Of a stretch of 63,133 bases of DNA, positions 1 to 63,133 are shown in pieces. The position numbers and the translations under genes are program-made. This DNA comes from Candidatus Peribacteria bacterium. Its GTDB lineage: Bacteria > Patescibacteriota > Gracilibacteria > Peribacterales > Peribacteraceae. The stretch lies in contig CALRGQ010000001.1 of NCBI GenBank assembly GCA_943357915.1, positions 72,816 to 135,948 of the forward strand. Reading direction: 5' to 3'. How positions within the stretch are numbered: position 1 is the first letter of the stretch; each line of letters begins with the position of its first letter. The notes under the pieces are model-generated. The model was not told where the DNA came from and ran no database searches. It saw nothing but the letters and a program-made list of their open reading frames with translations.

Positions 1-1
1 C

Positions 2-211
2 CCGCATGGTTTACTTCTGACGACGGATAGACTCGGGGTTGACCCGAAAAATTCTATCTACGTTGGAGATCAGATTTTTGATCTAGAGGCGGCGAGAGCC
101 GCAGGGATGACAGCATGTCTTATCTATGGGCCGCATTCGCCAAAAGGTGCTGAGAAGCACGCGGATATTGTGGTGGAGTCGCTTGCGGAACTGCAGCTGA
201 AGATTCAGTGA
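2..211 (+). CDS. HAD-family hydrolase, 3' end only (truncated by window edge)
   Basis: Frame 2 translates PHGLLLTTDRLGVDPKNSIYVGDQIFDLEAARAAGM...KIQ*, which matches HAD motif IV (YVGD...D..AA..AGM). Not in the ORF track. Confidence 0.8.
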   Translation, partial: PHGLLLTTDRLGVDPKNSIYVGDQIFDLEAARAAGMTACLIYGPHSPKGAEKHADIVVESLAELQLKIQ

Positions 212-245
212 GCGATCACCTGTACGATTTTCCCTCTTATTTTAC

Positions 246-3200
246 TTACGCATACCGATCCTCTCGCTCGGGCACGAAAGCGCCAATTTGATTTCCTTCT
301 TCGTCGTAGATGATAGGATCCTGAGCCGAACCGTACACTGTGCCACCACTCAGGTTTATGTATTCTCGGATTTCGGCTTGGGTGACGATGCCATCTTCAT
401 TGATGTCTCCAGGGCAGAAAACATTGTTCGCATCATTTTTGTAGGCACCACTTAAAAGCCGCCATCCTAATCCACCGCCCACCACCGTGTTATTGCCAAA
501 TGTTGTCGTATTCTTAGCTGTATATTTCCCGAGATTTTTTTGCATCTTCAGGTGAGAGCCTCCATGACAGGTCGATACATACTTTGTGGAACTCACGCCT
601 GATGCATCAATAAGTTTTAGAATTTCTGAAGAATCAATCCACTCATCCCTTTTTATCACATTGCCTTTGTCATCTTTTTTATCCGTTGGGAATGTATAAG
701 CCATTTTCCCTGCCGCTTCATGTGTGGATTCATATCCGTGGGCATGCAAGACTACCACGACATGCGCTCCAGTTTTCTGTAAAATTTCTAGTTTTCCACG
801 AATCGCTTGATAAAAATCATGCGAGCTTCGGAAGTCATCGGAAATGATTTTATGATTTCCCCCTTCCGGCGCCTGATTTTTTTCATGATGCAGATGCGCA
901 TTTATCTCTTTCGCGAGATCATCTTCTGCTTTAGAAAATTCCTTCGTTGCGATACTCAGAACATGCACTTCTTTTGGTTCTTGTTCTGCAAACTCTTCGC
1001 TCTTTGCAAAAGATTCCCACTGTTTCTTTCGTACATTTGCCCACTCTTCACGAATGTATGTCTGCATGGCAGGCCAATCCTTAAAGTCTCCCTTTTGCAC
1101 CCTCTTGATAATACGTTGATTTACCTGCATCAAAATGCCGTGATCTTTTTCTGCGTCGAAGTAGTGTCGATGTCTCGTAGGATCTGTGTATGGGTATCCA
1201 ACATTCTGAGAGCCATCTTTGAGCGCTGCGAGGATGTGGTCAGCATATTTCTGCTCACTCAAGGTCATCAATCTTTCGAGCAGCCACTGACTATCATGAT
1301 TGAACGGTGTGAATGATAGTTTCTGTGGCAGATTCACCTGTCCGTTGATTCGTGTCAAAAGCTTTGATGCTTTTTGAAACTTCTGTGCATAGGTACTTTC
1401 CGCAATGTATGAGAAGTATTCTAGATACGGTTTACCCACAGTGAGCGCATGAAGTCGTATATCTGTGGTAGGGATACCGATCTTGGGACCTTGAAGTAGA
1501 AGGGCGCTCGGTGCGGCATTCATCCTTTTTCGGATAAAATTTCTGATGGTACTTTCATTTGCTTTATCTTTTGTTGTTTTTCCTGCTTCGTACCACCCCT
1601 CTGCTGGCCTTGCTATCTGGAGAGTATCTTTCTCCTGTTTAAGATGCAGGGCTATTTTATACCTAGGCCCGTCATCTTTCCGATCAATGCATATGTATAT
1701 ATCCGGGCTTGTGCTTGGTCGGGGAAAGTGTGATGAAATCTCATAGAGACTGGCTTCCGTTCCAAGGCTAGACATGATTTCTTTTTTTGCGGATTCCGCT
1801 AGTCGATAAAGATCGTCACACATTGCCGGATAGTTGTCATATTCTTTCACAGAATATTCAAGATCGTATTTTGCATGACTCAAGGCATTGAGATCACTGT
1901 CATTTTCTCGATTTCTGTCTCTCCGCACCGGAATATCTGATTCCGGTAGAAGCGACTTTAGTGTTTTGACTGTTTCCAGCGCTTTTTCAAGTGATGCTTT
2001 GGTGAAAGGCGGTTTCGGCAACACTGCATTCGTCAACGTCTGCAGCTTTCGGGTGATTTGTTGCTCTCTTTCCTCCAAAGAAAACGAAGAGCGAAGATGT
2101 GGTGCCATCAGAGTGGCATCATGGTCATTTCTCTCACTTTCTATATTTTTCTCCTTCAATATTTTTTGAGCACTATCAATTCGCAAGAGAAGAAAAGGGA
2201 TTTCGTTTACAGCACTGACACTACCATTCAGCCACGCACTTTCCAGTGATACGGATAGTATTCCTATTTCTTTCGCCATACTCGTTAACTCTTCCTTCGT
2301 TGCATTCTGTGTGTCCTTGAGTGCTTCTTCGTACTCGAGCATCCTGGTTTTTGCTTTCGGTAGCTCTCGTGCGATGAAGGCGTCTGCAGGTTCGCCTTCT
2401 TGTTTCATTCTTTCCAGAACGCTCCCAGCCTCGCTTCTCGTTTTTTCTATATATTCACCATAATACGATACGCCAGCACTTGAAGGATTCTCTGCGACCT
2501 CGTTATAAAGAACAGTTGCATAGTAGTTAAGGTTACCTTTTGTTTTTCGTGCTTCAAATACTTCATGCAGATCTTCCGACGAATCGATTTCCTGTAGTGC
2601 TTCAAGAGTACGAATGTATATTTCTCGCGCTGTTTCTAGTAGAACTAGATTATCTCCTAACTTCTTCAGGTATTCCTCCGTGGGCTCATTCACTGACTTG
2701 TTTAATTCACTCTTTTCCGTGAGTGGAATGTAGTACGCCCACCTTATATCTCGAAATTTTCGAATCTCTTCGCCAATGCGCTTGAGTAGCGCTGCTTCAG
2801 CTTCCCTTGGCGGTATTTCAATCTTTTCAGCGTCTCGCTCCTCTTCACCTATTTCCTCTTTTAGTTTCGTGAGATTTGATCTTGCTTCCTGTTGAGCCTT
2901 AAATCGAAGGACTTCAGGAGGCGCCTCTTCGGTTGTAGCCTGCTCGATATAATCTTCAGCCGTCGGATCATACTTGGCGACTACTCCTGATGTTGTGACG
3001 AGGTAGAAGCTTGTGCGGCTTAACTTGAGAACCCAGCCATCTTCACCGTTGAACTTCGATGTCGTCTGTATCCATCGATCAGGAAAGTGTGGATTTTTTT
3101 CTTTTGCCTTTAGTTCGACATCGGGGTGCAGAAGTGCCTTCTGCGCATCGGTCATCTTGTCGTACCGCACCCAAGCATTATCGAAGGCAGCTCCTACCCG

Positions 3201-3365
3201 TCCCGAATCTGTCACGATGTAGTGATCACATGCTCCATCCTCATGCTTGTAGGTATAGAGCGTTGCTTTTTCATTCAGATACTCCGTAGCTTCTTCTTTA
3301 GAGAGCGTAGGTTGCGCTTTAAGGGTCTCATTTTGCTCTGCCTGCACTTTGGGTTCCTCAAACAT
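246..3365 (-). CDS. Large hypothetical protein with C-terminal caspase-like (clan CD) peptidase domain
   Basis: 1039 aa ORF. The C-terminal region has VVVVLHAHG, YVSTCHGGS, GDINEDGIVTQAEIREYIN and QDP motifs. TGCTATAAT lies at 3376-3384 and GAGGA just before the ATG. Confidence 0.7.
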   Translation of the reverse strand: MFEEPKVQAEQNETLKAQPTLSKEEATEYLNEKATLYTYKHEDGACDHYIVTDSGRVGAAFDNAWVRYDKMTDAQKALLHPDVELKAKEKNPHFPDRWIQTTSKFNGEDGWVLKLSRTSFYLVTTSGVVAKYDPTAEDYIEQATTEEAPPEVLRFKAQQEARSNLTKLKEEIGEEERDAEKIEIPPREAEAALLKRIGEEIRKFRDIRWAYYIPLTEKSELNKSVNEPTEEYLKKLGDNLVLLETAREIYIRTLEALQEIDSSEDLHEVFEARKTKGNLNYYATVLYNEVAENPSSAGVSYYGEYIEKTRSEAGSVLERMKQEGEPADAFIARELPKAKTRMLEYEEALKDTQNATKEELTSMAKEIGILSVSLESAWLNGSVSAVNEIPFLLLRIDSAQKILKEKNIESERNDHDATLMAPHLRSSFSLEEREQQITRKLQTLTNAVLPKPPFTKASLEKALETVKTLKSLLPESDIPVRRDRNRENDSDLNALSHAKYDLEYSVKEYDNYPAMCDDLYRLAESAKKEIMSSLGTEASLYEISSHFPRPSTSPDIYICIDRKDDGPRYKIALHLKQEKDTLQIARPAEGWYEAGKTTKDKANESTIRNFIRKRMNAAPSALLLQGPKIGIPTTDIRLHALTVGKPYLEYFSYIAESTYAQKFQKASKLLTRINGQVNLPQKLSFTPFNHDSQWLLERLMTLSEQKYADHILAALKDGSQNVGYPYTDPTRHRHYFDAEKDHGILMQVNQRIIKRVQKGDFKDWPAMQTYIREEWANVRKKQWESFAKSEEFAEQEPKEVHVLSIATKEFSKAEDDLAKEINAHLHHEKNQAPEGGNHKIISDDFRSSHDFYQAIRGKLEILQKTGAHVVVVLHAHGYESTHEAAGKMAYTFPTDKKDDKGNVIKRDEWIDSSEILKLIDASGVSSTKYVSTCHGGSHLKMQKNLGKYTAKNTTTFGNNTVVGGGLGWRLLSGAYKNDANNVFCPGDINEDGIVTQAEIREYINLSGGTVYGSAQDPIIYDEEGNQIGAFVPEREDRYA

Positions 3366-3472
3366 AAATCCTCATATTATAGCATATCTATGCGGGAATT
3401 TCTATGTTCGGATTCCTTCTTGGATATCAAAGAAACATCATAAGCCTTGAGCATGGATAGTGTGTATTCCTT

Positions 3473-6400
3473 CTAGAAGAAGCTTCCTCCTCCCCCAAAT
3501 TTATACTGAGTCCTTTTCTCTTCACTCATATGATCACTCATGTATAAGCTTTCTCCTTTTTTTGCTAATATTTTCCCAATGTCGTCACTCACGTCTGTAA
3601 TTCCTGTCAAGATAACAGTCCCCGGAATCTCCACGAGTGCATTCGCGAGATCTATACTGATTGATTCTAAGCCCTCTAAAGACAGTTGTCCCCCCTTAAA
3701 ATCTTTAAAGTGACGTAACACTTCTGGAGTCAGCGTTTTTTCCGTTAGATTATCTAGTCCCAAATATTCTCCTGCAAACGGAGCGAGCGCAGTCGCTGCA
3801 TTTTCGTCCAGCGACGTAATTCCAAGATTGAGAGAAGGCCTAGAAACGGAAGCTAAGAATCTCGCGTCCTCTGCTGATATCGTATCTAATTTCGATAAAC
3901 TGAGACTCACATCGGTTTTCAAATTTTTTAGTTCTGCTGCTACGCCACCTGGCAGGCTAGTGAGCCCATTTAATTCAAGACTACTATTATTCTTTGCGAG
4001 CTCGCGAGCAACATTTGGTGTTAAAAATGCTACATTTATACCATTAAGTGAAAGATAAGAATTCATAGCGACCAAACCCCTTGCCTCACTTTCGGTTAAG
4101 AATGTAAGCCCACCGAAAGAGAGGCAAGAATCGTATTTTTCAAAATCCGCGATCAGCGTTGGTGTTAATTCTTTTATTCCATTCAGAGAAAGGAATGTAC
4201 CTGCTTCCTTAAATATTTTTACTACATCACTCTCGAGAGACGAAAGGCCGTTCAGGCTAAGGTCGTGTGGGATTTCCGATAAAGCAGTTGCTTGATCAGC
4301 ATTCAATGACGTTAATCCATCGAGTGAGAGCTTGTAACCGGTAAATTCTCCTAAAGCAGTTGCAAGATCTGAAGGCAGTTCCGTTAGCCCATTCAATGAA
4401 AGCTCTGCTAGATTAGGAAGTATTTTTGCTATTTCAGGCGTCATACTCGTGAGTCCATTGAGCGCAACTTTTGTTCCTTTGCTTGCAATAATCTCCGCAA
4501 CCTCGGCACTCAGTGGTTCTGTCACACTTGAAAGATCTATAAACACAGGATTTTCTTTCAATAGCCTTGTAGCGACTTCTGTTGACAGAGTTTTTTCGGT
4601 ACTTTTATTTGGGTCCCTCGGCATCGGAGGATCTTCATCGCCTGTTTCATCTTTTCCTGGCGGGATGGGTAGGGGAGTAACAGAGTCTCCTTTTTCTTGC
4701 TCAGATTTCTTTGTCTTATCTACCTTGTACTCTTTATCCAAATATTCCAAGAACTCCGATCGCCATGTCTTTTTTGTCGTATCAACCGTCTTTCTACCTT
4801 CGGTGTTTTTTAGATATATTTTTAATGTTTCGGGGCTCAATGTTGTGCTGAACAGGCCTTTCATATATTCGTATTCTGCTTTTTCTCCTAGATCTACAGG
4901 TTCGGCTTGTCTACCGAGTTCGATAATTGGGATGATCCATGCAGGATCAACAACTTCAAACCTACCAGTATCGTCCTGTTCCAACCCAGAATTTATCATA
5001 CTAATTCTAAAGTTTTCTTCACCGACTTTTTGCGTTTGAACTCTGAAGTCTTTCGTTCCCTTCTTATTGGTGATCAAGGCAATTTGTATCTTTTTGTCTA
5101 GAAGTTGGTACATCAAGTCTACTTCGATTTGTTTAGCCCCTTCTCCTGCAAAGACAATTTCTCTAAAGTTTTCAAAAGAATATTTTCCACCCTGCTTATT
5201 GATTTCTTGTAGGATATTTGAATATTTACTTTTCGCTAGATCATTCAAGGATTTTAGGATAGACAGCAATCCATCTAATTTTTGATCATCGGACCTTGCT
5301 TCAGGCCGAGATATTGTTTCATTTGATATTTCTTCTCGTAGGTTATTTATCTCTTTCAATGAAACAGCTTCGATGGGTTGCTTGCTTAATTCCTCCACCC
5401 TCGCTTTAAAACCTTTCATTTTTTCTTCTAGTGGATCAGTGTCTTTTTCCCTCTCATCAGCTGCTAACAAATGCTCCTCTATTTTCTTGATGACTTTATC
5501 AGTCTCATTTACGTATGAAATAGCAAACCTACCCTTGTCTCTTTTTACAATAACGTTCATTATAACACTTCCATCGATAGCGATATCAATGTCAAGCCAA
5601 CAGGATTGGCCACCTCTCGTCAGCTCCCAGCGAATCAGTTGAGCGTATGGATCATTTTGCTCTACAAAGACTGTTCCCTTGGGGAATCTGGGCTGTAGGT
5701 TTGTAAAAATTTTATTGATATTCTTTACCCTTTCTTTTTTTTCGTTTATCTCAGATTCCAATTTTTTGATTTCCTCAGCTTCCTTATCGCTTGGACTATA
5801 TTGTTTTGCTTGATCTAAAGCTGTTTTTGCTTCATCTAGATTGTCTTCCTTCAATAATTGGCATAGTCCTATGCCACAAGCAGCACTCTTTAAAACCAAA
5901 CCTTCTTTTAGTAATTTTATGGCAGCATCTTTCTCTTGGATTATTAAAAAACATTTGGCACCTAAATATCGGACTGATATATCTGTAGGTTTTTCAGTAC
6001 AAAATCTTCCGATTTCAGCTTTTACCTTTGCCACGTTTATACCATCACCCATAGGTGTCTCGTGGTTTGCTACGAGATATAGGAGCAAAAGACGAATGTC
6101 TTTTTCTTGGTTTTTTTCTATAATGTCAATATACATTTGACTCGCCCATTGCAATTGGGATTTTTTTACTTCGAGTTTTTCCAACAAAATAATTATTTGA
6201 TCCGGTTCTAGTTTTTGAATTTCTGTTTGCATAGAATTCAATGCTTCCTGATCTGCGTTTGTCAGATCTCTCTGGAGAATGTCGCTCAGTGCTGGCATTT
6301 TAGCTCCTAAATCATCTTTTCCCTTCTCAGCGTCTGTTAACAAATAATTGTTTATTTTCTGAATGACTTTATTAGTATCATTTAGAGTGAATGTATATTT

Positions 6401-9400
6401 TGGAAAGAATTGATTTAGAACATTTCCTTCTCTTAGTCTTTGACTTACTTCAATAGACAGCTCCCCAGGGATGTCAGAGCCTATCTTTAGCCTACAAGAT
6501 TGATCACCTCTTGTTAATTGCCATTGTCTAAAGTCTGGTTCTTGATAATCTGGGATTTCCACTTTTGTTCCTTCCGGAAATTTGGACTGTAGGTCTGTAA
6601 AAATTTTATTGATATTCTTTGTCCTTTCTTCAAGCTTTTCATCTTTCTCGGCATCAGTCTCTTTTTTCTTCTCTTCTGCCAATGATTTTCCTGATTGGTC
6701 ACATTCGATCAGTGTTCCAGTTGCGTCAATTTTAAAGCAGGATTTGCCATTCTCGCTTTGATAAATACCATCCTTTTCTACCATCAACTTTCCATAATAG
6801 TCGAAGTATTGGTTTCCATCTTTTCCTTTGTAGATGGTATTGGTTAGCGTTCCTTGCATCGCTACAGTTACTTCTTTAAATGAATTATCTTTTTCAAGAA
6901 TATAGGAGGTATTTATATCGTTTATTTTATTCCAGATATTACTATCTGTAGCATAAGTATTGAAGAATACGTCATTTCCATGCTTGCGGAATCCAATGCT
7001 ATTGGTTGTTATTTTTGTTATATCAGGTTTTAACGTACCTTTTTCTTGTTGGAAGTTTTTTTTGACTTCCTCAGGGGCTTTTGGATCGATTATAAGATCT
7101 TCCCCCTTCGGCATCGGCACATCTTCATCTTTATCAGCTTCTCCTGTCGGGATGGGCGGGGGAGAGTTACTCTCATTGATTTTTTTGTATTTATCAAAGT
7201 TTTCATTGATTTCCTTTAACTGTGTCGTCAATTTTGCCGCATTAGTCTCTCCTTCTTTATTTATATTTATTTTTAGTTCCGGAATAATTCTACCCCATAT
7301 TTTCGCTGCCTCATCGTATTTTCCAGATATCGCAAGTATACATGCTTTAGTATCTTCGTAGCCCAGATCTCCCGATCCGATTTCTATTGCCCTATTGATA
7401 ACAACAAGCGCTCTATCTTTTTGCTCTTGCGTTGGATGTGGCATCTGCGAAATAGCATATGCATATAAATTTGGTGCTTCTGGGTCGATAGCATTACCTG
7501 TCTTAGCATCCATAATTTTCTCTAAATAAACCAGTAGTTCATCGAATTTATTTTCTCTGAATAGATCTTCAGCTTTTTTACTGTCCATTTTTTCAAAGCA
7601 ATGCAGAATTTTCCCTGTTAGATCGAAGGAAATTTCTGCAATGTTCTCAACAACAGCATTCCCGTCTTCGTTTATCGTCGTTGGTCTTGTCCATATTTTT
7701 ACTTGATATGAAGATACTTCATTTCTACCTTCTTCACCTACGTTTGCTACTTCCATTGAGTGAGTTTGTGAGCTGATTCTTCCTTGTAATTTTTTATCAA
7801 TCATTTCCATGAGTCTTTCATATCGTGGTTCACCGGGTTTGATTGATGTATCAGCATTGAAATTCTTCAGAATGCCTGGGATCGTCGCGGGTTTTTCTGT
7901 TTCTTCTCCTGGTGGTGGTGGCTCTGGCACGCCTTCGTCTACGTTTCCTGTCGGGATTTCTATGAGTGAATCTAGATCGACTTCTTCACCCGCTTTACCC
8001 TGACCACTTACACGGCATGAACCAAGGTTTTTTTGTGTCCCATTTAAAAAACTACTGACAACAGAGAAGGTGCCGCTGCCAAAAAATGCGATGCGCATTT
8101 CGCCTGCATCATCACGGTATACCATGATGTCACTATTTGGATCTTTTCGGTCACCAACTTCCATGTTCTCAACATTGATCTGTGTGACGGGTCCGGTATT
8201 GTTTTTTGTGATGTATAAGTTCTGAATTGGACCTCCCGCTGATGTAGTATCGATTGGCTGAGTGATGCCTAGGGCGTCTTGTAATGCATGCTTACTCTCG
8301 ATCTCCTGCTTTTTCTCTGTAGCTGCCTCACCAACAACGATGTCTCTTCCATCGACGTGGTATGTTCCTTCCCTTGTAAATGAAAGAGATACGCCTGTCG
8401 CATCATAATTTGTCGTACTACCTGGCGCCATTCGCTTCACTTTATAGGTGATGCCCCAATTCTTCATTTTCTGAGCCTCGGAGCTATTATCAAAAATTGA
8501 CCTCTTGCTTGGTGATAGTTTAATGGTTTGGCTCATGCCAAATTCATCTCGTGGTGTCCTGATCATGACTCGCTTATCTCTATCATTCCAAAGCTTGATG
8601 TGTGTTATCACGCCATCTTCATTGAACGGGATGTTGCCATACTCGGCAAGGCCTTGCTGCTGCTTATCAATGGTGTCGAGACGTGTGCGTAGCGTCGCAA
8701 GATGGTGGTAACGTACCGTTCTATCGTTTGCTCCAGGTCTACTTATAAGATCTTGATATTGCTCAACTGCCTCTTGTGCCGCTGGATTGTCTGAAAGGTG
8801 ATCATATTTTCCATTCTGAAAAATGTCATGTGCGATCCTCCCGGCATGATGATTCGCCATATCGCTACTGGATATCTTTCTTTTATTTGCGCGAACATCT
8901 TTGTGGATATATACACTGTTTTCACCAGTTTTGTACGTAGTACCTTCGCTGTTCTGTATATGTTGCGCCATCGCTGCATCCGACCAATTCACTGGGTTCG
9001 GGATATTTCTCTGAGAGTTAAAGCTTTGGCCGAAGTGTGCTGCGGTTGGATTATGATTATGAAAGCGCTTGAGCTCTGCCAAGGTCGGTGGCCTGCGATA
9101 GGGTGTATGCGATGCCATCGCTGTACGAGCCCCTTGTGGCAGTGGGTAGTTCCCCGAATATCCTCCTGAGAAATTTTGTTGTATGAATTGATCCGTTCTT
9201 GCCGGAGGCAGCAAAGTACGTTCATGGATTGATGGGAAAGAATATCCTCCGTTTTCTTGTAGTTCGGGTCTGAACCCGTTTACTACTATCCTCTCTCTCA
9301 ATTCCGCGATGATAGCGGTTCTGCGTGCCTCAGCGTCTCGAAGTGTCTTTACTTCTGCCCGTACTGTTACAAGTTCTTTATCTTGCTTTGCTAAACGAGC

Positions 9401-9556
9401 TTCTAACTTAGCCAAACGAGCATCACGAGGATCTACATTTGTCGTCTCTTCAGGTTCTGCGGGTGGGAGCAGTTTATTAGACTCTTCAAAAATTAACCGA
9501 TGCTCACGCATCTGCGATTCATTGTCACGGCCGAACGTGGAGAATGGGTGCATCAT
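3473..9556 (-). CDS. Giant modular protein (TPR-like segments, duplicated module, C-terminal LRR-like repeats)
   Basis: 2027 aa ORF with repeated L(S/E)L(N/D)GLTxL motifs at the C-terminus, two copies of KNINKIFTxLQ..FPxGT...WxLTRGxQSC, and TPR-like helices. Its start overlaps the upstream stop (ATGA). Confidence 0.8.
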   Translation of the reverse strand: MMHPFSTFGRDNESQMREHRLIFEESNKLLPPAEPEETTNVDPRDARLAKLEARLAKQDKELVTVRAEVKTLRDAEARRTAIIAELRERIVVNGFRPELQENGGYSFPSIHERTLLPPARTDQFIQQNFSGGYSGNYPLPQGARTAMASHTPYRRPPTLAELKRFHNHNPTAAHFGQSFNSQRNIPNPVNWSDAAMAQHIQNSEGTTYKTGENSVYIHKDVRANKRKISSSDMANHHAGRIAHDIFQNGKYDHLSDNPAAQEAVEQYQDLISRPGANDRTVRYHHLATLRTRLDTIDKQQQGLAEYGNIPFNEDGVITHIKLWNDRDKRVMIRTPRDEFGMSQTIKLSPSKRSIFDNSSEAQKMKNWGITYKVKRMAPGSTTNYDATGVSLSFTREGTYHVDGRDIVVGEAATEKKQEIESKHALQDALGITQPIDTTSAGGPIQNLYITKNNTGPVTQINVENMEVGDRKDPNSDIMVYRDDAGEMRIAFFGSGTFSVVSSFLNGTQKNLGSCRVSGQGKAGEEVDLDSLIEIPTGNVDEGVPEPPPPGEETEKPATIPGILKNFNADTSIKPGEPRYERLMEMIDKKLQGRISSQTHSMEVANVGEEGRNEVSSYQVKIWTRPTTINEDGNAVVENIAEISFDLTGKILHCFEKMDSKKAEDLFRENKFDELLVYLEKIMDAKTGNAIDPEAPNLYAYAISQMPHPTQEQKDRALVVINRAIEIGSGDLGYEDTKACILAISGKYDEAAKIWGRIIPELKININKEGETNAAKLTTQLKEINENFDKYKKINESNSPPPIPTGEADKDEDVPMPKGEDLIIDPKAPEEVKKNFQQEKGTLKPDITKITTNSIGFRKHGNDVFFNTYATDSNIWNKINDINTSYILEKDNSFKEVTVAMQGTLTNTIYKGKDGNQYFDYYGKLMVEKDGIYQSENGKSCFKIDATGTLIECDQSGKSLAEEKKKETDAEKDEKLEERTKNINKIFTDLQSKFPEGTKVEIPDYQEPDFRQWQLTRGDQSCRLKIGSDIPGELSIEVSQRLREGNVLNQFFPKYTFTLNDTNKVIQKINNYLLTDAEKGKDDLGAKMPALSDILQRDLTNADQEALNSMQTEIQKLEPDQIIILLEKLEVKKSQLQWASQMYIDIIEKNQEKDIRLLLLYLVANHETPMGDGINVAKVKAEIGRFCTEKPTDISVRYLGAKCFLIIQEKDAAIKLLKEGLVLKSAACGIGLCQLLKEDNLDEAKTALDQAKQYSPSDKEAEEIKKLESEINEKKERVKNINKIFTNLQPRFPKGTVFVEQNDPYAQLIRWELTRGGQSCWLDIDIAIDGSVIMNVIVKRDKGRFAISYVNETDKVIKKIEEHLLAADEREKDTDPLEEKMKGFKARVEELSKQPIEAVSLKEINNLREEISNETISRPEARSDDQKLDGLLSILKSLNDLAKSKYSNILQEINKQGGKYSFENFREIVFAGEGAKQIEVDLMYQLLDKKIQIALITNKKGTKDFRVQTQKVGEENFRISMINSGLEQDDTGRFEVVDPAWIIPIIELGRQAEPVDLGEKAEYEYMKGLFSTTLSPETLKIYLKNTEGRKTVDTTKKTWRSEFLEYLDKEYKVDKTKKSEQEKGDSVTPLPIPPGKDETGDEDPPMPRDPNKSTEKTLSTEVATRLLKENPVFIDLSSVTEPLSAEVAEIIASKGTKVALNGLTSMTPEIAKILPNLAELSLNGLTELPSDLATALGEFTGYKLSLDGLTSLNADQATALSEIPHDLSLNGLSSLESDVVKIFKEAGTFLSLNGIKELTPTLIADFEKYDSCLSFGGLTFLTESEARGLVAMNSYLSLNGINVAFLTPNVARELAKNNSSLELNGLTSLPGGVAAELKNLKTDVSLSLSKLDTISAEDARFLASVSRPSLNLGITSLDENAATALAPFAGEYLGLDNLTEKTLTPEVLRHFKDFKGGQLSLEGLESISIDLANALVEIPGTVILTGITDVSDDIGKILAKKGESLYMSDHMSEEKRTQYKFGGGGSFF

Positions 9557-9894
9557 TGGTCTTGGATTTTTTGTGTGAGTGTTTCCAGTGCCTTTGTTCC
9601 CTCCTCTGCATCTTCTTCTTTTGCGATCGTGTTTATCTTTTGTACTATGTCATCGCAGAAGGCCTGAGCGTCATCACAGAATGCGTTTATCGCTGTTTCG
9701 CAGATGTTATAGGCCAGTGAGTACTGGGCATAGCGTGCGTCGTGCTCTTCTTTTGTTTCATTCTTATACGGGGTGTCGAGGGTTGGAATATTTGCCGAGA
9801 CGAGATCCGGCTCGATGTGACTCATGAAAAAATCGTACAAGGTTTCCGCACTCTCGAATGCCTTTGCAGGGACAACGTGTGGGATTTTTCTCAT
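9553..9894 (-). CDS. Hypothetical protein (about 113 aa, acidic, helical)
   Basis: Start moved to MRKIPH because TGCTATAAT lies inside the longer ORF's N-terminal extension. The stop overlaps the start of the giant gene. Confidence 0.7.
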   Translation of the reverse strand: MRKIPHVVPAKAFESAETLYDFFMSHIEPDLVSANIPTLDTPYKNETKEEHDARYAQYSLAYNICETAINAFCDDAQAFCDDIVQKINTIAKEEDAEEGTKALETLTQKIQDQ

Positions 9895-9972
9895 AGGTTT
9901 TTGTGTGGATTTCAGATCATTATAGCATAAAAGATGGATTTTTGGCAATGCGTTATTCCTCTCGTGCACTCC

Positions 9973-11346
9973 CTACCCCTTACAGATGATGCGTTCTACT
10001 TTTCCTGTTACTTTCCATCCCTCAAACGGCGTCCAGCCGCACTTGCTTTTCAGGTTTTTTCCTTCAAGAACCCACTCGGTATTCGGATCTATGATGACAA
10101 TGCGGGCTGGTTTCTTCTCTTTAATGTCGTGTGCGCCGAGAGAGAAGATGCGGTTTGGGTTCGCGAAACAGAGTCGGACGATATCAGAGAAGGTTAGTGG
10201 GTAGTGGTTAGTGGGTAGTGGGTAGTTTGGATGAGGGAATTTTTTCGCAGTACAGGAAAGTAGCAGTGGCAGCATGGTCTCGACACCCGGAACGCCGCTG
10301 GGTGCAGAGAGGGGATCACCGGTTTTCTTCTCCTCCAGCGTGTGTGGCGCATGGTCCGTTGCGATGCAGTCTACGGTTCCGTCTGCGATGCCAGCCCATA
10401 GTGCATCACGATCTTCAGGCGTGCGTAGTGGCGGATTCATTTTTCCTAGGGTGCCTAATGTTGGGTAATCATCGACGGTGAGAAACAAGTGATGGGGCGC
10501 GACTTCGCACGTGATCGGCAGGTTTTCTTTCTTGGCTGCACGAACGAGAGCTAAGCCTTTAGACGTCGAAAGATGGGCGATATGGAGTGCCGCTCCGGTT
10601 TTCTTGGCCATTGCAATGGCTTCACGGATCGACTTCTCTTCGGATTCGGGGGGACGCATGGCGGAGTGTGCACTGACTGATAGAGAGACGTGCGCGCCTC
10701 TCGGCAATGAGCTCGAGGCCGAATGGCCGCTCGTCTCTACGGCTTTTTTTGCCGCCGCATTCATCTCCGAGTCTTCACAGTGTGCGATGAGGGGAATTTT
10801 TAATTCTGCGCAGGCTGTAAAAATCTCTTCGAGAATGCCACCATCTACTTTTTGGTCACCGGTTGAATGATCCAAATACAACTTTACGCCGCAGCAATGA
10901 TGCTTGAGTCGCTTGAGTTCCATAGATTCACCCGTCCAGAGATCTCGAAGTGTCTGGAGATGAATCGCTTCGGTCACGCCAAAATAAAATCGTAGATCAC
11001 ACTGATCAACACTTGCGGCTCTGCGTACTTTGTCAGCAAGTGCTGCAACGGTGACAGTTGGCGGGATCGTATTTGGCATTTCACAGACCAGACCAATGCC
11101 TCCAGCTAGTGCCGAAGCTGCTTCAGTTTCCATCGTTGCCTTGTGCTCCAGCCCTGGTTCGCGGAAGTGGACGTGACAGTCGATCAGGAGCGGAAACAAG
11201 AGCTTGCCTGAACAATCTACGATCTCAGCATCTTTATGATCAGCTCCTGGTTTGATTTGTTCGATCTCACCCGTAATGCCAATGAGCACGTCGGTTTTCT
11301 TTCCGGTTTCAGCCAATGTTCCGCCGCGGAGAAGGGTTTTTTTCAT
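9973..11346 (-). CDS. pyrC: Dihydroorotase
   Basis: DCHVHFREPG, EMPNT, CEVAPHHL, KMNPPLR, ATDHAPH and SKCGWTPFEG motifs; clustered with pyrB. Confidence 0.95.
   Translation of the reverse strand: MKKTLLRGGTLAETGKKTDVLIGITGEIEQIKPGADHKDAEIVDCSGKLLFPLLIDCHVHFREPGLEHKATMETEAASALAGGIGLVCEMPNTIPPTVTVAALADKVRRAASVDQCDLRFYFGVTEAIHLQTLRDLWTGESMELKRLKHHCCGVKLYLDHSTGDQKVDGGILEEIFTACAELKIPLIAHCEDSEMNAAAKKAVETSGHSASSSLPRGAHVSLSVSAHSAMRPPESEEKSIREAIAMAKKTGAALHIAHLSTSKGLALVRAAKKENLPITCEVAPHHLFLTVDDYPTLGTLGKMNPPLRTPEDRDALWAGIADGTVDCIATDHAPHTLEEKKTGDPLSAPSGVPGVETMLPLLLSCTAKKFPHPNYPLPTNHYPLTFSDIVRLCFANPNRIFSLGAHDIKEKKPARIVIIDPNTEWVLEGKNLKSKCGWTPFEGWKVTGKVERIICKG
10192..10226. repeat. Heptamer tandem repeat GG(T/G)TAGT x5 inside pyrC
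   Basis: ggttagt gggtagt ggttagt gggtagt gggtagt, encoding the low-complexity insert NYPLPTNHYPLT. Confidence 0.85.
10684..10740 (-). repeat. GTAG-type REP-like palindrome with a nested second palindrome, in frame in pyrC
   Basis: Minus strand reads GTAGAGACGAGCGGC[30 nt]GCGCACGTCTCT. The outer parts match the intergenic copies at 34854 and 35407. Confidence 0.8.
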
Positions 11347-11435
11347 AGAGACCAGGAAGCGCCATCAGCATGCCATGGAATCGTTTCTTTGTCCCATGTA
11401 CTTGGATTACTCTCGATACTTTTTCTTATCCAACG

Positions 11436-12158
11436 TCATGAAAACAGTAATCGTACGGCTCCTGCGAGAATTACCACAAGTTGCATATCTTCAAAGATTG
11501 CGACACTCACGTACGTCAGGAGTTTTTTGCCGATCCATACGCTTAACATGAGGCCGGGGATAGACATGGCCAGCAAGATCAATGCCGGAGGATCCCATGG
11601 CAGGTTTGGCACGTACGCTGCGAGTTTTCCGAGGTTCATGAGGAATGAAATCATGGTCGACGTGCCGATGAATCCTTCTTTCGTGAGACCCATCGATAGC
11701 AGCGCCGATCCGCGCATCATTGACGCATTACCTGTGAGTCCGCCGATGAACCCATTGCTCGCACCGACAACAAAAAGCGTCCCCGGACCAGTTCCCAGTT
11801 TCGGTGTCGATTTTTTGAACCTGAGGATGACGAACACAATGCACGATCCAGCGAGCAAGAGTTCTGGGATCCGTGGCGACACAATGAAGAGCAGCAGGCC
11901 GCCTACAAAACTCATAGGGATTCCTCCGAGTACGTACCACTTCACTGCATCCCAGCGAATGAACCTATGGAAGTACGAGATCTTCGCAACCTGGATACCG
12001 GTCATGAGAACCGCTGTGAATGCTATGTTCGTGCGGATATCCAAGAAGAAACTTCCAAGTACGATCGTCATGATGCCGAGACCGCCACCACTCATCGTGG
12101 AAAACACGCCGCCGACCAGGAGAAGGACGGCGTAAAGGATCATCATGTCGTAGGTCAT
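11436..12158 (-). CDS. TSUP (TauE/SafE) family membrane transporter
   Basis: 240 aa, highly hydrophobic, with GGVFSTMSGGGLG and GFIGGLTG repeat motifs. Overlaps the pyrB stop. Confidence 0.85.
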   Translation of the reverse strand: MTYDMMILYAVLLLVGGVFSTMSGGGLGIMTIVLGSFFLDIRTNIAFTAVLMTGIQVAKISYFHRFIRWDAVKWYVLGGIPMSFVGGLLLFIVSPRIPELLLAGSCIVFVILRFKKSTPKLGTGPGTLFVVGASNGFIGGLTGNASMMRGSALLSMGLTKEGFIGTSTMISFLMNLGKLAAYVPNLPWDPPALILLAMSIPGLMLSVWIGKKLLTYVSVAIFEDMQLVVILAGAVRLLFS

Positions 12159-13072
12159 GCTTTTCCTAGTAACATCGCCAAAAGCGCCATCCGCACGGGT
12201 ACGCCGTTTCCGGCCTGGCGGAAATATGCGGCGTTTGGGAGTGCATCCACGTCGGTTGAAATCTCTCCCACACGCGGTAGCGGATGCATGACGGTAACTT
12301 TTTTATCTTTCAGATGTTTGGCAGAAAGAATGTATTTGAGCTTCAGGCGTTCGTACTCGCTTTTGTCAGCGAACCGTTCCTGTTGTACACGCGTCATATA
12401 CAGAATATCAGCGTCCAATCCTGCAGCGATGTCATCGTGCTCTTCGTACGAGATATTTTTTTCTTTGAAGAAACTTGTTACTTTTTCTGGCATCGTGAGT
12501 TCCTGCGGCGAGATGAGTGTGAAGCTGATATTGTTGTAGAGCCCAAGAAGATACGACAGCGAGTGCACGGTGCGGCCGTACCGCAGGTCACCGACCATTG
12601 CGATTTTTAGACTATCCACTTTTCCCATTTCATCATTGATCGTATACAGATCCAAAAGTGCTTGTGTAGGGTGTTGGCCTGGGCCATCACCAGCGTTGAT
12701 GAATGGCACCTTACTTGCTGATGCCGCTTTTTCAGCGCTGCCTTGGTCAGGATGACGCATCGCGATGATGTCTGCATATTGGCCGACCATTTCCATCGTG
12801 TCTTCGATCGTCTCGCCTTTGTAGAGCGAGCTAAACTGAATCCCTTCTGCTGTGAGGACATCACCACCGAGCCGGAGCATCGCAGTTTCAAAGCTCAGGC
12901 GTGTTCTGGTGCTTGGTTCGTAGAACAGTGATGCGAGGACTTTGCCTTTCAGTAGATCGCTCTTTCCTTTGGTTCGGACTGTTTGCATCTCAGCTGCAAC
13001 CCGAAGAATCTCCTCCGTATCAACTCTAGTAAGTTGTTTGGTAGAAGTGAGGTGCTTGAAGGGGAGTGGCAT
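12155..13072 (-). CDS. pyrB: Aspartate carbamoyltransferase catalytic subunit
   Basis: FYEPSTRTRLSFE, HPTQALLD, GDLRYGRTVHSL and MHPLPR motifs. Confidence 0.97.
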   Translation of the reverse strand: MPLPFKHLTSTKQLTRVDTEEILRVAAEMQTVRTKGKSDLLKGKVLASLFYEPSTRTRLSFETAMLRLGGDVLTAEGIQFSSLYKGETIEDTMEMVGQYADIIAMRHPDQGSAEKAASASKVPFINAGDGPGQHPTQALLDLYTINDEMGKVDSLKIAMVGDLRYGRTVHSLSYLLGLYNNISFTLISPQELTMPEKVTSFFKEKNISYEEHDDIAAGLDADILYMTRVQQERFADKSEYERLKLKYILSAKHLKDKKVTVMHPLPRVGEISTDVDALPNAAYFRQAGNGVPVRMALLAMLLGKA

Positions 13073-13105
13073 TCTGGATGCAGAGTATACGTGGTGCCAT
13101 GACTC

Positions 13106-13133
13106 TTGACAAGTATTTATAAAATTTTATAAT
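13106..13133 (+). promoter_or_regulatory. Consensus sigma70 promoter
   Basis: TTGACA (13106-13111), 16 nt spacer, TATAAT (13128-13133). Confidence 0.75.
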
Positions 13134-13139
13134 AAAATT

Positions 13140-13232
13140 GCAGCTAACAATGGCTGCCTTTATTCCCCCGACCAGTCCTACCGGGCGCTGGGTCTCTGTT
13201 GACCTTTTTCCAACAGAGGCAGGGGGCTTTTT
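13140..13232 (+). ncRNA. Candidate structured small RNA or 5' leader
   Basis: Follows the consensus promoter. Stems GCAGC/GCTGC, CTCTGTTG/CAACAGAG and CCCCC/GGGGG, then T5. No family recognised. Confidence 0.45.
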
Positions 13233-13257
13233 CGTTGAGCCTGCTATTCTCTCTGCG

Positions 13258-14751
13258 ATGTCGCACCGACAGATTGCTTCTTCCACGCTGTGGCAAATCG
13301 CTAGTCAGGCCACGATGGCTCTGCTCTCCGCGGTGTCTGTCAAATTTGTGGCGATGGGACTCAGTCAAGAACTCGCTGGTTCGTATAACTCTGCCTATGG
13401 CTACTTACAACTCTTTGCGATTCTTGCCGATTTTGGGTTGTATGCCGTCTCCGTTCGTGAAGTAAGTGCTGCGAAAGATAAAGAGAAAGTGTTGGGCGGG
13501 CTGATTGTTCTTCGGTCTGTGATCACGGTTCTATCACTTGGTTTTGCAGTGCTCATTGCATGGTTTGTTCCTGCATGGCGCGGGACACCTCTTCCCGTTG
13601 GCATCACGATTGCGGCATTCGTGCCGTTTTTCACACTGCTGGCAGGAGTGTTGCGTACAGTGTTCCAAGTCACATTCATGATGCACTACGTTTTCATTGC
13701 CGAGGTATTGCAGCGGATACTCACGGCCGGACTCATGGCGCTGATTATTGTTTCCGGTATTCGTCTGAGCACTGACCAGTATGTCTACGAGTGGTTTCTG
13801 TGGATCGGAGCTTTTGGTGCGGTGTTGCTTTTCATACTGTCATGTACATTCGCGCTGCGGCTCATGCGTGTCCGTCCAACATTTGACCGCGTTCTGTTGA
13901 TGCGCATGCTTAGAGCGTCAGCGCCGTACGGTGTAGCGTTTTTGTGTATCGCACTGTATCGGCAGTTTGATCTTACGATGATCGCGATTTTACGGGATGA
14001 TTTTCGGTTACAAAATGCAGTCTACGGCTTTGCATCACGTGTCACCGAAATGACGTACCTGCTGCCCACATTTCTTCTGAACTCTACGTTGCCCGTCTTA
14101 AGTGATCGCTCCGCACGAGGAGAACCAACGGAGCGTTTACTAGGAAAAACATTACTTCTTGTCCTTATCTTCGGGTCTGCGTCTGCCCTCTTCTCGTTCT
14201 TCTGGGCCACTCCCATCATGAGTGTCCTCACGACTCCTGAATATCTTGAAACCGCAGGAATTCCAGGATCAGACACAGCTCTTTCACTCCTCGCTGCGCC
14301 AATGTTTTTAAACGGCATCGTTCTCTTCAGTTTCTACACACTCCTCACAAAGCACGAGTGGAAGCCGCTGGTGCTTTTCATGATCGGTGCTGTGATGATT
14401 TCGATCACACTCAACCTGTATTGGATTCCATCACTCGGATTCATTGGCGCAATCAAAACATCAACAATTGTTCATCTGTTTTTATGTCTAACGCTGTTCC
14501 CCTGCGCTATTCGTTCGATGCCAGTCTCACTTCCTCTTGGCCAGATTATTCGCTGGTTACTCTTTTCTCTTTTTCTCGGAACCTGTCTTTTCTTCACAGC
14601 TCAGTTTCTGACGAGTGTTTCCTGGAGCGTTCTCGGCTTGGCGCTTGGCGCAGTGTGTACAGGCTTACTAGGATACATTCTTGGTTTTCACAAAGTGTTT
14701 GCTTTTTCTACGCCGGCAGGAGAGCTCCCTGTGCCATCGATGGCAGATTGA
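13258..14751 (+). CDS. Oligosaccharide flippase (Wzx/MOP superfamily)
   Basis: Multi-TM protein with ILADFGL...VRE motif. Start placed at MSHRQIA, 7 nt after TGCTATTCT. Confidence 0.88.
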   Translation: MSHRQIASSTLWQIASQATMALLSAVSVKFVAMGLSQELAGSYNSAYGYLQLFAILADFGLYAVSVREVSAAKDKEKVLGGLIVLRSVITVLSLGFAVLIAWFVPAWRGTPLPVGITIAAFVPFFTLLAGVLRTVFQVTFMMHYVFIAEVLQRILTAGLMALIIVSGIRLSTDQYVYEWFLWIGAFGAVLLFILSCTFALRLMRVRPTFDRVLLMRMLRASAPYGVAFLCIALYRQFDLTMIAILRDDFRLQNAVYGFASRVTEMTYLLPTFLLNSTLPVLSDRSARGEPTERLLGKTLLLVLIFGSASALFSFFWATPIMSVLTTPEYLETAGIPGSDTALSLLAAPMFLNGIVLFSFYTLLTKHEWKPLVLFMIGAVMISITLNLYWIPSLGFIGAIKTSTIVHLFLCLTLFPCAIRSMPVSLPLGQIIRWLLFSLFLGTCLFFTAQFLTSVSWSVLGLALGAVCTGLLGYILGFHKVFAFSTPAGELPVPSMAD

Positions 14752-14782
14752 AAAAAAGCCTGTTTTCAGGTATAATACTTCG

Positions 14783-15376
14783 ATGCCAAACATTCACACA
14801 TCAAATATGTCGAAACAGTTTCTTGGTGCCTTCGCCGGTATGACAATCGCCGTAGGTGTCTATTTCGTCGTCAACCAAGTCTCTGATGTCAGAGGTCTTT
14901 TGGTTTCTACCAAGACAATCTCGACGTCGACAGACGTGAGCATTAATGCAAAAGACGTTGATGATTCCACGTTTCGCAGGATCCAGTCTCGTGCTCAGAC
15001 TGTCGCGGACGCACTCAAGAATAGTGAGACCACTGCGCCAGCCGAAACGCCGCTTACCAACCTTGCGTCATCTCGTAGAGCTGCTCGGCAATTTGCAGTT
15101 GAGCTCAAACAACTGGCAGCGAACGCCGAGACGTACGAGAACAAGCCAAACATTGAGGTCACACAGCGTGAACGTCTGGCACTCCGCACGGAGCGCGTCG
15201 CAGAGGTGCAGATGCATCAGGGTGCGGGGCCAGCACCACGTGACACGAATCTTCCAAGCTCAGGACTCGGGCTTAATCTCTTAGTACTGATAACACTCGC
15301 TATCGCTTTTGTGACATCAAAGACGACGTGGCGTACTCGGTGTGCTTCCATCCTGTCAGAGCTGCGGATAGGATAG
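14783..15376 (+). CDS. Exported/membrane protein with LPxTG-like C-terminal signal (LPSSG)
   Basis: N-terminal hydrophobic segment; C-terminal LPSSG, hydrophobic helix and basic residues. TTGAAA-17-TATAAT ends 6 nt before the ATG. Confidence 0.7.
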   Translation: MPNIHTSNMSKQFLGAFAGMTIAVGVYFVVNQVSDVRGLLVSTKTISTSTDVSINAKDVDDSTFRRIQSRAQTVADALKNSETTAPAETPLTNLASSRRAARQFAVELKQLAANAETYENKPNIEVTQRERLALRTERVAEVQMHQGAGPAPRDTNLPSSGLGLNLLVLITLAIAFVTSKTTWRTRCASILSELRIG

Positions 15377-15381
15377 ACGCC

Positions 15382-16128
15382 ATGACGCTTGGAATCGTAC
15401 TTTTCACACTCTCCGGACTTGTTTTCGGCAGTTTTGGTAACGTGCTTCTGTACCGCGTTCATGCCAATAAGCCGATCACCGGTCGTTCAGCGTGTCCCTC
15501 CTGCCATCGGATATTGCGGTGGTTTGAACTGTTTCCAGTTCTCAGCTTCATCGTTCTTCGTGGGAAATGTGGACGGTGTCATCATAAAATTTCCGTCCAG
15601 TATCCACTTGTTGAACTTGGTTCAGCGTTGCTTTTTCTCTTCGCATTTCTTCTTCACTCATCAGATCCCGCAGCCGCACTTGTGACGGCGTTTATTTTGT
15701 ATTTCCTGTTTCTTGCCTGCGTCTTTGATGCTTTGTATCAGCAAATCCCGGATGTCTTCACCATCTTGATTGCACTACTTGCACTCGTTTCAGTTATTCT
15801 GAGCGACAATATTGTCTCGGCGGGGCTTGGCGCCGCACTCATGCTCGCATGGTTTGGAGGCCAGTGGGTCATCAGCCGCGGCAGAGCAGTCGGTACCGGT
15901 GATATTTTTCTGACGGCAGCGTTAGGTGTGTGGCTTGGTCTTTTAGACACAGTGATGATGATTGTTTTCAGTTATATGGCTGGTGCGATTGTTATCGTCG
16001 GACTGATGCTGCTGAAGAGAATCGGAAAAAAACAGCAGAAAATTGCATTCGTTCCTTTTTTAGGAATGGGAGTACTCATTACATTGCTAGGTCTAGGAGA
16101 TGTGTATCTCAGAGCGGTTGGGTTTTGA
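15382..16128 (+). CDS. pilD: Prepilin peptidase (A24)
   Basis: GSFGNV..YR, RSACPSC, GKCGRC, ISVQYPLVE, D..YQQIPD, GTGD and AFVPFL motifs. Confidence 0.92.
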   Translation: MTLGIVLFTLSGLVFGSFGNVLLYRVHANKPITGRSACPSCHRILRWFELFPVLSFIVLRGKCGRCHHKISVQYPLVELGSALLFLFAFLLHSSDPAAALVTAFILYFLFLACVFDALYQQIPDVFTILIALLALVSVILSDNIVSAGLGAALMLAWFGGQWVISRGRAVGTGDIFLTAALGVWLGLLDTVMMIVFSYMAGAIVIVGLMLLKRIGKKQQKIAFVPFLGMGVLITLLGLGDVYLRAVGF

Positions 16129-16134
16129 TCTAAC

Positions 16135-16287
16135 AAAAGTAGAGGCTTCGCTGCCCTACCGACGTTCGGAATGTGGGTTCTGCCAGCACGGCAGCGAAGC
16201 CTCAGATAGTGACCAACGAGATCGCTGCGGCAGCCCACGTGGGGCGCGCCCTTCCCGCGGGTGCGGGAAGAAATCTGAATGTTGGCT
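16135..16287 (-). ncRNA. Candidate structured small RNA (about 150 nt), divergent from smpB
   Basis: Minus-strand promoter TTGACA-17-TAATAT; several stems; terminal perfect 14 bp stem (16142-16155 with 16190-16203) followed by TACTTTT. No ATG in the transcript. Confidence 0.55.
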
Positions 16288-16293
16288 ATTCTT

Positions 16294-16322
16294 ATATTAG
16301 ACATATATTGTCGATATGTCAA
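16294..16322 (-). promoter_or_regulatory. Near-consensus sigma70 promoter
   Basis: TTGACA (16322-16317), 17 nt spacer, TAATAT (16299-16294). Confidence 0.65.
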
Positions 16323-16379
16323 ACATGCTTTCCATGCTTCAGAAAGCCATTTTCCTATGATGCTGCTATGCTTCTGGCT

Positions 16380-16820
16380 ATGAAAATTGTTGCGAAGAAT
16401 AAGCGGGCTACCTTTGATTACGAGATCCTTGAAACGGTGGAGGCCGGCATCATGCTCACGGGGCCTGAGGTGAAGTCCTGCCGCATGGGCCAGATAAGCC
16501 TGCTTGGTAGTTACATTTCGTTCTTTGGCGGCAAGCCGATACTGAAACAAGCCAAGATCAGTCCCTACAAATATGCAGGTCCGATGCCGGACTATGACCC
16601 CGGTCATGACCGCGAGCTTCTGCTCAGGAAAAATCAGGCAGCCAAGCTGGAAGCAGCACAGTCTGAAAAAGGCATCAGCATTATTCCGCTGGAGGTCAGT
16701 GCGGGAAAATTTATTAAAGTTATGATCGGTATAGGCAAAGGACGCAAACGATTTGATAAACGACAGAAGATTAAAGAGCGAGACGTTGGCCGCAAAATGC
16801 GGGAGGGGCGGGAAGTGTAA
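16380..16820 (+). CDS. smpB: SsrA-binding protein
   Basis: NKRATFDYEILETVEAGIMLTGPEVKS, RELLL and GKGRKRFDKRQKIKERD motifs. Start 7 nt after TGCTATGCT. Confidence 0.96.
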   Translation: MKIVAKNKRATFDYEILETVEAGIMLTGPEVKSCRMGQISLLGSYISFFGGKPILKQAKISPYKYAGPMPDYDPGHDRELLLRKNQAAKLEAAQSEKGISIIPLEVSAGKFIKVMIGIGKGRKRFDKRQKIKERDVGRKMREGREV

Positions 16821-16874
16821 AAATCACCGTACGTTCGCGTGACGAATCACTGACACCAATCTATCCTCCGGTGC

Positions 16875-17471
16875 GTGTCTCTTCTCCCTCCGCAAATCCA
16901 AAAGGCCATCGAGGAGTTTAGTAAACTCCCGGGCATCGGCCCCAAGTCCGCAGAACGGATGACGTTTCATTTACTGCGGTCCAGTAAAGCGACGCCGGAA
17001 GGCCTAGGGAATGCACTGATCGCACTGAAGCGTGATCTGAAGTATTGCAAAACATGTCAGATGATTTCTCTGAACGAAGAATGTTCGATTTGTGGTGACA
17101 GATCTCGTGATGCAACGCAGATTTTGGTCGTCGAGGAACCACTGGAAGTCGTCGCGTTTGAGAAAGCTGGATACAAAGGTCTGTATCACGTGCTGCATGG
17201 CGTGCTCTCACCGATTGATGGCATGGGACCTGAGCAGCTGAAGCTTAAAGAGTTGGTCGAGCGTTGCAAAACCGGCGAGATCGCAGAAGTTATCGTGGCG
17301 ACGAACTTAGATACCGAAGGTGAAGCCACAGCGGCGTACATTAAGCAGCAAGTAACGCCGAATGTGCAGAAAATTACTCGGCTCGCGCACGGTCTTCCTA
17401 TGGGTGCAGACATTGAGTTCGCGGATCAGGTCACGCTCAGAGAGGCGATTGCGGGGCGGAGGAGTGCTTAG
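16875..17471 (+). CDS. recR: Recombination mediator RecR
   Basis: LPGIGPKSAER HhH motif, C4 zinc finger, YHVLHG, EGEATA and ITRLAHGLPMG motifs. Confidence 0.97.
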   Translation: MSLLPPQIQKAIEEFSKLPGIGPKSAERMTFHLLRSSKATPEGLGNALIALKRDLKYCKTCQMISLNEECSICGDRSRDATQILVVEEPLEVVAFEKAGYKGLYHVLHGVLSPIDGMGPEQLKLKELVERCKTGEIAEVIVATNLDTEGEATAAYIKQQVTPNVQKITRLAHGLPMGADIEFADQVTLREAIAGRRSA

Positions 17472-18406
17472 AGTTTTTCCTGTACGAGCTTGATCGCATC
17501 ACCGATTCTTGGTTCACCGAGTGATCGCCAGCCAGATGAGGCCATACGTTCGTGTGCCGTCTGATCTGGTACCCACTTCACCACAACGTCGATGCCTCCG
17601 CCGTTTTGGTAGATACTAGAAACGCCGGGGTTTGCTTCGCCGAGAGACTGGGCGATTTCGAGCGGACCCGTCGGATGTGCGTGACCGTTGTGAGTGAGAA
17701 GCAGGTGCACACAGTTACGGCTATTGCCGGATTGTGATGCGATGCGGGCGATCTGTTCCCACTGTGACTCCGCGTTGTCGACACGCGTGATGACGTTACC
17801 GAAACGGTCAACGTACGCGACATGCCAGTCTGTGCGTGGATCGGGAATGTCCGAGATATTTGCATCCCGGAGCTCGAGCTTGTGATTGGGATTGAGAAGC
17901 CGAGGAGTAAGGCGGGAACGGAATTGTTCACGGCCGGTGTAAAGACCATTGAAGCCAGTGGGGTCGCTTGGGTTATCGAGATATTGAAGAGTTTCGATGT
18001 CGCCTTTGATCGCAGAAAGCCCTGAGAGAGGCGTCGAGACAATGTGGATATTTCCTTCTCTTGCAGTTGCGAGATAGAAAGGCTGGGCGTTGTTGCGTGC
18101 CACGCGTGGCGCGCTGTTGATGAAAACACCTGTACCACCTTTTATCGCAAAGTCGCGTTCTTCGTCAGACAAGTCTACGCGCCTCATCAGTTCGTCATGT
18201 TGTGAAACAACGAGTCTTAAAATGTGATCGGCGAGCGCTTCCTGGCCGAAAATGTCGAACTCGCGGTGAATGCGGTCTGTCGGTCGTCCGCCGAAATCGG
18301 TTGAGATCAAGACATCGGAATCTGGCTGTGTCAGGGGATTCGGTGGATCTTCCGGGCCTCCGTAGGTATCGGAGAGATAATAGGTGCGGAGAGGAGCATT
18401 TTGCAT
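17468..18406 (-). CDS. Divergent SAM hydroxide adenosyltransferase / DUF62 (chlorinase-fluorinase superfamily) protein
   Basis: ISTDFG (compare LTDFG), NSAPR, QFRSR (compare TFHGRD) and AYVDRFGNVIT (compare YIDxFGNxxT). Confidence 0.7.
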   Translation of the reverse strand: MQNAPLRTYYLSDTYGGPEDPPNPLTQPDSDVLISTDFGGRPTDRIHREFDIFGQEALADHILRLVVSQHDELMRRVDLSDEERDFAIKGGTGVFINSAPRVARNNAQPFYLATAREGNIHIVSTPLSGLSAIKGDIETLQYLDNPSDPTGFNGLYTGREQFRSRLTPRLLNPNHKLELRDANISDIPDPRTDWHVAYVDRFGNVITRVDNAESQWEQIARIASQSGNSRNCVHLLLTHNGHAHPTGPLEIAQSLGEANPGVSSIYQNGGGIDVVVKWVPDQTAHERMASSGWRSLGEPRIGDAIKLVQEKL

Positions 18407-18450
18407 GGTGGAAGTGGGAATTAGAGATGAGAAAGTGATATACGATCATA

Positions 18451-18476
18451 AGAAAAGTTCTCGCGATCTGCGCGAG
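18451..18476 (-). terminator. Attenuator hairpin of Met leader A1
   Basis: CTCGCG-CAGAT-CGCGAG then AACTTTTCT. The 5' arm can alternatively pair with leader segment 18514-18520. Confidence 0.6.
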
Positions 18477-18496
18477 TGGTGAGCTTGGTCGCGTGC

Positions 18497-18568
18497 TTAC
18501 GCGATCAGCGACCCCCGCGCGAGGCGCATCATGTCCATCATCATGCCGCTGGTGCGTAGGGTGCTCAT
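18497..18568 (-). CDS. Met-rich leader peptide A1, MSTLRTSGMMMDMMRLARGSLIA
   Basis: 23 aa ORF with 5 of 6 consecutive codons ATG. Paralogous to 22613-22687 and starts 8 nt after a -10 hexamer. Confidence 0.85.
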   Translation of the reverse strand: MSTLRTSGMMMDMMRLARGSLIA

Positions 18569-18576
18569 GCGCGCGC

Positions 18577-18604
18577 AGTATGGCGAAACCATAAAACACG
18601 TCAA
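18577..18604 (-). promoter_or_regulatory. Promoter for leader A1 (probably leaderless transcript)
   Basis: TTGACG, 16 nt, CATACT, 8 nt, ATG. Confidence 0.6.
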
Positions 18605-18675
18605 TCTTTCATGATAGGAAGATCGGTTTTTAGCTAGAGGATGAGCAAAAATCGTGCATCGACGACGGACGATAT

Positions 18676-18705
18676 CGCAGCGGAAGATCGCGATCTTCCG
18701 CTGCG
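18676..18705. repeat. Perfect 30 bp palindrome
   Basis: CGCAGCGGAAGATCG-CGATCTTCCGCTGCG, just downstream of the SIMPL remnant. Confidence 0.85.
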
Positions 18706-18721
18706 TGTGCGTGTGCTTTTT

Positions 18722-18973
18722 TTAGCGTAGTTCATACGAAATCGTCACATTCGACACGATTTCCTGCTCTCCGGCGGGAATTGGCATACTTTCCTGCGCG
18801 ACTGCATTACCCATATCGTAGTTTGCCTTCGTCAGCATTGGCGTCGGATAACCGTAGGCGCCATCTTCACTGAAGGCGGTCATGCGGCCGAGTGACATGC
18901 CAAGATTTTTTGCGAGCACTTCTGCTTTCGCTTTCGCCTTCTCGATTGCGATCTCACGAGCCTGCGCCTTCAT
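18722..18973 (-). pseudogene. 3' remnant of a SIMPL-domain gene
   Basis: 83 aa, differing at 4 positions from the C-terminus of 22856-23611, with many synonymous changes. Confidence 0.9.
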
Positions 18974-18979
18974 AAACTT

Positions 18980-19303
18980 CTATTTTTTGTCGAGTGCAAA
19001 CGGCTCAAACATGAGCACGTACGACTTCCCCACACTCTTCGGGCAGTGTTCCACTCCCTTTGGTACGATGCCAATTTCCCCTGCTTTCAGCACGAGATCA
19101 GACTCACCTTTCATCTGGATCGTGATTTCACCTTCGTGCACGAGGAAGAGTTCATCCTCGTTCTCATGCACGTGCCAATGATACTCACCCTCGAAGAGTG
19201 CGATGCGGACGACCTGATCGTTCACACGAGCGAGTTCGACCGGCGACCATGATTGCGTGATTTGTTGGATTGCATCGGCGATGGAAATGGGTTGGGGGAG
19301 CAT
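18980..19303 (-). CDS. Cupin domain protein
   Basis: GEYHWHVHENEDELFLVHEG and VPKGVEHCP cupin motifs. Confidence 0.92.
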   Translation of the reverse strand: MLPQPISIADAIQQITQSWSPVELARVNDQVVRIALFEGEYHWHVHENEDELFLVHEGEITIQMKGESDLVLKAGEIGIVPKGVEHCPKSVGKSYVLMFEPFALDKK

Positions 19304-19309
19304 AGGGGT

Positions 19310-20008
19310 TTAGAGAATGATACTGGGATGTTCTCTGTCGAGAATATCGATTCGCGCTTCTGCTTTGCAATGCTCTTTCACTAGTAGAGAAAGTTCTTCC
19401 AGAATTTCCTTCAAACGATCTTTCGTGAGAGGTGGGAAACCTTCCACGACGATAATCGCACGCTTCGTTTCAGCTGTGATCTTCGCTCGATCACCTTCTC
19501 GCCAATTGAGCTTCCTGCAAATTACGCCTGCATCGTCTTTGTACACGAGTTCTCCTACTGCTGGAGGATCCTCTACTGTTTCCCCGAGTGGAACAAAATG
19601 TTCGGTGCCCGTTGCGTATGCAAGCCGCACGTCGCCGGTGCACAGATCGGTATCTTCCGCACCGACACACACGACGTACTTCAGCGAGATGACATTGTAG
19701 AGGTTGACCAGTGGATTGATACTCGGGAGCTTCCCACCCTTCAGTACACGCTTGAGGAGAGCTTGCACTGAGGGCGGGAATTTATTCGGATTGTTTCCAA
19801 AGCTCCTGTGGACGGTCTGTATGGCGACGAGGTTCGGGTGATCTTTGAAGGAGTCAATGTTGTGCGATGTATGTACATGCTCTTCTGTTGCCTGCAGCAG
19901 CGCTGCCGATTCTCCGTGATCGACATTACTCATACCCGTTGCGACGATAACGCCAATGGCGATGTCCGGGTGGGCGGCGAGGACGGTGGGGTGGAGGAGG
20001 AAGTGCAT
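19310..20008 (-). CDS. B3/4 domain protein (PheRS editing-like)
   Basis: PSVQALLKRV, LPSINPLVNLYNVISL, GELVYKD and CRKLNWREGD motifs. Confidence 0.9.
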   Translation of the reverse strand: MHFLLHPTVLAAHPDIAIGVIVATGMSNVDHGESAALLQATEEHVHTSHNIDSFKDHPNLVAIQTVHRSFGNNPNKFPPSVQALLKRVLKGGKLPSINPLVNLYNVISLKYVVCVGAEDTDLCTGDVRLAYATGTEHFVPLGETVEDPPAVGELVYKDDAGVICRKLNWREGDRAKITAETKRAIIVVEGFPPLTKDRLKEILEELSLLVKEHCKAEARIDILDREHPSIIL

Positions 20009-20070
20009 GGGGGAGAGTAGAGAGTGATGAGAATTCTATAGTAGGGCAATAGTGTTTTATTGTAGAAACA

Positions 20071-20127
20071 GAGTTTGCGGATCAGTTCACGCTACGAGAG
20101 GCGATTGCGGGACTGAGGAGTGCGTAA
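20071..20127 (+). pseudogene. 3' remnant of recR (last 18 codons)
   Basis: EFADQFTLREAIAGLRSA* versus EFADQVTLREAIAGRRSA* at 17415-17471. Confidence 0.9.
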
Positions 20128-20169
20128 CAAGCGATTTCCTAATATTCACGTGCGACTCCTTAGGCGGAT

Positions 20170-20703
20170 TCATGTACTGAAAATATCGTTGGCAATCGTG
20201 ACGAGTTCCTCACGATCAACTTCGTCGAAAGCCTCAGTGAATTCGCTGTCTACATCGAGCACAGCGATCAGGTTCTTTTGCCGGTCAAATATCGGTACAA
20301 CGATCTCAGACTGAGACCTGCTATCACATGCGATATGACCGGGGAATTTTTGCACGCTGGGGACGATGATTGGCTTTTGTGAACGGGCACACGCCCCACA
20401 AACGCCACGATTGAAGTGGATACGCAGGCAGCCGAGAGTTCCCTGGTAGGGCCCTACGACGAGTTCGTCGCCTTTCGTTGGGTCTACTTGATAGAATCCC
20501 GTCCAGAAGAAATAAGGCAGGTGATGAGCGAGGATGCCAGTCACTGTCGCCATACGTGCAATGACATCGCTTTCTCCCTCCAGGACTGCGGAAGCAGTCT
20601 TTCGGGCTTGAAGGTAGATCGCCCGCTTTTCTGTTGCTGAAAGCAAGCGATGAGTCTGTTCATGAGGAAGCTGGTCGTTGATGGTGCTTGTAAGAGAAGA
20701 CAT
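20170..20703 (-). CDS. msrC: GAF-domain free methionine-(R)-sulfoxide reductase
   Basis: WTGFY, GPYQGTLGC, GVCG, FPGHIACD, SEIVVP and VLDVDS motifs, the fRMsr/YebR signature. Confidence 0.85.
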   Translation of the reverse strand: MSSLTSTINDQLPHEQTHRLLSATEKRAIYLQARKTASAVLEGESDVIARMATVTGILAHHLPYFFWTGFYQVDPTKGDELVVGPYQGTLGCLRIHFNRGVCGACARSQKPIIVPSVQKFPGHIACDSRSQSEIVVPIFDRQKNLIAVLDVDSEFTEAFDEVDREELVTIANDIFST

Positions 20704-20732
20704 GTAAAAGAATGGGGAAAGAGAAATAAATA

Positions 20733-22073
20733 TTACTTCAATCTGGTTTCTAAAATATGTTTAATAAGTGCTGGGCCAGTAACTTCTCCAAATGCATTGA
20801 ATGCAACGAGGGGTGCCCCGCCTTTTTCTGGAGCATGTGCCAAACCATTTGCATACACTCCAGGTATTACTGTGTCATTAAAGCCAATTACTTGGCCGTT
20901 GTCTGTTACACAAACAGCCTGTCGTCTCTCAGAAAGCTTTGGACCAAGTGGCATTCCACTTGAATCGTCTATTCTTACATAACTTGCCGGATATCCAGTT
21001 GCCACAATAATTATTTGTGCATTTTGATATTCTTCTTTGGCTTCAGATAAATGTTCAACTTGTTGGCTTGTAATCCTTTTCTCGTTTCCGGAGGTTGCCG
21101 CAAGAATGAGATCACGTGCTACATTGCGAATACCCTTCCAACGATGAACTGCAGGATGGTTAGGATCATTGTCTATGTCTCTCCGAGAGAAGTTTGTATA
21201 GCCTGCTAGCTCTGCTTCCTGCGAATTGGGGAAATATAGATATATTGGGCTACGGTGCACTATATGTGAGCCTCCTTCGGCAATATCAATTCCTTGCTGT
21301 TGAGCATGCTCAATTAATGCATAATTCCCTGAGCCTACGCTATAGGAACTCCCAACCCACACGACACCTCCTTTTTTTTGTGCTGCTAGAGCCACCTTAT
21401 GTAATTGGTGTATGTCTGAATGAACTGAGTCAGCAGTTATTATTTTTGCCTGAAAAGAATGTAATTCAGGTGGAATAGGCTGAGACTTGCCACCAGTTGC
21501 AAGAATAACATTTGTAGTAGAAAGTGCTGGCTCATTTTTGTCAGTATAAACATTCCAATCACCTCGGAAACACTGCTCAACAGTGTCAACAGTTTTATTT
21601 GGGAAGAAGTCACAGGAATGTATTCCCTTTAATACTTGATGAATTTTATCTCCTAAAGCATCTAAAAGATCTGCGATAGGTCCGAATCTAAGTACATCAT
21701 TTTCTGCAGCCACCTTCTTAGCTTCTGGTAAGCCTTGGAGGTCACCGAATACCTCATTTTGAGGTAGCCAATTTGTCCAGTCTGGACCTGGCGAATTACT
21801 TAAAAATGGTACATTTTCAAAATTTCTAAGAGATCCACTACCAATGCAATCTGATTGAGTTACCACCGCGATGCCACTACTTTCTTGATTATTTGATTCT
21901 ACTACTCTTCTAAATGCTGCTTTACCTTTATTAGCTAGCGCTAAGATAGTAGCTAAAGCTCCAGGCCCTCCTCCTGCAAGGAGGATACTATATTTTTTCT
22001 CACTTTCTTGTCGTGCGACTTCATCTCTCAGAAAACGATGGCCTGCCGATGGTGTAAGAGATTTTTTTTTCAC
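20733..22073 (-). CDS. FAD/NAD(P)-binding oxidoreductase, function unknown
   Basis: ILLAGGGPGA Rossmann motif, VILATGG, degenerate second motif VGSSYS, and IIVATGY. Visibly AT-richer than the core genes. Confidence 0.8.
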   Translation of the reverse strand: MKKKSLTPSAGHRFLRDEVARQESEKKYSILLAGGGPGALATILALANKGKAAFRRVVESNNQESSGIAVVTQSDCIGSGSLRNFENVPFLSNSPGPDWTNWLPQNEVFGDLQGLPEAKKVAAENDVLRFGPIADLLDALGDKIHQVLKGIHSCDFFPNKTVDTVEQCFRGDWNVYTDKNEPALSTTNVILATGGKSQPIPPELHSFQAKIITADSVHSDIHQLHKVALAAQKKGGVVWVGSSYSVGSGNYALIEHAQQQGIDIAEGGSHIVHRSPIYLYFPNSQEAELAGYTNFSRRDIDNDPNHPAVHRWKGIRNVARDLILAATSGNEKRITSQQVEHLSEAKEEYQNAQIIIVATGYPASYVRIDDSSGMPLGPKLSERRQAVCVTDNGQVIGFNDTVIPGVYANGLAHAPEKGGAPLVAFNAFGEVTGPALIKHILETRLK

Positions 22074-22107
22074 AATGGTATTGGGGAAATTAGTCTAATA
22101 AAAATAT

Positions 22108-22362
22108 TCAGTTTTTCCTGCGGAGCACATTTGCTATTGCGCTGCCTGCACAGTGGACTTGCTCCAAGCATTCGAGAAAAACCGCATCAGGTATCTCCTG
22201 TTCTCCTTGTTCAAGAGAGCGCTTTGCTCCTTGCCGCGCATCGATCCAAATTTTTCTTAGTTCGTCTTTTGTAAGGTTGGGACCTTCGAGAGCGAGTTCT
22301 TCGACAGACACAAGTTCCAACTTATCTGCTAATGGTTGCGTTGAGGGTTGAGTAGTAGCCAT
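22108..22362 (-). CDS. Small hypothetical protein (84 aa) with CxxxxxC
   Basis: MATTQPSTQP...ECLEQVHCAGS...RRKN. First ATG after the attenuator; the longer ORF start overlaps the leader and terminator. Confidence 0.7.
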   Translation of the reverse strand: MATTQPSTQPLADKLELVSVEELALEGPNLTKDELRKIWIDARQGAKRSLEQGEQEIPDAVFLECLEQVHCAGSAIANVLRRKN

Positions 22363-22391
22363 GGTAATGATTGGAATGAAAAGGGAATAAG

Positions 22392-22424
22392 AAAAAACAC
22401 CTCCGCGTGTAGTCCCGCGGGGTG
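22392..22424 (-). terminator. Intrinsic terminator of leader B attenuator
   Basis: CACC-CCGCG, loop, CGCGG-A-GGTG, then T6. Segment 22412-22421 is perfectly complementary to leader segment 22459-22468. Confidence 0.8.
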
Positions 22425-22444
22425 AGTCATGAGTCTTATTTCTC

Positions 22445-22540
22445 TCATGCCTTCGTCTCCCGCGGGACACGCATGCACATACACATCATCGCCATAACGC
22501 GATTTGTGATGAGGCCGGAGGAGAAGGAGTGGTGGTTCAT
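22445..22540 (-). CDS. Met/Cys-rich leader peptide B, MNHHSFSSGLITNRVMAMMCMCMRVPRETKA
   Basis: 31 aa ORF with an MAMMCMCM control region directly before the antiterminator strand. Confidence 0.8.
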   Translation of the reverse strand: MNHHSFSSGLITNRVMAMMCMCMRVPRETKA

Positions 22541-22567
22541 GGGATCAGAATATTTTCATTGATACGG

Positions 22568-22592
22568 AAAAGTGCCCCGCGATCTGCGCGAG
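22568..22592 (-). terminator. Attenuator hairpin of Met leader A2
   Basis: CTCGCG-CAGAT-CGCGGG then GCACTTTT. Homologous to 18451-18476; alternative pairing with 22630-22636. Confidence 0.6.
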
Positions 22593-22612
22593 TGGTGATG
22601 GTGTGCGATTCT

Positions 22613-22687
22613 TTACGCAGCAACCAACCCTCGCGCTAGGCGCATCATCATGCTCATCATCATGGTGGTGGGTCGGAGAGTTGTCAT
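22613..22687 (-). CDS. Met-rich leader peptide A2, MTTLRPTTMMMSMMMRLARGLVAA
   Basis: 24 aa ORF with 6 of 7 consecutive codons ATG. Paralog of A1; preceded by TCGACA-17-TTAAAT-8 nt. Confidence 0.85.
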   Translation of the reverse strand: MTTLRPTTMMMSMMMRLARGLVAA

Positions 22688-22855
22688 GTGCGCATATTTA
22701 AATGCCATATCGTATTTTTGTCGAGAGTTTTGGAGCATTGTTTCTATACATGGCTTATGGATGCGGGAAAATAGTGGTGGTTGTTTACTTGACACGTCAC
22801 CTTTCCACAAAAAAGACGCGCACATTGCACGTCTCTATTCTTTCTGCAGTACTAT

Positions 22856-23611
22856 TTAGCGTAGTTCATACGAAATCGTCACATTCGACACGATTTCCTG
22901 CTCTCCGGCTGGGATAGGCATGCTTTCCTGTGCCACCGCTCCTCCCATATCGTAATTCGCCTTTGTCATCATTGGCGTCGGATAAGCGTAGGCGCCATCT
23001 TCACTGAAGGCAGTCATACGGCCGAGTGACATACCGAGATTCTTCGCAAGAACCGTTGCTTTTGCCTTCGCTTTCTCGATAGCGATCTCACGAGCCTGTG
23101 CCTTCATGGCATCCGGATTATCGACGGTGAATGTAATGCCACCAGCCTGATTTGCGCCGGCGGTCGTAGCGACGGTGAGGACATCACCGACTTTATCAAG
23201 ATCACGGACTTTGACCCGCAGTGTCTGTGTTGCCTGAAATCCACGTGGGATCTGCCCGCCGGTTGTGTAGTCGTACTCGGGGCTCAGGTAGAAGCTTTCG
23301 GTTGCAATGTCTTTCTCTTCAATGCCGAGTTCTTTCACTGCTACCAAAATATTTGTCATATTTTTCTTGATGACGTCGGTTGCAGCTTTTGCGTTGGGCT
23401 GTCTGCCGGTCGTGACGCCGAAGCTCATGTACGCGATGTCCGGCGGTGTCGAAATTTTTCCTTCTGCACTGACTGAAATCACCGGGGGATTTGTGAGTGG
23501 GCCTTTAACTTCCATCTGTTTGCCGGCGAGAAAGAACGCACCGCCGATGATGACGGCAGTGATCAGAGCCCAGACGGGCGGATGCAGGGTGGTGGTGTTT
23601 GAATCAGACAT
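22856..23611 (-). CDS. SIMPL domain (DUF541/YggE-like) protein
   Basis: N-terminal TM segment, ISVSAEG...PD.A, LGIEEKDIAT, GANQ and PGEQ-like C-terminal motif. Confidence 0.92.
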   Translation of the reverse strand: MSDSNTTTLHPPVWALITAVIIGGAFFLAGKQMEVKGPLTNPPVISVSAEGKISTPPDIAYMSFGVTTGRQPNAKAATDVIKKNMTNILVAVKELGIEEKDIATESFYLSPEYDYTTGGQIPRGFQATQTLRVKVRDLDKVGDVLTVATTAGANQAGGITFTVDNPDAMKAQAREIAIEKAKAKATVLAKNLGMSLGRMTAFSEDGAYAYPTPMMTKANYDMGGAVAQESMPIPAGEQEIVSNVTISYELR

Positions 23612-23690
23612 AAGAGAGGAGGGGAAAGAGAGTGTTTCAGTAGATACTACGTATGAGCGACTGGAACGTTACAGAGTTCCATTGTCTTCG

Positions 23691-24770
23691 TCAGCTTTTC
23701 TTTGCCAATAGGGTGTAACGTATGGCTCTTCCGCTGCCAATCCGCACAATTTTTTTCAGAGCGACGAGCTTTCTTAGCACTTGATCGACCGTTCTAATAT
23801 TAACTCCTGTTTTTTCAGATACTTCTTTTCTGCTCATATTCTTTGCCTCCTGGAGTGTTTTCCAGACGATCAATTGATTCTCTGAAAGAAAGTTCTCGGT
23901 TTGGTCTTCTTTTGTGAGAGCAACGGCCATCTCTCCCTGTCGAGCAAACATGCGAAGGATAAAGAGAATCCACGGTGAAATGTCTTCATGAGCCTTCTTC
24001 CATGTCGAGGTTGATTTCTTGAGCGCGAGATAATAATCCACTTTGTGGTCTTCAATAATCTTCTCATGGGAGATATAGGGAGTGAATCCATAACCATGTT
24101 GTAATAAGAGAAGATTCGTGAGAATGCGACTTGTTCTGCCGTTTCCATCCTGAAAAGGATGAATGGCGAGATACTCAAAAATGAAGTTTGCGATGATAAG
24201 AAGTGGATGGAACATATGCTCTTTAAATTGTGCTTGCGTCCATTCCGTCAGTTCTTGCATCTCTTTTCCGGTCAGGTATGGCGGAGTCGGATCGAAGATA
24301 ATGCCAACGACTTTCCCCTGTGCATCTACAGCTTCGACGCGGTTCGGAGCGAATTTGTATTGCCCTTTATGACGGACATCTTTCTCACTATGTCGTAATG
24401 TCGATACGTGCATATGCTTAATGAGGTTTTCCGAGAACTTCATGGCATTCCACGATTCAAAAACATTTTTGATTGTTTCAAGATAGCCCATAACTTCCTG
24501 CTCATCGCGGGTGCGAAGTTTTCGTATTTTGGCATTTCGCAGGAGCTGTTCCACTTCCTCATCACTAAGATGGCTCCCCTCAATGCGTGTTGAAGAGCCG
24601 CTAGAACTTACAATGATCGCATGCTTCATTCTTGCCAAGTATTCTGGAGAGAGAAGCTGGAAGGCTTCCCAGTAGCCCTTACATTCATCGATTCGCGCCA
24701 AGAGCTTGGTGATCTCTCTCGTGACTTCCGGAGAATAGTGGAGCCGTTTTTGGAAGCGGTTGTGCGTCAT
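23691..24770 (-). CDS. Fic family protein with C-terminal HTH
   Basis: Canonical HPFQDGNGRTSR motif and N-terminal STRIEG inhibitory-type motif. Confidence 0.93.
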   Translation of the reverse strand: MTHNRFQKRLHYSPEVTREITKLLARIDECKGYWEAFQLLSPEYLARMKHAIIVSSSGSSTRIEGSHLSDEEVEQLLRNAKIRKLRTRDEQEVMGYLETIKNVFESWNAMKFSENLIKHMHVSTLRHSEKDVRHKGQYKFAPNRVEAVDAQGKVVGIIFDPTPPYLTGKEMQELTEWTQAQFKEHMFHPLLIIANFIFEYLAIHPFQDGNGRTSRILTNLLLLQHGYGFTPYISHEKIIEDHKVDYYLALKKSTSTWKKAHEDISPWILFILRMFARQGEMAVALTKEDQTENFLSENQLIVWKTLQEAKNMSRKEVSEKTGVNIRTVDQVLRKLVALKKIVRIGSGRAIRYTLLAKKS

Positions 24771-24791
24771 GGGAATCTACACGTAGAGCTG

Positions 24792-24820
24792 TAGTAGATT
24801 ATAGTAGATTATAGTAGATT
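24792..24820. repeat. Decamer tandem repeat ATAGTAGATT x3 upstream of the fic gene
   Basis: tagtagatt atagtagatt atagtagatt, giving repeated TATAAT on the minus strand. Confidence 0.8.
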
Positions 24821-25625
24821 ACGAAAGTGTATTTTCCAATCGTATCTTCTCCCTCACCCCGTATTTCGCATATCCTTCTTTCTCAAGTCTGTGAGCCAGT
24901 TCTGGCCCACCACTTTCTACCAGATTTCCACGGATCATGACGTGCACTCGGTCTGGGACGATATACTCCAGCAAGCGTGCGTAGTGCGTCACGATGATTG
25001 CCGAAAAATCCGGCTCGCGCATACTACTCACACCCTCCGCGACGATCTTCAGTGCGTCGACATCGAGTCCCGAATCAGTTTCATCCAGCAGTGCTAGTAC
25101 TGGCTTTAAGATTTTCATCTGTAGCACTTCGGCTTTCTTCTTCTCGCCGCCCGAAAAGCCTTTGTTTACTGCACGGTCAGCAAAAGCCGTATCCATATTC
25201 AGAGACGCCATTGTTTCGGTCAGTAATTTTTGAAATTTCACCGGAGACGTCTTGCGATGATCTTTTTCTCTTACTGACATTTGGGCTTCATATGCAGCAA
25301 ACAAAAAACTCCGTAGCGGCACACCCGCAATTTCTTTTGGATACTGAAATGCCAGAAACATGCCGGCTCGCGCACGCTCATCTGCTGACATTGTTAGTAG
25401 ATCTTTGCCACCAAAATCAGCCGATCCTTCAGTGACTGTGTAGGCCGGATGCCCCATAAGTGCAGAGACCAATGTGGATTTTCCTGAGCCGTTTGGGCCC
25501 ATGATTGCGTGTACTTCGCCACGGTTCACGGTGAGGTTGAGGCCTTGCACGATTGGCGTGACGCCCACAGAGACTTTTAGGTCATGTACTGTGAGAAGAG
25601 CCTGCGAAGTTTTCATCTTGATCAT
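24819..25625 (-). CDS. sufC: Fe-S cluster assembly ATPase SufC
   Basis: GPNGSGKST, FLAFQYP, GFSGGEKK, LDETDSGLDVDAL and THY motifs. Confidence 0.96.
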   Translation of the reverse strand: MIKMKTSQALLTVHDLKVSVGVTPIVQGLNLTVNRGEVHAIMGPNGSGKSTLVSALMGHPAYTVTEGSADFGGKDLLTMSADERARAGMFLAFQYPKEIAGVPLRSFLFAAYEAQMSVREKDHRKTSPVKFQKLLTETMASLNMDTAFADRAVNKGFSGGEKKKAEVLQMKILKPVLALLDETDSGLDVDALKIVAEGVSSMREPDFSAIIVTHYARLLEYIVPDRVHVMIRGNLVESGGPELAHRLEKEGYAKYGVREKIRLENTLS

Positions 25626-25683
25626 ACAAACATCCTACCATAGCGCTTGTGGCGATGGCCTGAAGTGAGTACGCTCCGCGGGC

Positions 25684-25971
25684 ATGCCAACCGTGACGTT
25701 TCTCTATCCCGATGGGCAGATCAAGAAAGTGGAGGCCGAGAGCGGCAAGACGCTGCTCGCAATCGCGCTTGATCATAATGTTCCGATGGAATATGCCTGT
25801 GGAGGCAATGGCTTCTGTACGACGTGCATGTGTGCCGTTCAGGAAGGCATGCCGAATCTGTCACCCAGAAATGAGCGTGAGGAAAACATGGGGATTGTTG
25901 ATGATCCGAATCGTTTAAGTTGTCAGTCCGAAGTACTGGGAGATGTGACGGTGAAGATTTTGGATTCATAG
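25684..25971 (+). CDS. 2Fe-2S ferredoxin (adrenodoxin type)
   Basis: CGGNGFCTTC...RLSCQ. Confidence 0.93.
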   Translation: MPTVTFLYPDGQIKKVEAESGKTLLAIALDHNVPMEYACGGNGFCTTCMCAVQEGMPNLSPRNEREENMGIVDDPNRLSCQSEVLGDVTVKILDS

Positions 25972-25989
25972 AAAATGAAGCTTTCATAA

Positions 25990-26099
25990 GCCCTCATCCT
26001 CGATCCTTCTCCATCGATATGGAGAAGGAAGCTCTGTTTCACTGAGAGCTAGGGCCCCCTCCTCTCCAGATCGCTGGAGAGGAGGTCGGGTGGTGAGGG
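25990..26099. repeat. Composite inverted-repeat element between convergent genes
   Basis: CCCTCATCC start, hairpins CCTTCTCCAT/ATGGAGAAGG and CCTCCTCTCCAG/CTGGAGAGGAGG, and GGTGAGGG end. Confidence 0.7.
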
Positions 26100-26105
26100 C
26101 TCCAA

Positions 26106-26873
26106 TTATTCTTTTGATGCCAGTGCACTGATTTTTTGTTTCACACCTTCGTTGTAGGGCTCGATCTTATTGATGCGTCGGTACACTTCTTCGGCCTTGG
26201 GATTCTCATTCATTTGGACATAACACTCTGCAAGTAGGTGCAAGAGTTCGATATCTCGCGAGAGTCTTGCGATTGCTTTTTCGAGGAGCGGAGCTGCGTC
26301 TTTGAATCTTCGTGCTGCGATGCAGGCACGGCCAAGGGCAGCTGAGCGCTCTGGGTTTTGAGGATCACGGTTTAGGGCTTCCTGGTACGCAAAACAAGCA
26401 TCTACGTACTTGGCTTGCATGTAGTATGCGAGTCCGAGGTTGGCGAAAAACGCCACGTCTTCTCGCTTTTGGACCAGCTCTTTATACAGAGCCTCAGCTT
26501 TGGCTTCGCGATTCGTTGTGAGATACAGCTTCGCCAGTTCTGCTTGTGTGTCCGTAGAATCAGGATTGATCGTGAGGGCTTGAATAAGAATGTGTTCTGC
26601 TTCGGCGTGGTTCTGGAGTGCAATCTCTTTCTCTGCCGAACGCATGAGAGAACGGACTTTTTGGAGTTCAATGGCTGACGTGCGAGGATTTTTACGAGGA
26701 CGGTCTACCGTTCGTTCTTCCATCATCATGGCTCCACGGTTGTCTGCAGACTGAAAACGTAGCTTCATTGACCGCACAAGCCTGCGCACTCCACGGTTCC
26801 GTAAAAGGATCCTGCCAGCCACCAGGACGACAATACCGAAGAAGGCCGTTAAGAACACAACCACGTAAGGCAT
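26106..26873 (-). CDS. Membrane-anchored TPR protein
   Basis: N-terminal TM segment and several TPR-like repeats (NLGLAYYMQAKY..A...YQEAL..DP). Confidence 0.88.
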   Translation of the reverse strand: MPYVVVFLTAFFGIVVLVAGRILLRNRGVRRLVRSMKLRFQSADNRGAMMMEERTVDRPRKNPRTSAIELQKVRSLMRSAEKEIALQNHAEAEHILIQALTINPDSTDTQAELAKLYLTTNREAKAEALYKELVQKREDVAFFANLGLAYYMQAKYVDACFAYQEALNRDPQNPERSAALGRACIAARRFKDAAPLLEKAIARLSRDIELLHLLAECYVQMNENPKAEEVYRRINKIEPYNEGVKQKISALASKE

Positions 26874-26889
26874 ACGACGTTTGATTTTA

Positions 26890-27873
26890 TCACGCGTTCT
26901 CGTCTACCGCCAGAGCGAACCGCTCCAAGAGAAGTGCCCGATGAGCGTTGGTTTTGAGGTCTCGAGTTAGTGCCGAATATGTCTGAACCAATGCAGCACG
27001 CTTTTGAATATCAGGATACTCTCTGAGTGCGAGTCCAAGGTGCATAAGGACATCATCGGTTGATTGTTTTTTCTCGGTTGCTTTCAGCAGCCAGCTGAGT
27101 CTGTCTTTCAGTGATGTGGTCTGCCAAAACTGTTTCGCTTGGGAGTGAAGCTGTTTGCTTGCTCGAAGAGTATCAGGATCGTCCAGAAGGCGCTTGAGCT
27201 TTCCTGGAGCGCCCTCGGCAATATGCAGTGCGAATCCTGCATCTTCGTCATCGCGGCCATCAAGCAGCGCAATCATTTCATCTTTCTTGAGCGGGGCAAA
27301 TCGGAGAGTTCGGGTACGGGAAAGAATAGTCGGTAGCAGTAATGACGGTGCGTCAGTGGTTAAAATAAAGACGACTCGTGCAGGTGGTTCTTCCAGAATT
27401 TTTAAAAATGACGTAGCAGCGGCTGGTTGCATACGCTCGATGCCACGGATGATGCAGCAGAGGTACGGGCTGTCGCCGGTCGCTTGTAGACGCTCAAAGA
27501 GCAGGCGTAGGTCATCAATGCCAATGACGTCCGTGCGAGCCGGCGTGTCTTTACTGCGGTGCTGCTGTGGCACGTTAGAAGACTGCGCGATCACATTCCA
27601 ATCTTCGCTGATTTCTTCGATCCACAAATCATCCAGACACAAAAAATCAGGATGAATAAATTTTTCCATCTGAATGCGTACCGGTTCGGCTTGATCAGAG
27701 GGAAGATGATCCACGAGAAGGCGCCACGCAAACCACTGAGCCACCGTCGTCTTGCCGATGTGTTCTGGGCCTGACAAAAGATACGCGTGGGCAATATTTT
27801 TATCTGCGATATCCTTCAGTAGCTCGCCGCGCTGCTTCTCATGGCCGGCGATGTCTTCAGGAATATGAGGCAT
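26890..27873 (-). CDS. holB: DNA polymerase III delta' subunit
   Basis: HAYLLSGP.HIGKT, HPDF, LKILEEPP and LLPTILSR motifs. Confidence 0.85.
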   Translation of the reverse strand: MPHIPEDIAGHEKQRGELLKDIADKNIAHAYLLSGPEHIGKTTVAQWFAWRLLVDHLPSDQAEPVRIQMEKFIHPDFLCLDDLWIEEISEDWNVIAQSSNVPQQHRSKDTPARTDVIGIDDLRLLFERLQATGDSPYLCCIIRGIERMQPAAATSFLKILEEPPARVVFILTTDAPSLLLPTILSRTRTLRFAPLKKDEMIALLDGRDDEDAGFALHIAEGAPGKLKRLLDDPDTLRASKQLHSQAKQFWQTTSLKDRLSWLLKATEKKQSTDDVLMHLGLALREYPDIQKRAALVQTYSALTRDLKTNAHRALLLERFALAVDENA

Positions 27874-27906
27874 GGATACAGCGGAACAACTGCCTTCCGG
27901 TTGCGG

Positions 27907-29109
27907 CTACCGTGTAACCGAGATTTTCTTATCGCCTTCGGTTGACGGTGCGCTTACGGTGATTCTGCCGTCATTGTTCTTGAAAATCGTATACTTTGTG
28001 GAAGTCGCCGTGGATGCCTGCGGATCCCGTGGTGTCGAGACGAGATACATTTCATTAAGAAGCTTGAGATCCACGAGTCCGGTGCAGTCTACTTTTATGT
28101 CAGAGCGGCAAATTTCTGTTTCGGTCATCGAGATCTCGGGAGGCAGCTTGCCGTTGTTGTCGATGGCGTACTGGTACACACCGTTCAAAATCGTATTTAC
28201 ATCGGCTCTACGCTGCGCGTTACGTGCATCGGAAAGCTGCATCGTTGAGAGGCTACCCATGAGTTCTTCGAGTAGCTTACTTCCTTCAGGAGCGACAATC
28301 AGAGGCTTTGATATCGTCTTGCTTGTGCCGCTCACGTTGAAACCAGCTTTCTTGCCGTTGAGCTTGGACATGATTGCCATCTGAATCTGACTTGCATCGA
28401 AACGGCCGTCGGAGAGAACGTCGACGAAAGCGTTCAGTGTCATCGTCGTATTGCGGATGTTCTTTCTTGCCTCGGCACCGAATTTCGGTGAAGAGTAGCG
28501 GCGAGTTTGTGCTGAGAGAGCCGTCAGTAACCGACGCTGATTGGCAGGGGAGATGGAAAGGGCGTAGTGACGCATGCCGTCTCTCTGGACTGTTTCGGTG
28601 ATATCGATGAACCTTTCGTACCGTTTCACCGCTTTCGATCGCTGTGTTCGGCCCTCCTGGGAGAGCTGTTCTTGCATGGATGTGTCGAGTGGGAAGCGGA
28701 TCCAGACGTGCAACAAATCCTTATAATCATACGGTTCTATGCCGAGTGAGGAAGCATTTATGACAGTTATATCGTTCACACGGACATAGAAATTCCCTTC
28801 CACAACGCGCCCCTCAAACAGAATGCTCACAGATCCCTGTTGCGAGACATCTACGGAAACAACTCCCGAAAAATCAACTTCGATGGGATTCGTTCCGTCG
28901 ACAGCGTTCTGTACGCCCTTCACCGTCGCCTTCAGGCTGTAGTCTTCATACGTTCCTCCTACTGTCGCATTGAACTCGATGGGACGCGCATTATTCTGCA
29001 CGATCGTCGACAGTTTCTGCAGTGTCATCGACGTTTTTGCAAAAGCAATGCTGCTCGGAATCAGAAGACCGGCTGCCGAAAGAGCGAGGAATATGCGGAC
29101 TTTTTTCAT
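27907..29109 (-). CDS. Secreted protein with C-terminal type IV pilin head domain
   Basis: Sec-type signal MKKVRIFLALSAAGLLIPSSIAFA. The last ~107 aa align with pilin 47671-47997. Confidence 0.85.
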   Translation of the reverse strand: MKKVRIFLALSAAGLLIPSSIAFAKTSMTLQKLSTIVQNNARPIEFNATVGGTYEDYSLKATVKGVQNAVDGTNPIEVDFSGVVSVDVSQQGSVSILFEGRVVEGNFYVRVNDITVINASSLGIEPYDYKDLLHVWIRFPLDTSMQEQLSQEGRTQRSKAVKRYERFIDITETVQRDGMRHYALSISPANQRRLLTALSAQTRRYSSPKFGAEARKNIRNTTMTLNAFVDVLSDGRFDASQIQMAIMSKLNGKKAGFNVSGTSKTISKPLIVAPEGSKLLEELMGSLSTMQLSDARNAQRRADVNTILNGVYQYAIDNNGKLPPEISMTETEICRSDIKVDCTGLVDLKLLNEMYLVSTPRDPQASTATSTKYTIFKNNDGRITVSAPSTEGDKKISVTR

Positions 29110-29159
29110 AGAGTGAGGAGAGGTAAGTTTATACATCGTACCCGTAGACAGTCCGTGCG

Positions 29160-31811
29160 TCATCCTTCCTTGCCGTGACATTTCTTATACTTCTTGCCGC
29201 TGCCGCAGGGACACGGATCATTGCGCCCCACCTGCGTTGAAGCTCCGGCGGGCAAGCCCACTTTCTGCGGTTGTGTTTTGGTGGCAGTCGATGACGCACC
29301 GAGTTGTTGCAGTGCACCTTCGATCTCAGCTTCGTTGGTCTGCAAATTTTGAGGATCACTGGTGAATGTCACCTGCGGCGCTTGGAACTGCGCAAAGTCG
29401 ATTTGTAGCAGCGTACGGACGGTCGTTGCGGCAATCGTCGCGAGGAGTTTTTGGAACATCTGGAAGCCTTGGTCCTGATATTCGATCAGTGGATCACGCT
29501 GTGCGTAGCCTGAGAATGCGACTTGTTCACGGAGGTGTGCCATCGCATCGATGTGATCCATCCAATGACTATCGATGGATTGCAGCACCACGATCTGCTC
29601 AGCTTTTTCTGACGCTTCAGGGCCATAGTGCTTGGTTTTCTGCGCGTAGAACGACAGCATCATGTCCTCAAGCTGCTTTCGGACTTCTTCCGGTTCGGTC
29701 ATTGTTTTCAAATCTTCTACGCTGATAGCTCGGCCGAGATCCGGATGCAGACCGGCTAGAGTTTCATTCAGTTTTTTCAGATCCCATAGTTCAGGATCTT
29801 CTGCGGATGCATATTCTGAGAGCGCATCTACTTCGCGCTTGATCATCGTGATGACTTCCTCATGGAGTGAATCTGTATCTGTGCTCTTACCTGCAATCTT
29901 GAGGAGCAGTCTCTGGCGCCGTTTGTACATGATGTCGCGGTGCTTGTTCATGACGTCGTCGTACTGCACGACGTGGCGACGGACATCAAAGTTTCGGCCT
30001 TCCACTTTCTTTTGCGCACTCTCGATGGATTTGGATACCATGCCATTTTCGAGCGGCATATCTTCCGGCACATTCAGCCGTTTCATCATGGACTTCAGTC
30101 GGTCACCACCAAAGAGGCGCATCAGCTCATCTTCCATCGATACGAAGAATTGGCTCTCACCCGGGTCACCCTGACGTCCTGCACGGCCACGCAGCTGATT
30201 ATCGATACGCCGTGCTTCATGACGCTCGGTTCCGAGAATCGTAAGACCACCGGTTTCCTGAATGCCCGCACCAAGCTTAATGTCCGTTCCACGACCGGCC
30301 ATGTTGGTCGCAATCGTAATGGCGCCACGTTGTCCGGCATTAGCCACGATCTCCGCTTCTTTCTCGTGATGTTTAGCGTTGAGCACGGTGTGGGGGATCT
30401 TCATCTCTTCCAGCAGTGCGCTCATCGCTTCAGACTTTTCGATGGACGTGGTACCGATCAGGACCGGTTGGCCTTTTTCGTGTTTCTCTTTTGCGATCTT
30501 TGCAACAGCTGTGAATTTAGCTTTTGTGCTTGCGTACACAGCGTCCGGCTTATCGATACGAGACATGATCCGGTTCGTTGGAATCTGGTGGACCGGAAGC
30601 CTATAGATCGACTGGAATTCCTCCTCTTCAGTTTTTGCGGTACCGGTCATACCGGCTAGTTTTTCAAAAATGCGGAAGTAGTTCTGGAACGTGATGGTCG
30701 CGAGTGTTTTACTTTCGCGTTGTACCGGTACACCTTCTTTGGCTTCGATTGCCTGATGTAAGCCGTGGCTATAGCGCCGACCCGGCATCAAGCGGCCGGT
30801 GAATTCATCGACAATAATAATTTCACCGTCTTTTGAGACGTAGTCGACGTCACGCTGGTAGATAGCGTACGCACGGAGTGCCTGCTCGATGTGATGCACT
30901 TCTTCAAATCCTTTTTCCGTGTAAATATTCTCAACGCCCAGTAACCCCTCCATTTTTTTGATACCAGCTTCCGTCAGAGCCGCAGCACGTTGTTTTTCAT
31001 CTTTGACGTAATCAGTCTGCTCCTGAAGATTCTGCACATACTTGGCGTACAAGTCATATTTCAGCGTTGACTCTTCTGCCGGCTGACTGATGATGAGTGG
31101 CGTGCGTGCTTCGTCGATGAGAATCGAGTCCACTTCGTCCACGATGGCGTAGTACAGACCGCGTTGGACCTGACGTTCCACGGACGGTGCCATGTTGTCA
31201 CGGAGATAATCAAAGCCGAATTCATTATTCGTTCCGTATGTGACGTCCGCGGCGTAGGCTTCTTTGCGCTGTTCATGATTCAGACCATGCACGATGACGC
31301 CGACTGTGAGGCCGAGAGCTTCGTACAAATATCCCATCCACTGTGCGTCACGTTTTGCGAGATAGTCGTTGACCGTCACTACGTGCACACCTTTTCCGGT
31401 GATTGCGTTTAAGTAGACCGGCAACGTACACACGAGTGTTTTTCCTTCTCCGGTTTTCATTTCGGCAATCGCTCCGCGGTGGAGCACAACGCCACCGATG
31501 ATCTGTACATCAAACGGAACCATGTCCCACTTTTGCGTGGCAGCTCCGAGCGTTACTTCTTTCCCGACGAGGAGCTCACAAGCACGGATAGCGACTGCGA
31601 AAGCTTCTGGGAGCAACGCGTCCAGAGTCTCGCCCTTCTGATATCGGTCTCTAAATTCTTGGGTTTTTGTCGGCAAGTCTTCGAGCGTCAGTTTCTGAAT
31701 TTCTGTAGATTTCTGCAGCGCACGAACCTCGCCCACGATCGGTGCAATGAGCTTGAGCTCCTTGCGGCTTGGGTCGCCTAAAAGCCTGTTGAGGATGTCA
31801 ATAACGGACAT
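29160..31811 (-). CDS. secA: Preprotein translocase ATPase SecA
   Basis: MKTGEGKT, DEVDSILIDEARTPL, NMAGRGTD, QLRGRAGRQGDPG and SEC-C GRNDPCPCGSGKKYKKCH motifs. Confidence 0.99.
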   Translation of the reverse strand: MSVIDILNRLLGDPSRKELKLIAPIVGEVRALQKSTEIQKLTLEDLPTKTQEFRDRYQKGETLDALLPEAFAVAIRACELLVGKEVTLGAATQKWDMVPFDVQIIGGVVLHRGAIAEMKTGEGKTLVCTLPVYLNAITGKGVHVVTVNDYLAKRDAQWMGYLYEALGLTVGVIVHGLNHEQRKEAYAADVTYGTNNEFGFDYLRDNMAPSVERQVQRGLYYAIVDEVDSILIDEARTPLIISQPAEESTLKYDLYAKYVQNLQEQTDYVKDEKQRAAALTEAGIKKMEGLLGVENIYTEKGFEEVHHIEQALRAYAIYQRDVDYVSKDGEIIIVDEFTGRLMPGRRYSHGLHQAIEAKEGVPVQRESKTLATITFQNYFRIFEKLAGMTGTAKTEEEEFQSIYRLPVHQIPTNRIMSRIDKPDAVYASTKAKFTAVAKIAKEKHEKGQPVLIGTTSIEKSEAMSALLEEMKIPHTVLNAKHHEKEAEIVANAGQRGAITIATNMAGRGTDIKLGAGIQETGGLTILGTERHEARRIDNQLRGRAGRQGDPGESQFFVSMEDELMRLFGGDRLKSMMKRLNVPEDMPLENGMVSKSIESAQKKVEGRNFDVRRHVVQYDDVMNKHRDIMYKRRQRLLLKIAGKSTDTDSLHEEVITMIKREVDALSEYASAEDPELWDLKKLNETLAGLHPDLGRAISVEDLKTMTEPEEVRKQLEDMMLSFYAQKTKHYGPEASEKAEQIVVLQSIDSHWMDHIDAMAHLREQVAFSGYAQRDPLIEYQDQGFQMFQKLLATIAATTVRTLLQIDFAQFQAPQVTFTSDPQNLQTNEAEIEGALQQLGASSTATKTQPQKVGLPAGASTQVGRNDPCPCGSGKKYKKCHGKEG

Positions 31812-31873
31812 GGATAGAGAGTATAGCAGAATTCGCGTTTAACGCAGGAAGAATCCTGCTCCTGAACTTAGTT

Positions 31874-32467
31874 TCATGCTCCACGTCCGTACCATGGCAC
31901 CAGAGACTTCTTTTCATAACTGATCGAATCAAGAAGATTTGGCAGAACATCGGACACAGTTTTCATGTCTGCCAGAGGTTTGATCTGTAACACTGTGGCT
32001 TGTTCAGGCAATACTTCTCCAAAATAAAAACCTTCGGTTACTGTTTTCAGTTCATCAAGCGTAATCGTCACTGGCTCTGGCCACGTCGTTGCATACTTCC
32101 CGAAGCCACGGATAAACAGAAGCTGTTTTTTGGTCGAATGAATCCAGAGAACGTCGCCATCCACTCGTGCTGCATATAAATCAGAAAGATGCAGACCGCC
32201 GATGGGAATTTGTAAGCTCCAGCTCAAGGCATTCGCGATACTGAGTCCCACTCGCTGGCTCATGAATCCGCCAGGCCCCATGACTGCTGCAATCCGTTCA
32301 ATCTTGTTCAATGAACCTCCTGCTTGTTTCACACACTCCTCTATCGCGGGCATGACAGCGGCTTCATCGGTGTGGTCTGCCAGTTCTTTTTCGGCAAGCG
32401 TTTCACTATCTCGAACGACAGCAATGATTTTCCGGTGACTGCAGAAATCGAGGAAGAGAGTGAGCAC
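31874..32467 (-). CDS. tsaB: tRNA t6A biosynthesis protein TsaB
   Basis: TLFLD, IAAVMGPGGFMSQRVGLSIANAL (variant of GPGSFTGLRIG) and a C-terminal P.Y.R. Confidence 0.85.
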   Translation of the reverse strand: MLTLFLDFCSHRKIIAVVRDSETLAEKELADHTDEAAVMPAIEECVKQAGGSLNKIERIAAVMGPGGFMSQRVGLSIANALSWSLQIPIGGLHLSDLYAARVDGDVLWIHSTKKQLLFIRGFGKYATTWPEPVTITLDELKTVTEGFYFGEVLPEQATVLQIKPLADMKTVSDVLPNLLDSISYEKKSLVPWYGRGA

Positions 32468-32534
32468 GGGGGTAGGGTAGGGCAGGTAGGATAGGTAAGA
32501 AAGGTAGGGTTTACGATATGATCATATTCTGACT

Positions 32535-33395
32535 ATGCCTCGTCTCTCCGTCATCATCCCTACATATCGCCGTGCCGAGATTTTGGCCGAGTGTTTGCGT
32601 AGGCTTGAATGTCAGACAATCGTCTCTGACATCGAAGTGATCATCGTCAGTGACGGCCATGATGAAAAGACATCCGCACTTTTCGCTAAGCAGACTTGGC
32701 CTATGCCGGTACGGTTTTTTGAGATCGAAAAAAGTCAGCAAGGTGCGGCGAGGAATGAGGGAATCATGCATGCAACAGGCGAGATAGTTCTTTTCATCGG
32801 TGATGATGCTTTTCTGGAACCAGATGCATGTGAAGTGCACCTTACGGTCCATCAGTCCGCAAAGACTCCGATTGCCGTTCTTGGATTTACGACGTGGGAT
32901 TCAGCAGTTGGTATCACGCCTGTCATGACATGGCTCGAAACGTCTGGGTGGCAGTTCGGATACCATGCCCTGAACCGGAGCCTGGCGACTGGTGCAGGGC
33001 CATTCATTCCGCCGAGCATCCAACATAAATTTTCCTATACGATTCACATCAGCCTTCCGCTATCAGAAGCCAAAAAAAACCTGTTTCGTACGGATGTCCA
33101 CCTCTACGGTTGGGAAGATGTTGAGTGGGGAATGCGACTAAAAAATGCCGGTGTACGCCTGTATTACGAGCCTCATGCAAAAGCTCTTCATCATCACCGT
33201 ATGACACTAGAAGATTCACTGAAGCGAATGGAAACCCTCGGGCGCTCAGCGATGGAGATTCAGAAAAAAGTTCCGGAGTTTGATCGGGTTCCGAAGGGGT
33301 GGAAGTTGCTTGCGTATCGTGTTCTTAGCCTGCTTCCGACGATGAGTGGGAAGCATCGGAAGGCTTTTTTAATAGGTTTGACGAGAGGTGCCTAA
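32535..33395 (+). CDS. Glycosyltransferase family 2
   Basis: SVIIPTYRR, SDG, AARNEG, LFIGDD and YGWED.EWG.RL motifs. Confidence 0.92.
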   Translation: MPRLSVIIPTYRRAEILAECLRRLECQTIVSDIEVIIVSDGHDEKTSALFAKQTWPMPVRFFEIEKSQQGAARNEGIMHATGEIVLFIGDDAFLEPDACEVHLTVHQSAKTPIAVLGFTTWDSAVGITPVMTWLETSGWQFGYHALNRSLATGAGPFIPPSIQHKFSYTIHISLPLSEAKKNLFRTDVHLYGWEDVEWGMRLKNAGVRLYYEPHAKALHHHRMTLEDSLKRMETLGRSAMEIQKKVPEFDRVPKGWKLLAYRVLSLLPTMSGKHRKAFLIGLTRGA

Positions 33396-33486
33396 AGTAT
33401 TATTAGAAAATATTATATAAAATAGTACATTGCCCTCATCACTCATTCCGTGCTATGATGACATAACAGAATCTAATTCTAACTTT

Positions 33487-33522
33487 GACTATCTCATGTT
33501 GCATGAGATGGTCGCTTTCTAC
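33487..33522 (+). promoter_or_regulatory. Hairpin in the nusA 5' leader (possible weak terminator/attenuator)
   Basis: GACTATCTCATG-TTG-CATGAGATGGTC followed by an interrupted U tract; TGCTATGAT lies upstream at 33451-33459. Confidence 0.4.
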
Positions 33523-33575
33523 TTAACTGACTACGTTATTTTTCACTTTTCACTTTCAATTTTTCACTCCTTTCT

Positions 33576-34778
33576 ATGCGCGCATCATTCATCGCCGCCA
33601 TTAACCAGCTCTGTGCTGAACGTAATGTCAAAGCTGACGACGTCCTCGAGGCGGTCAGGCAAGCCATCGCGACTGCATACCGTAAGGATTACGGTAATAA
33701 AGAACAGGAAATCCGCGTTGTGCTCCGTGAGGACCAAGACATGCCGAGCGTGCTTCTCATTAAAGAAGTTGTCGATGATGTGATGAACGAAAACTTTGAG
33801 ATCAGCCAGAAAGACGCACGCCGTGCGAAGCCGGACGCAGAAGTAGGAGATGAGATCGAGATCGACGTGACGCCGGTTGGTTACGGTCGCATCGCTGCAC
33901 AATCTGCAAAACAAGTCATCATCCAGAAGCTGCAGGAATCTGAGAAGCAGTCTTTGTTTGAAATGTTTAAAGATCGTGAGAATGAACTGCTGACTGCGAC
34001 TGTCACGAAAGTAGAGCCGAACTGGGTGACGCTGGAAGTGGAAGGTATGACCGTGTCTTTGCCGTGGAAAGAGCAGATCCCTGGTGAGCACTACTACACC
34101 GGAAAGCGTATCCGCGTGTACCTCGATAAAGTTGAGCTCACCGGCAAAGGACCGCAGCTCCGCATCAGTCGTACGAATGCGAGCTTGGTACGGAAACTTC
34201 TTGAGCTTGAGATTCCGGAAATCAGAAACGGCGATGTGCTCATCATGGGAATCGCGCGAGATGCCGGTATGCGCAGCAAAGTCGCGGTGAAGAGTAATGA
34301 TCCACGCATTGACCCGATTGGCGCGTGTGTTGGTCAGAAAGGCGTCCGTATTCAATCGGTCATGGAGGAGATCAACGGTGAGCGCGTGGATATGATCGAG
34401 TGGTCTGATGATCCGATCAAACTGATTTCAACTGCGCTCCAGCCTGCGTCTATTTCGGCGGTTATCATCGTGAACGGTGAGACGCATGAGGATGAAGAAG
34501 GACGGATCGTGAAGAAGCGCGCAGCGGTCTTCGTAGAAGAGGCTCAACGTCCGATGGCCATCGGAAAGAAAGGCCAGAATATCCGGCTTGCAACACAGCT
34601 GACGGGCTACGAGCTCGACATGTACAACTACGAAGAGCTCCCAGCCTTTAAGGCCAAACTTGCGGAACTGAAGGGCGAAGAAGTGGAGGTGGTGATGTTG
34701 GTGCCAGAGGGAGAAGTGGCAGGTGAAGAAGTGAAAGAAGAGCCGAAAGCTGAGGCTGAAGAGAAGAAGGCGGAGTAA
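33576..34778 (+). CDS. nusA: Transcription termination/antitermination factor NusA
   Basis: GRIAAQSAKQVI, ARDAG.RSKVAV, DPIGACVG.KG.RI and AIGKKGQNIRLA motifs. Confidence 0.98.
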   Translation: MRASFIAAINQLCAERNVKADDVLEAVRQAIATAYRKDYGNKEQEIRVVLREDQDMPSVLLIKEVVDDVMNENFEISQKDARRAKPDAEVGDEIEIDVTPVGYGRIAAQSAKQVIIQKLQESEKQSLFEMFKDRENELLTATVTKVEPNWVTLEVEGMTVSLPWKEQIPGEHYYTGKRIRVYLDKVELTGKGPQLRISRTNASLVRKLLELEIPEIRNGDVLIMGIARDAGMRSKVAVKSNDPRIDPIGACVGQKGVRIQSVMEEINGERVDMIEWSDDPIKLISTALQPASISAVIIVNGETHEDEEGRIVKKRAAVFVEEAQRPMAIGKKGQNIRLATQLTGYELDMYNYEELPAFKAKLAELKGEEVEVVMLVPEGEVAGEEVKEEPKAEAEEKKAE

Positions 34779-34780
34779 GC

Positions 34781-34841
34781 ATGCTTCGAGACCCTTCGAT
34801 TACCTCAGGGCAGGCTCAACTGCGGTGCTCCTCAGCATGAC
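34781..34841. repeat. Nested CTTCGA...CTCAG-type short repeat
   Basis: Outer ATGCTTCGA...CTCAGCATGAC with inner CCCTTCGATTACCTCAGGGCAGG. Confidence 0.5.
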
Positions 34842-34853
34842 AAACTACAGAAA

Positions 34854-34880
34854 GTAGAGACGTGCGGCGCGCGCGTCTCT
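34854..34880 (+). repeat. GTAG-type REP-like palindrome, copy 1
   Basis: GTAGAGACGTGCGGCGCGCGCGTCTCT, 26/27 identical to 35407-35433. Confidence 0.85.
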
Positions 34881-34911
34881 TAGAGCGGAGAATTCCAGGA
34901 ATGATTGGTAG

Positions 34912-35148
34912 TTACTGGTGGTCGTCGATCTCAAAGACGATCAGTGTATTTTCGTGGCGTATACAGAGTGCACGATACTTTTGACTAATGCGGAAATACC
35001 AAATGCCGGCACGTTTGGGTTGTCGTTTTTTCAGATGCACAGTCGCAAAATATCCTTTCTCGATAAGTGTTACTGCCTTCCGGTATTGATCCATTAAGCC
35101 CCGTTCTTGCAGATACGAGACAACGCTCTTGTCTTGTACAACATTCAT
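34912..35148 (-). CDS. RelE/ParE/HigB-like toxin
   Basis: 78 aa basic protein with LKKRQPK..GIWYFRISQKYRA and VFEIDDHQ; 4 nt overlap with the upstream small gene. Confidence 0.75.
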   Translation of the reverse strand: MNVVQDKSVVSYLQERGLMDQYRKAVTLIEKGYFATVHLKKRQPKRAGIWYFRISQKYRALCIRHENTLIVFEIDDHQ

Positions 35149-35354
35149 ACGGATGTAAATGATCGGGGAGTCTTCTTGTAACGTTTCAGTGCATTCTTTG
35201 CTGCCGACACTCGTGCGGGCGATACGTCATCGTGCGACAATTCCTGTAGTACAACTGCTGCACCACATTGCTCAAGCGCAGCCAGAAGGTCTGAGATTGT
35301 TCCGAAGTCATGACGCTGTAACCCGATATTTTCACGAATGGTAATCGTTGTCAT
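35145..35354 (-). CDS. Putative antitoxin
   Basis: 69 aa, coupled to the toxin; ATG 7 nt after TATAAT. Confidence 0.65.
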   Translation of the reverse strand: MTTITIRENIGLQRHDFGTISDLLAALEQCGAAVVLQELSHDDVSPARVSAAKNALKRYKKTPRSFTSV

Positions 35355-35406
35355 ATACATCATTATACATTTTTTCAGGGGGGATATCCACACTTTTTTG
35401 TGCTTC

Positions 35407-35433
35407 GTAGAGACGTGCGGCGCGCACGTCTCT
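35407..35433 (+). repeat. GTAG-type REP-like palindrome, copy 2
   Basis: GTAGAGACGTGCGGCGCGCACGTCTCT. Confidence 0.85.
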
Positions 35434-35522
35434 TTTTCTTGACTTTCATTGTATTGTACTTAGTATTATGCGCTATTAATCTTCTCGCGCTTACCCAAAG
35501 ATTCTTACCCCCCCCTGTTTTT

Positions 35523-35903
35523 ATGCCACAGTTATTAGCGCGAGAAATCGGATCGCAATTTATTGAATTAGTAACCTCAAATGAAACTATTGAAGGAGGG
35601 GCACACATTCAAACACGTCTAGGTAATTTTTGGTTGGGAGGCAATCTTACCATTCTTTTCCAAAATTCCAGAGATCAATGGACGGCTTGTAACCATCATA
35701 ATCCTGCCGTTGTTGGTCTGTCGTGTGCTACCAGAGAAGCTGCTCGTGACAGTTTTTTAGAAAATCATTATCTGCAACATTGTGTGGCTGAGAACAGAAC
35801 TATGACCGACAATCAATCGTCAACATTGGTTGCTGTGCAGCAGGTGATGCATACAGCAGAAGAACCATCTAGTCCTGATCTATCTCTAGAAAATGTTCTC
35901 TAG
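35523..35903 (+). CDS. Hypothetical protein
   Basis: AT-rich ORF of about 126 aa filling the gap; no motif recognised. Confidence 0.4.
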   Translation: MPQLLAREIGSQFIELVTSNETIEGGAHIQTRLGNFWLGGNLTILFQNSRDQWTACNHHNPAVVGLSCATREAARDSFLENHYLQHCVAENRTMTDNQSSTLVAVQQVMHTAEEPSSPDLSLENVL

Positions 35904-35970
35904 AATCTCTGGACGAGGGTTTATTGGAGTGTCTCTACCTCAGCCTGAATTCTGAGGTATGCTCCCTGTA

Positions 35971-38199
35971 ATGACATTGCCGCCTCTTAACTTATTGGTT
36001 TTAGATACCGAAACAACGGGCTTTGTGCCGAAGGTGCATCATGTGATGGAGTATGCGTGTTCGGTGATCGAGAAGGGGAAGGTCGTGAAGGAATACGAGC
36101 AATTACTGGAGCTGCCTGAAGGATCGGAGATTCCGCAGGCTGTGCAGGTGCTTACACGCATTCGTCCGGAAGATTTGATTGACCAACCGACATTTGAGAA
36201 AGCGTTGCCAGCCATGCAAGCATTGTTGGGTGATGATACGATTATCGTTGGGCAGAATGTGAAGTTTGATCTAGGGATGCTCAAAGGCGAGGGGTGGGAT
36301 CTGACGGATCGTCCGTGGATCGATACATCGATGCTCGCATCACTGGTTTTTCCGGAGATTGAAAGTTATTCACTTGGGTACATAAGTTCTGTATTGAACC
36401 TGAATCACTCGCCACCACATCGTGCACTTGGTGATGTACGAGCAACGCTGGAATTACTGGGTAAATGCTGGGAACGGCTTAGTGAACTTACACCAAAACA
36501 AGTCACGCGTTTCAATGAATTCTCACTCCGTGGCCCGGAAGGCTATCGGCGAATTTTTGGCGTCCTGAAGGGCTCCGGAAAAAGTACACCGACGTGGATA
36601 ACAGCCGGAAAAAAGATTGGAAAATTACCAAAAGCGCTTTCCGTGGTGTTGCCCGAGAAAGGCAAAGTTCAGCTGACGGAAGAGCCGCTTGATCCAGCAT
36701 TCGTTCCTGCAATTCTCGCAGGGCTTAAAGATACTGTCTGGCTTGCGGTCAAAAATATTGAAGCTACAGCAAAAAAACTCCCGCCTTCCGACATGTTCAC
36801 TGTTCTGTATCCGCCTGAGTTTGTCCTGTCTGAAGCTGCACGTGAGAAATTTTTCATGCAAACCGAATTTGCGGGTGATGAGCTGACACTTGCGATGAAA
36901 CTAGAGCTCTATCCAGCGGTCGTGCGTTCAGATCTTCCGTTGCATGGCGAAGAGTATGCCATCTTTACTGGCAAGCTGGCATGCACGGCTGCGAGTCCTG
37001 AGTACAAGATTCTCAAAGACAAGGCCGCGCATGGTTCGGCCATTCTGAGTCATCAGCATCTGCTCACGAGTGCACTTGCTGCTGAGCCTGCGCTTCCCGA
37101 AGGTCTCTCACTCGTCATCGACGATGCTTCAATGTTGGAAGACACCGCAACGACCGCCTTTGCGTGGTTCTGCATGATGGGCAGCTTGCGTGCTGCTTCG
37201 CAGGGCAATGCAGTCCTGACCAAGTGTGCAGACTTGATCGAACTCTGGGCTGAGCGTATTCGGGCTGACATGGATCTGCGGTATTTGGCTCCGTCGGATC
37301 TTGAATCACGCGATAGCACGGAACTTAAAAAAACGATTGCCGAAGTTCTGGCCACTGATCTGCCTCCACAGGCGAAACTACCACTTGAGCATTTGCTGCT
37401 TATTTTAGATCCTACGAATCTTCCCGGTCGTATCACGTGGATTGAAGCGATGCCCGATGGCAGTAAGATCATCAAATCAGTTCCTGAGGACATCGGTTCA
37501 CTGATGGCGAAGCATGTATACGCTAACTATCCGACGACACTTCTGATTCCTCCGGATAGCCAGGAAGATCTTCAGCCGATTGTGCCGAATGCGGTGCAGA
37601 CTGTTATAGAGCGTGGCGCTCTACCTGAGTCAGGACTGAATATCAGGCTACCGATTGGCACGAATCTTGAGATGATTTTTAAAAAGCCTGAAGGAAAAAC
37701 GATTGTCTTAGTCTCGAGCAAACGGACGATCGAAGATATTTACGTCAAGCATGCCGAGCGGCTGGAAGCCGAAGGCGTGGCGCTTATTTGCCAAGGATTC
37801 AATGGCGGACAGGGTCGCATGCGCGCGGAGTTTCATCGTGCAAAATCTCCGGCATTTTTGGTGATGACGCCGTGGACATTTGAAGCCGTGGAACTTCCGC
37901 CAGACACTGTCGATAGGCTCATTCTGCAGGTTCTTCCATTTGATCACCCCTCACATGCCGTTATCGGTCGTCGTGCAGGGCGTTATCGTGATCCCTTTTC
38001 AGATTATTCGTTGCCGCGGCTGAAACACCGGTTGTTTCGGTTACTTCGTACATTTCGGCGGCATGCCAAAACAGGCGCAACAGTTGATATTTTGGATGAT
38101 CGATTACGAACAAAACCGTATGGTCGTGAGGTCACGGCGTATCTTCTGTCGTTTGGTTCTAAGAAGGCAGAGCAGCCATCGCAGATGTCGTTTTTGTGA
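35971..38199 (+). CDS. DEDDh 3'-5' exonuclease fused to a degenerate DinG-like helicase
   Basis: VLDTETTG, GQNVKFD and HRALGDV exonuclease motifs. The C-terminus resembles helicase C2 (LPFDHP, PFSDYSLP, ILDDRL..KPYG). No Walker A, and DEAH is replaced by DDAS. Confidence 0.85.
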   Translation: MTLPPLNLLVLDTETTGFVPKVHHVMEYACSVIEKGKVVKEYEQLLELPEGSEIPQAVQVLTRIRPEDLIDQPTFEKALPAMQALLGDDTIIVGQNVKFDLGMLKGEGWDLTDRPWIDTSMLASLVFPEIESYSLGYISSVLNLNHSPPHRALGDVRATLELLGKCWERLSELTPKQVTRFNEFSLRGPEGYRRIFGVLKGSGKSTPTWITAGKKIGKLPKALSVVLPEKGKVQLTEEPLDPAFVPAILAGLKDTVWLAVKNIEATAKKLPPSDMFTVLYPPEFVLSEAAREKFFMQTEFAGDELTLAMKLELYPAVVRSDLPLHGEEYAIFTGKLACTAASPEYKILKDKAAHGSAILSHQHLLTSALAAEPALPEGLSLVIDDASMLEDTATTAFAWFCMMGSLRAASQGNAVLTKCADLIELWAERIRADMDLRYLAPSDLESRDSTELKKTIAEVLATDLPPQAKLPLEHLLLILDPTNLPGRITWIEAMPDGSKIIKSVPEDIGSLMAKHVYANYPTTLLIPPDSQEDLQPIVPNAVQTVIERGALPESGLNIRLPIGTNLEMIFKKPEGKTIVLVSSKRTIEDIYVKHAERLEAEGVALICQGFNGGQGRMRAEFHRAKSPAFLVMTPWTFEAVELPPDTVDRLILQVLPFDHPSHAVIGRRAGRYRDPFSDYSLPRLKHRLFRLLRTFRRHAKTGATVDILDDRLRTKPYGREVTAYLLSFGSKKAEQPSQMSFL

Positions 38200-38282
38200 C
38201 CAAGATGCGATTTGCGAATCGCAGCTGCGGGGAAAAATGGGCATATAAGAAAAAATGGCACATCAGAAGGTTCGATGCGTTT

Positions 38283-39677
38283 TTAATCTGCTCCTCGTCC
38301 AAACAACACCACAAACACCGTTCGCCATAAAATCCACAGATCCAACATCAGCGACCAATCCTCGATGTATCGCATATCAAATGCTACTTCTTCTTCAAAT
38401 GGCAGATTGGATCGGCCGGAAATCTGGGCGAGGCCGGTGACGCCGGGGCGAACCGTGAATACGCGACGATGATGCAACGCGTATTTTTCGACTTCACTCG
38501 GCAAGTGTGGGCGTGGCCCGATCAGCGACAGCTGACCTAACACAACGTTCACGAGCTGTGGCAATTCATCGATGCTATAACGGCGCAAGAATCGTCCAAT
38601 CGGTGTCACGCGCGGGTCATTTTTTATTTTAAATAGCGGTCCGTCGGTGCGGTGGCTTCGGTCTTTTAGTTCCTGCTTTTGCAGGTCGGCGTCGCGGCAC
38701 ATTGAGCGGAATTTAAGCAGCGGGATCAGAGTTTTGCCGTATTGCCCGACGCGCGTACTGACATAGAAAATCGGCCAGCCGCAGGTCAGAAGAATAAGTA
38801 TTGCTATCAGTAGCAGTAACGGCGAAAGCAGAATCAGGAGGATAAGTCCCAAGAAAAAATCGATCAGACGTTTAAGAACTCTGCCCCAACCGTCGAGCGG
38901 TGTCGGTTCAAACTTCAGTATCGGGACCAAACCGATGGAGCTGATGCTGAGGCGCTCGGGAACATCCGCGAAGACCGGTGGCACGTAGGCGTATCCGACT
39001 TGGTGACTGCGGCAGTAATCAATGAGTGCGGATGTATCGGCACTGCTTGGGTTTGCATCGGTGTGTAGCACAAGGTCGATCGGATTTTTTTCGTGCAGTG
39101 TTGTGACGTCATGAACCTGTGCCGCGTGACCGAGAAATCGGTACCGAACATCATGTCGTACGTCTTTACTGACGGACTCCGGAAGTCCGCTGCTGCCACA
39201 GGAAATAACTGTGCGTATACCGATGCCGGATTTCAACAATCGGCGTTGGAACAGAATGACTGCCGTACGGCAGGTGAGTGCGAAGAATGTCAGGAAAATA
39301 GTTGATTGGATCAGCAGCACGCGTGAGAAAAATAGCTGCCGCTGGATCATGAAGAACCACGCCATGATGAGCGCAACCCATAAGATGGACCCTACGATTG
39401 TTCGCCAAAGCTCTCTCCAGGGACCAAGTGTTGTACGGAGCGAATACAGTCTGAGGATTGCAGCAATGGCAATGTATCCGACGATCGCAGGTAGGACGAA
39501 GCTGGTGAGATAGTAGTCGAAAGGAGGCAGGGAGCTCTGTTGTGACAAGAGCTGCATGCCTGGCAGCAGATCAATATTCGCTTCTCGTAGTCGGTACGCA
39601 AGCACGAGAGCCGCGAGAGCAGCAAGTGCATCAAGCGGAATGCGTGCAAGGCCGAAGAGGATCTCGGAGCGTTTCAC
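38283..39677 (-). CDS. Polyprenyl-phosphate sugar phosphotransferase (WcaJ/WbaP-like)
   Basis: KRLID, KFRSM, DPRVTPIGRFLRRYSIDELPQL, GPRP and PGVTGLAQISGR motifs. Confidence 0.95.
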   Translation of the reverse strand: MKRSEILFGLARIPLDALAALAALVLAYRLREANIDLLPGMQLLSQQSSLPPFDYYLTSFVLPAIVGYIAIAAILRLYSLRTTLGPWRELWRTIVGSILWVALIMAWFFMIQRQLFFSRVLLIQSTIFLTFFALTCRTAVILFQRRLLKSGIGIRTVISCGSSGLPESVSKDVRHDVRYRFLGHAAQVHDVTTLHEKNPIDLVLHTDANPSSADTSALIDYCRSHQVGYAYVPPVFADVPERLSISSIGLVPILKFEPTPLDGWGRVLKRLIDFFLGLILLILLSPLLLLIAILILLTCGWPIFYVSTRVGQYGKTLIPLLKFRSMCRDADLQKQELKDRSHRTDGPLFKIKNDPRVTPIGRFLRRYSIDELPQLVNVVLGQLSLIGPRPHLPSEVEKYALHHRRVFTVRPGVTGLAQISGRSNLPFEEEVAFDMRYIEDWSLMLDLWILWRTVFVVLFGRGAD

Positions 39678-39721
39678 TGCCTCACAGTATACGCAAAACA
39701 GGCCGATCGCAGCCTGCTTTA

Positions 39722-40097
39722 TGTCCTGCTCTCCGTACGCCGGATTCTGTTCGTCCCGCTTGCGCGAGAGAGATGATCATCTATCTAGTCCGTAAATTGC
39801 TCTACGGATCCAGCGGAGGGGCAACCGGTCTCACGGAACCATGAGAGATTCCAATCGCCCAATTCCTCCTTGCAGCACCTAGAGTTTGCCAAGTCCCTTG
39901 CGGGGTCCTCCGTTCAAGCCGGAGGCGTTTCACATGCCCTTGCGGGCTCGTCTCTGTGGCACTGGTCCTCACGTGTCTTTACCTGATATGTGACACGTGG
40001 GTGGGCGTTACCCACTAAGCGTTCCATTGCTGTCCGGACGTTCCTCCTCGACTTCGCTTTGCAGCTACGCCGAGGCGATCATCGAAAGAGCAGGACA
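39722..40097 (-). ncRNA. rnpB: RNase P RNA
   Basis: GAGGAACGTCCGG (CR I), AGTGCCACAGA (CR II), GTGAAAC (CR III), AACAGAATCCGGCGTA (CR V), and terminal P1 TGTCCTGCTCT/AGAGCAGGACA. Confidence 0.95.
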
Positions 40098-40194
40098 GCC
40101 AGTATCGTCCTTTTGGCTTGGTACTGCAACTAACTCGCGGGCTTTTTTCATAGGCATAACGCCTCTATACTCGCGTTTGGTCCTGAACATCCGG

Positions 40195-40269
40195 GCCGCC
40201 TTAGCTCAGCGGTAGAGCAACGCACTTGTAATGCGTGGGTCGAGAGTTCAATTCTCTCAGGCGGCTCCA
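40195..40269 (+). tRNA. tRNA-Thr(TGT)
   Basis: Acceptor GCCGCCT/AGGCGGC, D arm GCTC/GAGC, anticodon arm ACGCA-CTTGTAA-TGCGT, T arm GAGAG-TTCAATT-CTCTC, encoded CCA. Confidence 0.97.
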
Positions 40270-40348
40270 AGATTTAACATCAACATCACAAGAGCTATCC
40301 TTAAAGAAAAGAACGTTATCCGTCAGAACAATTCGTTCGCCTCATACT

Positions 40349-41437
40349 CTATGCCGCCAACCAGTATCGCGCATGGCGTCGTTTCCCGGTTTTACGGAGA
40401 ATCCCAAGGTTCACCAATTTCTGTAAATCTCGTGTGGCAGTCGCACGCTTGGCTTTTGTGATGGCGATGTACTTTCCAGCGCTGAGCCCGCCGACAAAGC
40501 CCTCTGGTTCTGCTTCGAAGAGTCTATCAATCACTTTCTTCTGGCGCTCGTTCAATTCCGAAAAATATTTACCGTAGAGCGCAGCTTTCTGCAGAATGCC
40601 TTCGATGGAAGAGAGAACGTACTTCTTCGCTGTGATGAGCGTCTTACCAAAGGTGAGGAGCCAATCGGTGATCTCCAAATTCTGGTTATTTCGCTTCAGT
40701 GCGTCATAATACGTCGATTTCTTTATGGCGATTTGCCGTGATACTCCGCTAAGAGCGGGGGCTCCAGCAGATTGAGAGAGTGCTTTCTCAACGAGAGCTC
40801 TTGCCATGCGTCCGTTCCCATCCTCGTAGGGATGAATGGAGACGGCGTACAGGTGAGCTATGCCCGCTCTTGTCAGCGGTGGAAGCGTCTTGAGGGAACC
40901 ATTGAACCATCGGATGAATTCCTTCATGTACCTCGGCACCCCCTTTGAGGGAGGGGCTTCAAAATGCACCGTCTCATTTCCGATTCCACCAGATACAATC
41001 TGCATAGGATCTTCGTGTATACGATAGGAACCGATGCGTTCCAAATCCGTTCTTCCCTGCATCAGAGCGGCGTTCCACCCATCAAGTTCACGTTTCGTCA
41101 GCGGAGACTCATAGTCTTGGTACACCGCCATAATCATTTCTGCCATACCCGCCTCGGCAGGCTGCAGATTTCTTTTAACGGTCGAGAGCCCCAACTTGCG
41201 TCGAATAGACGACTGCACGCTGTCCCGATCAAGTAGTTCGCCTTCGATTTCAGCGGTTTTCACCCCTTCCGTACTGAGGATCTGCACGATGATCTGATTT
41301 CTATCCTGTTCTTCCAGATGCTTCATCGCACCTGTCACTGTACCCAGAAGATGAGCAAATTCTCGTTCCAACGGCTCCATTTTTCCCGTGTCGTAGGTGA
41401 AGTTCGGCCAATGTTTCTGCTGCCAATTCCAGGGCAT
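40349..41437 (-). CDS. Fic family protein (DUF4172 N-terminus, C-terminal HTH)
   Basis: WNWQ...WPNF, TAEIEGE, HPYEDGNGRMAR and ATATRDLQ.L motifs. Confidence 0.93.
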   Translation of the reverse strand: MPWNWQQKHWPNFTYDTGKMEPLEREFAHLLGTVTGAMKHLEEQDRNQIIVQILSTEGVKTAEIEGELLDRDSVQSSIRRKLGLSTVKRNLQPAEAGMAEMIMAVYQDYESPLTKRELDGWNAALMQGRTDLERIGSYRIHEDPMQIVSGGIGNETVHFEAPPSKGVPRYMKEFIRWFNGSLKTLPPLTRAGIAHLYAVSIHPYEDGNGRMARALVEKALSQSAGAPALSGVSRQIAIKKSTYYDALKRNNQNLEITDWLLTFGKTLITAKKYVLSSIEGILQKAALYGKYFSELNERQKKVIDRLFEAEPEGFVGGLSAGKYIAITKAKRATATRDLQKLVNLGILRKTGKRRHARYWLAA

Positions 41438-41439
41438 GG

Positions 41440-41512
41440 TGAGCTATAGGGAAAGATTCTATAGCTCATATTATCAGAAATTATGAGCTAATGAAAGGCT
41501 ATCTATAGCTCA
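41440..41512. promoter_or_regulatory. Paired inverted repeats upstream of fic (putative operator)
   Basis: TGAGCTATAG-9 nt-CTATAGCTCA (41440-41468), and TGAGCTA...CTATAGCTCA (41484-41512). Confidence 0.6.
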
Positions 41513-41547
41513 GTTGGTTCCTGGTAAGCTCTAGTATCCTGCTCCAT

Positions 41548-41715
41548 ATGCGATCGTTCGTCGCGATGGGTGAGTGGTTTGATTGGCTGCATGTTTCTTC
41601 GGATCTTCTGAAAACAGTTTTGAAAGATACGTCATGGAAAATTCAAAAGTTTATTCGATCAAGAGATGGTCTCTATCTTGTTATCATCAAGAGGCGAAAT
41701 GTGATCTCTTCATAG
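41548..41715 (+). pseudogene. Possible 3' fragment of a class I SAM methyltransferase
   Basis: GEWFDWLHVSSDLLKTVLKDTSWKIQKFI resembles methyltransferase C-termini; recognised by eye only. Confidence 0.35.
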
Positions 41716-41777
41716 CGCACTTGCCTGCCCGTCCGTAGCCCAGAGGCGTAGGCGGGAATTCTCTCAGGCGGCTCCAA
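41716..41777 (+). repeat. tRNA-Thr 3' remnant interrupted by a palindromic repeat
   Basis: 41757-41777 is identical to 40250-40270 (21 bp). CGCACTTG at 41716 matches the anticodon arm. A 33 nt CCTGCCC...GGCGGG element lies between them. Confidence 0.85.
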
Positions 41778-41814
41778 CTATCTTTACTCATATCCGTACG
41801 TTATATTGCCGCCT

Positions 41815-42579
41815 ATGGAAGAATTCATCCAACAGATAACCAAAAAAGCTGGCGAAGCTGTTTTGGAGAAATTCGGCAAGATCGGTGCGAAATATTCTAA
41901 AGAAGATGCAAATGATGTTGTTACCGAAGCCGACTTACTCTCGAACGATATCATCATAGATTCAATTAAGAAGCTATACCCAGATCATGGCATTATCTCT
42001 GAAGAAACCGGCGAACATCAACGTGATGCGGAGTATTGTTGGATCATCGACCCTTTGGATGGCACTCTGAATTTCGCTACTAAGATTCCTCTATTCGCAG
42101 TCATAGTTGGACTGGCTAAAAAAGGAGAAATGCAAATGGGAGCTGTTTACAATCCCTGCACAAAAGAATTGTTGTTTGCACAAAAAGGCAAAGGTGCATT
42201 CTTGAATGGTGAAAAAATATTCTGTTCTCAACGAAAAGATTGGAAAGATAGCTTGGGCATAATCGGTTCGAGGCTTACACCAAGGAATATCAAAGTTATA
42301 AGCAATGTGCTCGAACATGCAAGATCCGTATCTTGTCGCATAGATGCTTTTGGCTCTTTCGGTGTGAGTACTTTTTATCTTGCAAGCGGCAGAAGAGACT
42401 GGCAGGTACTGAAAAGAGGCTTACTTTGGGATGTTGCCGCTCCTGCGTTGATCCTTCAGGAAGCGGGATGTGAAGTGACAAATTTCAAAGGTCAACCTTG
42501 GACAATGCAGGACACAGAAATCGCAGTATCCAATACATTTTTGCATCCCACTCTGCTTCAAATTGTGAAGGATATCTGA
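41815..42579 (+). CDS. Inositol monophosphatase family protein
   Basis: DVVTEAD, ISEE, WIIDPLDGTLNF and WDVAA..LILQEAG motifs. Confidence 0.95.
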   Translation: MEEFIQQITKKAGEAVLEKFGKIGAKYSKEDANDVVTEADLLSNDIIIDSIKKLYPDHGIISEETGEHQRDAEYCWIIDPLDGTLNFATKIPLFAVIVGLAKKGEMQMGAVYNPCTKELLFAQKGKGAFLNGEKIFCSQRKDWKDSLGIIGSRLTPRNIKVISNVLEHARSVSCRIDAFGSFGVSTFYLASGRRDWQVLKRGLLWDVAAPALILQEAGCEVTNFKGQPWTMQDTEIAVSNTFLHPTLLQIVKDI

Positions 42580-42654
42580 TCATGATTCAGGATGACAATC
42601 CTATTGAGCAGTTCCGCAAAAGCCCCAGTATCCCGCTTCATCTATCACAAACAT

Positions 42655-42708
42655 TTACCCCTGACACATCTCACACACACCATAAAACTCGAGTGCGTGA
42701 AGTTCCAC
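42655..42708 (-). pseudogene. 3' remnant of the fur/zur gene
   Basis: VELHALEFYGVCEMCQG* versus VERHALEFYGVCEMCQE* at 43657-43710. Confidence 0.9.
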
Positions 42709-42753
42709 GCATGGATTCTTAGGCGGCTCTAGTTAATCTACAAAGGCAAAGAT

Positions 42754-42897
42754 TTACCTGCTTCCTTTGGTTGCTCTCTTCATTTTTTCAGCCTTCTTTA
42801 CCGTCGCTGCTTGCATCTTATTCGCTCGGTCGATCACCTTCATCATGGTGTCGTAACGTTCTGAAGCCGGTGCTGTGAGAAGTTTGATGAGATTCAT
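42754..42897 (-). CDS. Small basic protein (47 aa) downstream of the zeta toxin gene
   Basis: MNLIKLLTAPASERYDTMMKVIDRANKMQAATVKKAEKMKRATKGSR, starting 3 nt after the zeta stop. Below the ORF track cutoff. Confidence 0.65.
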   Translation of the reverse strand: MNLIKLLTAPASERYDTMMKVIDRANKMQAATVKKAEKMKRATKGSR

Positions 42898-42900
42898 ACA

Positions 42901-43605
42901 TTACCTTGGGAGTACGTTCCGTAACTGCTTTTCAGCATATGGGATTTTCATGATACATTCCAGAGATGGGGCAACTGCAAAGAACTGTTTTTCTTGCGAT
43001 ACATAGTTCCTCACGATAACCGTGAGTTCGACTTGTTCCTTAAATTCCTGCTTGATTCTACCTACGTTCTCGTAGGCTTCGAAAAATTTGTGAATGAATG
43101 CCTCCCTTGGCACAAGTCTTCCTTCTACGACCTCTCGTTTTTTTACGAATGCCCACGCTGCAAGCGGATCTTGGTAGATGTAGTGCAATTGCACAGTTCT
43201 ACCACGCTTGAGTGAACGCTGAACATTTTGTCTGGCGATTGCATATGGCGTAAATGTGGAATCCAAAACGATCGATACTCCTTGCTTCAATGCATGGTCG
43301 TAGAGAAAATCAACACCTCGTGATGCGGCTTGTTGAACGACATCCGAGTTGCTTCCTGTATACATAGGCAGCCATTCACGTATGGCATCGGCTTCAATAC
43401 GGAGGAGGGCAGGACCAAGATCAACAATCGACTGTGCATATTCAGTCTTTCCCGCACCTGGAGAACCAGCAAGGAAAATTGAGAGTGGCTTCTCTGGATG
43501 AGACTCCTTGTACCCTTTCGTAAACATAGTGAACAATTCTTTTCGATGGTCTTTCACATATTGCAGTGCCTGTTGCGCAATAATTTTTCGAGTGATGCGA
43601 GTCAT
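42901..43605 (-). CDS. Zeta toxin family P-loop kinase
   Basis: IFLAGSPGAGKTE, IEADAIR, VLDST and RE..EGR.VP motifs. Start MTRITR, 8 nt after TACAAT. Confidence 0.88.
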   Translation of the reverse strand: MTRITRKIIAQQALQYVKDHRKELFTMFTKGYKESHPEKPLSIFLAGSPGAGKTEYAQSIVDLGPALLRIEADAIREWLPMYTGSNSDVVQQAASRGVDFLYDHALKQGVSIVLDSTFTPYAIARQNVQRSLKRGRTVQLHYIYQDPLAAWAFVKKREVVEGRLVPREAFIHKFFEAYENVGRIKQEFKEQVELTVIVRNYVSQEKQFFAVAPSLECIMKIPYAEKQLRNVLPR

Positions 43606-43656
43606 TTGCCAATATTGTAGCGTGGAATGCCGTGCTCCTAACAGGAGCATCCTCTT

Positions 43657-44082
43657 TTACTCCTGACACATCTCACACACACCATAAAATTCCAGCGCAT
43701 GCCGTTCTACTTTGAATCTCTTCTGAGTTTGCACCCGCGCTTCTACTTCATCCAGGTCATGATTCAAGATCACATCATCAATGCGTTTACAGTTGGTGCA
43801 GATTAAATGATGCCGATGTTCTCCGGGTGAAAGTTCGTATCGACGATTTCGTTCATCAAACTGAATGACACGGACGATCTTCTGCGTTGCGAGAAATTTA
43901 AGTTCGCGATAGACAGTTGTTTTATTGGTGAGGATTTCTTTCTTCCGTAAAATTTCCAGAATAGCGACTGCACTCAGCGGCGAGGAGCTATGAGTGAATG
44001 CACGGATAATTTCGCGGCGGGCGAGAGTCATGCGTTGGCCGCTGGCCTTTAAGCCCTCGATGATGTGTTCATCCGATGACAT
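43657..44082 (-). CDS. Fur family regulator, probably Zur
   Basis: RMTLARR, TTVYREL, HRHHLICTNC and FYGVCEMC motifs; near a ZIP transporter. Confidence 0.93.
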   Translation of the reverse strand: MSSDEHIIEGLKASGQRMTLARREIIRAFTHSSSPLSAVAILEILRKKEILTNKTTVYRELKFLATQKIVRVIQFDERNRRYELSPGEHRHHLICTNCKRIDDVILNHDLDEVEARVQTQKRFKVERHALEFYGVCEMCQE

Positions 44083-44126
44083 AGGTGCATTATATTTTGA
44101 ATCCTAAAGCGATACAATAGATTTAA

Positions 44127-44465
<339 letters not shown>

Positions 44466-44575
44466 TTGCGACACATATTTCGTTTCCCCCTTGCCGGTGG
44501 CTTCATCGCTTCTCGGCAAGGTGGATAACGGAAGAACTAACTGAGTGAGACTCATCTGACATTCTCGTCACTCCA

Positions 44576-45334
44576 ATGATACCAACATCACTCCTTACGC
44601 TCCTGAGCGTTCTCGGTGTCAGCCTTCTTTCGCTGCTTGGGATTTCACTGTTTCTGGTGAGAGAGTCACTTATTCGCAAGGTTCTTCTGTACATTGTCAG
44701 CTTCTCAACCGGCAGCCTTTTCGGTGATGTCTTCTTTCATATTCTTCCTGAACTTGCAGAAGACCATGTCGTCTTTGAGCGGGCTATGATCTACGTCTTG
44801 CTGGGAGTTCTTCTGTCTTTTGTCATAGAAAAGATCATTCATTGGCATCATTGTCATATTTTACCAACGGCTGATCACCACTGTGATCATCATCACGTCG
44901 GCATCATGAGTCTTGTTGGTGACGCTGCTCATAATTTCATTGATGGCTTACTGATTGCTGCTAGCTTTCTTGTCAGTATTGAGATTGGTTTTGCGACGAC
45001 GATTGCCGTCATGCTCCATGAAATTCCGCAGGAAATAGGAGACTTTGCAATTTTGCTGCATAGCGGTTTCAGTCGCACGAAAGCGGTTCTCTTCAATCTA
45101 TTATCCGGTCTGATGGCAGTTTTCGGAGCAATGATTGTGCTTATGTCATCAGTCTCTGCACCGGCACTAACGGCAATCTTGCTGCCTATCGCTGCCGGAA
45201 ATTTTTTGTATCTCGCCGGTTCCGATCTCATTCCAGAGCTCCATAAGCACACGGGGATTCGCCAAGGTTTTCTGCAGCTTTTCTGCATGACGCTTGGCAT
45301 GGCTGCGATGTACGCGCTGAAATTTTTAGAATAA
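44576..45334 (+). CDS. ZIP family metal transporter
   Basis: His-rich loop, GDAAHNFIDG, HEIPQEIGDF and SDLIPEL motifs. Confidence 0.95.
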   Translation: MIPTSLLTLLSVLGVSLLSLLGISLFLVRESLIRKVLLYIVSFSTGSLFGDVFFHILPELAEDHVVFERAMIYVLLGVLLSFVIEKIIHWHHCHILPTADHHCDHHHVGIMSLVGDAAHNFIDGLLIAASFLVSIEIGFATTIAVMLHEIPQEIGDFAILLHSGFSRTKAVLFNLLSGLMAVFGAMIVLMSSVSAPALTAILLPIAAGNFLYLAGSDLIPELHKHTGIRQGFLQLFCMTLGMAAMYALKFLE

Positions 45335-45374
45335 GTACGGAGCTACGAATATGACCACGTTTTCTCTATTCGCC

Positions 45375-47564
45375 TTATTTCGAGGCAAACGGAATAACGA
45401 GTGTGAATGTCGTATCTTTGCCTTCGGTACTCTCAAACATGAATGTAGCGCCGATCGTTTCGGCGGCGATCCGCGATATGTAGAGCCCGAGACCGTTGCC
45501 ATCCGTGTCCGATGTTTTTGCATTACTACCGCGGAAAAGCTTGAGACCAATTTGTTGTTTCTGCATATCAGGGATTCCTATGCCCGTGTTTGTGACGGAG
45601 AGCCTAAGGGTGCTTTCTGATGTGTCTTCGCTCAACCTCACGAAGATCGTGGATTTTGGGAAACTATACTTGATGGCATTGCTGACGAAGTTCTCCAGAA
45701 TAAGTTTGAGCAGACCTTGATCTGAGCGGATACTGATAATCCGCTTTGGCATATCAAACACCAGTCGCAGTTCCTTCTGTTGCAATTCAAGGTCAAATGA
45801 TGATGTGACGGTCTGCATCAGTTTTCCGAAATCGATAGTATCGGGACTGACTTGGAATTTTCCGAGTTCGATTCTCGACACGTTGAGCAGTGCGTTCACG
45901 AGGTGCACCATGCGCGTATTAGAATGTGCAACTTGGTCCACGTACTCATGTTGGGCGACGCTGAGCACACCGGCATCCTCAGAAAGGAGCATTTCCAAAT
46001 ACCAGCGCATGGACGAGAGAGGTGTACGCAGCTGGTGGCTCACGAGTGAGATAAATTCTGATTTCATGTGATCGATACGGCGCTCCTCGGTGACGTCACG
46101 AATTACCGCGACGCTGCCAAAGCATCTTTTTCCCTTTAGGATCGGCGTGACACGGATTTGGAATGCAGTCTGCGTGCCATCCTGTTTTCTGAGGGTTAGT
46201 TGTGGATCCTTCGCGGGTCGGAATGGAGCAGACGTGCTTAGAACCTCGGTGATAGGATGTTTCTTTGGATCCAGAATATTTCCGTCTTTGTCCGCGATAA
46301 CTAAGACCTGCTCTGCTGTTTTTCCAAGAGCATCTTTTCTACTGGTAAGGTTTTCGGCCATTTCGTTCATGTATGTGATGATGCCATCCGTATTCGTCAC
46401 GACCAGACCGTCGTCCATACTCTGCAAAATTGCAGCGTCTTCGGCATGTTGTTTCTGAAGTTCCTGTGTTCGCTCGGCGACAAGTGATTCCAGATGTTCA
46501 TGTGCTTTACGCAGTCGTTTTGTTAGTTCATCAGCGGCACTGTCCACAATTTCAAGTTCATTTCCCGTAAAAATAGACCGCTCAAATCTCCATCGTTTCG
46601 TCTCCAGCCCGTCGATCTTTTTTGTCAGTTCTTCCAATGGTCCGACAATACGACGGCCGAGTAAATACATCGAGAATGAAAGAAAGACAATGATCATGAA
46701 GCCGCTACCAGCTAGTTGCATGGCGAGTCGGATGGTTGGGGACTGCACTTCATAGAGGTCTACTTTGGCGATGACAGCCCAGCCAAGAGTCGGGATTGAG
46801 CGGTACGATGCGAGTACGGGAATGCCCGAGTAATCAACTGTTTCAATGATGCCTTCATTACCAGACAATGCATCATGGATCATAGATCCTGCCCCCTGCT
46901 CCGTATCGAGCACCGGCATGATGTGGCCGGACGTATCATCGGCGCGGAGAACAAGTTCCTCATTTTCGAGTGACGTTGCTAACAGTATCTCCATCGTCTT
47001 GGATGCGGAATCGGCATTGAGAGTGAGAGCAGCAAGTCCGGTAGCATCAAATATGGCGATGAGTGTGCCGATTCTCACGGTGCCATTCATGCGTGGAGCC
47101 GTGATGATATAGAGTGTCCATCCTTCTTTGGTCACGATCGGCCGGAAAAAAGTACCTTCATGCTGATACATAGTTTGCAATATGTCTTTTGTGATCGGCA
47201 GTTCATTTTTTTCACCCGCAATCACCGTTATATTCTCATCATCATCAACTTGTAGCAGCTGCCTAAAGCCGAGAAGCGTGGTCACAGATTGTACATTTCT
47301 CAATGTCTGAGCTCGTCCGAGAGTCGATAGTTGTTCGCGCTGACGAGATACCGTGGATTCCAGGAGAGCTTCTTTTCCTTCTGTCATTGATTGGAGCTGT
47401 GCAATCGTCTGAACCTTCAATTCGTTCCATGAGAGGAAGAATGCGACGGTCGATATCGATAGTACTGTGATGGACAGCAGTACAAATGACTCAAAAAATA
47501 GTGTCGTGCGAAGCGATGAACGCCATACGTTTCGCCGGTGCTCAGCTTGATTTTTTGAAATCAT
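45375..47564 (-). CDS. Sensor histidine kinase (Cache-like, HAMP, PAS, HisKA, HATPase)
   Basis: Two TM segments, SHQLRTPL H-box, NFVSNAIKYS, GIGIP and GNGLGL motifs. Confidence 0.95.
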   Translation of the reverse strand: MISKNQAEHRRNVWRSSLRTTLFFESFVLLSITVLSISTVAFFLSWNELKVQTIAQLQSMTEGKEALLESTVSRQREQLSTLGRAQTLRNVQSVTTLLGFRQLLQVDDDENITVIAGEKNELPITKDILQTMYQHEGTFFRPIVTKEGWTLYIITAPRMNGTVRIGTLIAIFDATGLAALTLNADSASKTMEILLATSLENEELVLRADDTSGHIMPVLDTEQGAGSMIHDALSGNEGIIETVDYSGIPVLASYRSIPTLGWAVIAKVDLYEVQSPTIRLAMQLAGSGFMIIVFLSFSMYLLGRRIVGPLEELTKKIDGLETKRWRFERSIFTGNELEIVDSAADELTKRLRKAHEHLESLVAERTQELQKQHAEDAAILQSMDDGLVVTNTDGIITYMNEMAENLTSRKDALGKTAEQVLVIADKDGNILDPKKHPITEVLSTSAPFRPAKDPQLTLRKQDGTQTAFQIRVTPILKGKRCFGSVAVIRDVTEERRIDHMKSEFISLVSHQLRTPLSSMRWYLEMLLSEDAGVLSVAQHEYVDQVAHSNTRMVHLVNALLNVSRIELGKFQVSPDTIDFGKLMQTVTSSFDLELQQKELRLVFDMPKRIISIRSDQGLLKLILENFVSNAIKYSFPKSTIFVRLSEDTSESTLRLSVTNTGIGIPDMQKQQIGLKLFRGSNAKTSDTDGNGLGLYISRIAAETIGATFMFESTEGKDTTFTLVIPFASK

Positions 47565-47620
47565 AGGAATCTCTTTATTTTAGCATATTTCAGCCATTTT
47601 CTCAATATGATGATAGCTTC

Positions 47621-47653
47621 AAAAAAAGCCCCTCTCAGGTAGAGGGGCTTTTT
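47621..47653. terminator. Intrinsic terminator after the major pilin gene (bidirectional form)
   Basis: A7-GCCCCTCT-CAGGT-AGAGGGGC-T5. Confidence 0.9.
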
Positions 47654-47670
47654 CTTAGCTTTTGAATGCC

Positions 47671-48117
47671 TTAGCGTGTGACGGAGATAACCTTACCTTG
47701 CTCTGCGTCAGGAGCAGCGACAGTGATGCGGTTACCAGTCTTCTTAATCGTATAGTCCGTGGACGTTGTACTGAGTGACTTTGGATCATTAGGGATAGCG
47801 ACGACATACGAACCAGTGAGGACGTTCAGGTTAACTAAACTATTTGTTGTGCAATCGACGTTCACACCGCTGCGGCAGATTTCCGTTTCGGTCACGGTAA
47901 TATCTGGAGGCAGGTTACCGTTATTGTCGATCGAATACTGGTACACGGCGTTCAAGATCGTGGACACGTCAGACTGCCTTTGAGTGTTACGTGCATCACC
48001 CAACTGTTTCGTAGGGTTGATGGCAACGATCACAATTGCAGCGAGGATCGCGATGATACCGATGACGAGCAAAAGCTCGATGAGCGTGAAGCCACGCTTC
48101 AGTGAGGAAAGGGACAT
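47671..48117 (-). CDS. Type IV pilin, probable major pilin
   Basis: KRG/FTLIELLLVIGIIAILAAIVIVAINP class III signal; has its own strong terminator. Confidence 0.93.
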   Translation of the reverse strand: MSLSSLKRGFTLIELLLVIGIIAILAAIVIVAINPTKQLGDARNTQRQSDVSTILNAVYQYSIDNNGNLPPDITVTETEICRSGVNVDCTTNSLVNLNVLTGSYVVAIPNDPKSLSTTSTDYTIKKTGNRITVAAPDAEQGKVISVTR

Positions 48118-48273
48118 AAAATTTGGAGAGGAAGGGAAGGGCACGGAGGAATCTCCGTGTCGCAGGAAGACAGTGTAGCAAGGCGCATTTATTTTCTAAG
48201 AATACCGCTACAAATCAGCTTGATTTTTTGACAATTCACACAATAAACAGTCCCTGTTTTTTGATGTTATTTT

Positions 48274-48894
48274 TCAGCAAGCAATCACGATATCGGACTG
48301 TTCGCAGATGCCATTATTACAGTGGTACCAGATGTATTGGTTATTTGTACACACAGGTGCAGCGCAGTTCCCACATCCTCCTCCCTCACTTTGATCATCA
48401 GGATAGAGCGTCACCGTAGCGCTGAAACGGCGAGAGTAGAATATTGGTACGATGGTCGGGATTGTCGTCATGAGATCAAATGAGTAGGCCACATTCGCAT
48501 CGTTCACGTTGCGAAATAAAAGGTTGGATATTGTTACCTGAGATGTCAGTAGCCCGGCGGTGGAAGTCTTGTGTACGTTGATAAGATTGTTTGATTCGTC
48601 CTTTGCGAACATCGTGGGGTATTCGCTATTACTTGCCATTTGCAGACTGAGAATACTGCCAGTTGTGTTTGTCATCGGAGCCAATATTTTTTCTGCACGG
48701 CGAATATTTTTTGTCATCATCTCCAGTACTCGCGTACCGGTCTGCTCCACTTCAGCAACAGATCTCTGACGAATACGGGCTTCTTGTGTCGAGATGTACG
48801 CGGCGACGAGCGTACCGCTCATGATCGACAAAATTCCGATGAAGAGTGCGGTCTCCAGAAGTGAAAAGCCGTCGCGTGTGAGATTCGTCTTCAT
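48274..48894 (-). CDS. Minor pilin (PilW-like) with Cys-rich C-terminus
   Basis: RDG/FSLLETALFIGIL signal; six Cys in the last 35 aa. Confidence 0.85.
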   Translation of the reverse strand: MKTNLTRDGFSLLETALFIGILSIMSGTLVAAYISTQEARIRQRSVAEVEQTGTRVLEMMTKNIRRAEKILAPMTNTTGSILSLQMASNSEYPTMFAKDESNNLINVHKTSTAGLLTSQVTISNLLFRNVNDANVAYSFDLMTTIPTIVPIFYSRRFSATVTLYPDDQSEGGGCGNCAAPVCTNNQYIWYHCNNGICEQSDIVIAC

Positions 48895-49388
48895 TGACAC
48901 AGTGAGAAGACCGAGACTTCCTGCCACGAATATATTTTTGTTTCCGGCAGAATTTGATTGATCACAATTTCAAGCCGACGGACGGAGTCACCCACCTTTC
49001 CTTCGGTGCACAGAACACGGTTGTTATTACCGATGCCGCCAATAGAAAGTATTTCGCATTGTTGCGTACCAATCGTCAGAAACTCGTTGCCAGCGTATGA
49101 CGGTGATTGGCGTAGCTTCAGGAGACCATAGTCAGCGCATCCCTGAGCGTTCGCCAACGCATGGTTTGATTCGGTGATCGAGAGACTGACCTGGTTTGCC
49201 GAAATGCCGAGGATGAGTAACGACGAGACGATAACTGATCCAATAGCTCCGATCACGAGAACTGTGACCAGTAGAATGTAGCCGGGAGAGGAGTGAAACG
49301 TGAAAAGTGAAAAGTGAAAAGTGATTGTATGCAGAGCATCTTTATAGAATTTGACAGCCCGATGGATAAAAGAGAAACGGATCATCAT
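48891..49388 (-). CDS. Minor pilin (PilX-like)
   Basis: PG/YILLVTVLVIG without Glu5, A.A.AQGC and SWQEV C-terminus. Confidence 0.8.
   Translation of the reverse strand: MMIRFSFIHRAVKFYKDALHTITFHFSLFTFHSSPGYILLVTVLVIGAIGSVIVSSLLILGISANQVSLSITESNHALANAQGCADYGLLKLRQSPSYAGNEFLTIGTQQCEILSIGGIGNNNRVLCTEGKVGDSVRRLEIVINQILPETKIYSWQEVSVFSLCQ
49293..49324. repeat. Heptamer tandem repeat GTGAAAA x4.5 in the PilX-like leader
   Basis: Encodes FHFSLFTFH. The same unit (TTTTCAC) occurs at 33540-33567. Confidence 0.8.
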
Positions 49389-50869
49389 CCGGGTGCGAAG
49401 ACGTAGAGAGAAGAAGAGGATATTGCGAACATACGGTCAGTTTGCCAGTCATAGACCAGTCCGTGGATTGTCGATTCTGTATCGTAGTTTTTCACGACCG
49501 GTCCGGCGCCTTGTGCAAATTGTATAAGATCAAGCACACGAATTTGATTGCTGGTCATACTGCCGCCGATGAACGCATATTTATTGCCGTAAATTGTAGC
49601 GATTGTTCGTATGTCCCCATCTGTTTCCAGTGTCCAAGGCCCGGGAGGGGGGCTTGGCACAGGGGAGAGGCCAATGTCGTACAATGTGAGTTCAGAAATC
49701 GTCGAGCCCTGTAACCGTCCGATGAGTGCGGAGGTCCCACTTATTGCCATGACGTTTCCATCCTGCGTGTCAGGCATATCGATGCCTACACCCGGCGCAA
49801 AGACCATGTTTTCAGGATCAAAAATATCAACGACGTGGAATTCGCCGACGTTGTACGAATTCGCTAGGTACGCATAACCGTTCTGGAGAGCGAGACCAAG
49901 AACACTACCGCTCACATTGAGGGAACTCAAAAGCGTCATGGGGTTGGTTTCACTCATTTGTACTGCCGTGAGCTGGTCGTTAATGGCATCGTCTAATGCC
50001 CCCACAAAGACGTGACTGCCGTAGATCGCGATACTGCGGGCCTTACCGTCTCCTGCTAGATCGAAACTGTTGATCAGGTTTCCGGTCGTGAGGTTCGTCG
50101 GATCGGTGATGTCATAGACTTGCACTTCTTTCGTCGTATCGTTGGTCGCGATATACAGACGGTTATCGACCGCCGTGATGCCATATGCAGAGGCACCGAG
50201 ATCAAAAGAACTCGCGACACGTACGGGACTCGCAGGATTGCTGACGTTGAAAATATAGAGACCTGTGTCACCGGGGGCTTGCGTACTTGTTACGTATGCA
50301 AACATGCCACTGATCGCAATACTGTGAAAATCCGGGGAGCCGCTGATCGTTGATTCTGCGATTTTTGTCATCGATGCCCAGTTACCGACGGTTGCAATTT
50401 TCTGCCAGTCTGTCAGTTGTGTTGTCAGCAATACCGACCCTGACCGTGTGTTGCCGAAATTCCATGTCACATTGGATTCAACCTCCAGCCAGTCTGTGCC
50501 TTTGGACGTCACAGTGACCCATGATGTATAACCGTTATTGTTGACGAGCGTGCCAGACCAGCTCCAGCCACTGGCGTTCAGTTTCAGTCCATGATCACCA
50601 GTTGTGACGGATGCAAAGCTTACGGTTCGCATTTGACGCACGGCTTCCAACTGCTGTTCTGCAAGAAAAGCAGCACGGGTTCGGTCACCACCTGCCGTTG
50701 TCGATCGTTCACCAAGAACGAGTGAAAGTCCGATGCCACCGAGAAAGACCGCAAAAATGGCAATGGCAAGAATTGCTTCCAGAAGAAGACTTCCGTGGTG
50801 CATTCCTGAAGAGGGCGGTAGAGAAACCACCCTCTTCTTTTTCTTTTCTGTATACAATCTGACGGACAT
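49385..50869 (-). CDS. Minor pilin (PilV-like) with C-terminal LVIVD-like beta-propeller repeats
   Basis: HG/SLLLEAILAIAIF signal; repeats such as GMFAYV...GLYIFNVSNP, RLYIA...VQVYDITDP and GYAYLA...FHVVDIFDP. Confidence 0.85.
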   Translation of the reverse strand: MSVRLYTEKKKKRVVSLPPSSGMHHGSLLLEAILAIAIFAVFLGGIGLSLVLGERSTTAGGDRTRAAFLAEQQLEAVRQMRTVSFASVTTGDHGLKLNASGWSWSGTLVNNNGYTSWVTVTSKGTDWLEVESNVTWNFGNTRSGSVLLTTQLTDWQKIATVGNWASMTKIAESTISGSPDFHSIAISGMFAYVTSTQAPGDTGLYIFNVSNPASPVRVASSFDLGASAYGITAVDNRLYIATNDTTKEVQVYDITDPTNLTTGNLINSFDLAGDGKARSIAIYGSHVFVGALDDAINDQLTAVQMSETNPMTLLSSLNVSGSVLGLALQNGYAYLANSYNVGEFHVVDIFDPENMVFAPGVGIDMPDTQDGNVMAISGTSALIGRLQGSTISELTLYDIGLSPVPSPPPGPWTLETDGDIRTIATIYGNKYAFIGGSMTSNQIRVLDLIQFAQGAGPVVKNYDTESTIHGLVYDWQTDRMFAISSSSLYVFAPG

Positions 50870-50878
50870 GTCCTCAGT

Positions 50879-53791
50879 TTAGTCGTCTCTGCTTTCAGAA
50901 ACCATACGCAGCAGTGATTCACTACAGCCGAACTGACGAGATGTCGTCACGTAAAATGAGAACAGATTTTTCATGGAGCGGTACAGAGACGGATACTCTG
51001 AGAAACGGTTATAGCCTTTCTCCTCGATGGCATCCAAAAGCTGTGCACAGCTGCAGCCACGCGTGTCTTCCAGAGTGTAGTCACTGATGGTTCTACGTGG
51101 GCCTGTGCGGAACACAGGAATCTTTTTTACATTTCCGCGGGCTCCAGTGAGAGCGTAACGGTCGAATGTCATGTATTCAGTCGGTACTGATTCCGGAACG
51201 GCGGTGCTAAACGGGCACAAGTCATCGCTGTTCTTGATGCCGTCTTGGTCCGTATCTTCGTTGTCTGATACCGATGATGAACTACTTGACGATGAAGAGG
51301 AGGAAGACGATGACGAACTGGAACTACTCGACGATGCACAACTTCCTAATGATGCCGGGCGATCGACTGAGATAATGGCGACCGCATCATGATACCTGGC
51401 TTTGGTTGCATTGCCGATTTCGACCATATATACAACGTCGTGGCTCGTAAGTTTCACTTTGGCGCTGTCATCAAGCAGGTCTCGGAGGTACTTTTTCATC
51501 TCACCGCTTGCGAGGAGGCCAGAGAGCCCGCTAAAGGTCTGGTTCGCCTGGACGACTCGCACGCGTGCATCATTGCGTCCCGATACGACGGTACGATTAA
51601 AGACCCATGAGTAACGGCCGGTGAATTCCAGCATGATTTTACTGCCGGACGGAACGTCTCTGAGTACCGTGAGTTCATTGCCGCGGAGACTTCGGTAACT
51701 ATTGAGCTGCTGCCATGACACTCCGTCATTGAGTGAGATTCTGGCGCGTACATCAATACGTGGCCCTCGTTCTCCGTAGGTCACTTCAGATCCTGCGATC
51801 TTCACTGTAATGTCAGCCATACCCTGGAGTGTTAGTAAGCCGCTTGCATTCACTGTATAGGGCACTGCACACGCGTCGACGACGGGCACAGAAGAAGAGC
51901 TGGAGGATGAGCTGGACGAGCTAGAAGAACTGGATGACGAACTGGCGTCACTGGGATTTCCTTCGGCCCAATAGAGAATCACACCGTCGTCTTCGGTTAT
52001 GACTCGTGTCTTGAATGTCATAAATTTGACGTTCGGACCTGCAACAAATTCATCGCCATCCGACGTGTCGTTCACGATGCCATCTGTCGGATTTTCCGAC
52101 GCGTCTTGATCAACCTCGTTTACTGTGGAGGTGATGTACGCATGATTAAATTTTACATCGATATCAGCGATCTCTTTGCCGCTGCTGTTTGCATGTGATC
52201 CATGATTACGAATGCGAATCCAGCCATTGCCACGCTCAAAGGCAATGCCTTTCACATCTTCTACGATACCGTTATCAATAATCGTGATCCCATTTTTATC
52301 TTTGAGTGGGATCCACTGGTTCTCTGTGAAGGCCACGGAATTCGGCCCGCCGTAGATTGCCTTCCTCAGGTCACCGTTACCGGTATTTTCCATGCGATCG
52401 AAATGCAATTTCACACGCGCTTTGGAAGAATCCGTACATGTCTGTGGTTTTTCCGTGAATGTCACGAGGACGACAGCGTCTTGGAAGTCCGAAGATCTCT
52501 GGTCAAGTGTGCCAAGTTCTACCAAGAACAGGACGTCTCTGGGGCCGATACTCACTTTGCCCTTGGAATCAATGACGTTTTTGAGAAAGGATTCGAGCGA
52601 CTGTTGGTTATCAAATGGGGCATATCGCGGTACTGAATCACCATTTCTCAAAGCGTAGGTGTGACCATCGTTCGCATTCGATGTGTATGTTTTATTAAAG
52701 AGCCATGAGTAGCGGCCATGAAAGCGCAGAACGATCGGCGTGCCGTCGGGAAGATTCGTCAGCGTCTGCGTTTCATTGCCCAGAACTGCCTTGCCTCCAA
52801 AGAGATCCGCCCATTCCGTTCCGTCATTCGTGGACGCAGAAACACGAACGTCAACTTTTGGTCCACCGGCACCGTAGGTAATTGAAGAGCCGAGCACTTT
52901 TACTTTGACATCATTCGTACCTGCAGTCTTTAGATTTGCGCCATTCCCCAGTGAAAAACGGACATCACATGGGAGTTCTCCTCCACCTGTACCTCCAGAC
53001 GTTTCTCCCCCCGTCGTACCGGATGTTTCTCCTTCGGTCGTTCCAGACGTCGTTCCAGATGTTTCTCCTTCGGTCGTTCCAGACGTCGTTCCTGATGCCT
53101 CCCCCTCAGTCGTTCCCGAAGTCGTACCGGATGCTTCTCCTTCGGTCGTTCCAGACGTCGTTCCTGATGTCTCCCCCTCAGTCGTTCCCGAAGTCGTACC
53201 GGATGTTTCTCCTTCGGTCGTACCCGAAGTCGTTCCTGATGTTGTACCTGCTGTATTACCTCCGGTTGAGCCGACGCCGCTACAGAAACCTTTCAAAACC
53301 TTGCTCACTTTGAGAATACCATTATTGTCGATAGTGATCGTCCGATACGCATCGGTGGCCACGGAATACACGCAGGTTGTGCCAGTGGCGTTTGGGAGAC
53401 CGCTGACGCGGGCAAATGATACTTCTGACAGACCGTCTATTTCGATGTTTCCAGGAAGCGGGAAACTGACGTCCTTTTCGCTGCTTCTGGATGCATAGTC
53501 CTCACCTGCGTAGAGTGTGCCGTCTGGAAAATAGACTCCCCATGTGGAATCAAATTTCCCCGTCTGCGACAGTGTTTGCGCTGTTCGTACGGCTTGGACC
53601 AAGTGTTCCGTTGCAGTATCCAGATCCGTGTAGATCTGAAACTGTCGATACATCGGGATGGTGATGCCTGCCGTTACCGCCATGAGGCCGATGGTGAGCA
53701 TGAGTTCAATTGCCGTAAATCCACGTCCGAAGATACGGATGCGCTTCGGCTTTGCGTGGAATTTTGCAGCATGCTTCTTGACGGTAGCCAT
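50879..53791 (-). CDS. Giant pilin-like adhesin (about 970 aa)
   Basis: RG/FTAIELMLTIG signal, G/T/S/E repeat stalk, duplicated beta domain, two poly-Ser linkers and a DTDQDGIKNSDDLCP TSP3-like motif. Confidence 0.88.
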   Translation of the reverse strand: MATVKKHAAKFHAKPKRIRIFGRGFTAIELMLTIGLMAVTAGITIPMYRQFQIYTDLDTATEHLVQAVRTAQTLSQTGKFDSTWGVYFPDGTLYAGEDYASRSSEKDVSFPLPGNIEIDGLSEVSFARVSGLPNATGTTCVYSVATDAYRTITIDNNGILKVSKVLKGFCSGVGSTGGNTAGTTSGTTSGTTEGETSGTTSGTTEGETSGTTSGTTEGEASGTTSGTTEGEASGTTSGTTEGETSGTTSGTTEGETSGTTGGETSGGTGGGELPCDVRFSLGNGANLKTAGTNDVKVKVLGSSITYGAGGPKVDVRVSASTNDGTEWADLFGGKAVLGNETQTLTNLPDGTPIVLRFHGRYSWLFNKTYTSNANDGHTYALRNGDSVPRYAPFDNQQSLESFLKNVIDSKGKVSIGPRDVLFLVELGTLDQRSSDFQDAVVLVTFTEKPQTCTDSSKARVKLHFDRMENTGNGDLRKAIYGGPNSVAFTENQWIPLKDKNGITIIDNGIVEDVKGIAFERGNGWIRIRNHGSHANSSGKEIADIDVKFNHAYITSTVNEVDQDASENPTDGIVNDTSDGDEFVAGPNVKFMTFKTRVITEDDGVILYWAEGNPSDASSSSSSSSSSSSSSSSSSVPVVDACAVPYTVNASGLLTLQGMADITVKIAGSEVTYGERGPRIDVRARISLNDGVSWQQLNSYRSLRGNELTVLRDVPSGSKIMLEFTGRYSWVFNRTVVSGRNDARVRVVQANQTFSGLSGLLASGEMKKYLRDLLDDSAKVKLTSHDVVYMVEIGNATKARYHDAVAIISVDRPASLGSCASSSSSSSSSSSSSSSSSSSSSVSDNEDTDQDGIKNSDDLCPFSTAVPESVPTEYMTFDRYALTGARGNVKKIPVFRTGPRRTISDYTLEDTRGCSCAQLLDAIEEKGYNRFSEYPSLYRSMKNLFSFYVTTSRQFGCSESLLRMVSESRDD
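53013..53249. repeat. Coding tandem repeat, 36 bp unit (GTTSGTTEGE[T/A]S), about 6 copies
   Basis: Repeating GTCGTTCC/GTCGTACC 12-mers, visible in both DNA and protein. Confidence 0.9.
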
Positions 53792-53819
53792 ACGAGATGA
53801 GGGAGAAATATAAAGATAT

Positions 53820-55088
53820 TTATTTACCAACATTTCCGACGATTGAGTAGATAGGAATGATAATAGACAGCGCAATAGTACCAACCAGTCCTCCAATAAA
53901 AAGAAGAAGCATTGGCTCCATAATAACAGGAAGACGTTGGGCGGCCTCCTCCGCTTTTCTTGCATAAATATCTGAGATCCGCATAAGCATGTCTGATATT
54001 CTACCCGATTTTTCGCCCGTGATGATAAGTTGCTGGACAGAAGCGGGTAGAAGTTTTTTTGTGTCTTTTATCGACGTAAATGCTGCGCTAAAAGATTGGC
54101 CAACTTCGATCTCGTTTGCGAGCTTGAGATAAAACTCTCGGTAGAAGATGGTATCTGTGACGTGGGCCATCGAGCGGATAGACTCGACGATCGGCACTCC
54201 CGCTTTCAGAAGACTGCCTAATATCACGCCAAAACGTGCAATTGTCGCAGCTCGTGCCATCGTCCCGATACCAGGGGTTTTAAAAATACATCGCTGTGCC
54301 GGACCACGGAGTCTTGTAAAACGACAGATCAGAAATATAAATACAAATCCGGCGACTGTAAGGGGGACAGCGACAGAACCATTTTTTTTGAAAAAATCGG
54401 CGATAAAAATAATGATGCGAGTACTGAGCGGGAGCTCGGCATTGAGTGTCAGAAGCACGTCCACAAGTTTTGGTAGCACGAACCATGAAAGGCCAAGTGT
54501 GATGCCGACAGTGAGCGTGAGCACGATTGTTGGATAGATCATGGCCATCTGCACTTTTGACCGAAGTGCACGATCCTTCTCTTGCTGTACCGACAGATAC
54601 TCCATGTTTTTACTCAGAGCTCCGGATTCCTCACCGATGCGGATGAGAGCAAGCGCGTACGTTGAGAAAAAGTTCTGGTGATCCATAGACATCCACAGCG
54701 GGATACCACTCTCTACTTCATCAATAATACGGCTCACTATTTTTTTCATCGGTTTTACGCGGATCTCAAGCTGAATTGTTTTGAGTGCATCCACGACGGA
54801 GAGGCCGGAGTTGAGAAGAATAGCGAGATTTTCGATGAAGTGAGCTTTCTCTCGGCCGAGTCCGAAACTAGCAAACATACCGGCGATCTGCTTCATGCCA
54901 GACTTTTGCTGTGTCCGAGAACTGTCTGTGGATACGATAGCCTCCTTCGTTTTTTTTATGGACGCCGTGACGGAATTCTTCTCTTGTTGCACAGCCGGAG
55001 CCTCCGCTTTTGTGGCTGTGTCGGGAACCAGAACTCCCAGTAATTTTTCGGGTTCTTTACTCGCCTGCGGACTAGAGGGTGTTGGCAT
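53820..55088 (-). CDS. pilC: Type IV pilus platform protein (PilC/GspF)
   Basis: NLAILLNSGL, IGEESG.L, AMIYP, GEKSG and EPMLLLFIG motifs. Confidence 0.93.
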   Translation of the reverse strand: MPTPSSPQASKEPEKLLGVLVPDTATKAEAPAVQQEKNSVTASIKKTKEAIVSTDSSRTQQKSGMKQIAGMFASFGLGREKAHFIENLAILLNSGLSVVDALKTIQLEIRVKPMKKIVSRIIDEVESGIPLWMSMDHQNFFSTYALALIRIGEESGALSKNMEYLSVQQEKDRALRSKVQMAMIYPTIVLTLTVGITLGLSWFVLPKLVDVLLTLNAELPLSTRIIIFIADFFKKNGSVAVPLTVAGFVFIFLICRFTRLRGPAQRCIFKTPGIGTMARAATIARFGVILGSLLKAGVPIVESIRSMAHVTDTIFYREFYLKLANEIEVGQSFSAAFTSIKDTKKLLPASVQQLIITGEKSGRISDMLMRISDIYARKAEEAAQRLPVIMEPMLLLFIGGLVGTIALSIIIPIYSIVGNVGK

Positions 55089-56862
55089 CAGCTTTTTTAA
55101 TGAAATAGATTTCTTCCGGCGGAGCTGCAATGCGCATTAACTCTTCTATGGTCGTCATACCTGCTTTCACTTTGTCGAGTCCGTCTTCAAAGAGGAACAT
55201 GAACCCGTGTTCGCGTGCCTTCAGGAGCAGCGTCGTGCTGTTCTTCTTCTGAACAATCAGTTCTTCCAGATCTTTATCAATTTGCAGTAATTCGTAAATG
55301 CCGATGCGTCCGCGATAACCGGTGTTACCGCAGGCTTCGCAGCCCTTGCCGCGGTAGAGGTGCACCGGCTCGGAACCCGTGAAGTAGTGTCCCGCACCCT
55401 TAAAGAGAGCGCACGCTTCTGTCGCTGGAATCGTAAAACTAAACCGACAGTTCGGACAGATTTTACGGGCGAGACGCTGGGCGACAATGACTTCCAGTGT
55501 CGATGCGAGCAAGAAAGGTTCTACTCCCATTTCGATCAAACGAGGGATGGCGGTTGCCGAATCATTGGCGTGGAGTGTCGAGAACAAGAGGTGACCGGTT
55601 AGCGCCGCGTTCACTGCGATGCTCGCTGTTTCAGCATCACGAATCTCACCAACAAGGATGATATCCGGATCCTGACGGACGAGGGCTCGTAAGCCTTTTG
55701 CAAATGTGAGCCCGGTTCCTTGGTTGATTTGGATATGATTAATACCGGGGATTTTATACTCCACGGGATCTTCAACCGTAGAAATATTCACGTCAGGGCG
55801 GTTGCGCATCTTGATGAGCCCGTACAGTGTTGTCGATTTACCTGATCCCGTTGGGCCCGTCGTGAGGATCATGCCGAAAGGTTTATTTGCTGCTGCCTCC
55901 AGAATGCTTCGGTAGAGCTCGGAAAATCCAAGGTCGGCAAGCGTCAGGTTTCGTACATATTCCGAGAGAAGACGCATCACCACTTTTTCTCCATCAACGA
56001 TGGGAATAATGGACACACGGACATCCATGGTGCCGGCGCGTGACTTGTAACGGATGGCTCCGTCTTGCGCTGCGTAGTGCTCATCGATTCTGAGATTCGC
56101 TTCGATCTTGATGCGGTTAATGATGCCTTCGTAGAACGCTTTTGGGAGTCGTCCGGCTTCATGCATGACGCCGTCGACACGGAAGCGGACGATGACATCT
56201 TTTTCTTGCGGTTCGAAGTGGATATCAGATGCCTTCAGGCCCATCGCATCTTCGAAGATTTCCTCCAGCATTTCCGGAGCGACTTTCTTCTGTTTTTCCA
56301 TGATCGACTGAAAGCGCGTGGCGAGTGGTTTGTTGTAGAGCGCAAATGTTGCACTGATTGCGTTTTTTGGTGCGTAGACGAAATGCACTTCGCCTTCGAA
56401 TTTTTTTGTGACAACTTTCGTTTCTTTCCCCCAAAAATTCTTCTTACCTGCCGCTTGTGCGGCAGCTTTACCGGTGGGAATGTAGACATGCTGACCGATG
56501 TTGGTTTTCACCGCTTCTTCCAGGCCTTCGTATCCCGGGTCTGAGGTTGCGATGGTGATCTCCTTCTCCGGTGTATAGGCAACGGCAACAGCACTCACCG
56601 TTCGGGCAAACTCTTCCGGTAGTACTTCGACGATCTCGCGGGTCGGCGATTTTCCAATCAGATCATAGAATGGCAATTTGAAGTATTCGGCAAGCGCGTT
56701 CTCGAGTAATTCCGTTGTCAGCAAACGACGTTCAAACAAGATGATCCGCAGATCAATTCGTCGTTCATCAGCTTCGCTCAAGACTGCCTTCAGCTCTTCC
56801 TCACCCAGGTAACTCTGGCTGACGAGAATTTTGCCGAGTTCTTGATTGGAAATGACAGCCAT
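55072..56862 (-). CDS. pilB: Type IV pilus assembly ATPase (PilB/GspE)
   Basis: ASDIHFEP, GPTGSGKSTT, EDPVE, RQDPDIILVGEIRD, TGHLLFSTLHAN and tetra-Cys motifs. Confidence 0.96.
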   Translation of the reverse strand: MAVISNQELGKILVSQSYLGEEELKAVLSEADERRIDLRIILFERRLLTTELLENALAEYFKLPFYDLIGKSPTREIVEVLPEEFARTVSAVAVAYTPEKEITIATSDPGYEGLEEAVKTNIGQHVYIPTGKAAAQAAGKKNFWGKETKVVTKKFEGEVHFVYAPKNAISATFALYNKPLATRFQSIMEKQKKVAPEMLEEIFEDAMGLKASDIHFEPQEKDVIVRFRVDGVMHEAGRLPKAFYEGIINRIKIEANLRIDEHYAAQDGAIRYKSRAGTMDVRVSIIPIVDGEKVVMRLLSEYVRNLTLADLGFSELYRSILEAAANKPFGMILTTGPTGSGKSTTLYGLIKMRNRPDVNISTVEDPVEYKIPGINHIQINQGTGLTFAKGLRALVRQDPDIILVGEIRDAETASIAVNAALTGHLLFSTLHANDSATAIPRLIEMGVEPFLLASTLEVIVAQRLARKICPNCRFSFTIPATEACALFKGAGHYFTGSEPVHLYRGKGCEACGNTGYRGRIGIYELLQIDKDLEELIVQKKNSTTLLLKAREHGFMFLFEDGLDKVKAGMTTIEELMRIAAPPEEIYFIKKADANTL

Positions 56863-56868
56863 ACAATA

Positions 56869-57315
56869 TTACACAACGGATTTGACGCGTTCGATAATTT
56901 CAGCGATCGGCGTATTTGATTTGACGAAGTAATCAACAGCTCCAAGCGCCTTCGTTTTAGCACGGTCTTCACTCTGTCCGAGGTTACTGATGACAATGAC
57001 TGGCACACAGAGCTTCTTATTGATCATTTCTTGTAGCACCCCAAAGCCATCCATCACCGGCATAATGAGATCCAGCAGCACGAGGTCAAACGTGTTTTTT
57101 GATAACTCCTCAATCGCATCATGGCCATTCGTGACGACCGTTGTTCCAAAGCCTTGGTTCTTGAGTTTCATTTCAAGTGCATGCGAGAGCGGCTTTTCGT
57201 CTTCGACGATCAAGATTTTTTTCCCGTTTGAGGCAGTCGGAGGCTTTGGCTCAGTAGCCGCAGGTTGCGGGGGTGCTGCCTTTTCCTCTGGTGGTGGCAT
57301 CGATTTTGGTGACAT
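56869..57315 (-). CDS. Single-domain response regulator
   Basis: ILIVEDE, LLDLIMPVMDG, ISN and GAVDYFVK motifs, with a Pro-rich N-terminal extension. Confidence 0.92.
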   Translation of the reverse strand: MSPKSMPPPEEKAAPPQPAATEPKPPTASNGKKILIVEDEKPLSHALEMKLKNQGFGTTVVTNGHDAIEELSKNTFDLVLLDLIMPVMDGFGVLQEMINKKLCVPVIVISNLGQSEDRAKTKALGAVDYFVKSNTPIAEIIERVKSVV

Positions 57316-57382
57316 AAATCTTAATATTGTAGCATAGATGAGCCACATTCACAATGTCCTGAATTACGGGTAAGCTGAATAT

Positions 57383-58927
57383 GTGTCTACTCCCGCCACA
57401 AGACGTGCGTTACTCTCTGTTGCCGATAAAGACGGCCTCATGGAATTTGCCAGTGTTTTGCATCACGCTGGCTATGAAATTCTCTCGACTGGCGGAACGG
57501 AAAAAGCGCTGAAGGATGCCGGAATCCCCGTGATATCCGCTGAAACAGTCACTAAGTTTCCTGAAGCCTTTGGTGGACGGGTAAAAACGATGCATCCGCT
57601 CATTATGGGCGGTATTCTTTTCAGGCGCGATGATGCAAGCCAGGTGGCTGAGGCTGAGGCGCTCGGTATTCGTCCTATTGATATCGTCGTTGTGAATTTG
57701 TATCCGTTTGAGAGCACGATTCGAAAAATCGGTTTTGTATCAGAACCCGGCAAAGCTCTTCCCGATGCTGCGATTGAACAGATCGATATCGGTGGTCCGA
57801 CGCTTCTCCGTAGCGCTGCGAAAAACCACTCGTCAGTGACCGTCGTGTGTAGTCCTGCCGATTATGGACGAGTGGCTGATCAGATCAAAAAATCCGGTGA
57901 GACAACTGTAGAACTTCGGCGTGAACTTGCTGCCAAGACTTTTTTGCACACGTGTGTCTATGACGCGCATATTGCCGAACAAATGGCAGGCGGTACCGCG
58001 GATGATGTGCTTTTGACGGGAGGGCGGACACTGCGATATGGCGAAAATCCGCATCAGTGGGGTAAGTTTTTTGAGATTCATGGAACGCCTCAGCAGCTCT
58101 GGAAACAGCTTCAGGGTAAGGAATTGAGCTATTTAAATATTCTCGATGGTGATGCTGCGTGGCGCATGGTCTGTGAATTCGAGCAGCCGACAGTCGTCAT
58201 GGTCAAGCATGCAAACCCCAGTGGCATCGCGTCGGATACCACGATCGAGAATGCGTTTCAAAAAGCGTATGATACGGACAGACTTTCGGCATTCGGTGTC
58301 ATCATTGCGCTTAATCGTCCGTGCACAAAAACAGTTGCCGACAAAATTATCGATCAGAAAATTTTCGTTGAGGTTATTCTTGCTCCGATGTTTGATCAAG
58401 ATGCTTTGGAACTCTTGAAAAGCAAACCGAATATTCGTTTACTCTCGATGGGCGACACGCGATTTTCTGAAAATACCGTCTACCGGTCTGCGTTTGGTGG
58501 CATGCTGGTCCAGAATGATGACGTCCGCGTGCTTGCAGCGAAAGATCTGATCTGTGTCACAAAAAAACAGCCAACGGATAGTGAAATGCGAGACCTTCTT
58601 TTTGCATGGAAAGTCGTGAAACATGCAAAATCCAACGCCATTGTTCTCGCAAAAAACGCAACGACTGTCGGCATCGGATGTGGGCAAACGAGCCGAGTGG
58701 ACGCGACGTGGATTGCACTCAAGCGAGCCCAAGAACAAGCCAAAAACTCGGTACTCGCTTCCGATGCATTCTTCCCGTTTCCGGACGCCATCGAAGAAGC
58801 GGCGAAGCAGGGGATTTCAGCCGTCATTCAGCCAGGAGGATCCGTCCGCGATGCTGACGTCTTCAAACGTGCGGATGAACTAGGACTTGCGATGGTGCTG
58901 ACGGGGGTGAGGGCTTTCCGACATTAG
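57383..58927 (+). CDS. purH: Bifunctional AICAR formyltransferase / IMP cyclohydrolase
   Basis: ALLSVADK, GRVKTMHP, IDIGGP, LRYGENPHQ, KHANP, ASDAFFPF and QPGGSVRD motifs. Confidence 0.98.
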   Translation: MSTPATRRALLSVADKDGLMEFASVLHHAGYEILSTGGTEKALKDAGIPVISAETVTKFPEAFGGRVKTMHPLIMGGILFRRDDASQVAEAEALGIRPIDIVVVNLYPFESTIRKIGFVSEPGKALPDAAIEQIDIGGPTLLRSAAKNHSSVTVVCSPADYGRVADQIKKSGETTVELRRELAAKTFLHTCVYDAHIAEQMAGGTADDVLLTGGRTLRYGENPHQWGKFFEIHGTPQQLWKQLQGKELSYLNILDGDAAWRMVCEFEQPTVVMVKHANPSGIASDTTIENAFQKAYDTDRLSAFGVIIALNRPCTKTVADKIIDQKIFVEVILAPMFDQDALELLKSKPNIRLLSMGDTRFSENTVYRSAFGGMLVQNDDVRVLAAKDLICVTKKQPTDSEMRDLLFAWKVVKHAKSNAIVLAKNATTVGIGCGQTSRVDATWIALKRAQEQAKNSVLASDAFFPFPDAIEEAAKQGISAVIQPGGSVRDADVFKRADELGLAMVLTGVRAFRH

Positions 58928-58987
58928 TTCTCGATATGTCCCGCAAAAACGCGGGACTACTCGAACTGACAGAGCCTGCTTGTAAAC

Positions 58988-59018
58988 AAAAAAAACCTCC
59001 CCGCGATTCGAGGAGGTT
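58988..59018 (-). terminator. Intrinsic terminator for the minus-strand small ORF
   Basis: AACCTCCTCG-AATCG-CGGGGAGGTT followed by a T run. Confidence 0.75.
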
Positions 59019-59040
59019 GCTTCATCATGTGTGCATTACG

Positions 59041-59244
59041 TTACGCTGCTTTTCTATCAAGAGAGATTTTGGTGCCTACGTCCTCAGAATCTTCAATATC
59101 ATCAATTATCGCCACTGCCGAACTTTGCACGTCTGACCGAGCTGCATCGACAGTTGGAAACGGTAGGATATCGCTAGCATCTGGTGTCTTTTTCATAGCA
59201 TCGCCAACCTCTACTGCCTGTAGGTTTTCAGTTTCATGTGTCAT
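59041..59244 (-). CDS. Small acidic hypothetical protein (67 aa)
   Basis: ATG-started ORF directly followed by a terminator on the same strand. Confidence 0.55.
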   Translation of the reverse strand: MTHETENLQAVEVGDAMKKTPDASDILPFPTVDAARSDVQSSAVAIIDDIEDSEDVGTKISLDRKAA

Positions 59245-59452
59245 GGGGATTCGGGGGAAAAGTAAGATCTACGCTAATTATCGTCCGATCAACAAAGCTG
59301 TCAACAAAATCGTGCTTAAAAGAACTGCAGGTAGGAAAAAAGTTGCAAAATTTTTAGGAAAGGGGAGCATGTGTAGTTAACTACCCAATCTTCTTATTCC
59401 AGAACCGGAACCAGAATTCCTAGATCCTACTCCTCCTGCAAGCAGCCAAAGA

Positions 59453-59662
59453 TTGGTTCAAGGACGTCTTAAGGAGCAACAGGCTCGCACGACGATGTCT
59501 GTCAGAGAATCTTTAGAACAAGGATCATCCTTTGGCATAGAAAACCTTTCTTCAGATACTACTAGTAACGATTCCAGCATTCTTTCCGAAAGACAAATAG
59601 CACTCTTAGAAGCCGGATACATTCCTCGTCACTATGACACTCCTGATCCAAGTTTTATGTAA
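59453..59662 (+). CDS. Possible small hypothetical protein
   Basis: The frame is open from 59381, the start is uncertain, and no motif is recognised. Confidence 0.3.
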   Translation: MVQGRLKEQQARTTMSVRESLEQGSSFGIENLSSDTTSNDSSILSERQIALLEAGYIPRHYDTPDPSFM

Positions 59663-59678
59663 TTTGCGCTGTTACGTA

Positions 59679-60077
59679 CTACCGAAGCAACGGACAATCT
59701 CCCGCGACACTCTTCACCTGCTCTGGCGTACCGATGACGCCAAGGCCGATGATCGTGACTTCGGACGCGGATTTCCCCGTTACGCGTTCAACGTATGCTT
59801 CGTAACTCGTGGTTGTCTGACCTTCTTTCGTGAACAGCATGTACTTCACACCTGCGTTCTTGGCACGTTCAAAAAGTTCCAGCAATGTTCGGCTTCCGCG
59901 TTTGAGAATTGGAATGCCGATTTTGGTGATGGGTATAAAAGTGCAGTCGCTACCGTCGATGCTTGGCCCGAGCACATCATCTTCTTGGTTGAAAAGTCCG
60001 GTGACAATGCAGACGGCAGCATTTGCGAGCAGGCCGACGGGGAGTGTTTCATCCAGGATGATGGCGGCTTTTTTCAT
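59679..60077 (-). CDS. DUF2000 family protein (PTH2-like fold)
   Basis: KAAIILDETLPVGLLANAA, IPILK, Q...YE.Y and GLGVIG...V....G...LLR. Confidence 0.8.
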   Translation of the reverse strand: MKKAAIILDETLPVGLLANAAVCIVTGLFNQEDDVLGPSIDGSDCTFIPITKIGIPILKRGSRTLLELFERAKNAGVKYMLFTKEGQTTTSYEAYVERVTGKSASEVTIIGLGVIGTPEQVKSVAGDCPLLR

Positions 60078-60116
60078 GCCTTTATCGTACTGGAATTAAG
60101 TTATAATTACTTCTCT

Positions 60117-60827
60117 ATGACCTTCTGTATTTATTGTGGCGGTACAACCGACTTAACAAAAGACCATGTGCCACCTCAGAGTTTTTATCCAAAAGTTAAT
60201 TTAAATAAATCAAAATTTTGGGTACCAGCATGCAAAAAATGCAACAATGGTTTTTCTCATGACGATGAATTTTTATTCGTGCATTTGTTACGTGGAGCTT
60301 CCAATCCTCATCCCGAATTGAAGGAGAGACTAAAGAGGGCAATGGATCATCAAAAAAAACTAAGTGCAACTATTGCTGCAAAGACAGTTTTCCATGTTAC
60401 TAGCTCAAGCAATACACCTTTAGGAGTATCTGCAACTGACATGTCTTCTAGGGATATTGAAAGAATCCATCAATCAATAGCAAGAATTGTGGTCGGATTA
60501 AATTTTATTTTGTTGGGAGCACCTATGAATAGAAGGACTCAGTTTACAATCGGTTTTATTGACGAGACTAAAGCGAGAAAACTAGAGGATATTCCGTTTC
60601 CTTTGCCAGCTCCGATCCATGAGATAGTCGATGGAACAATTTTGCGAGTAAAAGGATTTCATGTACCACATAAAGCAAGTACGGCCATGTGGTTTTTAGA
60701 ATTTTATAACTCTAAAAACTTCTTCGTTGAAGCACTTGATCCGGATATTGCTTTGAAGGAAGGTAGCTTAGATGAGAATTTTACAACCAAGAAACGTCCT
60801 GGCCCCGACTGGTTAAACTATCGCTAA
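60117..60827 (+). CDS. HNH endonuclease domain protein
   Basis: CIYCG...TKDHVPP...VPACKKCNN. ATG 9 nt after TATAAT; AT-rich. Confidence 0.85.
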   Translation: MTFCIYCGGTTDLTKDHVPPQSFYPKVNLNKSKFWVPACKKCNNGFSHDDEFLFVHLLRGASNPHPELKERLKRAMDHQKKLSATIAAKTVFHVTSSSNTPLGVSATDMSSRDIERIHQSIARIVVGLNFILLGAPMNRRTQFTIGFIDETKARKLEDIPFPLPAPIHEIVDGTILRVKGFHVPHKASTAMWFLEFYNSKNFFVEALDPDIALKEGSLDENFTTKKRPGPDWLNYR

Positions 60828-60830
60828 TAT

Positions 60831-62234
60831 ATGTCCAAGCCCATTTTCTCTGGCCTCTCCCGCTCCGTCTTCGATGACGCAAATCCGTCGCCGTACGCCG
60901 ATGGCATCAAGAAAGGCCTGGATGAAGCGCTCGTGCGGCAGATCAGTACTGATAAAAACGAGCCTGAGTGGATGCTTGAGATCAGGCTGAAGAGCCTCAA
61001 GATTTTTCGAGAAAAAGAGATGCCCACGTGGGGCGCGGATTTATCAAAACTTGATCTCGATAATATTATTTATTACGCAAAGTCAGGTGCCGGATCTGAT
61101 ACGGATGATTGGGGTGAGGTGCCTGAGGAAATCCGGAAGGTCTATGACAGACTCGGCATTCCGGAAGCTGAACGCAAGATGCTCGCTGGAGTTGGTGCGC
61201 AGTATGAGAGCGAGATGGTGTATCACAAATTGAAAGATCAATGGGAAAAGCTTGGCGTGATTTTTCTTGATATGGATGTAGCGGTGCAAAAACATCCAGA
61301 GCTCGTGAAAGAATATTTCATGAAGTGCGTGCCGCCGTCGGACCACAAATTCGCCGCACTACACGGAGCCGTGTGGAGTGGGGGAACGTTTTTGTACGTG
61401 CCGAAGAATGTCAAAATTTCAGAACCTCTGCAGGCCTATTTCCGCATGAATGCCAAGAACATGGGCCAGTTCGAACACACGCTCATCATCGTGGAAGATG
61501 GCGGAAATGCACATTATATTGAGGGTTGCAGCGCGCCGAAATATGGCTCGCAAGGTCTGCATGCGGGGCTCGTCGAGATCTTCGTGAAAGAAGGCGCCAC
61601 GTGCAGATACAGCTCGGTCGAAAACTGGAGCCGTGATACGTACAACCTGAATACCAAGCGCGCGATCGTGCAGAAGGACGGAACGATGGAGTGGATCGGT
61701 GGCAATATGGGCTCAGGCGTGACGATGCTCTATCCGTGCTCTGTCCTCGTCGGCGAAGGCGCCCGGTGTGACCACATGGCCCTTGCTTTCGCGAATAAAG
61801 GCCAATGGCAAGACACCGGTGCGAAGGTCCTGCACATGGCGCCGCATACTTCTAGCAAAGTCATCAGCAAGTCGGTCAGTAAAGACGGCGGTTGTGCCGT
61901 GTATCGTGGGCTCCTCAAGATCGCACCACACGCACATGACTGTATCGCGAATATCGAATGTGATGCACTGCTTTTAGACGAAGCCAGCCGCACGGATACG
62001 ATCCCCGATATTCAGGTACGCAATAATGACGTAACGATCGCGCATGAAGCGACGGTAGGGAAGCTGAGTGAAGAAGATATGTTCTACTTGATGAGTCGTG
62101 GGATTGCAGAAGAAGAGGCGAGGGCAATGATCGTGAACGGATTCATCGAGCCTATTGTACGGCTTTTACCGCTGGAATATGCGGTGGAAATGAATCGCCT
62201 CATCGAGATGGAAATGGAGGGATCTGTTGGTTAA
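60831..62234 (+). CDS. sufB: Fe-S cluster assembly protein SufB
   Basis: LGIPEAER, AQYESE, VWSGG.F.YVP, GQFEHTLI, YIEGCSAP, HEATVGK and LPLEYAVE motifs. Confidence 0.97.
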   Translation: MSKPIFSGLSRSVFDDANPSPYADGIKKGLDEALVRQISTDKNEPEWMLEIRLKSLKIFREKEMPTWGADLSKLDLDNIIYYAKSGAGSDTDDWGEVPEEIRKVYDRLGIPEAERKMLAGVGAQYESEMVYHKLKDQWEKLGVIFLDMDVAVQKHPELVKEYFMKCVPPSDHKFAALHGAVWSGGTFLYVPKNVKISEPLQAYFRMNAKNMGQFEHTLIIVEDGGNAHYIEGCSAPKYGSQGLHAGLVEIFVKEGATCRYSSVENWSRDTYNLNTKRAIVQKDGTMEWIGGNMGSGVTMLYPCSVLVGEGARCDHMALAFANKGQWQDTGAKVLHMAPHTSSKVISKSVSKDGGCAVYRGLLKIAPHAHDCIANIECDALLLDEASRTDTIPDIQVRNNDVTIAHEATVGKLSEEDMFYLMSRGIAEEEARAMIVNGFIEPIVRLLPLEYAVEMNRLIEMEMEGSVG

Positions 62235-62392
62235 ATGGCCTGTCGGCCGAAGTCCCGCGGATGCGGGACGAAGGATGAAGATGGAGGGAAGTGTGGGGTA
62301 GTGAAAAACTAAAAATTCACCATCGCGTAACTCATAGCGAAACTGAGTAAATCAATCTATTGAGTTCGATATCTGTAAATTGCCTAGCTCGC

Positions 62393-62985
62393 CTATGACT
62401 TTGCTAGTCTCCGTTTATAATATTCTTCATCAGCCCGAACTTCCGTTATTTTATACCCGTCGTATTCCTTAACAGACCTAATTTGATCTGGATTGTGTCG
62501 GACGAAGCGCACATTTTTACCGTGTTGGAATCTTTTGCCAATAGATTCTTCCCATAACTCTCCTAATGCAGTACGTCTCTGATAAAAAGGGGTATCATGC
62601 TTTTTGGGCTCAGCTAGCAATGATTGTATCTCTAAAATAATTTTATCTTCCGCTTCAGGCCTGACACACATAAGCCAAGCGAAAGAAACCCCTCCAAGAA
62701 ATAAGTCAGTATAGATCGCTTGTCGCTCTGCATTTGTGAGTGATTGTAAAAAGCTTGCCATTTTGAGGGACTCGATTCCTTCCTCTGCATTTATGACTTG
62801 CCATAACGCATCTCGTACGCGGAAAGCCTTATCATCTACTTCCCAGTGGCTTGTTTTCATTGGTTCTACCTCTGGTATTTTAAAGTCTTCTAACGTCGGC
62901 CTTATAGCCTGAGGGGGTGAACCAAGAGTTATCTTTCCATTGAATGGGTCTATAGATCCATCTACACGAAAGTCGGCAGTGAAAC
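62393..62985 (-). CDS. Hypothetical protein, 5' end uncertain (probably interrupted by or abutting IS30)
   Basis: AT-rich ORF whose predicted N-terminus overlaps the putative IS30 left end. Confidence 0.5.
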
Positions 62986-63133
62986 CCCTGCTGACCTTTG
63001 AAGTGCACCACCTGAGGTGAGGAACTACCCTCATCTCCTATGACCTATCATCACTTCACTCCAACAGAGCAGTTGGAATTGGAAATTCTTCTGAAACGCG
63101 GATATTCCAATCGAGCAATTGCTCGAACATTCG
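62985..63133 (+). mobile_element. IS30-family insertion sequence, left end and transposase N-terminus (CDS from 63040, truncated)
   Basis: MTYHHFTPTEQLELEILLKRGYSNRAIARTF matches the IS30 N-terminal HTH pattern. AAGTGCACCACC upstream resembles the inner end of IS30-family IRs. Left boundary approximate. Confidence 0.75.

Follow-up and report, generated by a model that had tools for sequence, protein, structure and literature searches.

Organization of the recR-SIMPL Interval

The window, that is, the whole stretch of 63,133 nt analyzed here, comes from a MAG of Candidatus Peribacteria (CPR) assembled in 66 contigs. In it, recR and SIMPL face each other across an interval with the following features:

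16875-17471, + strand: intact recR (Pfam Toprim_4, RecR_HhH, RecR_C)
17468-18406, - strand: 312-aa gene, predicted SAM hydrolase/DUF62 fold, cargo of unit 1 (ORF; fold-level matches)
18450-18604, - strand: leader A1 (sequence; match to covariance model R1; promoter and terminator scan)
18675-18708, no strand given: perfect palindromic hairpin, just 3' of the stop of the SIMPL remnant
18721-18973 (ORF 18722-18973), - strand: SIMPL 3' remnant, 83 aa plus stop (repeat D1; Pfam SIMPL)
18980-19303, - strand: cupin, 107 aa (Pfam Cupin_2)
19310-20008, - strand: stand-alone B3/4-domain protein, 232 aa (Pfam B3_4)
20061-20126, + strand: recR 3' remnant, last 21 codons plus stop (repeat D3; blastn)
20170-20703, - strand: putative fRMsr/MsrC-type GAF protein (Pfam GAF_2; PDB matches)
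20733-22073, - strand: FAD/NAD(P)-binding oxidoreductase-like protein, 446 aa (Pfam Lys_Orn_oxgnase, E = 0.008)
22108-22362, - strand: 84-aa ORF, first gene after leader B (ORF list)
22392-22540, - strand: leader B (sequence; fold z-score; terminator scan)
22566-22700, - strand: leader A2 (sequence; repeat D2; R1 match)
22856-23611, - strand: intact SIMPL (DUF541; Pfam SIMPL, E = 4.5e-50)

Every piece described in an earlier note on this DNA was recovered at the place given there, the genes by ORF and Pfam analyses. Three repeats connect both halves of the interval: D1, comprising the last 253 nt of SIMPL (18721-18973 vs. 22855-23107, 87% identity); D2, in leader A (18462-18560 vs. 22578-22676, 99 nt, 72%), and D3, comprising the last 66 nt of recR (17405-17470, the reference copy, vs. 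20061-20126, 83%). The internal SIMPL and recR ends are not chance matches, because a local blastn search of the slot interior with the two gene ends gave E values of 1e-86 and 7e-16, respectively. With this second SIMPL 3' end and second recR 3' end in the window, the unit formed by a recR end, cargo, a Met-codon leader and a SIMPL end is present twice with different cargo, as had been proposed. Likewise in agreement with the earlier note, no integrase or transposase domain was detected with Pfam in the 27 ORFs located at 9.5-36 kb, six of them without any Pfam match; the sole Phage_integrase match of the genome is on a different contig. The genome also encodes ComEC, DprA and a prepilin peptidase.

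Cargo Genes

The stop codon of the 312-aa gene of unit 1 overlaps that of recR, and its product is 80% identical to that of a gene of genome G002 in the same position, abutting recR. At the fold level, this protein is predicted to have the SAM hydrolase/DUF62 fold (SAM hydroxide adenosyltransferase, chlorinase, fluorinase): a Foldseek comparison of its AF2 model (mean pLDDT 67) against PDB included, among those listed, 40 matches with E <= 0.001, all to DUF62/SalL/fluorinase structures, with TM values of 0.36-0.59. The original label of DUF62 thus holds for the fold and not for the Pfam family, since the match to SAM_HAT_C (E = 0.0023) is below the cut-off.

In unit 2, the best PDB matches of the GAF protein are 3mmh, 1vhm, 1f5m and 3ksf (E = 2e-25 to 1e-32), the first three being free Met-R-sulfoxide reductases. 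These matches support its assignment as a probable free methionine-(R)-sulfoxide reductase of the fRMsr/MsrC type, in line with its previous naming as msrC. The 446-aa flavoprotein has atlas neighbors in Pyr_redox_2/NAD_binding_9 clusters and an atypical composition (41.4% GC vs. 48.3% for the genome, z = -2.3), with a relative in just one of the 150 other family genomes (2/151 counting its own); its low GC content and rarity suggest a source beyond the genus for some of unit 2. The 84-aa ORF had no Pfam or NCBIfam match.

The B3/4 protein matches PDB entries 9f7e and 9mkl (E = 1e-29 to 2e-30), and is related to the canavanyl-tRNA deacylase CtdA. Its relatives occur in 28 of the 150 other family genomes and those of the cupin in seven, in neither case in any of the four same-genus genomes; three of the seven cupin relatives are preceded, at a distance of 1.1-2.3 kb, by a leader A of the same orientation. 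The twofold scheme of the earlier note leaves the B3/4-cupin segment unexplained. In genome G165, however, a single operon controlled by A and B leaders contains a flavoprotein-like gene and a GAF gene followed by a B3/4 gene, and by this arrangement the B3/4 and cupin genes may be part of the second operon instead of a separate layer. Because these genes occur together in G165, the recR remnant lies inside an operon type that also exists elsewhere, a position not predicted by a simple layer model.

Methionine-Rich Leaders

Three short Met-rich ORFs with 5-7 Met codons, each followed by a terminator-like hairpin, are found at the places previously designated A1, B and A2. The A1 ORF (23 codons, 18568-18497, MSTLRTSGMMMDMMRLARGSLIA) contains five Met in six codons, and the promoter/terminator scan identified a promoter-like site (18604-18577) and a terminator hairpin with a T-rich tail (18476-18460). 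The A2 ORF has 24 codons (22687-22613, MTTLRPTTMMMSMMMRLARGLVAA), with a terminator at about 22592-22575, while the B ORF has 31 codons (22540-22445), ends with VMAMMCMCMRVPRETKA, and is followed by a terminator (22420-22403) plus a T-run (fold z-score -3.45). Covariance model R1 matched both A1 (E = 9e-29) and A2 (E = 9e-33), and B-type leaders also exist in genomes G001, G014 and G165. The alternative pairings 1:2, 2:3 and 3:4 of leader A had 80-83% of cells paired at the proposed register vs. 28-65% when slid; covariation support for the attenuator helices was weak. Met-rich leader-peptide attenuators of this family were detected in 107 of the 151 family genomes, and all 25 further loci chosen by strong R1 matches encode a Met-run peptide, with downstream genes that include homocysteine methyltransferases and one bona fide SAM_HAT protein. 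A conserved leader shared by the whole stack, as first supposed, is not what we found: the units have separate attenuators of their own, while neither the cupin nor the B3/4 gene has one.

Transcription of the cargo would start at a promoter behind SIMPL and pass the leader-peptide attenuators. When Met-tRNA is low, the ribosome would stall on the AUG run of the leader ORF and free the segment GCGCGAGGG to pair with CUCGCGC; the terminator would then not form, allowing expression of the cargo.

Classical attenuators (trp, his, leu, thr, pheA) comprise an ORF with a codon run, exclusive helices and a U-run terminator, with supply genes downstream. The Met leaders reproduce this arrangement, including mutually exclusive helices and Met-supplying genes, but here AUG is the regulatory codon, the host belongs to the CPR, the genes governed are salvage enzymes and not a biosynthetic pathway, and two dissimilar leaders are often in tandem. 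No Rfam family matched the leaders, and the papers listed by full-text literature searches included none on Met-codon attenuators; likewise, passages of PMC2965389 and PMC1262725 report no attenuator for methionine.

The Slot in Related Genomes

In relatives, smpB-recR and the oppositely oriented SIMPL-sufC frame a variable slot of 0.37-4.1 kb, and the intact recR from the window is 91-94% identical, at the amino acid level, to those of same-genus relatives. The flanks were conserved in 18 distinct slots examined (366-5390 bp), whose contents differed by species, with at least four cargo sets within the genus alone. The usual cargo consists of methionine-yielding enzymes: homocysteine S-methyltransferase, SAM-hydrolase-fold proteins and, in our case, the predicted free Met-sulfoxide reductase. 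Both leader/cargo layouts occur singly in congeners and, in G001, A-type and B-type leaders come after SIMPL. Comparison of this interval across relatives therefore bears out the view of both units as versions of a single conserved slot, whose frame is constant while its cargo differs in each relative. The stacking, conversely, is restricted to one of the 18 slots, as none of the other 17 contained internal recR or SIMPL remnants. Because of this, the stacked slot is most likely an uncommon scar, left by two or more additive recombination events, and not the working cassette array that had been suggested.

Divergence of the Remnants

The SIMPL remnant retains the codons for the final 83 aa plus the stop (positions 126-205 of the Pfam SIMPL profile), in a frame still open from an in-frame ATG, and homology between both copies breaks sharply at 18973/18974. 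Compared to the intact gene it shows 32 nucleotide differences, with no indel or stop, and exactly the four amino acid changes reported before (T/E, A/G, M/L, G/N), resulting in dN = 0.035 and dS = 0.69. The dN/dS ratio of 0.05 is incompatible with a one-neutral-branch model (binomial test, P ~1e-6), and the branch of the remnant is not longer than that of the intact gene (0.053 vs. 0.11). By these values, the remnant diverged under purifying selection, apparently as a working gene that was truncated recently, which upholds the earlier view that it did not decay in place.

The two SIMPL copies do not differ at all in their final 55 nt (18721-18775 and 22855-22909). In eight other species, third-position identity to the intact copy is 37-68% in this stretch vs. 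41-50% elsewhere in the region, so conservation does not explain the identity, which therefore points to a recent exchange by recombination between both copies within one cell. The palindromic hairpin next to the remnant, absent from unit 2, is probably the terminator of the donor SIMPL gene, and the stretches between SIMPL and leader A could not be aligned between the two units.

The pattern is different for the recR remnant, situated 43 nt from the stop of the fRMsr gene, where an intact recR would stand. Its 21 codons contain five non-synonymous and six synonymous changes, and all five replacements fall within ADIEFADQVTLREAIAGRR, which is invariant among same-genus relatives. Unlike the SIMPL remnant, it thus does show decay and would mark an older scar, and a minimum of two events, not of the same age, must therefore be assumed.

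Origin of the Stacked Slot

We consider it probable (around 0.6) that two versions of the slot were stacked by faulty allele replacement with DNA from relatives, leaving a one-off scar. DNA from related Peribacteria, probably entering by transformation, would have joined with one homologous and one non-homologous end, either by homology-facilitated illegitimate recombination or, equivalently, by one crossover of the Campbell type within the 3' end of SIMPL. The usual allele replacement would have failed here at least twice, adding cargo without exchanging any: an older event would have left the 66-nt recR end beside fRMsr, and a younger one the 253-nt SIMPL end beside the cupin. From the tandem addition of alternative alleles originally proposed, this reading keeps the slot versions and abandons the common leader and the array. 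In a tree, the remnant and the resident SIMPL were the nearest relatives of each other among the sampled species (support 85/90), and the donor would thus be unsampled; no donor allele was found with the SIMPL tree or with a metagenome scan using the DUF62-like protein, which yielded no match.

This sister relationship would also result from a tandem duplication within the genome, of the segment bounded by points 66 nt ahead of the recR stop and 253 nt ahead of the SIMPL stop, followed by replacement of the cargo of one copy. Such a segment would generate the series recR, cargo, leader, SIMPL', recR', cargo, leader, SIMPL, and the 83-aa ORF, which still has its ATG and an uninterrupted frame 6 nt behind the cupin, would be expressed and for that reason maintained by selection. 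The values of dS and dN/dS, however, demand selection of whole-gene strength on a piece in which two thirds of the domain, on the N-terminal side, are missing; moreover, the cargo is wholly different, the SIMPL-leader A intergenic stretches are unalignable, 1087 bp of B3/4-cupin occupy the supposed joint, and the recR remnant decays. We thus regard duplication as improbable.

Less likely still is an assembly artefact, in which the true slot would be recR, DUF62-like gene, A1 and SIMPL, and a 4134-bp segment from a co-occurring strain or circle would have been threaded via the 55-mer. The source is a MAG in many contigs, the 55-mer has two entries and two exits in the k=31 per-run graphs, and a path A1-55-mer-intact SIMPL plus a 4134-bp circle uses identical edges. 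No contig bridging A2, the 55-mer and intact SIMPL was among the per-run contigs listed, and this join rests on the original assembly, depth and elimination. Nevertheless, both ends of the segment join the 55-mer only, so it cannot be the ordinary slot of another strain, and it contains no replication gene. Contig record 4 of run X1 spans 18746-22884 without difference, records 12 and 13 of X2 span the same inner junctions, and record 28 of X5, from another study, leads from A1 across the shared 55-mer to sequence found only in the remnant (18328-18824); two of the four runs may correspond to the source sample. The junctions cupin-SIMPL' and B3/4-recR' are outside any repeat and within single contigs. 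Depth in X1 was 10.2 for unit 1, 9.7 for the inserted part and 9.6 for the right flank, with 15.5 for the shared 55-nt node, and the first three values were 7.1, 7.1-9.1 and 8.3 in X2; in two further studies, pieces of both cargo sets occurred at similar low depth. Since per-run contigs cross every inner junction at equal depth, strain merging, the refutation foreseen for junctions not spanned by reads, is unlikely.

A dedicated integrase-free cassette system, with the recR end, leader A and the SIMPL end serving as recombination arms or sites for regular tandem addition, is the least credible option: it would fit a highly variable slot with conserved flanks, a leader A that is a conserved 130-nt element adjoining many cargo sets, and the assembly breaks within the slot in G002 and G014, but the other 17 slots lack remnants, the borders lie at arbitrary intragenic places (253 and 66 nt from the stops) with no shared site, a repeat search of the window found no attC-like family, and only 4 of the 25 strong R1 loci have leader A beside SIMPL or recR.

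Comparison with Known Systems

The minimal mobile elements known from Neisseria were reportedly described by Saunders and Snyder in 2002 and by Snyder and colleagues in 2007. According to passages of PMC3082526, they consist of conserved flanking genes with strain-variable whole-gene cassettes and no mobility genes, and their exchange is ascribed to the flanks, which would undergo homologous recombination in a host capable of transformation. The recR-SIMPL slot similarly has two conserved flanks, different cassettes and no mobility genes; however, it was compared between species of a CPR family and not between strains, its cargo has a single theme, methionine supply, with its own attenuators, and it contains two alleles side by side with remnants of both flanks, of which simple replacement gives none.

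A comparable displacement of C-terminal ends in Rhs/CDI proteins is said to have been described by Jackson and colleagues in 2009. In the T6SS effector-immunity arrays of Vibrio cholerae, as presented in passages of Kirchberger et al. (2017, PMC5361080), modules are added by sequential displacement at a conserved anchor and displaced modules keep the 3' end of the displaced gene; there is no integrase, and homology-facilitated illegitimate recombination was proposed. Such arrays are found again and again across many strains, and their selection is attributed to the immunity that they retain. Our locus shares with the T6SS/Rhs orphan arrays the proposed addition at the anchor side, the retained 3' ends of displaced genes and the lack of an integrase, but its stacking is exceptional, its remnants derive from the housekeeping genes of both flanks, and its cargo is metabolic.

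Homology-facilitated illegitimate recombination has reportedly been studied in transformable bacteria by de Vries and Wackernagel (in 2002), Prudhomme and colleagues (in 2002) and Meier and Wackernagel (in 2003), and we know of no such experiment in CPR bacteria. As described in passages of PMC5361080 and PMC3240628, foreign DNA is added through a homologous anchor at one end and an illegitimate join at the other, with no recombinase involved. Like the hosts of this process, our genome has ComEC and DprA; its experiments, however, usually delete recipient DNA at the join, whereas here gene ends were duplicated. Although no replicon or circular form is known here, and a circle would need the cupin end joined to the middle of SIMPL, the locus resembles a Campbell-type integration in having 4134 bp between 253-nt direct target repeats with an identical 55-nt core, and this insert could be lost again by recombination between the repeats.

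Gene order and repeats of the stacked slot

ORF listing combined with Pfam searches recovered, between the convergent genes recR and SIMPL, the gene order that the earlier note had described, including a 3′ remnant of each flanking gene (SIMPL′ and recR′) inside the interval, which we refer to as the slot.

Features of the recR–SIMPL slot (ORF listing and Pfam)
16875–17471, plus strand: recR
stop codon overlapping that of recR, minus strand: gene for a 312-aa protein, DUF62-like by predicted fold
18722–18973: 83-aa ORF, the C-terminal third of a SIMPL/DUF541 protein (SIMPL′)
after SIMPL′, in this order: cupin, B3/4-domain protein, GAF protein, 446-aa protein of dinucleotide-binding type, 84-aa ORF
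22856–23611: intact SIMPL

Unit 1 comprises the DUF62-like gene, leader A1 and SIMPL′, and unit 2 comprises recR′, the gene for the GAF protein (a predicted free methionine-(R)-sulfoxide reductase, fRMsr), that for the 446-aa putative flavoprotein, the 84-aa ORF, leaders B and A2, and intact SIMPL; the cupin and B3/4 genes lie between them. A repeat finder returned three direct repeats, all in register: the 3′ end of SIMPL (253 nt, 87% identity), the leader (ca. 100 nt, 72%) and the 3′ end of recR (66 nt, 83%). Comparison of the flanking gene ends with the slot interior gave matches with E values of 1e-86 for SIMPL and 7e-16 for recR, and each of the retained fragments, 253 nt of SIMPL and 66 nt of recR, adjoins a cargo set. 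When the units are aligned to each other, homology begins sharply at 18973, 6 nt past the stop codon of the cupin gene, continues to the SIMPL stop, is gone in the intergenic part, where each unit has its own hairpin, and comes back over the leader; the repeat finder and the alignment place sharp limits of homology at 18973/18974 and 20060/20061. These repeats of gene ends and leader in register, with differing genes beside them, bear out the earlier description of a unit that occurs twice with different cargo. SIMPL′ (18722–18973) retains a start codon in frame (ATG), 6 nt past the end of the cupin gene, and its 83 codons are uninterrupted; the fragment could be translated.

The slot among relatives

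The source genome is a metagenome-assembled genome of 1.39 Mb in 66 contigs (97% complete), and the sequence is present in lake and freshwater metagenomes. Comparison of the recR–SIMPL interval across relatives, proposed in the earlier note as a check, revealed a conserved frame with differing cargo: with every distinct locus counted a single time, 18 slots were delimited, including that of the window, and smpB-recR and SIMPL-sufC are the flanks, convergent, in every one. The other 17 measure 366–4115 bp, as compared to 5390 bp in the window, and content ranges from a slot of 366 bp without any gene (four are nearly empty) up to 5.4 kb, with genes for methyltransferases, homocysteine methyltransferases, DUF62-like and 2OG-oxygenase-like proteins, and fRMsr. 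Several slots consist of a leader and a homocysteine S-methyltransferase gene, and PF02574 was assigned to 7 of 12 scanned slot proteins; one species carries a DUF62-like gene plus a methyltransferase gene, and in others there is an additional gene for a small methyltransferase or a 2OG-oxygenase-like protein. The slot of relative G002 contains a DUF62-like gene, 80% identical, that abuts recR exactly as in the window, and that of G001 contains A-type and B-type leaders followed by a distant DUF62-like gene. Internal remnants of recR or SIMPL were found in none of the other 17 slots, leaving one stacked slot in 18; a second metagenome scan, using a SIMPL alignment, yielded 18 loci with four new complete slots, none of them stacked.

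Because its flanks are conserved and its cargo differs between genomes, the slot fits the definition of a minimal mobile element as outlined in PMC3082526: a pair of conserved genes enclosing whole-gene cassettes that differ. It shares with these elements the conserved flank pair and its order, the differing whole-gene cassettes and the lack of mobility genes beside them. Pfam searches of the 27 ORFs in the 9.5–36 kb region (six of which matched no Pfam family) detected no mobility gene, and the only Phage_integrase match of the genome is on another contig (C40), in agreement with the claim that no integrase is nearby. Genes for ComEC, DprA and a prepilin peptidase are present, which shows only a capacity for exchange through DNA uptake. 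The ComEC (Competence) match (G000:C59:1487–2224, in the genome studied) contains one TAG, and may consist of two ORFs, contain an error or represent a disrupted gene.

Other variants were seen around the slot. Two same-genus metagenome contigs (L141, 519–1313, and L127, 7854–8342) carry a gene for a 264-aa 2OG-Fe(II) oxygenase/WelO5-like protein between SIMPL and leader A, followed in this allele by a homocysteine methyltransferase-like gene. The assemblies of G002 (end of C46, start of C8) and G014 (end of C5, start of C22) break inside the slot, and there may be strain-level variation there. In this genome only, a gene for a Fic/DOC-domain protein with a C-terminal winged-helix region (23691–24770, minus strand) separates SIMPL from sufC, which abut in relatives; a 77%-identical Fic gene in G049 (locus L107) lies immediately upstream of tandem A-type leaders.

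History of the two remnants

SIMPL′ and the resident SIMPL are separated by 25.3 synonymous and 6.7 non-synonymous differences (dS 0.69, dN 0.035, ratio 0.05), and neither an indel nor a stop codon is present; had one of the two branches been neutral, ca. 64% of the changes would be expected to be non-synonymous, whereas 7 of 32 were observed (P about 1e-6). The branch of SIMPL′ in the tree is 0.053, compared to 0.11 for the intact gene; a relative-rate count of derived sites (5 versus 8) was not significant. The low dN/dS, the lack of indels and stops, and a branch shorter than that of the intact gene indicate that SIMPL′ was still functional while it diverged and that its truncation is recent. 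Among the sampled species, SIMPL′ is most similar to the resident SIMPL (87%, versus 70–77% to other same-genus species and the nearest genera), and its donor lineage appears to be an unsampled one; a metagenome scan for the donor allele with the DUF62-like protein gave 104 pattern matches, none of which encodes a relative.

In its 21 codons, recR′ differs by 6 synonymous and 5 non-synonymous changes, and the five replacements are all located in a stretch without variation among same-genus relatives; the numbers are small, and recR′ looks like a sequence that decayed in place. The ratio of non-synonymous to synonymous changes does not differ significantly between both remnants (Fisher P 0.24), so that the order, with recR′ older and SIMPL′ younger, relies mainly on where the recR replacements fall. 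The earlier note had proposed that the SIMPL remnant diverged under selection and not through decay, which agrees with the data for SIMPL′; recR′, with its five replacements at invariant residues, looks decayed. Of the dN/dS and phylogenetic checks that the note suggested, the first points to divergence of SIMPL′ as a working gene, but the second places SIMPL′ as the sister of the resident copy (support 85/90).

The last 55 nt of both SIMPL copies (the 55-mer; 18721–18775 and 22855–22909) are identical, with ca. 13 synonymous sites unchanged as compared to 56% differing elsewhere; by our arithmetic, and for a window chosen post hoc, the chance of this is ca. 3e-5. The identity of the 55-mer is not due to conservation: third-position identity of eight other species to the intact copy is 37–68% within it, no higher than the 41–50% in the rest of the region. 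It instead marks a crossover or conversion between the copies, implying that both SIMPL copies share a cell.

Support for the assembly

Junctions were checked in contigs assembled per run from four runs (X1, X2, X3 and X5), of which two, X1 and X2, may represent the source sample. A single 4139-nt contig of X1 (18746–22884) goes across SIMPL′|cupin, B3/4|recR′ and recR′|fRMsr without difference, and the same joins are found within two contigs of X2. Contigs break solely at a 55-nt node that fits both 18721–18775 and 22855–22909, and whose depth is 15.5 versus ca. 9.7 for its neighbors. A 497-nt contig of X5, a run from another study, begins at the start of the DUF62-like gene and continues via A1 and the 55-mer into remnant-specific sequence, and two further studies contain pieces of both cargo sets at similar low depth; the cupin-to-fRMsr part has no contig cover in X3 and X5, which are uninformative for it. 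The junctions, whose lack of spanning had been named as a sign of strain merging, were therefore crossed at three joins but not at A2/55-mer/intact SIMPL, which none of the per-run contigs listed bridges.

The contig graph would also permit a simple slot together with a separate circle of 4134 bp, in which case the stack would be an assembly artefact. We consider this very improbable, however: in two runs the 4134-bp segment has the same depth as both flanks, it contains no replication gene, and the X5 contig joins A1, the 55-mer and remnant-specific sequence.

Origin of the stack

Our best reading, to which we give a probability of about 60%, coincides with the earlier proposal of an integrase-free tandem addition of alternative versions of the same slot; the evidence for it includes the differing cargo in a conserved frame and the gene-end remnants. 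Every workable history would require two or more events, and in each of them one join would be homologous and the other non-homologous. In one variant (a), a fragment with recR, cupin and B3/4 would have been joined 66 nt before the resident recR stop, and a second fragment, with recR, the DUF62-like gene, A1 and the last 253 nt of a donor SIMPL, would then have been joined at the cupin stop, in keeping with a recR scar that looks older and a SIMPL scar that looks fresh. In the other (b), the 4134-bp segment would have entered a genus-typical slot (recR, DUF62-like gene, A1 and SIMPL, as in G002) by one crossover in the 3′ end of SIMPL, which gives the simplest account of the identical 55-mer but needs a circular or otherwise duplicative intermediate. 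As in a Campbell-type element, the insert lies between direct target repeats (253 nt, 87% identity, 55 nt identical, 4134 bp apart); no joint corresponding to a circular form or an empty site was reported among the contigs of the four runs, but contigs drop rare variants. The identity of the two SIMPL copies to G001 and G002 differs by ≤1%, which is uninformative as to donor and recipient and makes both variants indistinguishable.

Tandem addition has its nearest described parallel in T6SS effector-immunity arrays and Rhs loci, for which PMC5361080 presents a sequential-displacement model that invokes homology-facilitated illegitimate recombination. Both cases share kept 3′ fragments of the displaced gene beside kept cargo, but those orphan arrays recur across related genomes, as opposed to none of the other 17 slots here. 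Unlike integron-like cassette arrays, the slot has no adjacent integrase or attI; no attC-like border repeat was detected, the gene-end and leader repeats (n = 3) being the only ones found. It also differs from integrons in lacking a common promoter, since each unit has its own leader and the B3/4-cupin pair has none. The earlier view of a cassette array behind a conserved Met-responsive leader therefore finds no support, either as a system, with one of 18 slots stacked and arbitrary borders, or as regards a common leader. The stack adds one more example to a known class of recombination scars; it is a single event, probably an accident, and defines no new mechanism.

CPR bacteria are thought to live on material from other cells, including DNA; to our knowledge, concrete footprints of the way in which imported DNA enters their small genomes are few. 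The locus studied here would be one such footprint, a recombinase-free addition of an allelic gene set at a site exchanged between species, and its stack could be dated through the unequal decay of the two scars.

Cargo proteins and the B3/4-cupin pair

The GAF protein matches the free methionine-(R)-sulfoxide reductases 3mmh, 1vhm and 1f5m, and its assignment as fRMsr follows this similarity. The 312-aa protein is below the Pfam threshold, had no match in PDB (phmmer) or NCBIfam, and gave a blastp E value of 0.94 against a bona fide SAM_HAT protein. A structural model from eight relatives (pLDDT 67) retrieved 40 structure matches at E ≤ 0.001, all of them SAM hydrolase/DUF62, chlorinase or fluorinase structures; the link to DUF62 thus comes from the predicted fold. 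The 446-aa protein groups with Pyr_redox_2-type flavoproteins, which we take only as a lead, and phmmer against PDB gave no match under E 0.17. Its gene (20733–22073) is low in GC (41.4%; genome mean 48.3%, z −2.3) and has a relative in only one of the 150 other family genomes (G165); an origin outside the genus is therefore probable. The B3/4 protein is a relative of the canavanyl-tRNA deacylase CtdA.

G165 carries next to recG (contig C113; locus L125, 2767–5884) an A-type leader, a B-type leader and genes for a flavoprotein-like (482 aa), a GAF (234 aa) and a B3/4 protein (231 aa), in one operon. Its B3/4 gene is 68% identical to that of the window and the gene order is that of unit 2 plus B3/4, but without a recR remnant. 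From this order, leaders A and B, flavoprotein, GAF and B3/4 seem to form an operon type of its own, inside which recR′ lies in the window. Either an event like variant (a) first made the combination containing recR′, which was then kept, or recR′ has another history. Additionally, a cupin gene lies 1.1–2.3 kb behind leader A in three of the seven other cupin-bearing genomes, and no terminator-like site was called on the minus strand between fRMsr and B3/4. These three observations suggest that the B3/4-cupin pair may be a functional tail of unit 2 and not a leaderless third layer. No cupin gene was found within 1.5 kb of the recR–SIMPL slot in those seven genomes, and B3/4 adjoins recR, SIMPL or cupin in none of 11 other genomes, adjoining a GAF gene in one (G165).

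Leaders and proposed attenuation

Leaders A1, A2 and B are short ORFs with 5–7 Met codons, plus two Cys codons in B, each followed by a GC-rich hairpin and a T-run; a terminator scan called terminator-like sites for A1 and B. R1, a covariance model for leader A derived from ten sequences, has matches in 107 of 151 family genomes at E ≤ 0.01. A Met-run peptide of the form MMM-x-MMM-R-S-x-R-G occurs in all 25 further loci picked by strong R1 matches, four of them within a recR–SIMPL slot, and Met-run peptides were also found in 10 slot loci. The proposed pause, antiterminator and terminator helices have 80–83% of cells paired in register, versus 28–65% when slid, with few compensatory changes; a first RNAalifold run gave a weak consensus (−4.9 kcal/mol). 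Rfam searches gave no family for the leaders, whether gathering scores or E ≤ 5 served as the cut-off.

Eight of 31 proteins downstream of leaders have a Pfam family (23 have none): three homocysteine methyltransferases (PF02574), one full SAM_HAT (locus L121), one weak SAM_HAT_C, two methyltransferases and one HisRS-like protein; relatives of the DUF62-like gene are present at five R1 loci. By annotation, the genes behind the leaders (fRMsr, PF02574, SAM_HAT and DUF62 fold) supply methionine. A methionine-limitation regulon of salvage enzymes would make sense in Peribacteria, for which PMC4736985 reports most amino-acid biosynthesis as absent. A literature search retrieved no paper on Met-codon attenuators; where PMC2965389 deals with the subject, leader peptides are for other amino acids only and methionine appears only under riboswitches and a T-box, and PMC1262725, in its account of methionine operons of Actinobacteria, saw no RNA element.

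This regulon and its attenuators, of a type absent from Rfam, are in our opinion more remarkable biology than the stack: they would tie a SAM hydrolase fold, homocysteine methyltransferases, fRMsr, a relative of the B3/4 deacylase and a cupin into one response to methionine starvation, giving functional leads for several proteins of unknown role. A broader and rather doubtful view would join both subjects. The recR–SIMPL interval would be an exchange site for methionine-starvation modules, with the recR end, the leader/promoter block and the SIMPL end as homology arms, where naturally transformed, methionine-auxotrophic cells would swap modules from lysed relatives, and stacks would be intermediates reversible via the 55-nt repeat. 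The flavoprotein-fRMsr-B3/4-cupin operon behind tandem A and B leaders would then be a repair module for oxidised or mis-charged methionine that moves as a unit. If this were true, a stack would let the cell try a new module while keeping the old one.

A promoter-like sequence, TTGACG-N16-CATACT (18577–18604), directly precedes the leader ORF, with ca. 8 nt from the −10 box to the ATG, and occurs at the same position in three other loci (L022, L023 and L057); the mRNA from which the leader peptide is translated may thus have no 5′ untranslated leader, or almost none. Relatives also have the CATACT box, one of them in a slot without a leader. Paired R1 matches 130–220 nt apart were found in seven genomes (G049:C34, G020:C1, G129:C29, G080:C121, G133:C157, G149:C3 and G150:C52), and tandem attenuators thus appear to be common in the family. 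The genome studied here has a weak fourth R1 match on another contig (G000:C33:161–288, E 0.0024).

Follow-up and report, generated by a model that had tools for sequence, protein, structure and literature searches.

The question raised by this window, a stretch of 63,133 nucleotides from an uncultured CPR bacterium of the family Candidatus Peribacteraceae, is what purpose is served by two short methionine-rich reading frames, referred to here as A1 and A2, that lie on its minus strand. Our answer, held at a probability of about 80%, is that they are ribosome-mediated transcription attenuators sensing Met-tRNA through a run of five to six Met codons. Most likely they turn on methionine-regenerating enzymes when charged Met tRNA is short, and would represent a trp-operon-style sensor that is uncatalogued for methionine. 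The features at A1 are as follows.

18722..18973 (-), copy of the 3' end of a SIMPL gene, 83 codons, the upstream part of a duplicated module
18577..18604 (-), promoter-like site TTGACG-16-CATACT, ending 8 nt 5' of the ATG
18497..18568 (-), A1 leader ORF, 23 codons plus TAA, peptide MSTLRTSGMMMDMMRLARGSLIA
18527..18544 (-), Met run ATG ATG ATG GAC ATG ATG, read from the sequence; proposed ribosome stall site
18470..18520 (-), antiterminator hairpin, outer helix GCGCGGGGGU with ACCACUCGCGC
18462..18482 (-), conserved 21-mer TCACCACTCGCGCAGATCGCG, exact match
18450..18476 (-), terminator CTCGCG-CAGAT-CGCGAG, then AAC TTTTCTT, listed as terminator-like by the scan
17468..18406 (-), gene for a 312-residue protein with a predicted DUF62/SAM hydroxide adenosyltransferase fold (AlphaFold2 and Foldseek), putatively controlled by A1

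The corresponding features at A2 are given below.

22856..23611 (-), full-length SIMPL/DUF541 gene upstream of A2
22696..22724 (-), promoter-like site TCGACA-17-TTAAAT, ending 8 nt 5' of the ATG, read from the sequence
22613..22687 (-), A2 leader ORF, 24 codons plus TAA, peptide MTTLRPTTMMMSMMMRLARGLVAA
22643..22663 (-), Met run ATG ATG ATG AGC ATG ATG ATG, read from the sequence
22586..22636 (-), antiterminator hairpin by folding, with the architecture of A1 and a different inner-helix sequence
22578..22598 (-), second copy of the 21-mer, exact match
22568..22598 (-), 21-mer plus hairpin CTCGCG-CAGAT-CGCGGG, then GCAC TTTT, a weak terminator
22393..22540 (-), second Met/Cys-rich leader (..MAMMCMCMRVPRETKA), in tandem behind A2 and unrelated to it
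18980..22362 (-), operon that follows A2 and the second leader
20170-20703 (-), free Met-R-sulfoxide reductase (fRMsr), 177 residues, matching fRMsr structures at E 1e-25 to 1e-32

Reading the minus strand directly places the start codons at 18568 (A1) and 22687 (A2) and the ends of the TAA codons at 18497 and 22613. The earlier note had described a common M(S/T)TLR start, a Met run, RLARG and a terminal Ala-TAA, all of which are present, with five Met codons in the run of A1 and six in that of A2. It was likewise accurate as to the 8-nt gap from a -10-like hexamer to the ATG (CATACT in A1 and TTAAAT in A2) and as to the 21-mer, which is identical at both sites. The 21-mer matches twice in the window, where 0.01 matches are expected and none of 100 shuffles yields two or more, and exactly twice in the entire genome of 1,394,790 bases, in which the reversed 21-mer used as a control has no match.

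As can be seen from the identities between A1 and A2, the conservation is patchy: 70% in the short ORF and 100% in the 21-mer, against 47% in the spacer from the stop codon to the 21-mer (shuffled mean 53%) and 52% in the upstream intergenic region (shuffled mean 49%, maximum 54%). Since these last two values lie near the shuffled level, the spacers do diverge, as had been claimed. Farther upstream the similarity resumes in a 252-nt SIMPL fragment with 87% nucleotide identity, which differs from the full gene by 24 synonymous and four non-synonymous codons. This similarity had been missed in the first reading. The paralogy of the leaders is that of a duplicated module composed of the SIMPL 3' end and the leader, whose copies flank an inserted operon. 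SIMPL/DUF541 is the conserved upstream neighbor of the leader within the genus.

A1 and A2 are members of a large leader family in the Peribacteraceae. Among 150 Peribacteraceae genomes, a covariance model matches approximately 70 at E<=1e-8, a count taken among the matches listed and with a model built from sequences of the genomes matched, and the proposal that two copies define a regulatory family is borne out. In the Peribacteraceae loci that were fetched, the other copies retain their Met codons. A terminator-like hairpin is found within 70 nt of the stop codon for 55 of 65 short Met-rich ORFs, as compared to eight of 33 Met-rich segments inside long ORFs. In these loci, a terminator begins at most 40 nt past the stop of 54 distinct short Met-rich ORFs. 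Their geometry is fixed, with most of them spanning 30 nt between the last Met codon and the end of the stop, and all but two having a terminator that begins 17-29 nt beyond the stop. The ORF tail following the Met codons pairs with the 5' arm of the terminator beyond shuffled controls in 44 of the 54 (p<=0.05, mean z -2.95); because the family members are related, these per-leader tests are not independent.

What is conserved in the tail bears on whether the peptide itself matters. The nascent TnaC peptide senses Trp in the ribosome exit tunnel, and by analogy the Met run and xxxRG might constitute an arrest peptide that senses free methionine or SAM in the tunnel once the short ORF is translated. 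The Arg-Gly pair does lie three codons past the Met run in 39 of 45 leaders, and the 30-nt distance to the stop, fixed in most leaders, would also suit such a role. The three residues preceding the arginine vary widely, however (RLA, RSV, TPL, SPL, HSL, and others in 45 leaders), and the suggestion that RLARG is an arrest motif is left unsupported. The arginine triplet is CGA in 43 of the 45, a codon that accounts for 13% of Arg codons genome-wide, and in two of the 45 CGAGG occurs in another reading frame with the RNA pairing kept. At the nucleotide level CGAGG is the sole motif of the tail that is conserved, its pairing partner in the terminator being CCUCG. Taken together, the free residues, the CGA bias, and the frame change indicate that it is the RNA strand paired with the terminator arm, not the peptide, that is constrained. 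Arrest by abundant methionine would, moreover, activate methionine-supplying genes when they are unneeded, and we regard an arrest peptide as improbable. Selection on both peptide and RNA had been envisaged; it is upheld for the RNA and the Met codons and unsupported for the rest of the peptide.

GCGCGGG in A1 and GCGCGAG in A2 both stand opposite CTCGCGC, as first described, but the seven-base-pair antiterminator proposed from them is merely the base of a far longer hairpin, common to A1 and A2, which carries the stop codon in its apical loop. The inner helix is kept in both leaders in spite of its differing sequence, and in A1 the UAA lies within its loop. The A1 antiterminator folds at -27.6 kcal/mol (z -2.49, equalled by three of 200 shuffles) and that of A2 at -25.8 kcal/mol (z -3.86, equalled by none of 200). 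The 21-mer of A1 includes the antiterminator 3' strand, CACCACUCGCGC, and overlaps the terminator hairpin. The terminators are much weaker, that of A1 being a short 6-bp stem of -8.6 kcal/mol and that of A2 a marginal one of -8.2 kcal/mol (z -1.23), with a G-U pair in its six base pairs and a tract of just four U's that is displaced by 4 nt; the A2 terminator is absent from the terminator-like list of the scan. Folds of the entire 146-nt leaders are not clearly better than shuffled sequences (z -1.33 and -1.91, equalled by 17 and nine of 200).

In 45 aligned leaders, 84.7% of the terminator cells are paired versus at most 55.9% when slid, four of the eight pairs are changed on both sides, and the covariation score is reached by none of 500 shuffles. 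For the antiterminator core, 88.9% of the cells are paired versus at most 58.9% slid, and its covariation score is reached by 181 of 500 shuffles; the core is almost invariant, and thus the evidence there is conserved complementarity, not covariation. RNAalifold found no structure in a first MAFFT alignment. In an alignment-free test, ORF tails pair with their own spacers at -10.56 kcal/mol versus -7.27 kcal/mol with those of other leaders, and none of 5000 permutations reaches the observed mean. Within the same genus, genome G004 has regions 2, 3, and 4 changed jointly (CGCGCGG / CCGCGCG / CGCGCGG). On the basis of the family complementarity, the covariation tests, and the A1 and A2 folds, the terminator/antiterminator logic holds.

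The perfect identity of the 21-mer between copies whose flanks are randomized could also be expected of an element acting without translation, either riboswitch-like or protein-bound, in which the ATG repeats are an RNA or DNA motif; the inverted repeat CGCG-N5-CGCG could equally be the operator of a dimeric regulator. Such an element would not explain why the ATGs and the reading frame are preserved around an intervening codon that varies in each of its three positions, why the stop lies at a fixed distance, or why most members have an ATG or GTG 4-15 nt past the -10. Other genomes carry, in place of the 21-mer, different sequences that are still complementary to their own ORF tails, and no Rfam family matches. 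We consider an RNA-only element very unlikely.

Methionine and SAM functions are over-represented among the genes behind the leaders, as predicted, and most of these genes would supply methionine. The AlphaFold2 model of the 312-residue protein behind A1 (pLDDT 89) gives 40 top Foldseek matches that are all DUF62, SalL, or fluorinase (best E 1e-10); the Pfam SAM_HAT_C match falls below the cut-off (18.6 versus 25.5 bits), and a profile match to MJ1651 has an E of 0.04. The model thus suggests a SAM-hydrolase-like enzyme of the DUF62 fold. Behind A2, the second leader has a strong terminator (22420-22403, -16.3 kcal/mol), and leaders of its type also precede DUF62-like genes in other genomes. 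The operon encodes an 84-residue protein, a 446-residue FAD-like protein, the fRMsr, a 232-residue B3/4 domain protein, and a 107-residue cupin, and includes a match to the CtdA canavanyl-tRNA deacylase at E 1e-29. Behind 44 leaders selected by pattern are 21 DUF62-like genes, six homocysteine S-methyltransferases (PF02574), seven small unknowns, and ten others; 17 of the 44 precede genes without a recognizable methionine link, namely a 70-residue protein, at times with a HisRS-like gene behind it, and various unknowns. One further locus has a MetE-like Meth_synt_2 gene. In G003 and G004, of the same genus, the leader lies downstream of SIMPL as it does in the genome of A1 and A2. Pfam assigns the gene that follows to PF02574 in G003, and the same assignment in G004 is made by eye from the likeness of its N-terminal sequence to that of the G003 gene. 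The genome of A1 and A2 is 97% complete, and a search of it for PF02574, PF01717, PF02773, and PF01941 genes found none; it probably relies on salvage for methionine.

A context rich in oxidative-stress and Met-sulfoxide functions (SIMPL, Met-sulfoxide reductase) would also befit small proteins whose Met clusters scavenge oxidants or bind metals, with the hairpin being a plain terminator, and leader peptides can act in trans, as is reported for peTrpL (PMC7298713). Yet the peptide is poorly conserved outside of its methionines, a plain terminator has no need of the tail complementarity seen in 44 of the 54 leaders, and the following genes lie at short distances in the same orientation. Functional small proteins are, in our estimation, the least probable of the three alternatives.

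With regard to initiation, 43 of the 54 family leaders have a promoter-like TTGACA-16/17-TAnnnT, and the A1 geometry is matched in same-genus loci; in A2 the TTAAAT hexamer fails the rule of the promoter scan, and the weaker site is unlisted. An in-frame ATG lies 4-15 nt past the -10 in 22 of the 43 promoter-bearing leaders. For 15 of 19 ORFs that apparently start at the Met run, an in-frame GTG is found 18-33 nt upstream, 6-9 nt past the -10, and just one of the 19 has a Shine-Dalgarno-like motif. The promoters are so close to the ORFs that these look leaderless. Transcription would start a few bases past the -10, such that the mRNA begins at or beside the AUG.

In the attenuator that we envision for A1 and A2, a ribosome supplied with ample Met-tRNA(Met) would cross the Met run and the following nine codons to the UAA, melting the 5' strand of the long hairpin. 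The freed CUCGCG would then pair with CGCGAG or CGCGGG, and transcription would end at the U tract. When Met-tRNA is scarce, the ribosome would stall on the run of Met codons, 7 nt or more short of the hairpin, and the antiterminator (-26 to -28 kcal/mol) would form and sequester CUCGCGC. RNA polymerase would read through into the SAM-hydrolase-like gene at A1, and at A2 into the Met/Cys leader, a second attenuator, and the fRMsr operon. Zero translation should likewise allow the antiterminator to form, and thus a failure of initiation through lack of methionine would switch the genes on as well.

The closest known systems are the enterobacterial attenuators trpL, hisL, leuL, thrL, pheL, and ilv (in Rfam, Trp_leader, His_leader, Leu_leader, and Thr_leader). 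Shared with these are a short upstream ORF holding a run of codons specific to the amino acid under control, antiterminator and terminator hairpins that exclude each other, with the latter just past the ORF, and downstream genes that supply the cognate amino acid. A1 and A2 differ in that their sensing codons are Met, their ORFs look leaderless without a Shine-Dalgarno sequence, and their targets, in a CPR bacterium, are genes for salvage enzymes rather than a biosynthetic operon. They also have no obvious region 1:2 pause hairpin, and thus absent translation should give read-through, not super-attenuation.

An Rfam search, which covered SAM (S-box) riboswitches and Met T-boxes, gave no match at E<=1, and a search for a curated or published Met-codon leader family found in print just a predicted Deinococcus metG leader. 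The latter, the Deinococcus deserti methionine-tRNA ligase leader MMFRFLSKMRMLRCS (PMC4007540, Table S9), provides a precedent for leaderless leader peptides, which in that organism start at the 5' end of the transcript, and is likewise Met-rich and upstream of a methionine-related gene. It is a single predicted supplementary entry with three internal Met codons not in a run, and neither Table S9 nor the related passages give a structure or comparative support for it. Unlike the Peribacteraceae leaders, to which it has no sequence relation, it regulates an aminoacyl-tRNA synthetase. Methionine genes are also known to be under RNA control by the S-box riboswitches and Met T-boxes, which likewise act through a premature terminator and on similar kinds of genes but bind SAM or uncharged tRNA directly, without translation (PMC1262725, PMC2965389). 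Sulfur amino-acid leader peptides outside of the Proteobacteria are represented by the Cys-codon leaders that, in the account of PMC1262725, lie upstream of cys/cbs genes in Mycobacterium, Propionibacterium, and Bifidobacterium, and with which the mixed Met and Cys codons of the second leader behind A2 may be compared. Those leaders are described there as having no recognizable terminator, and Rho dependence is proposed for them, whereas in the Peribacteraceae 55 of 65 short Met-rich ORFs are followed by putative intrinsic terminators.

Shown here are the features of two leader ORFs, A1 and A2, that lie on the minus strand of the window, each with a run of methionine codons and a hairpin behind it, and with A2 upstream of A1. 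Taken together, the sequence evidence described in the following paragraphs argues that both are leader-peptide transcription attenuators sensing Met-tRNA, a reading to which we assign a probability of about 0.8.

18568 to 18497, minus strand: A1 ORF, from the ATG to the end of the TAA, 23 codons, encoding MSTLRTSGMMMDMMRLARGSLIA
22687 to 22613, minus strand: A2 ORF, from the ATG to the end of the TAA, 24 codons, encoding MTTLRPTTMMMSMMMRLARGLVAA
18462-18482 and 22578-22598, minus strand: the 21-mer TCACCACTCGCGCAGATCGCG, common to A1 and A2
18722-18973, minus strand: copy of the SIMPL 3' end, 83 codons, 87% identical to the 3' end of the gene at 22856-23611
22393-22540, minus strand: leader B (..MAMMCMCMRVPRETKA), Met/Cys-rich, in tandem behind A2 and unrelated to it
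22420-22403, minus strand: terminator of leader B, strong, -16.3 kcal/mol

The shared M(S/T)TLR, the Met cluster (five codons in A1 and six in A2, within 6-7 codons), the RLARG and the terminal Ala-TAA that the earlier note had described are all present in both ORFs, which are 70% identical. The downstream 21-mer is 100% identical, also as described, and the spacers have diverged: the 13-14 nt between the stop codon and the 21-mer display 47% identity against a shuffled mean of 53%, and the ∼160 nt 5' of the ATG display 52% (shuffled mean 49%, maximum 54%). In the window the 21-mer has two matches versus 0.01 expected, a number seen in none of 100 shuffles, and the 1.39 Mb genome (66 contigs, 97% complete) contains exactly two copies. 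An exact search of metagenome contigs returned 0 matches.

The likeness between A1 and A2 reaches 5' into coding sequence, a feature unseen in the earlier note. Since the similarity runs into the copy of the SIMPL/DUF541 gene, the repeated unit is delineated as SIMPL 3' end, spacer, leader, and hairpin, and two such units flank a 3.4-kb block formed by leader B and five genes. Compared with the full gene, the SIMPL fragment, which is intact and begins 6 nt past the stop codon of a cupin gene, carries 24 synonymous codon changes and only 4 non-synonymous ones; it was either under purifying selection or a recent arrival from a relative. Between the fragment and A1 lies a near-perfect GC-rich palindrome, GCAGCGGAAGATCGCGATCTTCCGCTGC at 18673-18707, with no U tract after it on the minus strand and only a chance-level match to a miRNA model in Rfam.

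In both A1 and A2 the region extending from beyond the last Met codon through the terminator 5' arm folds as one long hairpin, with energies of -27.6 kcal/mol (z -2.49) and -25.8 kcal/mol (z -3.86), respectively. This alternative antiterminator employs the 5' arm of the terminator and a strand that can be covered by a translating ribosome. In A1 the antiterminator strand is GCGCGGGGGU and its partner ACCACUCGCGC; the base of the hairpin is formed in the two copies by GCGCG(G/A)GGGU paired with ACCACUCGCGC, and for this reason CACCAC is part of the invariant 21-mer. The G-U pair noted earlier in A1 is indeed produced by its CGG Arg triplet. The inner helices differ in sequence between A1 and A2, and the apical loop of each hairpin contains the UAA stop. 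Both terminators are far less stable than the antiterminators. That of A1 is listed in the scan as terminator-like, yet it has just 6 bp and -8.6 kcal/mol, and that of A2, at -8.2 kcal/mol (z -1.23), is not listed, with a strong terminator coming next in leader B. When the whole 146-nt leaders are folded, their energies do not stand out clearly from chance (z -1.33 and -1.91). In the proposed mechanism, failed translation would leave the antiterminator to form by default, and transcription would read through.

Orthologues of the 312-aa gene located behind A1 are present in 48 of 151 sampled Peribacteraceae genomes, many of them with a Met-rich short ORF upstream. The pattern ATGATGNNNATGATGATG matches 76 of the 151 genomes, its reversed control being much rarer. 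The pattern loci examined comprised 30 returned and 40 further ones picked from the list, a non-random choice, and matches with ACG as the middle codon or with pure ATG repeats were dropped because these are typically acidic repeats in another frame. The fetched loci contain 100 distinct windows with at least four Met in seven residues, 65 of which fall in ORFs no longer than 60 codons. Of these 65 short Met-rich ORFs, 55 are followed within 70 nt of the stop codon by a terminator-like hairpin, versus 8 of 33 long-ORF windows. Across the family the leaders carry 4-7 Met codons. Fifty-four of the leaders have a terminator that starts at most 40 nt after the stop codon. Most of these 54 place the end of the stop 30 nt beyond the last Met codon, all but two begin the terminator 17-29 nt past the stop, and in 44 the post-Met segment pairs with the terminator 5' arm better than shuffles (p<=0.05, mean z -2.95).

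The earlier note had proposed a covariance model as a means of finding further copies; one built from 45 aligned leaders was run on 150 family genomes. Matches at E<=0.001 came from 121 genomes, many of the weak matches being partial and probably plain terminators; at E<=1e-8 there were ∼80 among the matches listed, nearly all full-length, in ∼70 genomes. The values for A2 and A1 are 7.8e-20 and 1.6e-15, the E-values being rough and 45 of the matches being the model's own training sequences. A blastn search with the A1 leader against 60 relatives gave one informative match, in the genome G028 (E 1.9e-4), the others being ATG repeats or noise. A scan of the G000 genome, to which the window belongs, returned 37 Met-rich windows, and the only intergenic short ORFs among them are A1, A2, and leader B. 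The candidates C5, C1, and C3 of that genome were rejected as alternative frames of genes or as lying over an acidic-repeat ORF. From Rfam, searched with 17000-24000 on both strands at E<=1, only three chance-level matches to unrelated families (miRNA, plastid intron) were obtained.

A first 12-sequence MAFFT alignment yielded no structure with RNAalifold because the terminators were out of register, and it was superseded by the 45-sequence alignment and explicit pair counts. In the latter the terminator pairs are 84.7% paired, versus at most 55.9% when slid, four of the eight pairs have substitutions in both strands, and none of 500 shuffles reaches the covariation score. The antiterminator core, GCGAGGG/CCCUCGC, is 88.9% paired versus at most 58.9% when slid; it displays no covariation, with a score reached by 181 of 500 shuffles, because it is almost invariant. 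The covariation comes from the variable part of the antiterminator. Indeed, ORF tails folded with their own spacers have a mean energy of -10.56 kcal/mol, versus -7.27 kcal/mol with the spacers of other leaders, and none of 5000 permutations reaches that mean. For 22 leaders the cognate spacer ranks fifth or better among the 45; A1 has two and A2 ten non-cognate spacers with pairing as good or better. In G004, a genome of the same genus, regions 2, 3, and 4 are altered together, reading CGCGCGG, CCGCGCG, and CGCGCGG. Met-run leaders with very different tails and terminators (AAUCCCG.., CCACGAA..) are present in AT-rich Peribacteria-like genomes (loci L098, L101, L105, and L107). Every one of these tails can nonetheless pair with the arm of its own terminator, as if one design had been re-tuned independently.

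A TTGACA-16/17-TAnnnT promoter-like motif lies upstream of 43 of the 54 leaders, and 22 of the 43 have an in-frame ATG 4-15 nt past the -10. Nineteen ORFs seemingly open with the Met run itself. Fifteen of these have a GTG in frame 18-33 nt upstream, 6-9 nt past the -10 in the sequences as printed, and an SD-like motif is present in only one of the 19. Aligned, the four genus-level copies read CATACT/CACACT/TTAAAT, 8-9 nt, and ATG, with the end of the -10 separated from the ATG by 8 nt in A1, A2, and the same-genus genome G003 and by 9 nt in G004. The -10-like hexamer with an 8-nt gap that had been ascribed to both copies is thus firmer in A1, where the scan lists TTGACG-16-CATACT, than in A2, where TCGACA-17-TTAAAT is readable and is not scan-listed. 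Given start codons placed so closely behind the -10 and the rarity of SD-like motifs, the Peribacteraceae Met leaders look leaderless.

The codons of the ORF tail bear on whether the peptide or the RNA is constrained. The Arg-position triplet is CGA in 43 of the 45 leaders, A1 with its CGG being one of the two exceptions, and across the long ORFs of G000 just 13% of the Arg codons are CGA. Two of the 45 leaders carry CGAGG in a different frame with the pairing kept (..SPRRR, ..LARAE), and the tripeptide that separates the Met run from the Arg is highly variable. On the basis of the CGA bias, the out-of-frame CGAGG, and the variable preceding residues, the conserved "RG" reads as the translation of an RNA strand. 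The earlier suggestion of RLARG as an arrest motif therefore receives no support and is improbable, the preceding residues being variable and CGAGG being kept even out of frame; and of the joint selection on peptide and RNA proposed with it, the RNA part is supported and the RLARG part, a peptide common to A1, A2, and few others, is not. The CGA bias and the frame shifts of CGAGG weaken not only nascent-peptide arrest, but also an element that functions only as RNA or as an operator, and a Met-rich peptide that is functional in its own right. The fixed frame and spacing of the leaders and the promoter-to-start geometry likewise count against all three.

With respect to the origin of the two copies, the order in G003 is SIMPL, Met leader, homocysteine S-methyltransferase, recR, smpB, and prepilin peptidase. 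G004 has the same SIMPL, leader, and gene order up to the contig end, its homocysteine S-methyltransferase being assigned by likeness to that of G003 and not by Pfam. Between the same flanks, G000 contains SIMPL, A2, B, five genes, the SIMPL fragment, A1, the DUF62-like gene, and recR. The simplest reading is gene replacement or insertion by recombination, in which the SIMPL 3' end and the leader would have provided the homologous anchor. It fits because the differences in the SIMPL fragment are mostly synonymous and the spacers are at random level. From these patterns it seems that each module was functional while the two diverged, possibly in separate lineages, before they became neighbours. 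The word "paralogous," used for the copies in the earlier note, may therefore denote units that were brought together, as opposed to a duplication on the spot.

Leader B has an antiterminator of 10 bp formed by GTCCCGCGGG with CCCGCGGGAC. Leaders of this type (..MRMCMRVPRAIRA, ..MMSMCMRVPRAMRV) precede DUF62-like genes in other Peribacteraceae, either alone or in tandem with an A-type leader. The A2-plus-B tandem is a recurrent design, as tandems before DUF62-like genes are found at three loci (L156, L167, and L171). Additionally, in several genomes including G003 the Met attenuator is separated from its regulated gene by a second conserved short ORF, M(K/R)L(F/Y)ILYLRT..MLMR.. (L035, L036, L039, L041, and L068; L190 at ∼1480-1540), which may be a degenerate Met/Cys leader type.

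The 312-aa protein encoded behind A1 has a sole Pfam match, SAM_HAT_C, at 18.6 bits versus a cut-off of 25.5, and nothing in NCBIfam; PDB searches with its sequence alone gave nothing. The MJ1651 SAM hydrolase is matched marginally (E 0.04) by a profile built from 25 homologues. The top 40 Foldseek matches (E<=0.001) of its AlphaFold2 model (pLDDT 89.1) are all DUF62, SalL, chlorinase, or fluorinase structures, with a probability of 1.00 and TM values of 0.41-0.58, and DRFGN is kept. Enzymes of the DUF62/SalL type split SAM into adenosine (or halo-adenosine) and L-methionine. The 312-aa protein shares the fold of these SAM-splitting enzymes, and the model would be consistent with the same activity.

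The 177-aa GAF protein aligns full-length with solved free methionine-R-sulfoxide reductases (fRMsr; 3mmh, 4.5e-32; 3ksf, 6e-31), and also with 1f5m (YKL069W, 2e-28) and 1vhm (YebR, 2e-25); three aligned Cys and HIACD are kept. A stand-alone B3/4 domain protein of 232 aa, encoded at 19310-20008 on the minus strand within the Met-leader operon, matches the canavanyl-tRNA deacylase CtdA (E 1e-29) and may clear tRNA mischarged with a methionine analogue. The 446-aa FAD-like gene at 20733-22073, also on the minus strand, has ∼40% G+C against 50-55% around it and is probably foreign; its protein has no above-threshold Pfam, NCBIfam, or PDB sequence match. The 84-aa protein of the A2 operon received no family assignment from Pfam and NCBIfam searches.

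Genes behind the leaders, counted from crude ORF calls as the first three ORFs behind each leader
DUF62-like: 30 of all 54; 21 of 44 pattern-selected
Homocysteine S-methyltransferase (PF02574): 6 of all 54; 6 of 44 pattern-selected
Small ∼70-aa protein: 7 of all 54; 7 of 44 pattern-selected
Other: 11 of all 54; 10 of 44 pattern-selected

Many loci were retrieved via the DUF62-like gene, which biases the tally for the full set of 54; that for the 44 pattern-selected leaders is less biased. At one further locus a methyltransferase is followed by a MetE-like Meth_synt_2 gene. The expected Met/SAM functions are borne out by fRMsr, the DUF62 fold, PF02574, and Meth_synt_2, yet 17 of the 44 pattern-selected leaders precede genes without a recognisable Met link. 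The ∼70-aa protein is followed by a HisRS-like gene in three cases; at L169, L170, and L178 mixed Met/His leaders (MMHMMMHSLRG..) precede the 70-aa protein and then a HisRS-like class II synthetase gene. A relationship of this family to the 84-aa first protein of the A2 operon was ruled out (hmmsearch score 1.0). A Pro-rich protein of ∼220 aa, 67-79% identical across genera and with no Pfam match, often follows the Met-leader-controlled gene in relatives. It was left out of the regulon because its gene in G000 is elsewhere (contig C14:15455-16084) and has no Met leader.

In G000 no homocysteine S-methyltransferase (PF02574), MetE catalytic domain, or bacterial or archaeal SAM synthetase was found, which at 97% completeness signifies "not found" rather than "absent," and the organism may import SAM and Met. 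A wider reading, held tentatively and at slightly less than even odds, is that the Peribacteraceae, apparently unable to make Met or SAM, run a Met-starvation regulon wholly by leaderless Met-codon attenuators. These would sense failed initiation and stalled elongation as "no Met" and would induce Met regeneration from scavenged SAM, Met-sulfoxide, or homocysteine, with the attenuator and the SIMPL 3' end serving as a portable recombination module that swaps the regulated enzyme between lineages. Relatives have a homocysteine methyltransferase at the position where G000 has the SAM-hydrolase-like gene and the fRMsr operon. The family would join the DUF62-like enzyme and the B3/4 tRNA-deacylase-like and 446-aa flavoprotein-like proteins in one inferred methionine-salvage response, which gives testable functional predictions for its members.

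Leader-peptide attenuation is a classical kind of regulation, and methionine is a textbook case of control by riboswitch, T-box, or repressor, not by leader peptides; a well-supported family of Met-codon attenuators would fill that gap. CPR bacteria are not culturable, and few regulatory mechanisms can be read in them, of which such a family would be one. Unusual aspects of the design are its apparently leaderless form, the placement of the stop codon in the antiterminator loop, and read-through as the predicted default on failed translation, the last of which suits methionine because it is also needed for initiation. No catalogue entry covers the specificity for Met, the leaderless form, or the salvage regulon in CPR bacteria. 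The available portion of a 2005 survey states that no RNA element was detected upstream of the methionine operons of Actinobacteria (PMC1262725). In the accessible parts of the literature no description of a Met-codon leader attenuator was found, with one precedent, the predicted metG leader of Deinococcus deserti. As far as the available text of that study describes them, leader peptides with a leaderless arrangement are predicted in D. deserti, and its Table S9 holds the Met-rich leader before metG (PMC4007540). To judge from the promoter-to-ATG geometry, the Peribacteraceae leaders may resemble these peptides in having a start codon at the transcript end.

Follow-up and report, generated by a model that had tools for sequence, protein, structure and literature searches.

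On the minus strand of the window (the whole 63,133-nt stretch of Candidatus Peribacteria DNA analysed here), two short ORFs with runs of methionine codons, designated leaders A2 and B, lie one behind the other upstream of a small operon. This locus raises the question of whether one leader transcript could be controlled by two ribosome-dependent attenuators in series, as proposed in the initial annotation, and which amino acid they would sense. Known Met control involves MetJ/MetR, S-box and other SAM riboswitches, and T-boxes. To our knowledge, gene regulation in CPR bacteria is almost entirely unexplored. Our analysis favors the view that one leader transcript comprises two serial ribosome-mediated attenuators, both read by the translation of Met codons (estimated probability about three in four). 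The observation made in the initial annotation was confirmed, and its interpretation was partly supported.

Organization of the tandem leader

The features of the locus and of a paralogous leader, A1, are listed in Table 1. In leader A2, six Met codons fall within seven codons (22663-22643, minus strand). The A2 antiterminator strand starts 5 nt past the last AUG and forms a duplex of -19.8 kcal/mol. The A2 terminator is weak, with a 6-bp stem (-7.9 kcal/mol) and a T4 tract displaced 4 nt from the stem. It was not among the hairpins flagged by the terminator scan and qualifies only weakly as an intrinsic terminator, so some transcripts may leak through the first gate. A1 and leaders L081 and L082 of other genomes have a terminator of this weak subtype as well.

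The ORF of leader B begins where the initial annotation placed it, with its ATG at 22540 and a gap of exactly 27 nt (22567-22541, minus strand) after the A2 T-tract. The Met/Cys run at 22495-22472 consists of M16, M18, M19, C20, M21, C22, and M23, that is, five Met and two Cys within eight codons. The B antiterminator is a long hairpin with a basal helix between GTCCCGCGGG (22468-22459) and CCCGCGGGAC (22421-22412). These segments form an inverted repeat of 10 nt with 100% complementarity, as described before. The apical hairpin CATGAG (22449-22444)/CTCATG (22433-22428) contains the stop codon, and the TGA at 22447-22445 lies inside its 5' arm, consistent with the earlier claim that the stop is positioned against the antiterminator. 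The B terminator, which had been described as strong, is an intrinsic terminator with a 9-bp stem, one bulge, and T6 (-15.7 kcal/mol), and was flagged together with its T-tract by the terminator scan at 22420-22403. Two leader ORFs lie on one predicted transcript, each with its own alternative structures. The presence of a codon run, an antiterminator, and a nearby stop in each of them agrees with the proposal of two ribosome-dependent attenuators in series.

Table 1. Features of the A2-B leader, the A1 leader, and the associated genes in window coordinates.
Feature	Coordinates	Strand	Description
Promoter-like site of the A2-B transcript	22696-22724	minus	TCGACA, 16-17 nt spacer, TTTAAA/TTAAAT; 9/12 match
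Leader A2 ORF	22687-22613	minus	Peptide MTTLRPTTMMMSMMMRLARGLVAA, then stop
A2 antiterminator 5' strand	22630-22636	minus	GCGCGAG, codons A-R-G; partner CTCGCGC at 22592-22586
A2 terminator	22568-22592	minus	CTCGCG/CAGAT/CGCGGG 22592-22576, then GCAC, TTTT 22571-22568
Leader B ORF	22540-22445	minus	Peptide MNHHSFSSGLITNRVMAMMCMCMRVPRETKA, then stop
B antiterminator	22412-22468	minus	Long hairpin; -27.8 kcal/mol
B intrinsic terminator	22392-22424	minus	CACCCCGCG / GGACTACA / CGCGGAGGTG 22424-22398, then TTTTTT 22397-22392
First downstream ORF	22108-22362	minus	84 aa; no family
FAD/NAD(P)-binding oxidoreductase-like protein	20733-22073	minus	446 aa
Free methionine-(R)-sulfoxide reductase (fRMsr)	20170-20703	minus	GAF domain; GAF_2
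Duplicated 3' fragment of SIMPL gene	18721-18973	minus	87% identical to 22855-23107
Leader A1 ORF, paralogue of A2	18497-18568	minus	Peptide MSTLRTSGMMMDMMRLARGSLIA, then stop; antiterminator strand 18520-18514
A1 terminator	18453-18476	minus	CTCGCG/CAGAT/CGCGAG 18476-18460, then AAC + TTTT; -7.5 kcal/mol
A1-controlled gene	17468-18406	minus	312 aa; divergent SAM hydroxide adenosyltransferase-like (DUF62 fold)

A single match to the pattern ATGATGATGNNNATGATGATG was found in the window, versus 0.01 expected. A total of 10 Met/Cys-dense frames were found in the 1.39-Mb genome, three of which are A1, A2, and B, and six further ones lack the motif. A fourth Met-rich frame, at 61925-62008 of contig C1, was rejected as a leader, being off-frame within a 1053-aa gene. 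Leaders A2 and B have the core motif MM[SC]M[MC]MR[LV][AP]R in common, together with a 30-nt direct repeat of 70% identity that is mostly ATG. Leader B had been called unrelated to A. It does represent a separate conserved type, but it shares the core motif of A, and the description as unrelated is doubtful.

The promoter-like site ends about 8-9 nt upstream of the A2 ATG, so the A2-B leader mRNA is predicted to be leaderless or nearly so. Of the 31 leaders scored, 24 have this layout with a promoter match of 9-11 out of 12, compared with 7/12 for the internal B leaders in the window and in genome G364. A promoter thus appears to precede the first leader only, with none for the internal B leaders. 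The solo B leader in G461 has its own promoter (TTGACA-16-TATGAT). The start codon lies 7-12 nt past the -10 box in 18 of the 31 leaders scored and 22-27 nt past it in six more. Genome-wide, a TAnnnT signal is found at -12 to -7 and Shine-Dalgarno motifs are generally absent (a site was found in 4% of 858 long ORFs), making translation of the leaders without Shine-Dalgarno sites plausible. TGA is used as a stop codon in 254 of the 858 long ORFs.

At the gathering threshold, Rfam searches of the window retrieved only RNase P and a tRNA. At E≤10, the region 22250-22950 gave two chance-level matches (mir-36_2 and sR43) and no match to T-box or SAM riboswitch models. The sequencing runs listed for the locus included no RNA run, and four DNA runs provided no independent strain covering the leaders, yielding probable source-sample contigs and A1 cross-mapping.

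Conservation and covariation of the leaders

A2- and B-like elements recur in other genomes, relatives labelled Candidatus Peribacteria. Homologues of the A1-controlled gene are preceded by Met-run leader ORFs in 11 of 24 class genomes, with one additional doubtful case, and at 14 of 30 named Peribacteria/Peregrinibacteria loci with upstream sequence, again with one doubtful. Roughly half of these homologues lack a leader within 500-700 nt. The Met-run pattern was detected in 101 of 200 family genomes versus 11 of 200 in the reversed control. Among the first 30 Met-run loci, 16 are short leader ORFs with the motif, and a terminator follows in 15 of these (none was detected for leader L083). 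A stricter pattern, a Met run plus GCGAGG, matched 22 of 401 class genomes (20/64 within the family, 1/336 outside, and 0 in the control).

The search for leader B homologs suggested in the initial annotation retrieved eight B-bearing genomes. In six of them an A-type leader and its terminator lie less than 250 nt upstream of B, and the genomes with this conserved A-then-B order span at least three genera (g1, g51, and g46). Cys codons are present in just four of the eight B leaders (none in G483, G486, G364, and G316), so Met appears to be the conserved signal of B leaders. The earlier suggestion that the second unit responds to low Met or Cys is thus not supported as stated.

In each of the 32 elements compared, the terminator's 5' arm is the pairing partner of the segment past the last AUG, and an in-frame stop lies 15 to 42 nt after the run. 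Pairing was scored sequence by sequence, because MAFFT alignments do not place the 3' arms and the apical hairpin correctly. Antiterminator pairing averaged -20.5 kcal/mol over the 32 elements, versus -15.7 for non-cognate and -11.3 ± 3.7 for shuffled pairs. Compensatory variants recognized by eye are CGUGG/CCACG, CAAGGG/CCCUUG, GCGAGAG/CUCUCGC, CGAGGCGG/CCGCCUCG, and UGGGAUU/AAUCCCG. The A-type core antiterminator and the B-type basal helix (eight invariant pairs in 8/8 sequences) are nearly invariant, so the covariation rests on divergent members and on the B-type apical helix, which covaries across genera. B-type antiterminators range from -26.8 to -32.9 kcal/mol in 8/8 elements, 10-20 kcal/mol more stable than the terminators. 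The antiterminator pairing excludes the terminator and is both conserved and covarying. The anatomy of the tandem units, their conservation, this covariation, and the gene associations given below are direct observations.

Ribosome-position folding models and proposed mechanism

Two ribosome-position models were compared. In the downstream-only model, just the RNA 3' of the ribosome is folded, with the leading edge at +13. For A2, P(terminator) stayed at 0-0.02 as long as the A site was on any of codons 1-14 and rose to 0.86-0.92 from codon 15 onward, which is the last Met, whereas B switched from antiterminator to terminator at codon 22. For 24 of the 32 elements, the switch was located between -2 and +1 codons relative to the last Met. 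At equilibrium, five of the 32 gave the terminator at every ribosome position, and three more switched off target. In the whole-leader model, the ribosome has a 28-nt footprint and upstream RNA is free to pair across it. Here the terminator was absent from the MFE structure of both A2 and B with the ribosome at the stop codon, and for B it appeared with the A site on Met18-Met23. The clean downstream-only result depends on excluding cross-ribosome pairs and on the +13 leading edge. Folding with ribosome footprints, which had been put forward as a check, therefore gives the expected switch in the first model and a contrary picture in the second.

Without a ribosome, the antiterminator is present in the MFE structures of A2 and B, and protector-like pairing was seen in A1 only. 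The antiterminator is thus the modelled default of untranslated A2 and B. The protector (1:2) helix of the trp paradigm was not found as a consistent feature; unlike in that paradigm, A2 and B have no consistent region-1 protector, and therefore their untranslated default would be readthrough.

From these features we infer ribosome stalling, termination, and a combined logic as follows. Transcription would start a few bases ahead of the A2 AUG, giving a leaderless or nearly leaderless mRNA. Within each unit, RNA lying 3' of the Met run and still inside the ORF would pair with the 5' arm of the terminator; the pairing strand would be GCGCGAG in A2 and GUCCCGCGGG plus the apical hairpin in B. 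When Met-tRNA is scarce, the ribosome would stall in the run, the antiterminator would stay intact, and the polymerase would read through. When Met-tRNA is plentiful, the ribosome would reach the stop codon 8-9 codons further on and melt or cover the antiterminator strand; the terminator would then fold and the transcript would end near 22568 (A2) or 22392 (B). Readthrough into the operon of the 84-aa ORF, the flavoprotein, and fRMsr would require both units to be open, so the output would approximate the product of two Met-dependent probabilities, with a low leak and a steeper response; the initial annotation had likewise suggested an AND-like gate or steeper response. A simple stalling model is complicated by the fact that initiation, too, is limited under methionine starvation.

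Paralogue A1 and the strength of the first gate

Leader A1 carries five Met codons within six. The duplicated SIMPL fragment near A1 is the trace of a segmental duplication that included the A-type leader. This origin leads to an alternative that we consider improbable, namely that B is the single working gate and A2 a decaying or modulatory copy from the duplication that made A1. The unflagged A2 hairpin with its low stability and short, displaced T-tract would fit such decay, as would the shared duplication of A2 and A1, and the A-type terminator is far stronger in other tandem genomes (e.g., CCCUCGCAGAAAUGCGGGGGUUUUUAUU). Against this, the weak subtype is the sole attenuator ahead of the A1-controlled gene, and L081 and L082, from another genus, combine it with intact ORFs, promoters, and antiterminators. 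In A2 itself, the ORF and the Met run are preserved, the antiterminator comprises 7 bp, and the model places the switch at the last Met. The tandem order is conserved in six of the eight B-bearing genomes. These points argue against a single working gate.

A possible cross-talk between the two units was also considered. The 3' arm of the A2 terminator (22581-22572) is 90% complementary to the B antiterminator strand (22470-22461). This pairing was dropped from consideration, as it is absent from the 358-nt MFE structure and shrinks elsewhere to a shared GCGGG/CCCGC in tandem genomes.

Alternative roles of the leader ORFs

The residues past the Met run are conserved across genera (MMxMMM-R-x-x-R-G, and MxMRxPRE in B) and the regulon is centred on SAM and Met. 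Both features could be explained by an arrest peptide that senses SAM or free Met in the exit tunnel in a TnaC-like manner, rather than Met-tRNA. We regard this as very unlikely. The conserved codons are exactly those of the antiterminator strand, and by eye the amino acids follow changes of the RNA partner (RG to QG, RE, SW, or PR). The N-terminal parts are not conserved, and a run of 5-7 codons specifying a single amino acid is the hallmark of sensing tRNA supply.

Even less probable is a switch that consists of RNA alone and binds a ligand or protein, with the AUG repeats serving as an RNA motif and the ORFs being incidental. The highly conserved blocks AUGAUG..., GCGAGG, and CCCGCGGG would be expected of such an element. 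However, no Rfam family matched even at the relaxed threshold, and no conserved structure resembling a ligand pocket was seen besides the two alternative hairpins. The variable codon within the Met run takes at least 20 different triplets among the sequences listed, and the spacing of start codons from the -10 box and the in-frame stop of every element likewise point to translated ORFs. The least credible alternative is that the short ORFs yield functional peptides rich in Met and Cys, for instance metal-binding peptides or RiPP precursors, which the downstream flavoprotein modifies. This would suit the abundance of Met, Cys, and His in the leader peptides and the flavin oxidoreductase downstream, but the identical kind of leader precedes unrelated enzymes (DUF62, homocysteine methyltransferase, and others), each leader is followed by a terminator overlapping an alternative helix, N-termini and lengths vary freely, and Cys is not conserved.

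Comparison with known attenuators

Classical leader-peptide attenuators are known from Proteobacteria (trpL, hisL, thrL, leuL, pheL, and ilvL). The A2 and B units resemble them in several features: a short ORF carries a codon run for the amino acid that is sensed, the structural genes are preceded by an intrinsic terminator, an exclusive antiterminator overlaps the 5' arm of this terminator, and the regulated genes supply the sensed amino acid. They differ from the classical systems in several respects. The codon is AUG (Met), the leaders are apparently leaderless or nearly so and lack a Shine-Dalgarno site, and no Rfam family matches them. Their host belongs to the CPR bacteria and has few biosynthetic genes, and the targets are salvage enzymes rather than a biosynthetic pathway. 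Tandem riboswitches and T-boxes also place two serial sensing and termination units in one leader and give a sharper or two-input response. The A2-B leader shares the serial arrangement, whereas its sensor would be the translating ribosome instead of an aptamer or tRNA-binding RNA.

His leader attenuators have been described in Bacilli (PMC2965389). Trp and Cys leader attenuators are reported from Actinobacteria in PMC1262725, according to which RNA structures were not observed ahead of methionine operons. Leader-peptide attenuation as such is a textbook mechanism, but a leader attenuator with Met codons was not found in the main texts of the literature searched. The initial annotation regarded tandem leader-peptide attenuators for sulfur amino acids as unusual. 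Tandem attenuation by leader ORFs does have a precedent: according to PMC3641672, the Salmonella mgtCBR leader carries the tandem attenuators mgtM and mgtP, which respond to ATP and proline independently and additively, with mgtP sensing charged tRNA via a codon run. The mgtCBR leader is similar to A2-B in having two short ORFs per leader, each with its own stem-loops, that control transcription into the coding region. A2 and B differ in that both carry Met runs and each has its own U-tract terminator, and in that the A-B cassette is conserved in more than one genus and has moved from one gene to another.

Genes associated with the leaders

The fRMsr gene lies 29 nt past the flavoprotein gene, and the two are probably co-transcribed. 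Its product matches the methionine-R-sulfoxide reductase 3mmh (E 4.5e-32) as well as 1vhm (YebR) and 1f5m. The 312-aa protein encoded behind A1 has a PF20257 match (E 0.0023) and a predicted structure with a pLDDT of 88. A structure search with it returned 28 PDB matches at E≤0.001, and the 17 listed among these are all DUF62, SalL, fluorinase, or MJ1651 SAM hydrolase entries, the rank gaps representing extra chains of entries already present. DUF62 SAM-hydrolase-like genes are also found among the leader-controlled genes of relatives, and a homocysteine S-methyltransferase (PF02574) lies behind leaders at five loci (L071, L075, L081, L097, and L099). The regulated genes, fRMsr, DUF62, and homocysteine S-methyltransferase, would supply the amino acid that is sensed, and the comparative evidence supports a regulon of methionine-producing enzymes. 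No SAM synthetase was detectable in the source genome. Together with the regulon, this would suggest that these symbiont-like cells convert host-derived SAM, S-methyl donors, and oxidised methionine to methionine on demand.

Based on these associations, we lean slightly towards a broader reading, in which Peribacteria possess a portable, leaderless, Met-sensing leader-peptide attenuator cassette, often of two serial units, that defines a methionine-scavenging regulon and would be the first such attenuator for Met codons. If so, the serial units would be A then B, or A plus a third kind of uORF with its stop overlapping the gene start; this third kind (LFILYLRTDCMLMR) was not found in the source genome. 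The scavenging regulon would comprise DUF62 SAM hydrolase-like enzymes, homocysteine S-methyltransferase, fRMsr, and the flavoprotein, giving a physiological role to the enigmatic DUF62 'SAM hydroxide adenosyltransferases'. A conserved cis-element of this kind offers a function-independent route to the genes that uncultured organisms use for methionine. The leaders would link three enzyme families and one flavoprotein to obtaining methionine, with a hint that SAM serves as a methionine source in a cell seemingly unable to make SAM, and the two-unit cassette would represent natural serial ribosome-based gates.

Searches with the 84-aa ORF retrieved neither a family nor a relative, the only match being the ORF itself. 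For the 446-aa flavoprotein, no relative was retrieved by the first contig scan, none was present in 40 relatives, and the word-indexed search returned the self match only. For it and for protein P0001, sequence searches of NCBIfam and PDB gave either nothing or chance-level matches. A total of 283 distant relatives of the 446-aa protein were recovered at E≤0.001, with Pyr_redox_2 in relatives. One homologue, L096 (457 aa), shares 22% identity with it (E 4e-19) and is encoded right after a tandem A+B leader in G483.

Organization of the A2-B leader region

The minus-strand region carrying the short Met-codon-rich ORFs A2 and B is best explained as two serial attenuators, in which translating ribosomes would control transcription by reading Met codons. 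The positions and sequences that the initial annotation assigned to these leaders and their hairpins were confirmed on the window sequence. The features are listed in the table below. Rfam matches in the window comprised only a bacterial RNase P class A RNA (39721-40094) and a tRNA gene (40195-40266).

Features of the A2-B leader region and of the paralogous leader A1
Feature	Position	Strand	Description
SIMPL-family gene, end	22856	minus	Upstream of the A2 leader
Terminator-like hairpin of SIMPL gene	22831-22819	minus	From terminator scan
Promoter-like site		minus	TCGACA, spacer 16-17 nt, TTTAAA/TTAAAT; ends 8-9 nt before the ATG at 22687
Leader A2 ORF	22687-22613	minus	Encodes MTTLRPTTMMMSMMMRLARGLVAA
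A2 hairpin	22592-22576	minus	CTCGCG-CAGAT-CGCGGG, then GCAC, then TTTT (22571-22568)
Leader B ORF	22540-22445	minus	Encodes MNHHSFSSGLITNRVMAMMCMCMRVPRETKA; starts 27 bases after the A2 T-tract
B antiterminator strand	22468-22459	minus	GTCCCGCGGG, perfect complement of CCCGCGGGAC (22421-22412)
B terminator	22424-22398	minus	5' arm and some loop bases provided by CCCGCGGGAC; six T's at 22397-22392
Leader A1	18568-18497	minus	Encodes MSTLRTSGMMMDMMRLARGSLIA; hairpin type as A2; precedes the 312-aa gene

The host genome (G000) is 1.39 Mb in size, with a G+C content of 48% and an estimated completeness of 97%. Besides B, a genome-wide scan found only two Met-dense leader-like frames, A2 and A1. 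Upstream of A1, the 3' end of the SIMPL (DUF541) gene is present as a second copy of 253 nt (18721-18973 versus 22855-23107, 87% identical), indicating that the leader cassette was copied or moved by segmental duplication. Genes of G000 do not use Shine-Dalgarno sequences: the motif occurs at -18 to -4 of 4% of the 858 long ORFs versus 5.7% in a control window, and the region upstream of these ORFs is G-poor. A TAnnnT signal at positions -12, -11 and -7 upstream of the long ORFs suggests that many mRNAs are leaderless. Each of the three stop codons is in use and TGA ends 254 of the 858 long ORFs; the TGA of leader B is thus a stop codon.

Alternative RNA structures

In all 32 distinct elements collected, a segment of 24-45 nt that follows the last Met codon pairs strongly with the terminator 5' arm together with the bases immediately preceding that arm. 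This duplex averages -20.5 kcal/mol, compared with -15.7 kcal/mol for non-cognate terminators and -11.3 +/- 3.7 kcal/mol for shuffled leaders. The duplex starts 0-12 nt after the last AUG, and the stop codon lies at +15 to +42 nt, most commonly at +27. The A-type core GCGAGG/CCUCGC is nearly constant. In divergent members both strands change together, as judged by eye from the sequences (CGUGG/CCACG, CAAGGG/CCCUUG, GCGAGAG/CUCUCGC, CGAGGCGG/CCGCCUCG and UGGGAUU/AAUCCCG). The encoded residues change wherever the RNA changes, so the "RG" motif reflects a constraint on RNA rather than on the peptide.

The search for homologues of leader B proposed in the initial annotation yielded eight B-type elements. 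Their basal helix CCCGCGGG/CCCGCGGG is invariant, with 8/8 pairs in 8/8 sequences. An apical hairpin is also present in all eight and differs between genera with pairing kept (CAUGAG/CUCAUG, CUUGAG/CUCAAG, GUGCAU/AUGCAC and GUGCGUGA/UCACGCAC). The whole B-type antiterminator ranges from -26.8 to -32.9 kcal/mol, versus -7.9 to -17.0 kcal/mol for the terminators.

Ribosome position and switching

Folding under ribosome-footprint constraints, the check suggested for the two leaders, gave a divided result. All folds describe equilibrium and ignore kinetics. When only RNA from the ribosome leading edge (placed 13 nt from A-site codon position 1) to the terminator 3' end was folded, the expected switch appeared. 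The predicted A2 terminator probability is 0-0.02 with the A site on codons 1-14, which include five of the six Met codons of the run, and 0.86-0.92 with it at or beyond codon 15, the last Met. A1 also switches at its last Met, and B at codon 22, with Met16, Met18, Met19, Cys20 and Met21 in the readthrough zone. For 24 of the 32 elements the modelled switch lies between codons -2 and +1 relative to the last Met; five are predicted to terminate wherever the ribosome sits, and three switch at another place. The expectation did not hold for A2 and B in a less restrictive fold, with a 28-nt footprint and RNA free to pair on both sides of the ribosome: a ribosome placed on the stop codon leaves no terminator in either minimum free energy (MFE) structure, and the B terminator is in the MFE structure with the A site on Met18-Met23. 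These structures, which in the model depend on helices enclosing the ribosome, appear unlikely.

Distribution of the leader family in relatives

The 312-aa protein that follows A1 has homologues in 24 of the 401 class genomes sampled. Relatives with such homologues bear the labels Candidatus Peribacteria or Peregrinibacteria, which suggests that G000 belongs there too. At 13 class loci the 500 nt upstream contained a flagged Met-dense small ORF, one of them false (inside a longer protein) and one doubtful. Among 31 loci from named MAGs, 30 had upstream sequence and 16 were flagged, again with one false and one doubtful. In an unbiased search of family genomes, the pattern ATGATGNNNATGATGATG matched 101 of 200, versus 11 of 200 for the reversed control (counted from the table). 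Sixteen of the first 30 pattern loci represent short leader ORFs with the form MMxMMM-(R/P/T/S)-x-x-R-G, and a U-tract hairpin follows 15 of them (none was detected for locus L083). The remaining 14 are Met-rich parts of longer ORFs, or ambiguous. Matches at L059, L060, L065 and L080 lie within longer proteins with repeated MMxMM (e.g., MMQMMRMMM) and are probably Met-rich proteins, not leaders. A stricter pattern that adds the conserved GCGAGG was found in 22 of 401 class genomes (family 20/64, outside 1/336, control 0). More divergent leaders with other helix sequences are found upstream of homologues from further families within the class (L012, L017, L020 and L021).

An A-type leader with its own terminator lies less than 250 nt upstream of B in six of the eight genomes with B-type elements (G000, G001 of the same genus, G419, G483, G486 and G364). 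B stands alone in G461, with its own promoter (TTGACA-16-TATGAT), and the short B of G316 has no A-type leader within the 330 nt looked at. Promoters scored 9-11 of 12 for 24 of 31 leaders, with 7-12 nt (18 leaders) or 22-27 nt (six leaders) between the -10 box end and the leader ATG. The two internal B leaders scored, those of the window and of G364, have a promoter score of just 7 of 12, indicating that B is read from the A transcript.

At eight loci a third conserved uORF, M[KR]L[FY]ILYLRTDCMLMR, separates the A-type terminator from the main gene, which is DUF62-like (SAM hydroxide adenosyltransferase/SAM-hydrolase-like) or a homocysteine S-methyltransferase; the uORF is absent from G000. 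Its stop overlaps or nearly abuts the main-gene start in four or five of the eight: L026, L028, L074 and L075 have the overlap ATGA at the start codon, and in L031 the stop is about 12 nt inside the gene. The uORFs of L032, L034 and L035 terminate before the predicted start. This uORF lacks its own terminator, shares a C-M-x-M-R ending with B-type leaders and may work at the translation level. Since many loci combine an A-type leader with B or the third uORF, two-tier control behind an A-type leader appears to be common in the lineage.

Genes downstream of the leaders

The first ORF after the A2-B leader is an 84-aa orphan. A 446-aa protein resembling FAD/NAD(P) oxidoreductases is encoded next and, after another 29 nt, a GAF protein that matches solved free methionine-(R)-sulfoxide reductases (fRMsr; E 1e-25 to 1e-32). 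A gap of 161 nt separates fRMsr from a B3/B4-domain protein (19310-20008) and a small cupin (18980-19303) encoded on the same strand.

The 312-aa protein matches PF20257 weakly (E = 0.0023). Its AlphaFold model, built with 19 relatives (pLDDT 88), gave 28 matches in the PDB (E<=0.001). Every one of the 17 listed belongs to the DUF62 family, gaps in rank being extra chains of entries already listed. They include MJ1651 SAM hydrolase, PH0463, SalL chlorinase and fluorinase, with TM 0.5-0.58.

The first gene 3' of the leader was compared across the 16 leader-bearing loci from the unbiased search. BLAST clustering assigned six as DUF62-like, to which L064 is added by its N-terminal motif, and four as homocysteine S-methyltransferase; all three of the latter scanned (L071, L075 and L081) match PF02574. 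The others are a 63-aa protein of no assigned function (two loci), a methyltransferase-like protein (one), one unassigned and the ambiguous L074. The tandem cassette precedes a DUF62-like gene in G001 and G364, a homocysteine S-methyltransferase in G486, a 457-aa homologue of the window flavoprotein in G483 (22% identity, E 4e-19) and a 353-aa protein of no assigned function in G419. Known members of the DUF62 and homocysteine S-methyltransferase families release or make methionine; together with fRMsr in the window operon, this points to methionine salvage as the theme of the regulon.

Neither SAM synthetase families, bacterial and archaeal (PF00438, PF02773 and PF01941), nor homocysteine S-methyltransferase (PF02574) were found in the G000 assembly, which at 97% completeness supports "not found" rather than "absent". 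The combination of no SAM synthetase match with a Met-leader-controlled SAM-hydrolase-like gene hints that SAM is imported and usable as a methionine source.

Mechanism and precedents

The A2 and B leaders would share the working principle of trpL and hisL. Unlike these, they would sense the AUG codon, their mRNA would begin at or near the leader AUG, the family has no consistent protector helix, and two units are chained. Without such a helix an untranslated leader should read through; Met starvation, by reducing initiation, would also increase readthrough.

Full-text literature searches, with limited coverage of subscription papers and supplements, returned neither a leader-peptide attenuator for methionine nor any leader peptide from Peribacteria or CPR; an earlier description may exist. 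For Actinobacteria, Cys leaders are reported, with no RNA structures before methionine operons in the section concerned (PMC1262725), and leader peptides are catalogued only for amino acids other than Met in the relevant part of another source (PMC2965389). Peribacteria are described in part of a further source as lacking most amino-acid synthesis (PMC4736985). The tandem attenuators of mgtCBR are called a singular example (PMC3641672).

The AND-like gate proposed for A2-B can reasonably be inferred. It is weakened by the poor terminator of A2, although A1, L081 and L082 have this weak subtype too, along with intact leaders. Sensing of Cys by leader B, also proposed initially, is possible, as Cys20 falls inside the modelled readthrough zone, but rather unlikely given that Cys occurs in only four of the eight B leaders. 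The A2 terminator 3' arm and tail CGCGGGGCAC (22572-22581) is 90% complementary to the B antiterminator 5' strand GUGUCCCGCG (22461-22470). This complementarity could couple the two units, or may be a mere echo of the common GCGGG/CCCGC motifs.
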